Program-made: the position numbers and the translations under genes
Source of the DNA: Rhizaria sp. SCN 62-66
Lineage: Eukaryota
Reading direction: 5' to 3'
DNA length: 51,661 bases
Assembly (NCBI GenBank): GCA_001724265.1
Contig: MEDY01000206.1
Location: forward strand, 1-51,661
In this document: piece after piece, positions 1 through 51,661 of the stretch
How positions within the stretch are numbered: position 1 is the stretch's first letter
Layout: every line of letters starts with the position of its first letter
Notes under the pieces: model-generated
What the model was told of the DNA's origin: nothing
The model's database searches: none
The model's input: the letters and a program-made list of their open reading frames with translations, nothing else

Positions 1-528
1 GGGAAATAGCATGGTCGACTCTTGTGCAGTGTTGCGGAGAAACCGAAGTACGTAAGGCTTTAGCGTCTCTGCCACTTCATCAGCTGTAACTTCTGGAGTA
101 CATTTAAACGTCACTTCAGGCGTCTTTATACTTCCTAACCCTGGGGACGAGACATACCGCCCACGACTGTTGCTGAGTATTGAGGAAATGCAGTGCGCGA
201 TTCGGCCGTTCGGGACGACCTTAGCCAAAGGGTACACATCATACGACTTAGTGCTGTCCCAGCTGAATAGCACCGCTTCAAATAGCTCACGCCTCGCACT
301 GACACCGAGGGCTTCAAGGATCTCTGCGATTACAGGCTGGCAAGCTGCACGCTCAGCCGCAGTTTTGCGCTTCAACAACTCCGCAAACACTTTAAGGACC
401 ATCGGCGAGGTTAGACGGTATTCCCGCCGCGACCAGACTGCCTCGACCGCGGAATTTTTAGAGCTGATCGAGCAAAACGTGACAAGGCGGTTTGTGTCCA
501 AATGGATAGGTGCGCCATTGACAGTCAT
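1..528. repeat. Left arm of window-bounding inverted repeat (partner 51137-51661)
   Basis: 1-99 is the exact reverse complement of 51563-51661 (first mismatch at 100 vs 51562). Gapped similarity continues to the ATGACTGTCAA at 528 / 51137. Confidence 0.97.
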
Positions 529-546
529 TTGTGTGGTCGGATCGTT
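1..546 (-). CDS. 5'-truncated Crinkler/RHS-type effector paralogue, runs off the left end
   Basis: Stop-free minus-strand frame NDPTTQMTVNGAPIHLDTNRLVTFCSISS...RRELFEAVLFSW...QESTMLFP, collinear with the C-terminal part of the 48914+ gene. Preceded by a TTACAG acceptor and a possible 30-nt exon at 654-625. Absent from the ORF track because it has no stop in the window. Confidence 0.75.
134..181. repeat. 48-nt segment identical in direct orientation to 51488-51535 (micro-inversion inside the inverted repeat)
   Basis: CCTAACCCTGGGGACGAGACATACCGCCCACGACTGTTGCTGAGTATT occurs on the + strand at both ends although its flanks are reverse complements. ATACT (128-132) and AGTAT (176-180) bound the core. 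Confidence 0.97.
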
Positions 547-711
547 CTGTAATACAACAGAAAGATCGATTATTATTAATAGTTGTGCAGTTGCAATGTA
601 GGCTGATATCACTGTGTTACTTACATTTGCCGGCAATGTCAATGGAAGCCTCACCTGCGACAGTTATAAGGATCAACGAAACAAATGTTAGAGCTTGATG
701 ATCACGAGTTC

Positions 712-776
712 AATCAAACCACCGGATCTCCTCCGTGACACGGAGGAATACTAGCCACTAAGAATACGATCAGAGA
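712..776 (-). pseudogene. Degenerate tRNA-Asp(GTC) copy
   Basis: 727-760 matches the tRNA-Asp at 1555-1626 with one substitution. It has a 3-nt insertion at the D-stem, a decayed T-arm and no 3' acceptor strand. The 3' boundary is approximate. Confidence 0.85.
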
Positions 777-1554
777 TTAGTGGAAAATAGTCATTATGAA
801 GATCTCTAAAACTCACATGATGTTTTTAAGCATATCCTTGCTTCTTGATTACATGTGTCTTAGTTAACGCAGTTTTAATACCCTAGAGTATACTTCTCAA
901 GATTTGTAAGGAAAAAGCTTGTTGTGAATTGGTTATGATACTGAAAAAGTAACTGAAAACGTAAGGTGGAGATTGAGGCTACGAGTTATCGCCAATTTCT
1001 TTCGAATACATTGCGATGATACATCACGGAACTGTTTAAAAGTATTGCGTACTTAAATTGCTTCATATGTACTAGTAACCATGATGTAGTTTAGCTCTGA
1101 TTGTAGAGTAGTAATCTATCCGTTTCATATCTGCACCAATACGTCGAGTAACTGACCCATCTGCTCCACTTCAAGTCTTTCAAGATGATCGAAAAGAGCC
1201 AAGAGAACTAGGTCAACTCTACTTGATGTAAGATATGATTTCGATGTTCTCATCTCGCAGTTGCTGTGCTCAAGTCATGCAGCATTCAATGGCAAACAGC
1301 AAAAGCATCCCTGTAGCAAAGGCAGCGACAAGTTGATGCCGCGCTGTGTACATGCCGAGACACAGTCGTGGCACGCTTACACACAGGCCTCAGACACCAC
1401 AAAGCAACTAAGGCTAGTGCCGTCGAACAAAAATATATGAAAGCTGTCCTGACTGGAGTCAGAGGCGAGACACAGGAGCAAAAAGAATGAAACACAGCGA
1501 CTGCGCGCGCGTAATAGGGTGCGGGGATCGTGCGCGAAAAGCGCAAAAAGAAAG

Positions 1555-1626
1555 CTCTCTGACCGGGAATTGAACCCGGGTCTCCTCCGTGACAGGGAGG
1601 AATACTAGCCACTATACTATCAGAGA
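1555..1626 (-). tRNA. trnD: tRNA-Asp(GTC)
   Basis: TCTCTGA...TCAGAGA acceptor stem, anticodon arm CCTCC-CT-GTC-AC-GGAGG, GGTTCAATTCC T-loop, 72 nt, oligo-T terminator downstream, no encoded CCA. Confidence 0.97.
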
Positions 1627-2280
1627 TTGGTGAATAAGCAGACGAAATTTTGGTTATAATTATGTATAAAATAATAAACTAGAGTTTTCAAGATCAACTG
1701 TATGTATATTTTATTATCTTTAACACTTCTGATTATTTTTTTGACACAGTGATTACCTTTGATATATCTTGTATGTATAACGAAAATAGAACTTATGATG
1801 TCGAAAGAGAGCAAAAAAGCTGATGCCGCAACCCTTCTCTTGTTATTGCAGGTACTAGAAATACACGAGCGCGCCGACGCGCAGCAGACACGATGGCGCA
1901 CACGGTGTCGGAAACGCATCCGTGACAGCCGGCAACGGCCGTGTACACCGTGGCTTCGCCAGCAATGCGTGATGTGTGTACGCTACCTTGACGCTCAGTG
2001 TTAATAATGTCTCGTCGGCGCCCTGCGGAAACTGACCATGGTCGGAGGGGTCAACTTGGCAAGTTTTCAAGCGTGTTGGAAGGAACCAATACGAGGGAGA
2101 GAGCAATGAGGCCTCAGTCGCGGACTGAACAAGAGCAGTTTGGAAGCAGAGGGCAGCTGGTTTGAGCGACCTGGTGGAGCAAAAAAAGAAATCGGTAAGT
2201 TGCGGACCGCGGAATATATGCCGGAAAGCAGGGAAAACTGATTGCGCGGGGGCGCATGTAGGAGCGGTGCATAAAAAAAA

Positions 2281-2353
2281 TTCCCACTACGGGACTTGAA
2301 CCCGTGTCTCAGCAGTGAGAGTGCCGTATACTAACCACCTATACTAAATGGGA
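2281..2353 (-). tRNA. trnE: tRNA-Glu(CTC)
   Basis: TCCCATT/AGTGGGA acceptor stem, anticodon arm CGGCA-CT-CTC-AC-TGCTG, GGTTCAAGTCC T-loop, immediately followed by a T8 run (2273-2280). Confidence 0.97.
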
Positions 2354-3285
2354 TGTTAGAAAGTTGACAGAAACTTAAATAAATAACATACAGGGCGCTT
2401 TTACTAAGTTTTCGGAAGCTTGATCAAATCGTGCCCTTTTGCAAAAACTTATTACAACAACACCATCATGCATTGATGAAAGATGAGAGCGCTGTTTTTC
2501 ATGAAAAAAAACAGCGACATTAGAAAGAAAACGTAAAATACCATACTAAAATTATGTCAATCTATGAGCATTATTGTCATCTTCAGTCTTCGTGAAAGTT
2601 AATCCGCAACACATGCTCATGGTCGATATTCTATGATCTCGGGATTACGACGTGTATAAGCTGCTTTGGTTTAAATATCTTCATGCATTCTTTTCACAAA
2701 ACTATTTTTATGATAGACTTAGCATTTTTTTCGTTTTTCATCGTAAACTCTCGAGTTTAACACATCTTTGTTAAAAGTGGTGGTTCGATTCTGCAAGAGC
2801 TGTTAAGTCTGCCGGATTGATATCGACGTGATTTTCACTTTTCATATCGCACAAAAACAGCACACATATGAAGAGAAACAGTTGCTCTGTCTCTTCACAT
2901 TCATATGTCATAATTTATTCGCATTAACCTTTCGTCCTAAGCTGCAAAAAGTCACTGTTACTTCAGTTCTTGGTGCACAAACTTACAGTCTACTAATATA
3001 GGTAATCATATAGAACTTCAAGGAAGCAAAAAACAACTATTGACATTGACATCAATCTTTAAAATCTAAGTAAGCACGGTTATCATTGTCTAAATACTTC
3101 TGAGATAGAGTCAAGTTGTTTTGGTGGTAACAAATTGTAGTCACTCTCAGCCCACAAAGACTCTCGTTTTCACATTGGCGTTTCGTCCAGCCATTGTAGC
3201 AAATTACTTTTTACGCAACACTGACCGTCAATACACTCACAAAGACACGCTCACAGTGACTCGCAGTCACTCGCTTTCGTGTTAG

Positions 3286-3322
3286 CAACTCAAGTGTTGG
3301 CAGCTCAACTCAAGTGTTGGCA
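3286..3322. repeat. 17-nt direct repeat with period 20 across a stop codon
   Basis: CAACTCAAGTGTTGGCA at 3286-3302 and 3306-3322. Confidence 0.9.
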
Positions 3323-4337
3323 TTGTTCGTCCTGCGCTGGTGCAGCGTCGCCATCTCAACGCTGCTGTTGCCGGCGCCACCGCCGCCACTGCCCAGGGCA
3401 CCGTTGGTGCTGCCACTGAAGCCGTTGTCGGCATAGCCCGACCTCTGGCCCCGTGACTGTTGCTGCTGCCCTTGCTGCTGCTGGCCCTGTTGCTGCCCCT
3501 GTTGCTGTCCTCCGCTCTTGCCCTTGCTGCTCTTGCTGCCGCCGACGTTGTTCTGGCTACTGTTGAGGTTCAGCGCGGCGTCGTCGTCATCCTCCTCGTT
3601 GTCCTCGCCTTCATCGTAGAGCTGGGCGTAGTAGGCGCTGCCGCGGCTGACGCACGCGCGACACCAGTACTGGCCGCACAGACGCGCGCAGCACAGCACC
3701 ATGGCCACGAGCAGCAGCGCAAAGAGGTAGAGCGCGAACACAACGGCCAGCGCGCGCGTGGCCGCGAAGAGCGTGCTGCCCGTGCACGCGGTCGCGAGCG
3801 CGTCGTCGAAGAAGTTAAGGTAGATGCCCGCGGCCACGACGGCCGCGGCGAGCACCGAAAAGGCCAGGATGAGCGAGATGGGCTGCGAGAGCGACGTAAA
3901 TATGGGTCCGAAAAGAATAAACGCGTACATCAACACATACAAGTGCGCTGGAAGGTGACACAGAGTTAATGGAAGTGTGTCCAATCAGTTGGGAGATTTG
4001 ATAGAAGGAATGTGGAAGTGAGCGATGAGTTGCCTTTCGAAGACCATAGAGCAGAGTAAGTCGAGTGTAATCAAGTGCAGGCATGCTAGTTGAATGAGCA
4101 TCAAACATAACCCACATAAAGTTCAAACCCAGAGCTACTTAATGCGGATATAGACGTACATAGACCTATTGAGGTGAAGAGGAAGGCAGTTACGCGCGTT
4201 GGGCAAGGGTTTGTGACAACGAAGTAGACGACGCTAGAAGCGAGGGCGACGACGAAGAAAAAGATTGATGGAAACAAGTTTCCAACAAACACCCAGGTTC
4301 CCAGCTCTGAGGTCAAAAGACCTTCATTGAAGCCCAT
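3310..4337 (-). CDS. Uncharacterised multi-pass membrane protein (~271 aa, about 4 TM segments, acidic/Gln-Gly tail)
   Basis: Exons 4337-4160 and 3947-3310 joined by a phase-1 GTACGT...CAG intron. Hydrophobic segments then a low-complexity tail. TGA stop. Confidence 0.75.
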
Positions 4338-4676
4338 GTCGCGCTTGTTTTAGACATCCAGCAAGAGGCCCTTGCAGCTCATCTCTCACTCACTGCTTGA
4401 CTTAAACTTCACTCGCTCAATCGAACCTCTCACGACTAAAAATCTCCGTCAGCAGGATTAAAATTACAATGCAACAATATAAAACAAATTAAATCCTTTA
4501 ATTCCGTAATAATATTTACTATAGTATCTGTATTGGCCCTCTGTACGCTTAAACAAGAACAAATGAGAGAGTCTCCTCGTCCCCGTTAAAGCTGACTTGA
4601 CACTATAATTCTCGTTCATTACTTTCACTCACGTGCTTACATATTGACCTCGCATCATCTCAACGTACCTCTTCAC

Positions 4677-5999
4677 TCAGCCGCGGCTGTTGTTGTTGCC
4701 GTCGTTGTTCCCGTCCTCGCCGGTGTACCCTGGCGCGACGCCCCAGTAGACGGCCGGCTTGGACTCAGTCTGCACAAACCGCGCGCGCGCGATGTCCTCC
4801 GAGTCGCGCGCCTTGGCCATCGTGGCGTCGCCCTCGGCCCGCGCGCGCGCCTGCGCGGCCGCCAGCTCGACCTCGCGCTCGGCGCGCTCGGCGGAGAACT
4901 TGCCCGTCACGATGATGCGCTTGGCCGCGGGCGCGCCCTCAGTGGCCATCTTCATCTGCAGCTGCGCCTTGATGCCCTGCACCTTATCTCCCGCCAGCGC
5001 CTGCTCCAGGTCGCTCACCGGCGCGAACCGCACCGCCAGCGGCGCACGCTGCTGCTGCCCAGCCACCGCGCCCGCTGTTGCGGCGAGAGGGGGGAAATGG
5101 ACGCCGTGGAGGCCGAGCAGCGCAGTCTCGGCCTCGGGGACCGTGGCGAAGTGCGCCAGCGCGAAGATCTGCAGCGGGTGGTGGTACTCGCGGTACAGGC
5201 GCCCAAAGCCGCGCAGCAGGCGCGAGAGCGCGTCGCGGTCGTACGGCTTGACCAGGTTGTCGATGCGGATCACCACAGAGGGGAAGCGCAGGTCCGCCGC
5301 GGGGTGCGCGCTCGCAGACTCATGAGTAGACTCACTGGACTCCACAGTAGTATGCTCCTCCATGGCCTCCGCGTCTGCGCCCTGGTCCTCAGCCTGCGCC
5401 TGCGCCTGCGCCTGCTCCTGCGCGGCGCTCTCAGCGGGAGCGGCAGGGGCGGCAGCAGAAGCGGCGGGGGCGGCGGCGGGGAGCTGGACGTCAGCGTTGT
5501 TCTTAGCGTTGTTGTTGATGTTGATGATAGGGGAGTCAGCGGGCTTGGACTTCTTGGGCGTGGGCTCAATGGCAGCCTCCGTCTCAGCAACGGCAGGGGC
5601 CGCGGCAGGCGCCTCAACAACAGGGGCAGCAACAGGGGCAGCAACAGGGGCAGCGACAGGCTCGGCCTCAGCAGCAGCAGTTGCAGGTGCAGTCTCAGCC
5701 TTGACAGGCGCAGTCTCAGCCTTGGCAGGCGCAGTCTCAGCCTTCGAATCGGTCGCAACGGGGGCAGACTCGGTCTTGACAGCCACGGTGGCATCCTCAT
5801 CAGCAGCAGTGGCAGCGGCCTCCTCAGCGGCAGCAGGAGCGGCCTCAGCAGCAGCGTCAGCGTTCGCGTCGGTGCCATTGGCGGCGTCGTGCTCCTCGAG
5901 ACGGGCGATGAGCTCGGCCTTCTTGCCTGCAGTGGGCAGGTCGCGCTTCTTGAGCTCGGCTTGCAGCGCCTTGACAGTCAAAGATTCCCAGTTGGACAT
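4677..5999 (-). CDS. Acinus-like protein (SAP + RRM-like + RSB-like motif)
   Basis: N-terminal SAP (LTVKALQAELKKRDLPTAGKKAELIARL), RRM-like region (VIRIDNLV...ALAHFATVPEAETALLGLHGVHFP) and C-terminal FVQTESKPAVYW resembling the Acinus RSB motif (F-x-x-T-x-x-x-P-x-[IV]-Y-W). ATG at 5999, TGA stop. Confidence 0.75.
   Translation of the reverse strand: MSNWESLTVKALQAELKKRDLPTAGKKAELIARLEEHDAANGTDANADAAAEAAPAAAEEAAATAADEDATVAVKTESAPVATDSKAETAPAKAETAPVKAETAPATAAAEAEPVAAPVAAPVAAPVVEAPAAAPAVAETEAAIEPTPKKSKPADSPIININNNAKNNADVQLPAAAPAASAAAPAAPAESAAQEQAQAQAQAEDQGADAEAMEEHTTVESSESTHESASAHPAADLRFPSVVIRIDNLVKPYDRDALSRLLRGFGRLYREYHHPLQIFALAHFATVPEAETALLGLHGVHFPPLAATAGAVAGQQQRAPLAVRFAPVSDLEQALAGDKVQGIKAQLQMKMATEGAPAAKRIIVTGKFSAERAEREVELAAAQARARAEGDATMAKARDSEDIARARFVQTESKPAVYWGVAPGYTGEDGNNDGNNNSRG
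5689..5744. repeat. 21-bp coding tandem repeat (KAETAPx)
   Basis: GCAGTCTCAGCCTT-based unit at 5689, 5710 and 5731. Confidence 0.9.
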
Positions 6000-6478
6000 C
6001 TCTCTGTGCTCTCTAGCGTGAACAAGTTGAGTGGGATAAACAGGCGGGAGTGAGGCGACCGGGGTGCAGAAAATGGTGATAGACAAGCAATAAAGACTCC
6101 ACACAGGATTTAATTTTCAAACGATATATTTAAGTATGCATTATTTTCATTTACACCAGTATATTTTGAAAATAGCGACATGTTTATCGACTATTCTATC
6201 CGCAAGTTAGACCCAACCGTTGGCCACCACAATCCAGGACAGCCAATCTCACCACAGAACAGCTCTTGTAAGCTTGCTCTTGCGACAGTGCAGTGTAACA
6301 GAGAAATAACAACGCAAAACTTGACGTGCAGGTATATTTAAACAATTTCTGTATTCTATATATCTCACGCACTGGATTGAGCGCGTTTAAGCTTCTATAT
6401 AACCGTAGTAGTGTAGCTCGACGCATGCTGGGAGTGTGAGGCTGCGACAGCTCGTTGCCGCCGCCGCTCTCACTGCAA

Positions 6479-9400
6479 TCACTGTGAGCCCCACTGAGCG
6501 CGAGGCTGCAGCAAATCCTCCATATCTTCGTTACCTTGACCGCCAGCGCTGTTGCTTGCGATGCCGTTGGCGCCTCCCCACCATTGTTGCTGCTGCTCTT
6601 GCTGCTGCTGCTGCTGTTGTTGTTGTTGCTGCTGTGACAGCAGGAAGGCATTCCACGTCGGGTCCCCGCTCAGCTCATCGCTCGTCACGGCCTCAACAGC
6701 ATTGTTGTTCACGCCTAGGCTCGATCCGCTGTTGGCGCCATCGCCATTCGTGTCGTTACCATACACCTCACTGTTGTTGTGGTTGAGAGTGTCGTCGTCG
6801 AAGCTGGCGCGGAAAAAGAGCAGAATGTCTTCAGCCATGTCGCTGACGTCGCGCGCCGTGCTGCCGGCGGCGCGAACCTGCGCAATCGCAAGGGAAATAT
6901 CACAATAAAAGCAACAGATTAGAGTGAAGGTGAGCGTTGATGATCGAGAGACTTCAAGTGACACATTATGTTACAATTCAAGTTAAGATTGCGCAATGAG
7001 TTGTGTTTCTGCGTACCAACGTGTCTTCAAGCCCCTGATCCTCCAAACAGTCCCTGAACAACTGACCGTGAGCAGCCCGACTCTCGCTCTGACTCCGAAT
7101 CTGACTGCGACCGTGGGGGTGACCGTGGGCGTGACCGTGGGCGTGGGTAATGACGAGGTCGCAGAGGCGCAGCCCGACGAGCGCGGCGTCGGCGTCGACC
7201 GAGAGCGCGAGCGCCAGAACGCCCGCGCACACGCGCCGCAGCGCGGGCACGTGGACGACCTGCATTGAACCACTAGGGGAAGCGCTGTTGTTGCAGTTGT
7301 TGCTATCGTTGTTGCTGTAGATGAGAGTTGTTGTTGCTGCTGTCGCACTCGAATCAGCGTTAGCGTCGGCGCTGTTGCTGGGAATGATCGCGAGTCGCTG
7401 CTGCCGGCTCGCCGTCAGTGCGCTCAGAGCCAGCATCAGCGACGCCAGCGGCTTAGCGGCGATACTGACCCCGACCGACGCCGACGCGCCCGCGTAAGCG
7501 CCGGCGATCGCCGTCGCCGCACGCACGTCGACATCAACGAACATGCCACCTTGAGAGGCGCGCGCGACCGCGGCCGCAACAGCGCCAACAGAGAGACTGT
7601 AGCTGTCGCTGCAGCCCTGACAACTGCCGTTCTTCGTGTCACTGGTCGGCTGTGCGAGCAGCAGCAGCGGGCTCGCGGAAGCGGCGTTGGCGGCGGAGGT
7701 GCGGGCGACCGCGATGGGGGTGAGGAAGGACAAGTAAAGCCGCCGCAGCGCGCGTAGCGACCGTGAACAGGGCTCGTGCACGGGACACGGCCTGCGCAGT
7801 GTGTAGAAAGCGGGAAATACATATGAGATAGATAAGAAAAACATAAAGTGAGCAAAAGCATTGAAGACGGAAGCAGTGATAAAACAAAAAAAGCGAACAA
7901 AAAAGGCGATTGCTTCCAGTTCGTACCTGTACGCGACGGAGACGACGTTGTGGAAGAGGACCGCGGCCTCCCTGCGCAGCGCCAGAGGTACCAGCACCAG
8001 CCTCGTTCCCATCGCCCCCGCGCCGGCCCCCGCCGCACTGGCGCCGGCGGCCGAGAGGGCTGCGGTCGCTGCGGAGGGGAAGAGGGGACGGCGCTTGCTT
8101 ACGCGGCCGCCGCCAGGCCGGCTCGAGTGACTGTGGGCCGCGGAGACACTTACACTATCTAAGGGGGCGCTCGCACTGCCGCCGGCCATGCTTACACCAG
8201 CGCTCGAGACGGCGGTAGCCCGGGATATAGCGGCGGAGATAGCGGCAAAAATGGCTGCGTTCATGGCCGCAACAGCCGCAGCGGAAACAGAGTCATTATT
8301 GTTGTTGTTCCAACTTCCACTCCAACTGCGTACGTCGCTGTCGCTGTTGCAGCCGCCGCCGGTGGCCCTCGCGACAAACACCGCCGCAGTCATAGCGGCG
8401 ACCAGTGACACTGGCACGGACGCAACAGCCGACACCATCACTGAGCAGCTCGCCAGCGACAGTGGCTGTGGTACTGACGGCAATTGCGACTGCGGATCAC
8501 TGGTTGCCGCCGCAACCGCTTGGCCCACAAACCCGGCGGGCGCGACGGTGGCGGCGACAGTGGCCGCGACTACGCCCGCCGCCGCGGCCGCCGCGGGGGC
8601 CAGATCGCCCCCGACGGCCGCTGCCAGCATCGACGCCGCGGTCGCCGCGCCTGCTAAGGGGGCGCTTAGACCGGAACAGGCGGGGGTCGTTAGAGCGGGT
8701 GTAAGGGGGTATGCGGAAGTGGCGAGCGAGTCTGCGAGGGAAGGGAAGAGCCCGGAGGCAGATGCCAGCACCCACAGGGCCTCTTTGCTGAGGCCAGTTG
8801 ACAAGCCGCCACTGCCACTCACACTGATGCTGCTGCTGTTGTTGCTGCTGTTGTTATTGTTATTGCTCAAAACAGAGTTCACGCTCGAGTGCGCGGCTGC
8901 GGTCGGCGCTGTCACGGTCACCGTGGCCGTGGTAACAGTCGCTCCCCGCGCCGCAGCATCTGCGGCGGAGACCGTGAGCATCGGCGTGACCGTGGGCGTG
9001 ACGGGGGCCAGAAGCAGCGGCAGCACTCGATGCAGGGGCAGCGGCAGCGGCAGCGACGACATCAGTAACGACGACGACAACGATGACGACAATGAAGCTG
9101 GCGATTGCCCGTCGACGGGGATACTTACACCGCACTTTCTGACGAGAGTGAGTCCATCCGCGTCTGCGTCCTCGTCCTCGGGCCCCCCGACAGCGCCCAC
9201 CTGGGCCGGCCTGGCGAGAGAGAGGCCCGCGGGCATCGCAGGCGCCAGCAGCGGAGTAACCGTGAGCAAGAGAGCACGCGCAAAGAGGAGGTAAAACAGC
9301 GGCGACTGCGGCAGCGCGGGCGCGGGCGGGGGGCAGAGCATGAACAGCGCCGAGTCGTCGCGAGTACTGTCCACACTGTCGCCGATGGCGCGAGTGAGAG

Positions 9401-12400
9401 CAGAGACAGACGGGGACGGGAGAGAAATGGTCGCAAGTTTGCCGATAGCGCTGGAAGTTAGGCCTCTCTGAGCGGAACCTGAGCTGCTTGCAAGGCCACT
9501 TAAGCTGGCCCTGTTGTCGGTGTGCCGCGAGAGAGAGAGAGTGACATGCGCGCCCAACAAGGGGGCCACGCTGTTTCCAGCCGATAAAGCCGCACTGACG
9601 TCAGTAATCGCTGCCGCCGCCGCCTGCGGAGACTGCGCCAACCCAGCAGTCGCGTTCAAGTTGGTTTCGCCACAGCGCGTGTAAGCAGTGCGAGCGAGGA
9701 GAGAGTCTAAAGAGGATGCCGCCGTTTCCGACGTGATAGTAAAGTGACTGTGAGCAGTGGAGTGACCAAGAGCAGGTAACTGCCAGTCAACATGAGCATG
9801 AACGCTAAAAGCACAAGTAATGACGTTGACACTGAGATTGTCCGTGTTGTTGCTGTGTCCGTAGACTGGTGAGCCCATTACATTCTGATGCTGCTTCTGT
9901 GGTTGCTGTGCGAGCGCAATACCCTCAGTCTCAACAGGACCGAGCGGCAGCGCAGAGGCAGCGACTGCGAGAAGCAGTTGCTCTGACGGCGCCGACAGGC
10001 CGGGGCCGAAAAAATCGGAGAATGGGATATTCGCGTGCAACGTCGCGTTCAAGTCATAACTCGGCTTGCCTGCGTTTACATCAGTCGTGCCGTTATTGTA
10101 GCTGTAGCTGATGCCGCAGACGTCCCGCAAGTACGGCTGCTGCGGCGCACTTGACGCCACGACAGCCGCGATAAGAGCCCACACGAAAGCACGGCCGCTG
10201 ACGGCGCTGCTTACGTTAGCGGCGGATAAGGCTTGTCTCTGATTGTGTAAGGGCAAGAGTCCGATTTGGTGCAAGTACAGGGCGAGATCGCACAAAGCAC
10301 TCACACGCTTGTCATTTGTAGCGGGAACAGTAGTCGCAGCCGCACTTGCGTTGTTATTGTCCTCGTCGTTAGCCATGCTATTGCCCACGCTGTTGTCGAC
10401 GCGAGAGCTGCCGGGGCTCGCGCTGCTACTGCTGCCGCAAGCCGCAATGGCAGCGGCGGCGAGCGGCGCCTGCGAATGTGAAAGCGCGCGCAGCAAGTTA
10501 AGCCGCGCGGTTGTTGTGTGGCCGTGCATGCGCTCGCTGACCGTGAGCAGCGCGCCCAGGCACCGCACCGCGGCCACGGCGGCCGTGACCGGCACCAGCG
10601 CGTACGCAGCGGCCTCAGCCTCTGCCTCAGCCTCGGCAGCGGCCTCCGCGGCGGCCTCAGCCGCGTCGTCGTCGTGATTGTTGATGTTGTTGTAGTTGTC
10701 GCTGATTTGGCTGGCGTTGTTGATGTTGTTGTCGTCTTGTTGCCGCTGCTGCAGCTGCTGTTGCTGCTTTGTGTTTGTAACAGAGATCGTGATGAACGAC
10801 GATAGCACGAGCGCAATCGTCTCTGATAACACAAAAGACGTACTATTGCTCATAACGTTGTTCGCGGTTGCACTCTTCGTCTTCGCGCTGGTGGTCGCGT
10901 TAAGTGAAGAGATAAGACTTTTCCACTCACCAGCCAGCATTTGTGCAGTGTTGATGTCGAGCCCAGCACTCGCAGCCACTTTGCCGCTGCCATCAATCCC
11001 CGCGGTTGCAGTCACGGCGTTGTTTTCAGCGGTCGTGAACGCAGAGTTCAATTGTTGCAACAGTTGTTCAAGCCTCAAGCTTCGTTCGCTTAATGGCAAA
11101 TCTGAATCCAAAGTCATATTATTCACACAACCGTTGTTGTTTGCAGGTGCTGCTGTCGTAATCGTGGCGATATTAATTGCCAGCGACGGGTAATGCGTGC
11201 ACGTGAACACCAGGCACCACAGCGCCTCGACCCACGCGTCCACGATAACGCCGCGAAACGCCGCGCCGCCAACACTAGCAGAGCCCGCATCAGCAGCGCC
11301 GCCAGCAGTCAAGCCAGTCTCAGCGGCGGCGCTGACGGCTGTGTCGCTCACGGCCACTGCGGCCGCGCGCGCCCTCGCCCCCGCCCAGCCGGCCCTGGCG
11401 CCCGCCGCGGCCCAGGCCAGCAGCCGCGGCAGCACCGTCCGCGCGTAGCGCTGCATGTCGGCGTCAGCAAGGCTCTCGGGCACCTTGAGCAGGTTGCACA
11501 GCGCCCACAGCGCTGTGCGCGCAAGGGCCGGCCGCGCGCGGAAGTTGAGCCGCGCGAGCAGCGAGAGCAGCGCGGGCGCGGCGCCGGCGGCGGCGAGGCG
11601 CGGGCACAGCTGGGGCTCGGAAGTGAGGTTGCCGAGCAGCCAGAGGCACTGCTCGTGCAGGGCCGATAAGAGGGTCTCGCTGTGGGCGGTGCTGGCAGCG
11701 GGAGCAAAGCTTGCGCTGCTGCTGTCCATATTCATATTACTCATATTAGTGTCGTTGAAGCGACGGTTCGTTGAGAGGATGATGCTAGCCGCTGAAGTGC
11801 TGTTGTTCGCTAAAGCATCGCTAAACCCACAATCATCAACAAGATCAGCCCCAGCGCTGATGTTAGAAGCCGCAGTGAAGAACGCACCGCTGCTGCCGCT
11901 GCCGTCGCCCAGAGAGGCGCCCGGGGAAGGCAGCAGACTGAGCAGCATGGGCAGCGCGGGCAGCAACAACTCACACTCGGCCAGTCCGCCCGCGGCCGCG
12001 AGGTTCGTGAGCCCCACGGCGGCGGCCAACACGTCCTCGGCGGCCGCGGTCGGCGCGGCGAAGACGAGCAGCAGCGCGGCGTGCGCGTTGACGCGGACGA
12101 GCTCGTCGGCCTCGGCAAAGGGGCAGTTGAGCACGCGCAGCAGCGCGGGCGCCAGCGCGCGAAACGCTGCCAGCGCCGAGGGGGGGAGCGGCGCACCGGG
12201 CAGCGGCAGCAGCGGTGCCAGCGCGGGGGCCGCGGGCGCGGGGAATGAGGACGCTGTGGCGGGGCGGGAGCACTCGAGGAGGAAGTGTGGGAGAGCGGGG
12301 GCGAGCGCGGTCATGGCGGACGACAGCTGCGCCGCGGTCGTGATACTGCTGCTGATGCGAGTGCTGGATGCGGTCGATGTGTCGACCACGTCGTAGTCGT

Positions 12401-12653
12401 TGTCGCTGTCATCGTCGTCATCGGAGGAAGAGTGAGATCCGGCGAGGCCAAGCGAGGAGAGAAAGGCGCTGCCGCCTCCCTCGAGCATGTCGGTCTGGAA
12501 GCAGTTGCGGCGACGCTTGCCCAGATGGTCTTCGCGGTTCGCCCGCTGCAGGTCGTGCAGAGCCTTGCGGCGCGCATCAAGACCTGTCTGATGGGACAGG
12601 CCTTGCTTCACGGGACGCGAGGCGTGGAGCGTGCGCTCGCGGAATAGACTCAT
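6479..12653 (-). CDS. Importin-alpha-like ARM-repeat protein with very large insertions (~1966 aa)
   Basis: IBB-like N-terminus (ARRKALHDLQRANREDHLGKRRRN) and ARM H3 motifs (GLTNLAA, EQCLWLLGNL, RTALWALCNL, VEALWCLVF, KEALWVL, RREAAVLFHNV). Exons 12653-7927, 7791-7017, 6877-6479 are phase-consistent. TGA stop. Confidence 0.7.
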
Positions 12654-13125
12654 TTGTCAGTCGTTAAACTTTTCTATCTTCTGCCAGTATAAACTGAGGG
12701 GTGTAGAGATACATGAATCAAGATTAGAGCAATTTCAATTCGTTATCTATTAAAACTAAACTATATTTGTAAAAATGCATACTAACAGGCGTATTGACGA
12801 ACAAATGCGTGACATATAGAAGATACAAATTCGCTCACGAGTTTGGCATCAAACCCTTGCGCCATCAGCCGCCGTGCTGGTAAGTGTGCTGCAAAGTGAC
12901 ATTTTTTACGATATCTTAATGAAATGTTAGCTTCTCGCATAATTTCAAGAGTATATTATCAAATCTTTTATTTAAAATAGCAAACCAAAGTAAAACTAGC
13001 AATTTCTTTAGTTTTTAACATAATATCTTTGGAACAGAAAAAAATGCGTGACCACCGGCGAGTGATCTCTGCGTCTTAAAACGATCAGTGTTTAAGATAA
13101 AGTCACACCAGCAACCTTCTTAAGC

Positions 13126-15590
13126 TTAGTTGCGCTGAATCTTAAGGTTATGTTGCGGCAACTTGTTGAGAGAGCTCTCCCTAGCCACGATATACTCGAC
13201 AGCGTCGAACTTGAAACATGATGAGAGAATGTAACGTCGCGAGACATGACAGCAAAGATAGAGTGGTTAGAGTTAAAACTTGGGATTAGGATCAATGTTA
13301 TTGTTATTTACGTTGATAAAATAATTTGAATTGCTGTTGCGAGATGTTTTGTCATATTGATGCATGATTCTTATCGCGTACCACGTCGTTCACGACTGCC
13401 TTGGCAGGGTGTTCACGGTCGTTGCTGCCTTCAGGTCCCGTAAACATGCCTAAGTGCAAACAATCATCAAAAATAATGCGGCATACATAAATTAGGAGGA
13501 GGTTGTTAAAAAGCACAAATTATCAAGCGATAAATTTAATATGTAACTTGAAGTACAATAAAGAATCAACTTAGTTTGGGATACAACGAATTCTAGCAGC
13601 TTAGTAAGAGTTGAAACATAAGAGATGAATCGTGCAAGCCGCTCCTATACTTCTCCTTTATAATGCTTTGCATCTGAAAAATATAATGACGGACCTGAGC
13701 GGACCAGAATCGAGTGCCAGCCATTGCTGTTCGCGCCGCAGATGTCGGACTTGGGGTTGTCGCCAACCATGTAAACGCCGTGAATCTACACAGTGACACA
13801 GTGTATGTGAGATATAAAAGAATGTATCACATTAAAGTTCTAATAAATAAATACAAACAGCACATAGCTCACAACATTTTGACACTTGGTGCTTCCCTTT
13901 TTAAAGTGACGTACCGAGCGTTTGCTAGCGTTGCCATGCTGCTGCTGGCTCTCGGTAAGCATACGCTTCAATACAATCTCCGCGTATCTAAACATCACCA
14001 ATTTAACAAGTTTCAATGTGCGTGAGATTAGATTTTGCAACGTTAAACGCAGAACAAATCACATCCAAGTGTCCACGTTGCAAACAGTGCGACTGTAAAT
14101 GGTTGATTTTCAATTTCATCATCATAACGTACTTATACGTCAGCGTGTTCGGCTTGCCCACAAAGTGGCACTGCAGCTCGGTGTTGGTGGCCTGCTTATA
14201 GAGCAGAGACAGCGCGCTGGAGAAGATGCCGCTGCCGAAGCGAGGCGTGTGCCAGTCCGTCACGTACTCGAGGTCCGGGCCTGAGATAAACACCGCCGGG
14301 GTCCTCGCTCTGGGGAGCGCCGCTGCCTTTGATGTCGCCGTGTCGGGGTTTGCCTGGCTGCGAACGCGCGCACTGTAAGTGTCCGTGTCAGTGTTTGCGT
14401 TGCTCTCGTTCTTGCTGTTAGTGCTCTCCCGACTGTGGGGCTGAGAAAGCGCGCTTGCTGCGGCAGTTCGCTCTAGTAGTGTCTGCAGCTGCTCACTGAG
14501 GTCGACGTCGCAGCTCTCACCCGGTTCAGCCACGGTCACACCGCGACCAAGAGCGTGGTTAAGAGAGAGAGGAGACCCGGGGAAGCCCCCTGAGCGGACC
14601 ACGTCAACAAGAATCTACACGGAAATAAATACAAAAGAGTAAATGCGTTTACAACAATGAAAGCAAACGTGTATGGTGCAACATGTTCATCAAAGCATGC
14701 TACCTACCATGTCTTCGCATCGTCTTCAAGTTGATAAACGTATTTAAAAAGATGCAAGATCAAGAAATTCGCTTGTAATTTTGCTAACTGTGCTAATGTA
14801 CGTACCTGCAGGTCCCTGTGGTAGTGCAGAGGATCCATAAACGTCAGCACACACTCGATGCGCTCACCGTCGCTCAGCTTCCGCGCCTCCCACACATCGC
14901 GCGGCTTCTCACCACAGTTAATGCTGCCAGTGTTGCCCGCACTTGTATCGTTCTTTAAGTTGGCGTCGCTCACATCCGTATCGATCTGGTCAAACTCGGC
15001 CTTCTTCGCGACCGGCGCCCAGTCTGGAAAGAGCGCGGGCCACTGGTGGTGTAGGTCGCCCACGTCGTACACGTTGCGAAACCCGTAGTCCCAGGCCAGC
15101 TGGTGCACCTTGCGCTTGCCCACCACCAGCACCGGCTTATTGCGCAGCGCCAGCGCGTCGGGCAGCGCGCGAAACGGGCTGTGGGCCAGCGCGAGGGAGG
15201 CCGGCGAGATGGGGTGGTTCAGGATTGCGCTCAGGGAGGCGGCCTTTGCACTCTCGGTCGTGCCGCCGCCGTTTGTCAGCAACACGTACGGGATCTATAA
15301 AACGACATGGAAAGTAGGCGGGTTAAAATTTGTGTTATTTGGCTGCGAGGCAATACAATGTGGCTTGTCGTTTAAATCTAATATTAAGTTGGACATACGT
15401 TGTGGTGCTCGAGGAGATGGAGCGCGGCGCGGGCGCGAGGAAGGGCTTCCTTGCCGCGCAACAGCACGCCATCAACGTCAAATGCAACGGCAGAAGTGGT
15501 GGCGGCTACGGGCGCTGTTGTAAATGACCGCGCGAGAGGGCGCGGAAACAAGATGCGCGAGAGTGAAGAGAAGGAGCCGCGGGACAGCAT
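13126..15590 (-). CDS. HAD-superfamily IIA hydrolase, HDHD5/CECR5-like, probable mitochondrial presequence
   Basis: Motifs AFDVDGVL, IPYVLLTNGGG, PRFGSG, VGKP, YMVGDNPKSDICGAN, GWHSILVRSG. Seven phase-consistent exons 15590-15399, 15294-14806, 14614-14133, 13987-13915, 13785-13695, 13449-13382, 13209-13126. Arg/Ser-rich N-terminus. TAA stop. Confidence 0.92.
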
Positions 15591-15964
15591 TGCTCTTAAG
15601 AGACCACTCTTTGGCGAAGCGGTTTCTGACTGGATGTCGAAATGTTCAAGAAATATAAAAGAAGTCAACATAATATTTAAGTAAAATATTGCCTGATCAG
15701 CAAAATACATGTTGTGTCAACGAAGGAATACGGCGCTATGAAATGTCGTCAAGCATCGCACATCAATCTCGGTCTGACCCAAGCATGGTATCGGTGACCG
15801 TGAGCAACTTGAAGAAATGGAGAGTTTACATATTTCGCATTGGAATTCTTAATTAGTGTTTCCCACAAATGTTTCTATTGTTGTGAATGGTTATTTTAAG
15901 TTGTTTTATGTTACTCTTGTTATCTTCAAGTGAACTTTACTTTCACACAATTATAAGCGACAAT

Positions 15965-18712
15965 TTACTCGTCAGTCATGACATTGCCACCTTGCTGCTG
16001 CTGCTGCTGCTGTTGGTAGTACATCGCAGCGCTCTTGCCATCGTCATCGCCGTTCTGCATATGACTGTGACGCGCGTTGTCATCCTCGATATCGCCGTCT
16101 TCAACCGTTGCAGTTGCAGTCGCATTGCCCTCGATCACACCGGCACTGGTGCCGGCGTCCGCGCCCTCACCGTAGCTGTCGCCGCTGTGGCTGTGGCTGG
16201 GATCGCGACTGTGAGCGCCCTCGGTGTCGGTGTGGGGCAGCGGCAACAGGGGGAAAAGGCCGTTGGTAGCGCGCTCCAGAGTGTACCGCATGTCTGCAGG
16301 GTGTAAATAGCCAAGAGAGAAGAGAGAAACAAGACAAGTTAACCAAGAAAAGAGGTGGCCAGATTGAGATATTAGTTGAAATTAACACAAAAGTCAATGG
16401 CTGTCGATCATGCGGTAACCACGTACTTTCGCTGTCTGTGAATGCGCGCTCTGCAAAATCGCGGAACACGTCCACGACGCTCGCGCCACACACGGCGTCC
16501 CCCGCCTCGCCCATAGTAGCAGAGACACGAGCGCAGCAGTAGCCGGGAAGCGTGGAGCGAGCCAAGGTCTCGCTCTTGTTGTTGTTGTTGTTGCTGTTAT
16601 TGTTGACAGTTTGCTTGACAGGGCCATCTGCGGCAGCAGCACTGGAGCCGACGGCCGTGACGCTGTTGTTGGTGTTCGCGTTGCTGTGCACGTTTTCACT
16701 CTCATTGGCGTCATCATCCGCACCCGCACTCGCACAGCTAGAGTTGGAGTCGGAATTGGCAGTAGCGGCGGTGGCCGCGTCCACTGCGCGGGAGAGGCGC
16801 GTGTCGAGCGCGAGCAGCAGGCGCTTGTACAGCGACGGCTGCGCCAGGCGGAACGCGCAGTACCTAAAAAAACACAAGATGATGCGTACAGTGAAACGTG
16901 TGTTACAGTTAGTGATTGAAATGTGTTTCTGTCAATCATGAAGATATTGAGTAGGTTTTTATAGGGGGTTGTGGAGTGATTGCACTGATGTGAAGCGTAC
17001 TGAAGCAGCGTCTCTGGACTCAGAGGCACACCATTGCCGCCGCTGTTGCTGTGGGTGTTTGAGATGGTGGTGAGTTGCTGCCGCAGCCCCGCCGGCAGCG
17101 CCCGCAGCGCGTGGGCCCACGCCCGCGAGCTGTGGCAGCCGTCGCCACCCTCGCCCGCACCGGCGCTGTCGCAGGTGTCGCTGCTGCTGGAGTTTGCGTT
17201 GACGTGGGCGCTGTCCCAGGGGTGGAGGAAGAAAGCCAGCTCGCCGAGCGCGGCCGGCACGGTCAGCTGCAGCTGCTCACCGTCGCCCTCAGCCTCGCCT
17301 TCACCACCAGCAGCAACAGCAGCACTTGCACTGACGCCGTCAGCGCCTCCATCACTGCTAGCGCTCAGGTTAGCAGTGACGTTGGCGTTGATCGCGGTTT
17401 CTAGCTGTGCGGAGAGCGCGGCGGCGTGGGCGCGCAGGTCCGACAGGCGCGCGCGCTGCTGTGCAATCTGTTCTTGCTGCTGCTGACTCGCGGAGTCGGA
17501 GTCAGCGGCTGCACTGGCGCTCGCAGTAGCAGTGCTGTTGTTGGTGGGCTTCTTGAGAGAAGCGAGGATAACGTCTGAGGTAATTAAAGGTAAAAGAAAT
17601 ACAAATGTTCAAGATAAACACGACTTGTCACAATGAATGCAAGACTATGATGTGCTCTGTTGTGTTGTTTTCACTGCAGGATATAAGGACGTACCCGTGT
17701 TGAAGGTGACGCGCGTGGCCTTGATCGTGCTCTCCTTGAGCTCGTCCAGAGTCTAAAAACAGAAAAAGTACGTGTAAGCAGAAAGCGTCGAAAACATGCG
17801 AGAGATATGTTTTGAAAATGCAAATGCATTCACTTAAAGACAGAAACTAGAGTGTGCATGATCTTAAGAGCGTTGTCGTACCGTGATGTACCGGCGGCGC
17901 GCGTTCTTAAGCGCAGTTTCGCGCGCGGCAATCTCAATGCGCGCGAGCGCGGCCTGAGCGCGGTGCTCGGACACGATCGCGTCAACTGTGTTGTGTTTGT
18001 GGTGTGAAAGCAAGAACAATAGAGAGCGGTAAGCACGACGAATTCCCGAGTGTGAGTGCAGCAGAGTAAAGAGTTACAGGATGTAAGGTGATAGGCTGCG
18101 TTTTCATTTGTGAAGTGGAAGACGTACATGACTGCTTGGTGGCAATGAGCGCGTCGTTGCGGGCCTGGCAGTCGGCGACGCGCGCGTTGGCATCCGCAGC
18201 GGCGGCGCGAAGCACGTCCAGCTCCGCGCTCAACTCGCGCTCCTGCTCACGTAACGTCTCAGTTTCCTATAACATCACCAGAAAGTTAAAAAGCCAAGTT
18301 AAACGTAAGAATACAAGACTGAGTTTGTAATGATAGTGCGTAATTTGACCGCATACAGCGTTTCGTGATTGTTGGGCGGACGGACCTGAGTGAGCTCGGC
18401 GGCCTCATGTTGCATGCGCACAGTGCTTGCCTGCAGCTCATGCACGTGACGCATGACCTGCTGGTCAACACCAGCGCCGGCGCCGTTGTACACTGCACTG
18501 TTATAGCTGCTGTGGCCGTTGCCGTAGCCGCGGCCGCCGCCGCCGCCGCCGCCGCCGCCACTGTTGTATGTGGAGAGACCTCCAGGTGTAGGTGCTGCGG
18601 TGAGGCTCATGCTACCGCTGTAGCCGCCGCTACCACCACCCGCGTTAGTGCCGTAGCAGTTGGGCGCAGATGAATACCCAGAAGACAAAGAGCCGTGCGT
18701 AGGAAGGCTCAT
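15965..18712 (-). CDS. Uncharacterised coiled-coil protein
   Basis: Seven phase-consistent exons 18712-18386, 18266-18128, 17985-17882, 17752-17695, 17574-17001, 16863-16427, 16293-15965. Gly/Ser head, heptad-like region (HELQASTVRMQHEAAELTQETETLREQERELSAELDVL). TAA stop. Confidence 0.75.
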
Positions 18713-19369
18713 TGGCCGCGCTATGAAGGGCGCAGGAACAAGAGAGAGAGGCAGGCAGCCGGCAGAGTTGGGGTGAACAAGAGATTTATGGATTGGCATA
18801 TTATAAAGGGTCGCTTTAGTTCGGGAATTAAAAGATCGATAATGTAGCAAGATTAAGCGCTATATTTTGCTATTCTTTTAAAACATGACGATAAAAAGAG
18901 CGAATTGAGGGACAAGTTGTATCGTAGGTCACGCTTCTGCAACTTGAAAAAGAATTCGTAACCATAAAGGCTTGCGCCACACGGTCATTTGCCAGAAAAG
19001 TGCTGTCACTTGTGTTTGCTGCACTTAATGCTTTGTATTGTGGATACATATCTAAGACACCGACAAACCATATTAGTTTTAAGTTATTGTCTTGCTTCTT
19101 GTTCTGTAACACGAGTGCTGGAGTGCACTGTCCGTCTTAGAGAGGATTTCACCGTCCTCCCTGTCGATGCGTTGGCGGTTGCACGTAATAGCTAAACGCA
19201 GTAACCAAACTCCATCAAGCTATGATGCGGCGTAGATTCCGTTGAAAGAACTATTGCTGATTTCTAAAACTTTGTTCAAGTTATTCTATGTTGCTGCTAA
19301 ATAGGCGCTTCATCGAGTCGTTGTTTTGTATTGCATTTCAAGTGCCTTTATTCAGGTCACACAGACACT

Positions 19370-21545
19370 ATGTCAACGCCAGCCGTCATCACGGCACCGC
19401 GTGACGCGCCGCCGGACCTACCTCGCGCGCTGTCTCCACCAAACGACACTCCTGTACTCCGTGGTATTGACAACAGCAGCAACTGCACGGGCGCAACCAG
19501 TCCCGGCGCTGCATCTGGCGTGATTGGCGGTAAGACAGAGTCTGCCAGTGCCGCTGCTGCCGGAGCTGCTACAACTGGCTTGCGTCCCCCGGCTCCATCA
19601 TTCCTGAAGCTCAGCACGCCGGTGCGCAACGGCTTTTCTCCGACACGTCGCGCCCACGTCTTGGGCGCAACGAACAACGTCGCCGCGAGCGGCATGAACA
19701 GTCACGATAGCGCAGTCGCAAGCGCTGACCAAGTGAGTAAAGCCGCTATGCTCCATCAGAAGCCTCCGCTGCCACAGTTCCAGCAGCAGCAACAGCAACA
19801 ACAGCAGTTGTCACAGCAGCAGCAGGACGAGCAGAGCGAGACTGAGCAGAAGCAGCAACTGCGCCGGTCGCGCGCCGACTCCGCCGCTTTTGCGGTCGAG
19901 CCCGCGCAGTACGGCGTGCCCACGCCTGCAAGCGGCAGTGTTGGCGGTGTGGCTTCTGCCCACAGCCATTATACGTTTACGGGATACTCGCAAACCAAGC
20001 TCACGCAGGTACGTCATCTAAAAGTTTGTATTTCTTCACAAACTATCAAATATTGCATCAAAAATGATTCCAAATATGCGCACGCACTATTATATTGCTA
20101 GATATATGTTATCATATGTCTGATATACCATCTACTTTGTCTCGATGTAGTTTGTGGTGTCGCCCGACGCTCCGCTGGTTACCGCCCCGCCCCGCTTGCC
20201 CCCACCGCTGCCGCCGCAGTCCCTTCGCAACGCAAACAGCTTCAACAGCCACATCAGCATAGGCGACAATGGCAGTGTTCCGTTTGACGCCGTTCTAGAC
20301 TCGTCTCCGGCTCACGCTGCCCACGGTCACGCTGCGCACAGCCACTCGCAGGTTGCGATCTCGATTCCCCCTGATGCTGCCACAGCAACAGCGGGCGCTG
20401 GCAGCTCTCACTCAAACAGCGACAACGGCAATAATAATACGTGCAAATGCAATGGTCGATGCAAGACAATTGCTGCAAGGGCGCCAACACAGCTCACAAA
20501 CTACACGAGTAATAATCACAACAACAGCAACAACAGCGGCGGCGCTGCTAACGGCGGACTTGTCGGCGGAAGCCTCGGCGGTCTCGGTGTTGTGCGCGAC
20601 TGGGACTGTGAGTGCGACTGCGACGGCTGCGTCGAGGGCGGCCGCAGTCTAAGCGGAAACGCCACGTGGTCGTCGTGGGTGCTGTCCTTCTTCCTCTGCT
20701 GTGGACGCCGGCCACTGCTGCGTTCGGCGGCTCTCGATGCGTATGATGACGGCGCAGGAAAAAGCTTCAATCAGTGTGGTAGCAATGCTGAGAACAGCAA
20801 CAGTAGGGAAGACAACACGCCGACAGTGCGGCCCAGCGGTGCTAAGAAGCTCGTTTCCGACAGCACCAACGCAAACGCAGACGGCGTTAGCATCGACGAC
20901 TGCAGTGAGTCTAAGTCTAACCGCGTATTGGCGCCTGCCGTGGCCGCGTTAAGCTTGAAGAACTTCATTGAGGAAGAGGAAGATGGCGCAATAGCGGCGA
21001 CGGCGGCGACGAAGGCAGCTGCGAGCTCTGCTACGTGCAAGTGCGTTACTGAAGGGTCTGGCACTGAGTGTAAGTGCGAGCGGGAGTGCAAGGATGAGGA
21101 CAGCATTGGAGTCAGCGCTCGCCGCGGGCTCAAGGCGGCGGTGCTGCAGGTCAAGTCGTTCTTCTCACGTGCAAACAGTAGCGGTGCCAGTGATGGCGGC
21201 GTGAGCGGGGACCAAAAGACGGCTGTTGCAACTGATACAACTGCGAACGCGAGTAGTCACTGCAACGGCCAGTCGCAGTCTACTACAACAGCGGCTACGC
21301 CTCCCGCGACTGAGGTCGATAACAACAGTGCGAGCGCTGCCGGTGTGAGTGCGGACTGCGAGCAGCCGATCAAGGGCCGCGTGCGCAGTTTGAGCGCGAC
21401 AGTCAGCACATGGGCCCGCGGCGCGTTCAGCAGCAGTAAGACTGCTGCAGCAAAGTCAGGAGCGACGCCGAATGTTGATGACGCTGTAACTGCTACTGAT
21501 GGAAGCAAGAGTAGCGCTGTTGCCGTGAGTGGGAGCGGAGTTTAA
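19370..21545 (+). CDS. Uncharacterised low-complexity protein with Cys clusters (~677 aa)
   Basis: Exons 19370-20008 and 20151-21545 (GTACGT...TAG intron, phase 0). TAA stop. No recognisable domain. Confidence 0.7.
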
Positions 21546-21848
21546 AAAGGGAAGTGTGCAGTGTCAGTTCAATGACATGCTTACATGAGTTCTATCAGAA
21601 AAATGACAACAATGATTAACATTCTTGATTCAAAAAACGATAAAAAATAAGATGCATATAAACAAAGTGATCGTCAAATCTTGTAAATGTATTGAAATTC
21701 CACTTAAAGGCGAACGATACACAATCAAACACCATTCAGAAGCAAATTGAAAATAATTATGGACAGAAAAATGAAAGCCTTAGAAACAGACGCACGCACA
21801 GAATGTGTGCTTACAGCGCAGAACTCGGGACACTCAAGCCGCAAGTCA

Positions 21849-24800
21849 TTAGCCCCTGCGCGATGTCGACGGAGGCTGGTAGTCGTCGTCGTCGTCGTCG
21901 GCGTTATCACCAGCAGCAAAGTCGTTCGCGGCATGAGCATACGCTGCAGGAGCACCACCAGCCGCACGATCCTCCTCGGAGTCAGCCCGCGCCCACGCCT
22001 CCACGGCCTCCACCTCAGCATCCACGTGAGCGTGCGCGTGCGCGGAGTGTTCGTGGTGGTGGTCGGGCTCGCCGTCTTCGTAGCAGTCGTCCAGCGACAG
22101 CGTTAAGTCGCGTCTCGCGCCGCTGTGGCAGTGTGCGTTTCCTTGCTCCTGTTGCTCATGTTCCTCATGCTCTGCATCGATCTGTGGCTGCGATGCAGTG
22201 TTAGTAGCACCACTGTTCGTGGTGGCAGGTTGCGCCGCCGCCGCCGCCGATGACCGGGGCGAGACATTCCCGTGGGACACATTCCTGGGCGACGCCGACC
22301 GAGGCGATACAGATCGGGGCGAAGTTGAGCGCGGCGACGCAGAGCGGGGCGACGAGGACCGGGGCGGTGCCAGCGGCGAGACGTTGCGCGGCGACAGCGA
22401 CGCCCTGCGGGCACCGGCGCCACCCGCACTCGCACTGGCCGTTGTCGCCGTCGTGGTATTGGCGACAGCGCCGCCCACGGTGTTGTGCGTGTTGGTGATG
22501 GCGCTGCCGTCGGGGTACACGCTCGGCATCGGCAGCATCGGCAGCACCACGGGCCCTGGCTTCGGCGACTTAAGCGACAAGGACAGCGATGCCGCCGCGG
22601 CAGCTGTGGCCGCCGCGGTCGTCACCGGCCCAATCGCTGCGGCTGATGTCGTTGGCGTCGCGGTTTGCGGTGCTGCAAATGACGATGTCGCAGACGGAGG
22701 CGGCGCGACGGCGCCCGCGACATCAGCCGAGTCTGAGGCGAGAGAGCTCTCCGCGGTCGCGCTAGCCTTCGAGATGCCGCTGTTCGCATTGCTTGTGGGC
22801 TTGGACAGAGAGCCAGGAGGGCGCAAGCGAGACGGGGTGCGCGCGATAGTGCTCGCAATAACGCTCACACCGGTGCTGTTTGTGGCGCTACGCGAGTTCG
22901 AGCGAATGTTGGCTGTAGTCGTATTCAGACTTGCAGACTTCGATGAAACGGGAGATGTTAAGCAGTCACGCACAGTCGATGATGTCCTGACGTTAGAAGG
23001 CACCCTGGCAGTGGACTCGCCCCTGACACCGGCCCCAGCAACAGTGGGGCCAGCGGGGCTCTTGATGTTACCACTGCCGCTAGTCCTGCTTGTTGATGTT
23101 GCTGTAATAGACTTGCGTGGTGTGACAGTTGACGCCGTTGCCGTTGAGCGAATCGGCGAGCGCGCTCCCCAGCGCGGGCGCTCCTGAAGTTTGGCCGCCT
23201 CCGCACCCAGCTTCGCCGAGCTCGACTGAGGCTTCGCGGCGCTCGCAGGAAGCTTAGTCGCGGTCGCCGTCGGGCTCGTAACACTGTCGCCGTGCGCGTT
23301 GGCCGCGAAGGACGGGCGCCGGAGACGGCTCGGCGTGGTGCTAACAGTCGCGACATTGCCACTCGTAGTTGTGCGCGGTGTGCTCACGCCGCCCGTTGCG
23401 CGAGCCCGCGACGGAGTGCGGCTGTGCGCCGCGCTGTGTGCCGCGCTGTGTGTAATGCCGTGCGCAGCGGTCAAGCGGCCGCTCGCAGCCGGACTGCTCG
23501 CAGCCAGTCCAGGAGGACTCTTCCCAGCAGCAGCAGCAGCGGCAGCTCCAGAGGCAGCGTTGTTGCTGTTAGTAATAACCTGGGGCTGCAGCGAGGTCAT
23601 CGCCATCATGTGCTTGCTGTTGAGGATGAAGCTGCTGCCCGTGCTGTAGTTGCTCTCGGTCTCATCGTTGTTCCCGTTGTTAAGCCCCACGACGTTGTCT
23701 GCATCGTTGTTCACGTTGAGCACGCCAAGACTGTCGAACCCATCGTCGGGGTCCGCGCCCTCGTAGATGCCGCCGCGCGAATACACGCCGCCCGCGGAGG
23801 AGCTCAGCGCGCCCTGTTTTTGCTTCGCGATCATCGCAGCGGCGACGGCGTCTTTCGTCGCAGTGGCCACGGTGGCGACATTCATGCTCGAGCTGCCGCT
23901 GTTACTGTCCGCGCTTACGGGGTTCTTCTTGCTTTTCATGCTGTTGGCGTAGGCCTCCGCGTTGACAGGCGGCGACGGCGACGGCGTGGGCGAGAGCGGC
24001 TTTGCCAGCGAGTGCGACTGTGCCTTCGACAGCGACTGCGAGCTCGGCAGCGCGTGGCCGCGGCTCTGAGCGCGACTGTGGGCGCTGCTGTGGTCCTCAG
24101 CAGTCTCTCGCATGGAGCTGCTGGGGCTCCCGCCAATCCCCGTGCGGTCCACAACGCCCCCAGTCTTGCCCTGGCCCTGGGGGTGACTCGGCGCGTGCGC
24201 GTGCGCCTGCGCGGGCGCGCGCGGCGGGCTGTAGCCCTCGCGCTGCCACCGGCCGCGGGGCTTGGCCTTGGCAGCAGCACTGTCGGTGGTCGCGGTCGTA
24301 GGGGAGGCAACGGCGTTGCGATTTGCCTCTCTAACGTCGGCTTCAGCATCGCTGTCGACTGCGTCAGCAGCGGCAGAGGCGGCTTCGGCCTCGGCAGCCA
24401 CGTCGTTAGTGCTCCTGTGCTTCACAGTGGGACTGCCGCTGCCAGTTACATCACTCACGGTCACGACGACAGGCTGAAGCTGCTGCTGCTGAGGCTGAGG
24501 GTTCTGACTCGCGCTCACGTCGCTGTGCCCGTAGCCGAGGCCGTGCGCAGTTGTGTGCGTAATGGTGTGCGAAGGCGAGGGCACTGCGGAGGCGGAGCGG
24601 GAGCGAATGTGCGTCGGCGACCGCGGCAGTCGCAAACTAGAGCTATTGGAGCTCGAGCCAAAGCTGCTGCTGCTGCCAGTGTTAGGCACGGTTAGCACGG
24701 CAGCGGCGTCGATGACGGACTGGTGCCGCACATGTTGGCCACTGGGACCGTGAGCGTCGTTGCTGTTGCCGATGCCGCTGATGTGTTCGCCGTGCTTTTG

Positions 24801-27800
24801 CGGGGACGCGCGCCGCTGGGGTTGCGACTGCGCGTGCAGCTGCGCCACGACACGGCCGTCGATGTCTGCGTTGGCGGTGCCGTCGCCGTGTTGATGCTCC
24901 AGCTGCGGCGTTCTGACGAGCGAGGGCGCGGTGTAAGCCGACGACTGTGAGCGCACAGTGCCGGCAACGGGCGACTGCGGGCGCAGTGCAACGACAGGCG
25001 ACTGAGAGCGCAACACAGCGGTCGGCGACTGCGACTTAAAACTGCTGCTGCTTCCGCCACCACCATTGTTCGGAGTAGTAGTTGCAGCGTTATGGTTGCT
25101 GTTGCCGTTGCTATACATCATGTCCTTCGCGCGCGCCTCGCTCTCGGCCTGCGCGCGCGCGGCGAGCAGCGCCTGCGTGTCGGCCTGCGACTGCTGCTGC
25201 GCGCGCGTCAGCACCAACAGCCGCGGCGACAGCGGCCGCAGCACCCCCGTCGTCAGCAGCGACGACTGCGACGGCGAGCCCGGCGCGTCCCCGCTGTCGC
25301 CGCCGTGTGCATGCGCACCGGCGTGGTGCGGCGGCGAGAGCGACCGGTCCTCGTAGCGCCGCGCGGCGACCGCGGGAGCCAGCGCCAGCCCGTGCTTGGC
25401 GGTGACGAAGCCGCGGCCGGCGGGCACGATGGTCGTCGCCACTGTGGACGCGAGCCCGCCGCCGCCGCCAGCGCCGTTGACACGGAACGGGTGCGGGTGC
25501 GCGACAACGCCGCCGCTGCCGCTGCTGCCGCCGTGGGGCGAGAGCGCAAGCGCGAGGGTGGCGGCGCTGAGGCGGCGCGAGTGCTGCGGCGACTGAGTGC
25601 GCGAGGCCGACTGCGTGCGCGACAGCGACTGCGAGTACGCGGGAGACTGCGAGCGCGACAAAGACTGCGAGTGCGAGCGCGCGTGAGACAACGACTGTGA
25701 GGCTGCGGGAGACTGCGAGCGCGACAGACTGTGAGACGGTTGCTCTTGCTCTTGCTCACGTTGTTGATGCTGCTCCTGTTGCTGCTGGTGCTTTTGAGAG
25801 TCATCGTTATCACCATTGTCGTTGTTAACATCGTTGTTATCTTGGTTGTCGACATAGTTCCATTCGCCCTCGTTGCTGTTGTTGTTGCTATTATCGATCG
25901 CAGGAGGCGACTTGGAATGCGCACGTCGCGAACTGTCCAGCGGGGGCTCGTAATCGTCATCAACGCCAGTGTAGTCCAGTTCGACGCCAGTGTCAGCGCT
26001 CAAATCCCCGGTGTGAGCGCCAGAGTTGGCTGTGAGGGCGATAGAGTCGGCTGTGTGGGTGCCATCAACGCCATCAAGAGTGTCTTCGTCGGGGTTGTAC
26101 GCACCGTCGCCTTCACCGTCGATACCATGGCCGCTGACCTCGGGGTGCGCGTAGTCGTCGTCAGTGTGGTTCTCATTGTGCTGGTCCTCGTCGCCACCGA
26201 CGTTCTCAGGCTCACTGTTGTTGTCGACACCGTAGTTGTTGTTCCCATCATTGTCGTTGTTGTCGAAATCGATATCGCCGTTGTTGTAGTCGCGGTCATA
26301 GGCGTGATCAACGCTGTTATCGGCGTCGTTGTAATGGTCATCGTACTCAGCGCAATTCGAGTCGTCATGAGACTGGACATGAGACTGCAAACGTAGTTGC
26401 TGCTGCTGCTGCTTCCGCTGCTCTTGCTGCAGTGCTGCAGCGTGCTCAATCAATGCAATTACTTCCGGCTCTGCGGCAATCACCGCCCGCTGTGTCTTCT
26501 CCGCCTTCGCCAGCGCCGGCGCCAGCAGCGGCGTCACTGCGGCGACAATCCCCACAATGCCCTGCACCGCGGCGCAGCAGTACGCGCAGCCGGCGCCGTG
26601 GTGGCCCTCTGCGCAGTCGTCGCTGCGGCTCCGAGTGCAGTTGGCGTGGGCGGGCACGGCGATGCCGCCGATGGCCACGAGCGCGGCCGAGAGCGTATCG
26701 AAGGGCGGACTTACACCCGGCGCTGTGTTGCCGCTGTTGGCGTTGGCGACGGCCGCAGCAGCAGCAGTGTGTAGACTGTGGGCGATGAGGGCAGCTTGAC
26801 TTCGAGGCGACATGGCAACAGTTTGGCCACTGGTGAAATGCTGAAGGAATGCCAGCGTCTGATCCACGCTTTCGTCCTCGCTCACATAGTCGGCGCCAGT
26901 GCGGGCAACGCGAGAGCCGGCGGCTGCTGCCGCGGCTGCTGCCGCGGCTGCTGCAATAGGCGTGTAGAGCCGACTGAGCGCGCTAAGTGCCTCCGGAGTC
27001 AGAGCGAACCCGCCCTTAGACGCACTGACATTAGAGTCACCATCGACAGCACCAGAGCCAGTCTTGAAGTCAGTTGCAGACGCAGCAGCAGTGGCAGCAG
27101 CGTTAGCCGTGGCTGCAAGCAGTTGCTGCACCGAGAAAGGCATCTCAGCCGCACTGTAGATCAAGCTGTCGTGTGCAGAGGCAAAGCCGCCTGCCTGCTG
27201 CCCGTGAACACCAGACATGTCGTCATCATAGTCATCACTCTCGCGAGTGGTAGCAACCTTGCTGTAGTTGTTGTGAAACTGAATGCCGAGAACTGCAGTC
27301 GTCGCCGCCTCCACGGCGGTGGCAATGGTATCGCTCGCTCTTCCGCACTCGGCAACCGCGGCGACGGAGTCAAAGTCAAGCCGCTCTTTCCGCTGCTGAG
27401 CCGCCACGCTGTTCGAGCCGTCGCTCGCGATCGCGGCGGGGACCGCGGCGGGAACGTTGAACGCCGCGGGGTCCGCCGAGATCGCGTGCTGCACGACGAT
27501 CGCCCTCTCGAGCAGCTCCACGCGCGTCACCAGCCCGGCTTCACGGTGTGTTCTCGCCAGCAGCGCACCCTCCGCGGCCCGCAGCTCCGCGGCCTGCGAC
27601 TTCAGTGTGGCCGCCTGCGCGTTCAGCTTGGCCGCCATGGCGTGGAGCTCCGCCTCGGCAAGGGACGTGTTGGCCTCGTGCTGTCGCTTATAGCGCGCCA
27701 GCTGGGCCAGCAGCCGGTGGTTCAGAGACGTCAGGGACGCGACCGACGCCGCAGAGTCAGAGGCGGCGTCGGGCGCGTTCGCGTTGTTCGCATTCATGCT

Positions 27801-28592
27801 CGCGTTGGCGTTGCTCATGTTGCTGTTTGGGACAGAGGGCGGGGTCGGCAGTGGGGGTAGCGTCCTCGCGCTCGCACAATTCGTGCCGCCCGTGTTCACG
27901 CCGGAGAGAAAGCTCGCGTTCGCGACGGGGCTGTAGCTCGCGCTGGCGCCCGCGTCGGGGTGATACGCCGCCGCTGCAAACTCGGACTCGTCGTAGACCG
28001 GGGAGGAGCCATAGTGCGCGCCGTAGCCAGGCCCTGCTTGCGCACCGGCGTACCCCTGCTCATACTCCTGCTGCTGCTGTTGCTGCTGCTGTGGGAGCGG
28101 CTGCTGCTGCAAGAAGGGCGCGCAGGCGGCGTGGCTGAGGTATGACTGCGGGTCCAGCGCGCGGGCCGCGCCGGCGTGGCGCCGCTGCCGCTGCTGCTGC
28201 TGCTGCAGCTGCTGCGACGGCGGCAGCGGCTGCGAGGAGAAGCCGCCCTGGCTGTTGCTGTAGCTGCTGCTCGGGGTCACAGTCGCCGCGACGGCGCCGC
28301 TGATGCTGCTGCTAACGGGATCGGTGTTGTTATTGTGGCCGCTGCTGCTGCTGCTGCTTGAAGTCGCAGTGAGTGCAGCGGGGGTGTACGCGTGCGCGGC
28401 GGGCAGCGGGCGCGGCAGAGGCCCAATGGGAAAGGACTCAAAGCGCGAGTGAGGCTGCAGTTGCTGCTGCTCGAACTGCTGGTGCTGTTGCAGCTGCGAA
28501 TGCGATTGCAACGGTTGCTGCGGCTGTTGGTAGTAGGAGTAGTTGTGATGCTGCTGGTGCGCGGGGTTCGTCGCTCTAGAAGGCGCAGACAT
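21849..28592 (-). CDS. Uncharacterised 2247-aa largely disordered protein with a short coiled coil
   Basis: Single uninterrupted ATG-to-TAA ORF flanked by AT-rich DNA. Coiled-coil-like stretch near 27490-27740, acidic D/N tract, SQS and SPR repeats. Confidence 0.75.
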   Translation of the reverse strand: MSAPSRATNPAHQQHHNYSYYQQPQQPLQSHSQLQQHQQFEQQQLQPHSRFESFPIGPLPRPLPAAHAYTPAALTATSSSSSSSGHNNNTDPVSSSISGAVAATVTPSSSYSNSQGGFSSQPLPPSQQLQQQQQRQRRHAGAARALDPQSYLSHAACAPFLQQQPLPQQQQQQQQEYEQGYAGAQAGPGYGAHYGSSPVYDESEFAAAAYHPDAGASASYSPVANASFLSGVNTGGTNCASARTLPPLPTPPSVPNSNMSNANASMNANNANAPDAASDSAASVASLTSLNHRLLAQLARYKRQHEANTSLAEAELHAMAAKLNAQAATLKSQAAELRAAEGALLARTHREAGLVTRVELLERAIVVQHAISADPAAFNVPAAVPAAIASDGSNSVAAQQRKERLDFDSVAAVAECGRASDTIATAVEAATTAVLGIQFHNNYSKVATTRESDDYDDDMSGVHGQQAGGFASAHDSLIYSAAEMPFSVQQLLAATANAAATAAASATDFKTGSGAVDGDSNVSASKGGFALTPEALSALSRLYTPIAAAAAAAAAAAAGSRVARTGADYVSEDESVDQTLAFLQHFTSGQTVAMSPRSQAALIAHSLHTAAAAAVANANSGNTAPGVSPPFDTLSAALVAIGGIAVPAHANCTRSRSDDCAEGHHGAGCAYCCAAVQGIVGIVAAVTPLLAPALAKAEKTQRAVIAAEPEVIALIEHAAALQQEQRKQQQQQLRLQSHVQSHDDSNCAEYDDHYNDADNSVDHAYDRDYNNGDIDFDNNDNDGNNNYGVDNNSEPENVGGDEDQHNENHTDDDYAHPEVSGHGIDGEGDGAYNPDEDTLDGVDGTHTADSIALTANSGAHTGDLSADTGVELDYTGVDDDYEPPLDSSRRAHSKSPPAIDNSNNNSNEGEWNYVDNQDNNDVNNDNGDNDDSQKHQQQQEQHQQREQEQEQPSHSLSRSQSPAASQSLSHARSHSQSLSRSQSPAYSQSLSRTQSASRTQSPQHSRRLSAATLALALSPHGGSSGSGGVVAHPHPFRVNGAGGGGGLASTVATTIVPAGRGFVTAKHGLALAPAVAARRYEDRSLSPPHHAGAHAHGGDSGDAPGSPSQSSLLTTGVLRPLSPRLLVLTRAQQQSQADTQALLAARAQAESEARAKDMMYSNGNSNHNAATTTPNNGGGGSSSSFKSQSPTAVLRSQSPVVALRPQSPVAGTVRSQSSAYTAPSLVRTPQLEHQHGDGTANADIDGRVVAQLHAQSQPQRRASPQKHGEHISGIGNSNDAHGPSGQHVRHQSVIDAAAVLTVPNTGSSSSFGSSSNSSSLRLPRSPTHIRSRSASAVPSPSHTITHTTAHGLGYGHSDVSASQNPQPQQQQLQPVVVTVSDVTGSGSPTVKHRSTNDVAAEAEAASAAADAVDSDAEADVREANRNAVASPTTATTDSAAAKAKPRGRWQREGYSPPRAPAQAHAHAPSHPQGQGKTGGVVDRTGIGGSPSSSMRETAEDHSSAHSRAQSRGHALPSSQSLSKAQSHSLAKPLSPTPSPSPPVNAEAYANSMKSKKNPVSADSNSGSSSMNVATVATATKDAVAAAMIAKQKQGALSSSAGGVYSRGGIYEGADPDDGFDSLGVLNVNNDADNVVGLNNGNNDETESNYSTGSSFILNSKHMMAMTSLQPQVITNSNNAASGAAAAAAAGKSPPGLAASSPAASGRLTAAHGITHSAAHSAAHSRTPSRARATGGVSTPRTTTSGNVATVSTTPSRLRRPSFAANAHGDSVTSPTATATKLPASAAKPQSSSAKLGAEAAKLQERPRWGARSPIRSTATASTVTPRKSITATSTSRTSGSGNIKSPAGPTVAGAGVRGESTARVPSNVRTSSTVRDCLTSPVSSKSASLNTTTANIRSNSRSATNSTGVSVIASTIARTPSRLRPPGSLSKPTSNANSGISKASATAESSLASDSADVAGAVAPPPSATSSFAAPQTATPTTSAAAIGPVTTAAATAAAAASLSLSLKSPKPGPVVLPMLPMPSVYPDGSAITNTHNTVGGAVANTTTATTASASAGGAGARRASLSPRNVSPLAPPRSSSPRSASPRSTSPRSVSPRSASPRNVSHGNVSPRSSAAAAAQPATTNSGATNTASQPQIDAEHEEHEQQEQGNAHCHSGARRDLTLSLDDCYEDGEPDHHHEHSAHAHAHVDAEVEAVEAWARADSEEDRAAGGAPAAYAHAANDFAAGDNADDDDDDYQPPSTSRRG

Positions 28593-29348
28593 TACGCCGG
28601 CAAAATATTACACGGGTATGTCAGAAGTAGCAGGTTTCTCTGACTGCAGGTAAAGAGTTTACGGCTGTGGCGAACCATGCGAGCAGGGTGGAGGAAAGGG
28701 CGTGAGAGGACGAGAACAGGCGGAAAGAAAACCTAAGATTTGGTCAAGCTAAACATGTTATAAGACATATCCAAATTCGTACAAATATATTTTCTATAAA
28801 GATAAACCATTACAAAGAGTCATGCTTTCACTGACGCTCAAATGTTTGAATTATAGCTGCTTTAAGTTGGGATACTATCGCTCGTCCAAGAGCGAGCTCC
28901 AACGACTGGCGCGAAGGCGCGTCTCAACGAACACTGCAGTTATCCAACACATGATCGTTATTCTTGCTTGGTTTAACTTTGCCAACAATTTTTTTGCTCT
29001 ATTAGGTATTCACTTTTAAATCTAGGACTGCAGAGTCCGATCCAGCCACCTAGCCATGCACTTCTTTTCCCAATCTGTTCGCCTTTTTCTCCCCTCCATC
29101 TTTCCTTCTCTCTGTAGCTTGTTTATGTGAACAAAGATAATTATCTTACTGAGATTCTCCTTTAATCTGTCACACCTATATGGTATCTTATTGTTATTTT
29201 TACAATGTACTTTTTTTTCCTTCCCTGTACTCTCTTTAAGGTTCGAACCCGAGACTCGTGTCCATTTCGACTACACAACCCCACATCGCTCTCGTCACAG
29301 CGCGCCCGCTCTGCACACTCTTGAGCCTGGCTCTGCCCCTTTGCTGCT

Positions 29349-32300
29349 ATGGCGTCATTTTCTCCCAGCGGCGGCCAGGAACACCGCATCCTGTCCCTGC
29401 TGCCTCTCCTGGTCGACTCAATCCTTCCTGCTGCCAACAACACCAGCAGCAATATGGCGGCTCTGGTCGACGCCAAGCGCGCCTCGCTGGCGTCCTTCCT
29501 GCAGCGCCTATGCTCTTCGCGCCTCAGTCCCGACCCGCTCGCGCTTGCGCCCTTCACCCTCTCCGCGCGCGCCGCCACCGTCGCTGCCGCCGCCGCCACT
29601 GCAGCCTCCGCGTCTCATACTGCCTTCGGGTCTGGCTCAGCGTCCGGCGCGGCGGTGGCGGCGCGTGCCCGCGCCGAGCAGGCCGTGACCGCGTTCCTGT
29701 CGCCGCACGCACCTGCCGCGCGTCTATTACGTCAGCGCGAGAGCGTGCTGTATCTCCTGCTCTCGCTGGCGCAGTCTATCGGCAACGGAGTCAACACAAG
29801 CGCGCCTGCTCTGAGCTCGAGTGTGTCCGCTAACAATGCTTACGCTGCGAGTGCGAGCCGCTTTGACGCCGGGATGGGGCTCCAGACCTCCGGCCTCAGC
29901 GCCCCCTACAACAACGCCGGACAGCAGCAGCAGCAGCTCTCTGGCCCTGCGCGGGCTCCGTGCCACGGTGTGAACCCCGCGATGAGCGGCCACAGTGCCT
30001 CCAGCAGTGCGACAAGCAGCGCCAGCGCCAGCGGCGGATTCAGGCTGGCGACTGCGCCCGCCCCGCAGTATCAGCCGAACGCGCTGCCTTCGTTTACCCT
30101 CTACAACAACAACGGCAGCGTCAGCAGCAGCAGCAGCAGCGCCAGTGCCAGCGCCAGCAACGCGGCCGCTAAGATCAACCTATCGCCCGATTTGCCCGAG
30201 TCTGTGCTGCTGCACGACCTTTTTTCGGTCCTGCAGGGCCTCCCGGGTCGCTACATCCACGCCGACGCCGCCCCCGCCTCCGCCTCTTCACAGCCGCAGT
30301 CGCTGACTAGCAGTGCGAACGCTGGCGGCAGCGTGACCGCGGGCGGCTGGGCCGTGGCGGCCTCGGCGGGGGCGACGCTGGCGCAGCGGCTGCTGATCCG
30401 CCGGCTGGGTGCGTTGGGGTCACTCTACGCACGCGTCGACGCCGTCGCTAAGGGGACGCTTACATCGCAGGCGCAGAGCCCCTTACACGCGAGCGCCAGC
30501 GCGAGCGCCAGTGCCGGCAGCAGCGGGGGGCTGATCCGGCAGGCGTACTGCGAGGCCCTTACAGCGGAGCTCGACGCCTACTTACACGCGCTCATGTCGC
30601 TCCAAACCCAGCTCCCTCCGCTCCCTGACTCCACAAACAGCAACAGCAACAACAACAACAGCAACAACAGCGTCGCGAGCTCGCAGTCGCAGCTGACGCT
30701 GCGGCGCGTGTGGGCGTGGGCGCAAGAACCCCTTGCGCGGCTGCGCGCGCTGGCCGCGCTCTGCGACAGCGTCGGCGGCGCCACGGGTGGCGCGCTGCTC
30801 ACGGTCCTCCACGCGCTCTGCGGCGACGACTCGAGTGCGGGCACCAACGCCGGTAGCAGCAGCGGCAGCGGCTCGGCCAGCTCCATCTATAATCACTCCG
30901 CGGATGACGCATCTTATAGTAACAACGGCGGCTTCGGCTATGGGTTCGGTGTGCCGTGCGCGAGCGCGGGCGGCGCGGCGGGCGCGGCGGGCTGCGACGC
31001 CGAGATGCGCGTGTGCGCGGGCCGCGTCCTAACAGCCGCTGCGCGCCCGCTGCTGGCGATGGCGCAACACTGGCTCGCCACGGGCGCGCTCGCCGATCCC
31101 TTCGACGAGTTCTTCATCGTCAACACCAACCATGGCAACAACAGCAACAGTGCTACGAGCGCGAGCGCGACTGGCACTGGTTCTGCGAGCTCCAGCTCGA
31201 GCTCGAGCTCCAGTGCGAGCGCGCTGTGGCATCAGCGGTACTGCCTGCTGCCGGCGCGCGTGCCCAGCTTCGTGCCCTGGCCGCTCGCGCAGACGATACT
31301 GCTGGCCGGCAAGAGCGTGCTTTTTATCCGAGAGGCCTGCGCGCAGCCCGGCTTCGCGCTCACTTGCCGCCTCTCCCACTCCGACGCCGTTGCTGCGGCA
31401 GTCGCGGCGGCGGACGCGGCGGCGGACGCGGCCGACGCGGCGCTTACGCGCGGCGCAGTCTCAGTGGGCTCCGACTGCGGCTACGGCTTCGGCGGCAACA
31501 GTAGCAACAGCTTGAGTGCTGTGGATGCCTTCAGACCGAGCAACGTCAACGGTGCCGGCCAAGGCGACGACTACAACGGTATCCTCGCTGCAGCCGGGTT
31601 TTCTCTCTCCAACATCTCTGCGCACAGTAATAGTAGCGCCAACGCGCTCGCTTACAGTAGCTCCAGTAGCAACAGCAACAGCAGCAGCAGCAGTAGTTTG
31701 GAGGCCGTCGCGGTGCGCGCCGCCGCGGCCGCGTCCGCGCACCTGATGTACCTGCTGGACACACGCTTCGCGCTGCGGCGGCACTTCGCGGCGCTGCACG
31801 ACTTCGTGCTGCTGGGCAGCGGCGAGTTTGCGCGCGCGCTGCTGGCCGCTGCGGCGCCTGAGCTGGGCCGCCACGCAGTCACGGTCGCGCCTCACCACAT
31901 GCAGGCCGTGGTCGACGCGGCTATGGCGCGCCTCACCTCCGCGCCCGCGCCCGGTAAGAGCTCTGCGATCGCTGTGAGCACTGCCGGCGCCGGCGTGAGT
32001 GGGGGCATGAGTGCGGCGGAGCAGGAGGCCGAGGTGCGGGGGCGCGTGCTGGGCCGCATGGTGCGCGGAGGTGATAACGATCGCGCGTGGGACGTGTTCA
32101 CGCTCGATTACGCGCTCGGCGACTCGCCGCTTGCCGCTGTGGTCGACGCCGCGGCGCGCGCGCGCTACATGCGCGTGTTTCGGCTGCTCTGGAAGGTCAA
32201 GCGCGCGGAGGCGGAGCTGGCACAAGTTTGGGCGCTCCATTCGGGCGGCGTCAGCAAAGTCAGGTACGAGATACTCTTCACGCGTTGTGATTTTTCTTTT

Positions 32301-34296
32301 ATTACTTGCTATTTCAATATTTTAACTCATTTTCTAACTATTTAAATTTGTCTTATTCTATCATATAAATTATTTCACGTCATTTTCCTTTGCTTTGTTT
32401 TGTTTTAACTCCGTTAGGATGATGCGCGACCGCGCGACGTCGGCGCTGGTGCAGCGGTGCGCGATTCTGCGTCACGAGCTGGCGCACTTCACCACGGCTA
32501 TCTCTTCATATCTCTCTTTCGAGGTACTCGACGCCGCAGGCGAGCGCTGGCGCGATGCGCTGGCCGCGGGGGGCGTGCAGTCGCTCGACAGGTGCGTCCT
32601 TTACAGTCTCACAGGCTCATAAAAATATTAATCCATGGAGTGATCATTTTCATAGTCTCACACAGTCTACTGAGCTTGTGTTTATTGAGTTATCAAGCTA
32701 TGTTCTCCTCGCTATATGACATTTTCACACTTAAATCACACTTACTCACCAACTATTTCGTCTCTACACATTATTTCTTGTTTTCCCTCCAGTCTGATCG
32801 GCGCTCACGGCCGGTACCTCCACACCCTGGTCTCGGCCGCGCTGCTCGAGGGCCCCGGCGCGAGCGCCGTGCTGGCATACCTGAACCGCCTACTGGACAT
32901 CGGCGTGCAGTACCGCTACCTGCAGGACCGCGCGTATGACGTCATTCTGCAGGAGGCCGCGCGGCGCGAGGAGCGCGACTATGCTATCTTCCTCCTTTCC
33001 GACCCCGCCGCGCTCGCGCTCAACGGCAACGGCAGCGCCGCGAGTGCCAACTCGCACAGCGCCAAGCGCGGCGCCGCTGCGGGGGCGGCGTCCGCCGTGT
33101 CGCTGCTGCCGGTGGCGGCGGCGACGGCGTTCCGCTCGCGCATGCGCGTGGCCGTGACGCGCCACCGCGAGCACCTCCGCCAACAACAGCAACAGCAACA
33201 AGACGCAGCCGCCGGGGCAGGTGCGACGTCACCTTCTGTCGCTGCCGCTGCGGCCGCGGCTGCGCCCGCACCGGCCCAGTCCGCGCTGGCGCGTCGGTAT
33301 CTGCGCCTGGACTCGGCCGAGCGCGCCGCGCGGGCGGCCTATCTGGAGCGGCTGGCTGTCATCACCAAGCAGGTCGTCACCGTACGTTAAGGTTAAGAGA
33401 ACAAGCATTTGGCGACGCTATCACGTGTTATGAGATTAAATTGGCATATTTTAACGATGTAATGAGTTCCAATTTCTTTTATATTTTTCCGGATATTCAT
33501 TCACATCACATCTATCTGACAATATTCCCTTTTTCCTCCGACATTTGGTATCGCTTTTCAGGTCCAGCACGCGCACGAGCGCATGTTGGCGGGCTTCATC
33601 GCCGCCCTCGAGTCCCACAAAGCCCAGGTCCTCGCTCTCGAGCGCTCCTCATCTTCCTCCTCCTCCGTTTTGCCCGCCTCCGCCGGCGCCCCCGCGGCCG
33701 CAAGCAGCGCGACCGCCGGCGGCGCCGCTGCGGGAGCGTCGGTGAGCGCGCTCGTGACTGCCCGCCTGGCCTCCCTCTCGGCCTCCGCCGCCCCCGCCTC
33801 GACGGCCGCGACGGGCTCGGGCGTGCCGCTCGCGCTCGCGCTCGCGGCGCGCGCGTCGCTGTCGGTGGCGCGCGCGCGGCCCGAGGGCGTGACCGAGGCC
33901 GACGCGGGCGCGCTCGCCGCCGCCGAGGCCGCAGTGGCCGGCGCCGACGTCGAGGCCGTCTATCGCGGCTACCGCAGCGCGCGCGCGGGCGGCCGCAACG
34001 CCATCGCGCGCTGCGCCGCGCTGGCGCGGGACGCAGCCATGCACCGCGGCGGCGCGGCCGCAGCCGTCGCGGCGGCGGTGGCGGGCATCAACGGCGGCGA
34101 CAGCGCTGGCGGCATCGGCAGCATCGGCGGCGACAGCGGGGCTGCTGCGGCGGCCGCGGCAGCGGTCAGCAACGCGACGTTCCTGACCGTTAAGGTCGAC
34201 TTTAACGAGTATTACGCGGGCAGCGGCCGGCTGGGCGCGGGGCAACGCGCGAGCGCGGCTGCTGCTGCCGCCGCTGCTGCGGCCGCGAACGAGTGA
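29349..34296 (+). CDS. TUBGCP3: Gamma-tubulin complex component 3 (GCP3/Spc98), ~1470 aa
   Basis: GRIP1/GRIP2 motifs LTLRRVWAW..EPL, GGALL, DPFDEFFI, LWHQRY.L, ILLAGKSV.FIREAC, FVLLGSGEF, WDVFTLDY, YMRVFRLLWKVKRAE, YLSFEVL. Exons 29349-32263, 32418-32591, 32793-33381, 33562-34296. TGA stop. Confidence 0.88.
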
Positions 34297-35043
34297 GCCG
34301 CACTACAGTCAGTCGCACAAACAAACATCAGAAGTAACATTTTATTTAGGGAGGTTTATTGAGTTTCAATAGTAATTATATGGTTTAAATCAACGTTTTT
34401 ATGTTTATAATACAAGAAAAATTACATTATATTAAAGTTTTACTCCTACAGTGCTTTATTAAACCTTGATTTACTCTGAAGACAGCGTATGTTAAGGACT
34501 TCACACAGTGATTCTGCAGGCGCGGTGGACGCAGACTGGGACGACGCGTGTGTGGCAATAAACTGATAGTTATCGCTGCGAAACGACTCATAATCGAGTG
34601 GTGTTGATTCGCTTTCAAGTTATGACCTAGTATGATGACTGAGCAACATTACGCAGGAACTAAAATGCATTATTGTTGACTGTGGCGTGTATCCATTGGC
34701 ATTTGAATTCGAGCCGTTTGCCGTTGAAACTATAGTGCAGGAGCTTCCTCTATCTTGTGGCCTGCAGCTTCAGAAGAAACGAATCAAGATATTTCCTTTT
34801 ATTATTGTAGATTTAATTGATGTTGAAACTTGCTACCTACTATTATTTTACGAGATGACGTTCGGGACTATACGGAGTTTGTCTTTTTTTGTTCTCACCC
34901 CGCCCCATTTGAGTGTGCTCCTTTCTTCTATCTGACCCTGCTCTCGTCCTCAGTCCTGTTCACAACTCAGCTGTGCAACACTCCCCGCTTGAAACACGTG
35001 CAAGCGTCTGGCTCCCTGCCCGCTTCCTCTGTGCGCGTGAAGT

Positions 35044-38000
35044 ATGAGCAGCACAGCGTTGCCGGCGCCCCCCGTGCCGTCGCGACCGCGCTCCCACTCC
35101 CCCGCTCCCAACCGCGGCGGCGGAGCAGGCGGCAACTCAACCAACGTGAGCGCTGGCGCTGCAGCGCCCGCCGGCAGCCCGCCCGCTGTCCCCACGCGCC
35201 ACCACAGCAGCAGCATCAGTGACGCATCCCCTCCCGACGCAGCGGCCCGCGCCGCTCATGGTGACGGCCACACCGCTCTCGGGGGCCACACCAAGACTGC
35301 TTCTGCCGCCGATGATGGTGACCACGAGACTCTGGAGGGCTGGCGTGCCCGCGCCCTCGCCGCCGAGTCTCAGCTTGCACTCCTCCGCGCCACCGTCGCA
35401 GCCAACATCCACACTGGCGCTGGCGCTGGCGCTGGCGCTGGCGCAGCTGCGTTATCGCAATCTCGCCTCAGCCCCTCCGGCTCCCGCGGCGGCGGCGCCT
35501 CGTCCGCGCCGCCCCCACCCGTGCTGCCGGATCCGGCGCAGATGTGGCTGTCGGACGACACGCCGTTCTACCGGTCCGCGCTCTCTACGCAGGCGGACCG
35601 CGCGTCGCTGCTGCCCGCGCGCCTCAAGACCGTGTCGGCGACCACGGCCGCGCTCGCCAAGGGGCTTGAGGCCGCCGCCAAGGGCTACCGCGCCGCGGCC
35701 GCCGCGCTGCAGGCCGACCCGCCCGCTGCGGCCGCCGCGCATGGCTCGCACGGCAACGGCGGCAACGGCAATGCGGCGGGCGCGAGCAGTGTCGGCGCGG
35801 ACGGCGGCGGGACCGGCGGCGCCGCGGGCGCGGGCGCGGGCGCGAACGTCCTGGGCGCCAACGGCGAGGCGCTGAGCGAGTGGGACCTGCTGGACGCCCC
35901 CGCACACCTGCCCTGTCCCTCGGCCGCCTCCGCCGCCGTCTCGGTTCTCTCAGGCAACGGCAGCTCGAGCTCAGGCGCTGGTTCTAGCGCTGCGTCGCCC
36001 GCCGCGTCTGCGGCCGCCGCTGCGGCGACGGTGCCCGCGCGCGCGGCCCCCGTGGCGCGCGCGCTGGCGGCGCTGCTGCGGCAGCTGGCCGAGTTCTCCG
36101 ACCAGCTTGCGCTCTCGCTGGCCGTGCTGCGCGTCGACGCCGACGCCTCGCGCACGGCGGCCGCGCGCGCGCTTAAGGCGGCGGGCCACCAGTACGACGT
36201 CGCGCTCGCCGCGTACGAGGCCGTCGTCGACAAGCGCCTCAGCAAGAAGCCGCTCTCGGCCGCCGCGGCCAGCGCGGGTGCGGCGGCGACCGCCGCGGCC
36301 GCTGCGGCGGCGACGGCGGCGACCGCCGCGGCCGCGGGGACGACCGCAGGCGCTACGGCCGCGGCCACGGCGGCTGCGGCGGCCGCTGCGGCGGCGAACC
36401 AGGCGGCTGCCGCGGCGTACGCCGCGGTGCCTGCACTCAGCAGCAGCGGCAGCGGCAACTCCGCGTCAACAGCGGCCTCTGCGGCGGCGGCGGCGGCGGC
36501 CCACACGGGCGACTTCACCGGCTTCGGCAGCGGCGGCGTCGTCAAGGTCGCGCCTTCCTCGCTGGTTACCACGCCCTCGAACGCCGGCGCCGGCAGCGCC
36601 AACGGCTCTAGCGCAGGCTCGAGCGGCGCAAGCACTGCGTCGGACGCGGCGGCGGCTGCGGCAGCCACGGGCACTCCCAGCTCGAGCGCCAGCGCCCCTG
36701 CCACCACCAGCAGCGCGAGCGCGAGCGCGAGTACTCCCGCTGCTGCTGCGGCTGCTACAGCTGCTGCTGCCCTTAGCTCGGCGCCGCTGCCGCCTGCCGC
36801 GGCCGCCGCCGTGTCCTCTGCTGCCGCGACCGCAGCGGCCGATGCCGTCGCGCTCGCGGCCGCGACCGACGCCCGGCGCGCGTTCGAGTCCGCGCGCGTG
36901 GCGTATGTCTCGGCGCTCAACGCCGTGCGCGGGCCACAGCGCACGGCGGCGGCGGAGCTGCTCGTGGGCGCCACGCGTGCGCTGCGGGCGTTCCTCGACC
37001 AGAGCGCGGCCGCCGCGGCAGAGGCGGCAGACGGTGCCGTGCGCGCCGCCGCCGAGGAGCTGGCGCCCGCCAAGGCGGGGTATGTAAGGGTCGATGGGTA
37101 CTTAGACGTCGTTAAGGGGGAGCTCGAGCGCAGGCTTACCGTCGTCCCTTCTAACAACAGCAACAACAGCAGCGCTAGCGCGAGTGTCGCGAACTCTAGT
37201 AGCAGTGCAAAGAGTTTGAGCGCGAGCAACTTCAGCGTCTGCGTCAACCTCGGCGAAGTGCAATCAGGCAGCGCGTCTAACACAAGCAATGGCGCGAGCA
37301 CGAACAGTGCCAGTGCTGCTGCTTCTGCCGCGTGCAACAGCGTCAATCCTACTGTGGGTACCGACATTCTCGACATCTCACTGGAGCCAATTTTTTCGGA
37401 ACTGCGTGCCTACGTGTTCCCGCCTGTGCAGCCGCCTCTGGCGACGCCGCTCGCCAGCACCACCACCATTGCTGAGAAAAACGCGAGCAGGAGCGGCGCT
37501 AGCAAGGACGAGACCGAAGCCAAGGCGCCGGGCGATAGCAAGAGCTCCGACACCATCACTGGTGCCGCGACTGCGTCCGCGCCTGCGGCCGCTGCTGCTG
37601 CGGTGCGCCACTGGCCGCAGCCGGGCTGCCGCGCCTTCGGGCCCACGCCGCCCTGCTCGGCCTACTACGGCGCCGGCAGCGCCAGCGCTGCCAACGCCAC
37701 CGCGAGCAGCGCGCAGCAGTCGGACCCGGCCTCGGCTGTTACCACTCACGTCGACACCAGCGCCAGCATGGGCGCGACCGCGGCAGCCCCGGTGATCTTT
37801 AAGCAGGGCTGGTTGCGCAAGCAGGCGAGCAATTTCACGCGCGAGTGGCAGCGCCGCTACTTTGTCCTCACCAAGGGCCAGCTCGTCTACTTCAAGGAGA
37901 ACTCCTATGCTACGCCGCCCACCGTTGTCTCCAGCAATATCGGCGGCAACAGTAACAGCGCGGCGGCTGCGGCTGCTGCGGCTGCTGCCGCGGCCGCGGC

Positions 38001-39924
38001 CGCTGCCGTTGCCGACGGCGTGTCGCTCGGCGGTCTCAGTCCCAGCACCGCCGTCAGCTCGACATACAACAGCAGCACCAACTCGAGCACGAGCGCCGCG
38101 AGCGCCGTCAGCGCCGTGAGCGCCGCGAGCGTCAGCACCGCGAGCGCGAGCGCCGGCGCCGCCGACCCCGGCGCTAGTGTTGCTGGCGCCGCGAGCAGCA
38201 GCGGCGGCGACGCGCTGACCCCCGCGCTGCTGCAGCTGCAGCCGCACTTGGTGGTGGATGTGCTGCTCTGCACGGTCCGCATCCCGCCTAGCAGCAGCAA
38301 CGCGGGCGCGCTCACCAATGCCAGCATCGCGGACTCGGGCACCGCCGGCGCGGGCGCCAACGCCGCTGCCGGCAACAGCAGCTCGGGCGTGGCCGCGGCG
38401 GGCTCCGGCGCGAGTAGCGCCGGCAGCAGCGCGAACAAGGAGCTAGAGTTCCTCTTCGAAGTGGTGTCGCCGCAGAAGCGCTGCTTCCTGCTGCAGGCGA
38501 GCTCTGAGGCTGAGCGCCAGGCGTGGGTGACGGCGATCCAACAGTGCATCGAGCACGCGCTCGCGTCGGGGACCGCCAAGCGCGCCCCGTCGGTCAATGC
38601 CAGCGGTGCGGGCCCCGCGGGCGGCGCGGACAGCAGTGCGGGCGACGCGGGCAGCAACAGCGACGACTCCGCGGGCCCGACCGCGGGGAACAGAGGGCTG
38701 ACGCTGTTCGCCAGCAACAGCGTCGTCGCGACCAACGCGAGCACTCTCCCAACCAGCAGCATGAGCGCTGCGTCAAGCGGAGACTCAGCTCCTGCTGGTG
38801 GCGGTCGCCGTGCGAGTGCAGCAGTTTCGTCGACGCCGGCCGCCACGAGCGCAAACACAGCCAACACCCCGGCGACAACTGCGGCAACCACAGCTTCAGA
38901 CGCAGATTCGTTGGTCGTTGTGCTGCCTCCCGGCGTTGACCCTAGCGCTAACTCCAGTGCCAGTGTCAGTGCAGGCGCAGCTGCCAGCGCCAGCGCCAAC
39001 ACAGCCGCCGCCGCCGCTGCCGCCGCGGCCACTGCCGCTGCCGCGGCCGCTGCCGCGGTGCCTGCGAGCCAGCGCAAGTTGCTGCCGGCGACGTCGCTGA
39101 TGCCACTGATCACGGCGGCGAATCCGTTCTGTGTGGACTGCGGCGCTTCCGCCCCCGACTGGGCTTGCATCAACACGGGCACGCTCATCTGCATCCAGTG
39201 CTCCGGCGTGCACCGCTCGCTGGGCGTGTCGGTGTCTAAGGTGCGATCGCTGCTGCTCGATGTGTGGGACGCAGAGCTATGCGACCTCATGCTCGCCATT
39301 GGCAACACGGCCTTTAACGCGCTGTACGAGGCCGCCGTGCCATCGTTCCTGTCCAAGCCCACGGCGCAGGCGTCGCACGACGAGCGCGACGAGTACATCA
39401 CGATGAAGTATTTGCGCCGCGCCTTCGTCAGCAAGGCCGTGCTCGTGTCGATGGCCATGCCGCCTCGCAGGCTGCAGCGCGCCGTGCTCGCTGCCGCCGC
39501 GCGCGGACAGCTCATGACGCTGCTGCAGCTCGTCGCCGTCGGCGCCGCGCCCGCGGCCGGCGGCAAGGTCCCGCTCGTCGTGCTCAAGAAGTGGCTCGGC
39601 GACGCCGAGTGCGCCGACGTCGACGACTTCCTCGGCCTTCCCGAGTCGGACTCAGATATGAGTAGCGTCAACGCGAGCGCCACTGGCGACGCCGCTGCTC
39701 CTGGCGCTGGCGCTGGCGTGGGCGCTGTGGAGGACGAGTCTGAGTGGTTTGTGACGACGCCGCTACACCTGGCGGCGTGGGTGCGCGGCGACCCGCACTG
39801 CATCGAGTACTTGCTGCAGAACGGCGCGCGCACCAGCGAGAAGGATGGCGAGGGTGCCACCGCGCTCGAGAGGGCCAAGCAGTCAGGCTTTGCGCGCGCC
39901 GTCGAGAGGCTCAGGAGGCGGTAA
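35044..39924 (+). CDS. ACAP/centaurin-beta-type Arf GAP (BAR-PH-ArfGAP-ankyrin)
   Basis: BAR start DDTPFYR, split PH domain (KQGWLRKQASNFTREWQRRYFVL...FEVVSPQKRCFLLQASSEAERQAWVTAIQ), ArfGAP zinc finger (CVDC...LICIQCSGVHRSLGVSVSKVRSL), ankyrin repeats (TPLHLAA). Intronless, TAA stop. Confidence 0.93.
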   Translation: MSSTALPAPPVPSRPRSHSPAPNRGGGAGGNSTNVSAGAAAPAGSPPAVPTRHHSSSISDASPPDAAARAAHGDGHTALGGHTKTASAADDGDHETLEGWRARALAAESQLALLRATVAANIHTGAGAGAGAGAAALSQSRLSPSGSRGGGASSAPPPPVLPDPAQMWLSDDTPFYRSALSTQADRASLLPARLKTVSATTAALAKGLEAAAKGYRAAAAALQADPPAAAAAHGSHGNGGNGNAAGASSVGADGGGTGGAAGAGAGANVLGANGEALSEWDLLDAPAHLPCPSAASAAVSVLSGNGSSSSGAGSSAASPAASAAAAAATVPARAAPVARALAALLRQLAEFSDQLALSLAVLRVDADASRTAAARALKAAGHQYDVALAAYEAVVDKRLSKKPLSAAAASAGAAATAAAAAAATAATAAAAGTTAGATAAATAAAAAAAAANQAAAAAYAAVPALSSSGSGNSASTAASAAAAAAAHTGDFTGFGSGGVVKVAPSSLVTTPSNAGAGSANGSSAGSSGASTASDAAAAAAATGTPSSSASAPATTSSASASASTPAAAAAATAAAALSSAPLPPAAAAAVSSAAATAAADAVALAAATDARRAFESARVAYVSALNAVRGPQRTAAAELLVGATRALRAFLDQSAAAAAEAADGAVRAAAEELAPAKAGYVRVDGYLDVVKGELERRLTVVPSNNSNNSSASASVANSSSSAKSLSASNFSVCVNLGEVQSGSASNTSNGASTNSASAAASAACNSVNPTVGTDILDISLEPIFSELRAYVFPPVQPPLATPLASTTTIAEKNASRSGASKDETEAKAPGDSKSSDTITGAATASAPAAAAAAVRHWPQPGCRAFGPTPPCSAYYGAGSASAANATASSAQQSDPASAVTTHVDTSASMGATAAAPVIFKQGWLRKQASNFTREWQRRYFVLTKGQLVYFKENSYATPPTVVSSNIGGNSNSAAAAAAAAAAAAAAAAVADGVSLGGLSPSTAVSSTYNSSTNSSTSAASAVSAVSAASVSTASASAGAADPGASVAGAASSSGGDALTPALLQLQPHLVVDVLLCTVRIPPSSSNAGALTNASIADSGTAGAGANAAAGNSSSGVAAAGSGASSAGSSANKELEFLFEVVSPQKRCFLLQASSEAERQAWVTAIQQCIEHALASGTAKRAPSVNASGAGPAGGADSSAGDAGSNSDDSAGPTAGNRGLTLFASNSVVATNASTLPTSSMSAASSGDSAPAGGGRRASAAVSSTPAATSANTANTPATTAATTASDADSLVVVLPPGVDPSANSSASVSAGAAASASANTAAAAAAAAATAAAAAAAAVPASQRKLLPATSLMPLITAANPFCVDCGASAPDWACINTGTLICIQCSGVHRSLGVSVSKVRSLLLDVWDAELCDLMLAIGNTAFNALYEAAVPSFLSKPTAQASHDERDEYITMKYLRRAFVSKAVLVSMAMPPRRLQRAVLAAAARGQLMTLLQLVAVGAAPAAGGKVPLVVLKKWLGDAECADVDDFLGLPESDSDMSSVNASATGDAAAPGAGAGVGAVEDESEWFVTTPLHLAAWVRGDPHCIEYLLQNGARTSEKDGEGATALERAKQSGFARAVERLRRR

Positions 39925-40401
39925 AAGTAAAGCCGCTGCGCATCGGTTCTGTGTGTGCGAATGCACAAAAGTGTGTATTACATGTACGAAATTGAAGTGA
40001 AACGATAAGTGTTAGTTAAGTTTGTGAATCAAGACGATCAATTCTAATAAGATATTTAAACAAAATCAATGAAGATTATGAACCTTACGAGAATGCTATG
40101 TTAATGACAATGGTCAGATAGTGTTTTATTCGGACTACAGCGACAGTTGACACATTGCGTGTCATAATAAACAAGTGGAATTAGCCGTGCATTTTTAAGA
40201 GCAAGGTGACAAGAGTCACTGTGCACGTAAAATACATGAGCACGTTTAAACAAAAATATAGCAGCGGTTGCACTTAAAAAAGACAAACACAAAGCCGAAA
40301 ACGTAAATCATTTAGAGAGGTAATACATCGATCACAAGTAACAAGAGTCGTCGCTTTCATGAAAACATGATGCGACCTCGTTTCACATGCGTGGCTTATC
40401 T

Positions 40402-41740
40402 TCACGGGCGCTCCCAGCTTGCAATGCCGCCCTCGACGAGCGTGAAGAGCGGGTGCAGATCGGGCAGCAGCAGACGGCGCGGCCGCATTGTCTGCTCGCC
40501 ACCTGCAGCAGCAGCCGCCGCCGCCGCCGCTGCGGCCGCCGCCGCCGCCGCCGCAGCAGCAGCAGTTGCCTTTGCGTTTTTCGCCTTGGCTTTGGTGGCG
40601 CCAGTGCCTGGGTTGGCTGCCGCGTCGGCCTGCGCCTCAACCGCGGCGGCCGCGGCCTCGGCCCGAGCGACAACGACGTTCATCGCGGCAGTAACTGCGG
40701 CCGCGGTCTTGGCCTCGGCCTCGGCCCGGAGGACAGCGGCGCTCTGCTGCTGCTGGCGCTTCGAGCCAGCCTTAGAGCCGGCCTTAGTACCAGCGCCAGT
40801 GTCAGCGTTGTCGTCAGTGGAGGCGTTTGTGTACACGCTGACGTCGGTGGTCGTCGCCGGAGTGACCACAAGCGCCGCGTTGGTGTTCAAAACCGCCAGG
40901 TCGCGGATGGCCAGCTTGCGCATCAGGTGTCCCCACTCGTACTCGACCTGGCCCCTGCTCACGGTCATTTGGCCCACGGTCACCGCGTCGCCCACAGACA
41001 GGCTGCCGTCGCTCACGGTCACTTCGCCGCCGCTGCGCGCGGGCTGCTCGCGGTCATGCTGCTGCTGCTGCGGCGGCTGCGGTTGCCGCCGCCACAGCAT
41101 CCTCTTCCCGCGGAAGTCAGCCTCGACCTCATCAGAGTATGAGCCAGTGTCGAGCGAGGCCGCGGCGCGATCGGCCGCCTGTTCCAGCGTGCTCGTGACG
41201 GCGTCAGCCTCAGAGCCAGCAGCAGTGGCGGCGCTACTCGCAGTTGCTGCAGTTGCGGGGTCGGCGTCGGCTGCGGCGACGGTGACGGGGAGGATGCGGG
41301 TGATGTCGAAATTGTAGCCGCGACTGGAAGTGAAAAGCAGGGATTTAGCATGCAAGAGAGAAGCGAAGTGAGTAATTTCCAAGTATAGTGATCGCTAAAG
41401 AACACAAACAGTAATTTCGGACGATACATATGACGGATATAAATAATATTAATATGAATCGAGTCCCAGCATGCGCAACACATCCGCGGCGAGCCATTCG
41501 TGTCGTATGTGAAATGCGGATGTTTCTGCCGTACCGTGCGGCCTCTTGGTGGATAACGTGGAGGTAGGCTGTCATGGCAGCCGTGGGGTTGGCGTGCGCG
41601 CGAAAACGGTCGAGCTGGGGGTGGCGTGTGTAGCCGCGCGTGAGGCCGTGGAGGACCTTCTGGGCGAGCAGCGACTCACGCCACAACGCGACCAACCCAC
41701 GCGTGTCGAGGTAGCGAGGGTGCAGAGACCATAGCCGCAT
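40402..41740 (-). CDS. Pyrimidine-dimer DNA glycosylase / T4 endonuclease V-family protein, prokaryote type (~375 aa)
   Basis: MRLWSLHPRYLDTRGLVALWRESLLAQKVL..GYTRHPQLDRF, RGYNFD, VSRGQVEYEWGHLMRKL, HPLFTLVEGGIASWER. Exons 41740-41535 and 41323-40402 with a phase-2 GTACGG...CAG intron. TGA stop. Confidence 0.9.
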
Positions 41741-42415
41741 AAGACTTTGAACAAGAAACATATTCCGAATTGAACTATATAGTGAGATAAAACCATGAAC
41801 ATTGCTTAGGATAAGAGCTTAGATAGTGGCAAGCCGTTGGTGGCTACGGTTAAGGACTTGCATCTTAGCCCTAATATTGCAGCCAACAAGCACAAGATTT
41901 AACAAAAATAAAGTAGTCATATCATAATTCATGGTTCCAACCGATCTGACGTTAAAACCCACATAGATACTGAAGAGTGATGGGGTTTCTGAGCAGCTTC
42001 TCGGGCATTCGGCCCTTCGTTTTCACTGCCTGTTCTACGGGTTCGTTATGCCGTCCAGGTCATAGATGAGAGAACATAAATGAGGATACAATAATAATCC
42101 GTTACAAAAGCAGTATTTTTAGGAAAGCTATAGTATTATTACGAACAATGCACTGAGAGCAGCGAGTGACAAGTTGAGGATCCCGAAGCTTCATCAACGG
42201 GTGGAACACCGTCAATAAAAAGGGACTAAAAGGATTACTTTCGAGAGAAGCACCGGCAGGCTTGACTGATGAGAGACCGAGTGCGAGGGCATTTTGACGG
42301 TCTCATGCGCGATACAGACTGCATACAATAGTTGTGAAGACATTTCCCGATATAGCCATTGCCATACTAACTTTGTATTTTTTATTTCATTCCTGTTTTG
42401 TTGCGAATAGCGGAT

Positions 42416-43151
42416 ATGTTTCGTGCTACTGCTGTCGTCAGCAAGGGCCTGCCCCGCGAGCCCATCATGAACCGCGCCATGCGCGGCCTCTACCACGGCA
42501 AGGTACGTACACACTTCTTTTCATATCTAAACATAATTAGACCGCTCCACCTACCTATTTTACATATTGCCGTTTCATCACACTGTTGTCTTCTGCTTCA
42601 ACTTGCTGCTGCTGTTCCGCCGCTCGCTCACCCCACGCCTCCGCTTTCTTTTACCCCCCATTCGCTCTCTTGCCCCTGCCCCGCTTCTTCCCTCTTTGCA
42701 TCCACTTTGCGTCGCTTTCTCACAGCACATTGTGTTCGGCAACCGTCGCTCGCACTCCGAGATGAAGACGCGCCGCACGTGGAGCCCGAACGTGCAGATC
42801 AAGACGTTCCAGTCCCAGGTTCTGGGCCGCTCTTGCCGCTTCAACGTCACCGCCAAGGCGATCCGCTGCATCGACAAGGCGGGCGGCTTCGACAACTACA
42901 TCCTGCGCACCAAGGACGAATACCTGGGCTACGCCGGCTCGCGCGGCGTCGAGCTCAAGCACGCCATGCTCTAGCGCCTGGGTCTGCCGGCCGACGCGCG
43001 CTCCGAAGCCGTCACCGCCAAGATCCGCGCGCGCATGGGGCTGCCCGAGGTGCCCGTTGACTTCGCCAACATCGCCGCCGTCGCCGCGTCCACCGCGTCT
43101 GCGCCCCTCGCTGACGCCGCCGCGCCCGCTGCCGCCACGCCCTCCCAGTGA
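42416..43151 (+). CDS. MRPL28: Mitochondrial ribosomal protein bL28m with in-frame TAG at 42972-42974
   Basis: RAMRGLYHGK|HIVFGNRRSHSEMKTRRTWSPNVQ...TAKAIRCIDKAGGFDNYIL. Exons 42416-42502 and 42726 onward. The frame continues 58 codons past the TAG to TGA at 43149-43151. The CDS ends at 42974 if the TAG is a true stop. Confidence 0.9.
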
Positions 43152-43665
43152 ATGTATCAAAGCTGTTACGTCAGCGTGAGAGAGGGAAGCAGGCAAGGAA
43201 GCGAATTAAACTCGTCAGTCTGAGGCAAGAGCGAGAGCGCAAGCGTCACGAATAAGTGGGCGTAGAAATGACGTCCTGTTACTCGTTATGTTGTCAAATA
43301 TATAATAGCAAAGAAGGGCCAGGCCAAGGACACACAGTCATTCAGTCGCAGTCTTGATATGCTGGTGCTGGTACTGACTGTATGTCTGCTACATTATTAC
43401 TAAACAAAATAACAATATTATTTTGGTGCTGTGGTTCATTCCGTATATCTTTTTGATCAAAGGAAAGCACGCGCGCATCAAAACAGAATACATAAGCAAC
43501 TTCAACTACTCGGCAATTCAGACTGCCCCATAATACCATGCTGTACTCAAGTTCATACGATGTATTATTCTCGTTTAAAGGCTATGTAATTCTTACATTG
43601 TCGTTTCTAAGTATCATTCGCATTCGCATATAGCAAATGTTGCTGTCTGCGTCGCGTCTCATCGG

Positions 43666-46600
43666 TTACTTCTGCTGCTGCTGCAGCTGCTGCGCACCGT
43701 CCTCGTCCTCGTCGTCCTGGCAGCTCACCACCGCGGCGGCACTAACGGTCGCAGTCTCTGGCACAGCGGTCTCGGCCCCAGTCTCGGCCCCAGCCTTGCT
43801 GGCTTCGCTCGCGACCACGGGCGGCACATTAGCAGCAACAGCAGCAACAGCAGTAGGAGTAGCAGCAGTGACCGTGGGTGGAGCCTCAACAACCGCCGCA
43901 GCGACCGCGGGCTCCTCCACAACAGCGACCGTGGGCACTTGATCAGCAGCGACCGTGGGCGCCTCAGCGGCGGTGACCGTGGGCGCCTCAGCGGCGGTGA
44001 CCGTGGGCGGCTGCCAGTCGGGATACAGTGCGCACACCAGCATCACGAGTCCGGACAGGAACGGCACGTACGCCAGAGCGCTCGAAGCCGCAGTGGCCAC
44101 GCCGAGCCGCAGCCCAGACACCACCACAGAGCCGCGGCGACTGACAGGGCGGACGCCGACGCTGCGGGCCTTTTTCTTGCCGCCCTTAGCGGACTTGCGG
44201 GGCTCGGACTGCACGCCGCTGCTGCGCTTGCTGCTGTTGCGGCGGCTTGACTTTGATTTACTGTCATTCGCATTCGCACTCGCGGCGGCGTCCGTCTTGC
44301 TGTCAGCTGTCTCGGCCTTCTTGATCTTGGCCGTCGTCGCCTGATCATCCGTATCGTTATCAGCGAGAGCATTGACACGACGACGACGACGGCGACGTAA
44401 CGCAGCGCCAGAGCCAGAGCCAGAGCCGTTATTGCTCTCATTCGGCTGAGTCGCAACAACACCATCTTCTTCCTCTCCCTCATCGTCCTTGTCATCGGTA
44501 TCATGCTCGCTGCCACTGTGTTCACCCTCGCACTCATCATCATCGTCTTCAGTCGCCTCAGCCTTCGCCTCCGCCTCGGCCTCGGCCTCGGCCTCCGCAG
44601 CCTCCGCAGCGGCCGCGTCAGCCGCGCTCACAGTCACCCCCACGGCCTTGCCGACGGCGCCGCGGGCGAGCGCACGGCCCCAGCCCCGCAGCGAGCGACT
44701 GGGGCTGCACAGGAGGCGCCGCAGCAGCACTGCCGTGAGCGCCTTCAGCGCGATCTCGCCCACGGCACTGCCCAGCAGCAGCAGCAGCACGGTCGCGCCC
44801 GTCTCGCCGAAGTCGCCGCTGCCGCTGCGGCCGTTAAGCACGAAGAGCAGGCACACGAAGGCCAGGCGCTGGGTGAAGACCAGCATCCGCAGCCACACCA
44901 TGATGCCGACGCCACCGCCGTAATCACCGGCATTATCAGCGTTGTTCGGGTCGATGTTGGCGACGGCGACGACGGTATTGTTTGCTGTGTCGGAGTCCGA
45001 TCCGGAGTCCGATTCGGAGTCCGATTCCAAGTCGTTGCAAACGCTTGTGTTACTGGCCGTATCGGCGTCAGCGATAGTACTTGAGGCTGTGTTGTTGTTC
45101 GTGTTGCCTTTGTTGCTGCTGTTAGAGTCTTGATCAAGAGCAATGTCGCTATACGTGATAACATTGCTGGGGACTGCGCTCGTGTCCTCTTTGCTCTTCT
45201 CACCACTGCTGACACAGACACCGAGACTGACACCGAAACTGCGACTGAGACTGCTGCTTTCGGCATGAGCGCTGCTGCTCGCTGTGCTGCAAGTGTTGTT
45301 GCTGTTGCTGTTGCAGTTGCTGTTGCCGTTTGCGTGCGAGTCAAAGATCGAGGCAAGCGAGCACGACACGCCGTCTAAGGGGCTCGCACCACTTACACTT
45401 ACACTTTCACTTGGCACACTCTCAGACGACGACTTAGTATTGGTACGAGCTGGAGTGCCGGCAGCTTGCAACAGCTGCTGCTGTTGCTGCAGCTTGAGCA
45501 GTTGCTGCTTTTGTTGCTGTTGTTGCTGATGCACTGTGTGAATTGCCTCCCTCAGGGCAAGCTTCGCGGCCCGCGGCGTCGCGCGCAGAAGTCTAGCCGC
45601 CTCCTCGCGAAGTCTAGCCGCGTCCGCGTGAACACTGCGACCGTGAGCAGGGGTCATGCTGTTGGACAGCGCCAGCGACAGAGACGACGACGGTGGTAAC
45701 GACGCCGACGGCAGCAAAGGAGCTTTCATGGCAGAGCCTGAGCTGGGCGCAAGTGCTGGACTAGCAAGAGCAGGACCATGGCTTGCGAGGCCGTTATAGC
45801 GAGCCTTGACAGCCGCGGCAGCCGCCAGCGCCGCAGTCACTCTCGCCATACTCGCATCGCTAGTGCTACTGCTACTGCTTTGTTGGTGTTGGTGCTGTTG
45901 CTGTTGCTGCTGGAGGTTGTGGTACGATAGGAAGGACGCGGCGACGGCGGCAGGGGTGACCGTGGGCGCCACCGTCAACGTCATGCCGTCACAGCTATCG
46001 CTCACGCGGCTACCACGCGCACTTGCGCTGCTGTTGGTGTTGGCCTTGGCGCGATCACTGTTGTTGTTGCCGTGTGAGGGCGAGCGCGCGATCGCGGGCT
46101 CGGACGCGAGTGCAGAGGCGAGGGCGGAGGCGACAGTGTCGGCATCGTTTAACACGTAGCCGTTGAGCAGCAGCGGCGGCGACAGCGCGCACGCAGCAGA
46201 GCCGAGCGCAGGCGCATCGGGGTCGTGCGCGGACTCGGCAGGAGCAGCAGCAGCAGGAGCAGACGCAGCAGCAGCGCTCGGTGTTGCAGTCGTGCTCGCA
46301 GCAGTAAAACGAGTGTTAGAGACTGCGCTGGGGCCGTGGAAAGCCAGAGGAGCCCAGCTTGCATGCGTGGGGAGGTAGGCACGGAGCTGGTGCACCGTCC
46401 AATCTATGCAAGAGAGCGTGGAAGAACAATATGACGGGTTTAGAGGGAGGGCGGTAAGATAATCGGCGAGTTTGGGCAATGCCTTGTCAGCATGCAGAAA
46501 AACAAAGATATATCATGGAGGGAAACGAGGACGCACCTTTAGGGACTTCAACCGTAAACGAATTTACAAAAGGAAACAGAGTCTTGATGTTGATTTCCAT
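43666..46600 (-). CDS. HERP-like protein: N-terminal ubiquitin-like domain and C-terminal membrane segments (~933 aa)
   Basis: Exons 46600-46537 and 46403-43666 (GTGCGT...TAG, phase 1) give MEINIKTLFPFVNSFTVEVPKDWTVHQLRAYL...LLLNGYVLNDADTV, a beta-grasp UBL pattern. About three hydrophobic segments ending in LYPDWQP. TAA stop. The HERP assignment is inferred from architecture. Confidence 0.6.
43927..44009. repeat. 24-bp coding tandem repeat (PTVTAAEA)
   Basis: GACCGTGGGCGCCTCAGCGGCGGT at 43951 and 43975, partial at 43999, degenerate at 43927. Confidence 0.9.
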
Positions 46601-46907
46601 CACGCGCTAAAAAACACTTTGTTTCAGACACCCTCAATTCATGCTCTGTCGGCCATCTCTGCATGCCGCTCGTTTGCCTCGTTTGTGGTGAGGTCGGTCA
46701 AATACACAATTTGAAGCATATATGGACAGTTGTTAGCGCAAAAAGATCGGATAGCTATTTTTCAGATTCAAAGTAGTGTATTAAACGTGAAATGTTTCCT
46801 TAACATCCACAACAACAAGAATACACCCTGCGCAAAAATAGCGCTCGTAAACAGTTGATCATCTCCTCTCCCTCACAACATTGGCGTTGGCGTTGTCGTG
46901 TAGCTTC

Positions 46908-48311
46908 TTACGCCGAGTTCTCCTCGAGCACGGTGTCGACGAGCGCGGCGAGCGTGGCGTCGGCCTCGCCGGACTCGCTCTCGAACAGCGCGGCCATCTC
47001 AGCCGCGGCGATGGCGTCGGCGCCGGCCTGGGCGCGGGAAGCGGCCATCGTGCCGGCACCGGCGGAGGCGCGTTCCAGCAGCGACTGGGTCTCGGTCTCG
47101 GTCTCGGCCTCCTGCTCGGCGTCAGCCTCGCTCTCCTGCTCCTGCTCCTGGTCGGCGTCAGCCTCGCCCTCAGTCTCCTGGTCGGCGTCGGCCTCTCCCT
47201 CCTGGTCGGCGTCGGCGTCGCCCTCCTCCTCAGCCTCAGCCTCGGCGTGGGCCTCGGCCTCAGCAGCAGCCTCAGCGTCGGCCTCGGTCTCGACCTCGAC
47301 CTCGGAGGCGCCCTCGACGAAGGACATGACGGCGAGCGTCGACTTGGCGGGGGTGGCGAACCACTCCTTCATCGCGCTGCGCGACGTCTTGAGCTTCGTG
47401 AGCAGCGCCTCCAGGTTGTAGAACGGGCGCACGGAGCGGCGCTTAAGCCACGAGTAGGCGTGGTTGAGCGCGTAAAAGTCCTTCTCGTACTGGATCATCT
47501 TGTCCGTCTCGGGGTCCTTGCTCTCAGAGGGGTACCATGTCTTGGAGATCCACTCGATCTTGTTCGGCACGGTCGTGTAGTACGCGTGCGCCTCCTTGAC
47601 GACCTTGGGGAAGAACTTCTCCAGCTTCTGGAACTTGTACGACGCCAGAAGGCCCTTCTCGAAGTTCTTGAGGCCGACCTCGATGGCGCGCAGGCGGGTC
47701 ATGGTGAAGAGCTGGCGGATGTCAACCTTGAGCGCCTCCATGCCCTTGCCGAGGCGGTCGAGCTCCTTCTCGCCCATCTCAAACGCGACCTTGCCCTTCT
47801 TTTTGCCGCCCTTCTTGGGCTTGCCCTCAGCGTCAGCGTCGGCGTCAGCGTCGGCGTCGGCCTCGGTGGAGGCGGTGAGAGCAGCCTCGATGAGGGAAGC
47901 GCGCTCGGCGAGCGAGTCCAGGGCCAGGGAGAAGTCCTCGGCCGAGGTCAGCGTCTCGGCAGAGTGAGCTGTGTTGTGTTAATGTGTGACGGGGTGAATG
48001 TTCATGACCGGGAGCGAGGTTGGCGTGGGGATGAGAGAGAGCGTCGACCAGGGAGGGAGTAGTACAAGGGGAAGATGTGGGAAATAGAGCATGTGAGTCG
48101 AGAACAAGAGAGTTACAAGTAATGAAGTTCTAATCAATGCATGAAAAAACGACATGATGGAGTTGGGAGGCGTCATTAGAGAGCTTAAGGAGGTAGGGCA
48201 AGGCCCTCAAAGGGGGAGTCAAGGCAGAGCAAAAGGGAGGTAGTACGTACCCGAAACGATAGCACCAAAAAGTGCCACAACACCAATCAAAAGGACAAGA
48301 ATCCCTTTCAT
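46908..48311 (-). CDS. Secreted protein with acidic spacers around a basic core (~373 aa)
   Basis: Exon 48311-48251 encodes a signal peptide (MKGILVLLIGVVALFGAIVSA). GTACGT...CAG intron, exon 47968-46908. Strong GC3 bias. TAA stop. Confidence 0.85.
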
Positions 48312-48913
48312 TGCTTTATGTCACAATCCTTGTCAAATAGACAACGGTCAGGAGAAAGTAGTGTGTTTTTGTCTCGTCAGTCAGTCCCTCGGTCGGTCGG
48401 TCGGACTAAAATGATTTATTATTTTTCGGGCCCAGCCCGCCAAAATTGCACTCTCTTGATAGCCGCAGACCCACCTGACAGACTTTCCCCACGAGCCTCA
48501 AGCTAAACTAGTCAGATTACATGCCCTCCAATTCGAAGAGAAGCTTCCAAATTCAATGTCTAGCTAGATCCGTATTTACTCTGTCGTTGATCTTTCTTTT
48601 TCGAGAGTTTTGTTTGCATATATTCACCACCCGAATATGGTTAGTTCTTCCTACACAAAGTTCGCGAAGATGCCGCCACCAAACCAAACCAATTATTTTC
48701 ATCGAGACCGGATGCTATCAGCAATGGCTGACGAAGTATTCCATATCAACTAAGACTAACTTATTGAGAGAGACCATCTAAATATTTGTCTTTGACTTCT
48801 CTCTGCTTCTCCTTTCTGTACTCCGTCATTTCCCATGCAGAGCTTGCCTGCCTAACTTCAACTTCTCTCAGACTCTCTTGCTGACTCTCCTCTGAACGTT
48901 GTGCGTGGGATAT

Positions 48914-51661
48914 ATGAACCACACCGACAAGGTTCGACGGACTTTGTTAGCCAAGAACACAGATTCAGCGCCCCAAACAGATGTTGACTTGAAGATGTCA
49001 CTCAAAAATGACTTTAGAAACGGTGCTGACGCAAGTAAGAACGTGCATATCGATCCGCCGGTATCATCTGGTGTCGCTATGAACCTTTCGCGACTCAGTG
49101 AGGTGTCACTTCCGAACTCGCTGGGCAACCCCAATCAACACGTTGAGGCAGCTCGAGATGGCTTGCAAATCCTCTACCTCCACGATGACGAAGCCGAGGA
49201 CGGCGCCCCCTCGAGCCAGCAGCCACCGAATACCTTCGTCTCAGCTGCTGTCACAAAGGCATTCGGCACGAAGGTGCCCGCTCGCGAAAATCGCACTGCC
49301 TATCCGGTTGGGCAGGCGACAGTCACGTCCACGCGAAGCAAGGCCATCGAACCCAGAGCAACGCAGCGACGTACTGGAAACACGCGCCTCCAGGATACCG
49401 CCGCTGCCGCTGCTGCCACGGATAAGCGCGGCCACCCGCGCCAGAACACGGATGCTCCTGTTTTGACGCGTGCTACCGCAAGTCCAGCGTGTGCAAGCAT
49501 CGTTGCAGCGAACCCTACCACAGCTTTGAAAGCCACCGTAGCCCTGCCGGAGCCTGACAGTGTCAACGTTCACGCTGCAAAGTGCATGGTGCAAAACTAC
49601 GAAGCCAAAGTCTCAGCTTTAGTGGCCGCACAACAGCTGTTGCGCCCCATCCGTTCGTCTGATAAGGCTGAGCTTGATGTGGCGCGGTCTGAGCTCGACA
49701 TGGTTCGTGCCGAGCTTAAAGCTGTCGTAGCAACAGAACGTCTGTCGAAGCTGAGGGAAGCGGTGGCGAATGGAGCTGCTGACCTTGAGTCGCAGCTGGC
49801 GACCGCAATTACAGCTGAGCAAGAGGCGGTTGGTTTGGTGACGCTTGCTGAACTTAAGCTTGATATCGCTCAGGCTAAGCTTAATGTGGAAAATGCGACG
49901 TCGGAGCATGGCAAGAATGCCGCGCTTTTACTCGAAACAGAGGCGGTTCTACGCGACCTTCATTGGGCGCGCATAAAGGTTCCTGCTTCCGACATGAACC
50001 AGCGGAATATGATTGACGCTGAGGTTGATCAGAAGGATAAAACTCTTCAGTTCATTCAGCCTATGCTCGATGCTTCTCAAGCTAGGCTTAACACTGCTCA
50101 GACAGCACTCAGTGATGTAAAGGCGAGGCTTGAGAATGCGGAGAGGAAGCTCATTGCTGATAGGGCTCCTGGTCATAAGTCTTTGAACATGTTTCTGGGT
50201 CAGCAAGCGAAGTTGTGGGAGTATCTCAAGCGCAACAATGAGCTCGTCGTGACGACTGAAGCGGCGCACGTTGTGACGGCCACGGCGCCTTCAAACACGC
50301 GCTGGTTTTTTACTGGTAAGGGTTCGGAATGGAAAACCCTTGTTATCCGCAAGCTGTACCTCCCTCTATACGATGACATCATGGCCAAGTTCAAGGACAA
50401 TAGGAACCGCGCGGTTGGGACGGTGAGGAATGGCTATGCGATGGTCCTGATTGGGGCTGCTGGCATTGGGAAGTCTCTGTCGCTCAACCACCTGGTGTTA
50501 CTCGCTGCGAAAGAAAAGGAGGTCACCGTGGTCTGCCACTGGGGTGGTCAGGAGGAAGCTCTCGTGCTGTTGCACGATGGTAGTGCTAGAGTTGTTTCGG
50601 TGAAGTCGGACATATTCGAATCATATCTCTACGATGTTAACACACTCTATCTCTACGACCCCGATGAGGGCCCCACCCAGACCTCGGCTTTTCGCACTGA
50701 GCGCCATTCGTTTCATGTTGTGGCGGCGAGCCCGAATCCGAAGAACTATGCTGCGCCTTTTCAGAACAATAAGAATGAATCTTGTGGGTTTTACTACATT
50801 GATATGTGGAGTGAAGAGGAGATTCAGGAGGCCCTGCCAATCATGCTTCGTGACGCTGGTTGCGAGCCTAAAGACTGCTACATGCAAGATGAGCATGAGA
50901 CCTTCGCTGATGCAGTCACTGAGTACTATTCGAAGGCAAATGGCACCGTGCGGGCACTGATGTGGAAGTTACAGAGTAACAACCCACGTTCACTCATGGC
51001 CACTCGAGTTGGGTTTGAATATTACTTTGACGCCGAGCTTTTTGTGGACAAGTTTTCTAACATGACGGCGGAACTATTTCAGACGGTGAAAGATTTGGTC
51101 CGCATGCGCGGTGCTGACAGAGATTCGTACCTGACCATGACTGTCAAAGGCAAAATTATCCATTTTGACACAAACCGCCTTGTCACGTTTTGCTCGATCA
51201 GCTCTACAAAATCCGCGACCGAGGCAGTCTGGTCGCAGCCGAAATATCGCCTGACCTCGCCGATGGTCATTGAGGTGTTTGCGGAGATGTTGCAGCGCAA
51301 AACTGCGGCTGAACGTTTAGCTTGCCAGCCTGTAATAGAAGCGATCCTTGCAACCCTCGGTGGTGGTGCCAGGGGTGAGCTATTCGAAGCGATGCTATTC
51401 AGCTGGACCAAGAAAGAGTCGTATGATGTGTACCCTTTGGTTCTGGCCTAGAACTGCCGCACCGCGTACTGCATTTCCTCCACACTACCTAACCCTGGGG
51501 ACGAGACATACCGCCCACGACTGTTGCTGAGTATTAAGAAGCCTAAAGTGACGTTTAAATGCACTCCAGAAGTTACAGCTGATGAAGTGGCAGAGACGCT
51601 AAAGCCTTACGTACTTCGGTTTCTCCGCAACACTGCACAAGAGTCGACCATGCTATTTCCC
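48914..51661 (+). CDS. Crinkler/RHS-type effector: coiled coil + P-loop NTPase, in-frame TAG at 51449-51451, frame open to window end
   Basis: Family-typical motif series LVIRKLY, VLIGAAGIGKS (Walker A), LYLYD, VVAASP, YIDMWSEEEI, NGTVR, GELFE. After the TAG, 70 sense codons run to the end (NCRTAYCISS...STMLFP). Intronless and less GC-rich than neighbours. Start codon uncertain. Confidence 0.8.
51137..51661. repeat. Right arm of window-bounding inverted repeat (partner 1-528)
   Basis: Reverse complement of the left arm with one 3-nt indel, scattered substitutions and the internal micro-inversion. The last 99 nt are identical. Confidence 0.97.

Follow-up and report, generated by a model that had tools for sequence, protein, structure and literature searches.

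A 43-nt segment between short inverted repeats is turned round in one of two paralogues of an orphan gene family on a eukaryotic contig

The contig and the gene copies at its ends

The window, by which the whole stretch of 51,661 nt analysed here is meant, is eukaryotic and carries long GC-rich open reading frames (ORFs), among them those for a gamma-tubulin complex component (29349-32345) and an ArfGAP-PH-ankyrin protein (35044-39924). An orphan gene family is represented at its two ends by one copy each, in inverted orientation. The first 99 nt (1-99, minus strand), which form the outer end of the left copy, are the exact reverse complement of 51563-51661 (99/99), so that the window is taken to be a whole contig stopping inside a two-copy repeat; Logan contigs extending 187-307 nt past position 1 fit such a stop. 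The unique segment enclosed by the inverted arms, which are identical further out (1-99 and 51563-51661), measures 51.4 kb. The contig sequence occurs in runs labelled bioreactor or wastewater metagenome, plus a fourth run, and its source appears to be an uncultured eukaryote of such samples.

Scanning of the 47 ORFs of the window (7 + 40) against Pfam gave matches to GCP, ArfGap/PH/Ank, SAP and Pyr_excise, and sub-threshold ones to nSTAND_NTPase5, Hydrolase_6 and TFIIA; no recombinase was found among these ORFs. The Pyr_excise match, a pyrimidine-dimer DNA glycosylase domain, lies at 41345-41761 (minus strand, E 1.4e-17), and the SAP-domain protein at 4677-6104 (minus strand, E 1.9e-13). ORFs of 1891, 2247 and 937 aa were without a Pfam match. 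Two ORFs, 29349-32345 and 32716-33390, share the gamma-tubulin complex component, the end of the GCP C-terminal domain falling in the second; an intron or a break in the frame may therefore lie at about 32.3-32.7 kb.

The right copy is the full-length form of the orphan gene. Its 845-aa ORF (P0002; 48914-51451, plus strand) encodes a coiled coil, a P-loop NTPase with the Walker A motif GAAGIGKS, and a linker that ends at a TAG codon (51449-51451). Beyond this TAG the frame goes on in register, with the outer flank (51535-51661, plus strand) reading SIKKPKVTFKC...MLFP. For the NTPase only sub-threshold nSTAND/NACHT/AAA matches were obtained in Pfam (E 0.004 to 0.2), and a search of P0002 against PDB returned only a chance coiled-coil match (E 0.51). 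The C-terminal module, which had been called a presumed nuclease in the initial annotation, had no match in Pfam, Atlas or PDB sequences, and its AF2 model (pLDDT 39.7) was too poor for a fold search. Of the header-NTPase-nuclease modules of Crinkler/CR-RHS proteins, the Walker A motif and the sub-threshold NTPase matches are all that was recognised.

Homology of the left copy to the right one is confined to residues 742-842 of the latter and the sequence beyond them; no NTPase part was found upstream of the left copy or elsewhere in the window. The inner flank of the left copy (182-528, minus strand) corresponds to these residues, with homology starting at the ATG at 528-526, from which the frame stays open to the end of the window. 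The outer flank adjoining the segment described below (100-127, minus strand) encodes ...KTPEVTFKC... and carries 4 differences from the right copy. A polypyrimidine-plus-CAG motif was noticed 18 nt upstream of the ATG (about 546-565, minus strand). In three metagenome runs (X1, X2 and X3) a 60-nt contig equals 469-528 exactly and then diverges; it would represent a third context for the C-terminal module, belonging to another copy or another allele.

Relatives outside the window are few. Protein searches with the left-copy product (P0001) gave 2 hits among longer proteins, 2 among those near in length, 0 among shorter ones and 3 in the search of every protein. Besides the right copy, the relatives were only P0003 and P0005, encoded on the contigs L001 and L002, and a weak hit, a protein of 2847 aa, that leaves the segment of interest uncovered. 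Exact look-up of the left-copy product in 10 start/end variants found none in the collection, a result that is uninformative either way. L001 and L002 are two other metagenome contigs, identical over the aligned region, and are counted as a single outside lineage.

Over 434 codons dN/dS amounts to 0.77, it takes values of 0.96 to 1.19 in the inner region, and the orphan family appears to evolve almost neutrally, under weak or absent constraint. Two family members carry an in-frame TAG in the linker, at 51449-51451 in the right copy and at 1755-1757 in L001, where it is present in L002 as well; the two are 9 codons apart in the alignment, and conserved sequence in the same frame follows each. 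Their simplest reading would be decay, since dN/dS is close to 1. Use of TAG as a sense codon was considered and rejected because ORFs of 1626 to 2247 codons lack an in-frame TAG and another candidate ORF ends in TAG, which likewise favours decay. An intron at the right-copy TAG was also rejected: the sole surrounding GT..AG spans 24 nt and has no counterpart in L001.

The inverted segment and its arms

The window contains just two exact copies of a 48-nt string, 134-181 and 51488-51535, each on the plus strand, while matches of this type numbered 0 in shuffled sequence. The sequence around it is arranged as an inverted repeat, window 1-528 aligning with the reverse complement of 51661-51137 at 83.7% identity. 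The direct identity amid inverted flanks reported in the initial annotation was thereby reproduced, and so was its flipped core of about 43 nt bounded by a 5-bp inverted repeat in the left copy. The inverted unit is 133-175 (43 nt, minus strand), reading (L)SNSRGRYVSSPGLG, and its reverse complement agrees with the core of the right copy (51487-51529, plus strand), reading (L)PNPGDETYRPRLLL, at 42/43 positions, the lone difference being T133 against A51487. Compared without reverse-complementing, the two cores match at only 14/42. The 48-nt identity is composed of 42 core bases plus AGTATT, so the earlier description of a segment free of mismatches holds for the string and falls one base short for the core. 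Both translations proposed there are as given, and both orientations are open, with the reservation that the right-copy frame is closed by its TAG 12 codons before the segment.

In the left copy the arms ATACT (128-132) and AGTAT (176-180) form a perfect 5-nt inverted repeat that directly abuts the core. The corresponding arms of the right copy, ACACT (51482-51486) and AGTAT (51530-51534), pair at 4/5 positions, as do AAACT and AGTAT in L001; perfect arms are thus confined to the inverted copy. Upstream, the left copy reads AATACT, a hexamer reverse-complementary to the AGTATT that lies downstream in the ancestral arrangement, and the base next to the left-copy arms is unpaired (AATACT against AGTATA). 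By chance, a random 43-mer of the window is directly bordered by a perfect inverted repeat of 5 nt at only 117 of 51581 positions. The distance between the anchors TTTCCTC and AAGACG is 55 nt in 4/4 sequences, so that the length of the region is conserved.

Outside the core, the mismatches between left and right outer flanks fall at positions 100, 117, 122 and 127, the first 99 nt being free of differences. The inner flanks share 297 of 359 columns, among them an uninterrupted run of 40 identical nt and a stretch with 42 matches in 43 columns, and a near-perfect stretch of the size of the core is therefore not unique in this pair. The junction base 127 is A in the sense strand of the left copy and T in the others, and it appears to fit neither a 43-nt nor a 55-nt inversion.

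DNA folding of the segment with its arms predicted no stable hairpin and none better than shuffles, with energies of -2.5, -3.5 and -1.2 kcal/mol for the right copy, the left copy and L001 (z +0.96, +0.47 and +0.70, respectively). No target-site duplication was present at the segment, and the 48-mer had 0 matches in genome_contigs and 0 in viral_contigs. A small intron as explanation of the core was rejected, no GT..AG boundaries being found at it.

Orientation in the relatives and polarity of the inversion

Outside homologues had been proposed at the outset as a way to find the ancestral orientation, and they give that of the right copy. Across the core, L001 and L002 align collinearly with the right copy (35/42 nt), and their core translation, PSPEDKTYRPPLTL, is identical to PNPGDETYRPRLLL of the right copy at 9 of 14 residues. 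The 14 residues are accordingly ancestral and no insertion. The reverse complement of the left core matches L001 at 36/43 positions and keeps a T found in L001 where the right copy has A.

The relations among the copies change along the gene. Upstream of the core the three sequences are about equidistant, with 86/110 identities between right and left, 78/107 between right and L001, and 87/110 between left and L001. Over the arm and the following 33 nt, left and right share 34/38 positions against 32/38 between either copy and L001, and in the remaining 94 nt the figures are 94/94 and 81/94. Since left and right are the closest relatives for the core block and L001 is collinear with the right copy, the inversion is placed on the left branch. 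These comparisons indicate that the right copy has the ancestral arrangement and that the left copy carries the derived inversion, a polarity that depends on one outgroup and on the sister relation of left and right, because L001 and L002 represent one lineage.

The near identity of the core had been taken in the initial annotation as a sign of a recent or recurrent flip. Synonymous divergence (dS) of the left copy from the right one is 0.157 in the inner part and drops to 0.065 immediately outside the core, and the core and the sequence outward of it form a young, nearly identical block shared by both copies, from which 42/43 identity of the core is to be expected. The core has 1 difference in 43 positions against 9 in 62 in the two adjacent flanks (p = 0.045), and core identity is at most a weak sign of recent or recurrent flipping.

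Contigs from metagenome runs

Four metagenome runs (X1, X2, X3 and X10), from samples dated 2015 to 2025, were examined as Logan contigs assembled at k = 31. X1 equals X2 in all figures and shows no difference from the window; the two are probably one data set, maybe the source of the window itself, and they are therefore not counted as independent support. In the contigs of the four runs, which amount to three separate samples, the opposite orientation was listed on neither flank type. The sole strand-changing joint appeared where the right copy was aligned with the left (130 to 225), in one contig per run in all 4 runs; it is the inner flank/core junction of the right copy, and its sides measure 34, 34, 52 and 52 letters.

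The outer junction of the left copy is covered by a contig of X1/X2 (70-163, 0 differences). Its inner junction is covered by contigs 152-342 in X1/X2 and X3 and 152-488 in X10, each including 30 letters of the shared string, one below the 31-letter bridging rule, as is to be expected where k = 31 contigs meet a shared node. All 8 differences of the X10 contig lie at 349 or beyond. Contigs built at k = 31 cannot span a 48-nt string, so that the pairing of the flanks rests on the assembly of the window itself; as such contigs also drop rare variants, low-level flipping would be invisible in them.

In X3 and X10, positions 1-126 are covered only by a contig with three letters of the right copy, and the left outer junction occurs in no contig, while the depth at 121-200, summed over the listed pieces, is fully accounted for without one. 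Simplification of the assembly graph could account for this gap, as could conversion of the outer flank in that strain or a difference in structure. Contig depth at the shared 48-mer does not balance in any run and is unusable as copy number.

Both runs also hold a variant of the left copy at window 349-457, in which, among 8 differences, the letters at 378, 391 and 393 are those of the right copy. Such a pattern points to gene conversion in patches between the two inverted paralogues, or to a mosaic of strains.

Mechanism and alternative explanations

The arrangement is probably best explained by a single historical microinversion mediated by short inverted repeats, a mutational scar and not a switching device. 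The 43-nt segment of the left copy, which comprises the 3' module only, would have been turned round in place, once and in the past, the turned piece measuring up to 55 nt if the arms are included. The inversion would go back to a mistake of replication or repair at two short inverted repeats that pair imperfectly (AxACT ... AGTAT): the polymerase may have switched template, or a break within the segment may have been mended through microhomology. The perfect arms and the AATACT hexamer imply that the turned piece reached up to 55 nt or that the arms were homogenised in the same event, which may also have left the few extra substitutions at the junctions. The 14 linker residues would thereby have been replaced, with the downstream frame untouched since the length was conserved. 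That the frame stayed open is the usual outcome of such an inversion, at 62-76% of positions: an in-place inversion of 43 nt leaves it open at 515 of 830 positions in the right-copy ORF and, with six long ORFs pooled, at 6446 of 8434. Of the origins proposed earlier, a template switch at a short inverted repeat fits the locus, whereas its hairpin-driven form is unsupported, the folds being no better than shuffles. Short arms, a long spacer and the lack of a hairpin lead us to lean slightly toward the break-repair variant over a classical strand switch.

A related possibility is that one complex event was responsible, in which the inversion arose as a by-product of repair or gene conversion copying the outer block, made up of the core and all sequence 3' of it, between the inverted paralogues, through a template switch of the MMBIR/FoSTeS kind at the edge of the tract. 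It is allowed by the shift in relatedness of the copies, which occurs at or near the upstream breakpoint of the core and gives way outward to 42/43, 34/38 and 94/94, and the dS contrast between the inner part and the sequence just outside the core points the same way; the right-copy letters in X3 and X10 (3 of 8 differences) suggest patchy conversion between the copies. The boundary is, however, resolved only to about 20-30 nt, and the 33 nt adjoining the core hold 4 differences while the next 99 hold none, so that at least two tract ends would be needed. An inversion acting as a barrier to later conversion would look similar. Such a compound origin is considered rather unlikely. It is also conceivable that the flanks are paired otherwise than in the assembly, the 48-nt string being a direct repeat with copies 51.35 kb apart. 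The locus would then consist of two fold-back palindromes (outer-core-outer' and inner-core-inner') or of a 51.4-kb circle and a palindrome, with no inversion in place. Junctions of this sort would arise if short inverted repeats primed synthesis by folding back, the core forming the loop, and the k = 31 contigs are unable to pair flanks across 48 nt. Yet the right-hand path from inner flank through core to outer flank is collinear with L001 over the whole gene, which leaves the two left-type junctions to pair together, and the contig ends in 99 identical bases. A contig of 51573 nt in ENA with the same ORF also speaks against a different pairing, its length being 51661 minus 2 x 44; it would be the same path assembled with a word size of 55 instead of 99, both above 48. 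Altogether a different pairing of the flanks seems quite improbable.

The initial annotation had offered, as one of three readings, a shufflon-like swap of 14 residues between NTPase and presumed nuclease. A segment that still flips, by recurrent inverted-repeat inversion or through a dedicated invertase, would provide two alternative 14-residue linkers; the perfect left-copy arms, frames open both ways and 42/43 core identity are consistent with it, and recurrent spacer flips at perfect inverted repeats are described for yeast genes in the account of PMC8604942. Against such flipping, none of the 47 ORFs is a recombinase, arms of 5 nt are short of site-specific recombination sites (well over 5 bp), no hairpin is predicted, and one orientation per flank type is seen in the contigs of the four runs. 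Moreover, the inverted copy has no NTPase and the copy with the NTPase is stopped by its TAG before the segment; open frames are usual, and the identity is explained by the young outer block. Continued flipping of this kind is thus highly improbable. There is, in addition, a slight chance that the segment inverts at low frequency or that the locus has alternative structures built on the 48-nt direct copies. In that case the family would offer two versions of the linker between its modules, and the stop-free, stand-alone left copy, opening at its ATG, would be the expressed form. A further proposal of the initial annotation, that a tiny element, with 5-bp inverted repeats as its termini, had entered both copies at one site in opposite orientations, could account for ATACT/AGTAT and for the nearly identical cores. 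It fails because the relative of about 85% DNA identity has homologous sequence there; this sequence runs collinear with the right copy, has diverged to an ordinary degree (35/42) and conserves the translation, which makes the 14 residues ancestral. The 48-mer is also restricted to its two occurrences in the orphan gene within the window, with 0 in genome_contigs and viral_contigs, and target-site duplication is absent. Such an element has virtually no chance of being the explanation.

Relation to known inversions

The microinversion of the left copy belongs to a known class of mutation and is larger than the coding-sequence examples compared here. In the human-chimpanzee comparison of Potapova, Kondrashov and Mirkin (2022), 59 of 59 stringent cases were flanked by inverted repeats of 3-75 nt, and short imperfect arms were held to fit MMBIR break repair better than a strand switch (PMC8755829). 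The present inversion resembles these cases as they are set out in that report, being an in-place reverse complement with inverted repeats of few nt at the breakpoints and arms that may be imperfect; for their origin, a template switch was proposed, or the mending by MMBIR of a break within the segment (PMC8755829). The events described there measure 17-33 nt and are mostly non-coding, whereas here 43 nt (at most 55 with the arms) are turned round inside an ORF, and the inversion distinguishes two paralogues in one genome (PMC8755829).

Spacer inversion together with arm homogenisation was presented as the signature of template switching in coding DNA of Saccharomyces cerevisiae (Abraham and Hazkani-Covo 2021, PMC8604942). 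In the REG2 case, as it is described in that paper, the spacer was inverted, the arms were made perfect and neighbouring residues were replaced with the frame intact, as in the left copy. The dimensions differ: the yeast cases given there have arms of at least 9 bp, spacers of 2-5 bp and at most 5 residues replaced, against arms of 5 nt, a spacer of 43 nt and 14 residues here (PMC8604942). Within the general model of short template-switch mutations of Loytynoja and Goldman (2017, PMC5453318), a local inverted copy shows as a cluster of differences, and the left and right cores, at 14/42 as aligned, resemble such a cluster.

The likeness to shufflons extends to a coding-region segment that is open in both orientations. 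Shufflons of bacteria and plasmids need a recombinase gene, specific sites of more than 5 bp and mixed orientations at one locus. At the present locus neither a recombinase nor long sites nor, among the contigs of the four runs, mixed orientations were seen, and the host is a eukaryote. The family offers no sign of a switch, and the shufflon-like reading is unsupported; a microinversion of this type says nothing about a programmed system.

The weight of the finding is limited; it adds a clear case, with its polarity assigned, of a microinversion that is flanked by inverted repeats and lies within an open reading frame. Its spacer (43 nt) and the number of residues replaced (14) exceed those of the yeast cases compared (2-5 bp, at most 5 residues), and the spacer exceeds the human-chimpanzee ones (17-33 nt), as far as these are set out in the two reports. 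A single event can rewrite a linker without closing the frame, which is the expected outcome in GC-rich genes. For alignment-based work the case is a caution, in that a core matching at 14/42 mimics a burst of substitutions.

Sequence upstream of the left copy

Genes for tRNA-Asp(GTC) and tRNA-Glu(CTC) lie on the minus strand in the region upstream of the left copy (588-790, 1554-1626 and 2281-2353). A tRNA-Asp-like fragment was recognised at 722-787, consisting of 39 nt at 95% and 24 nt at 83%. The stretch that contains it, 588-787, is matched at about 85-90% by outside contigs of 1.5-15.7 kb, and it may be a tRNA-derived dispersed repeat located just upstream of the left copy.
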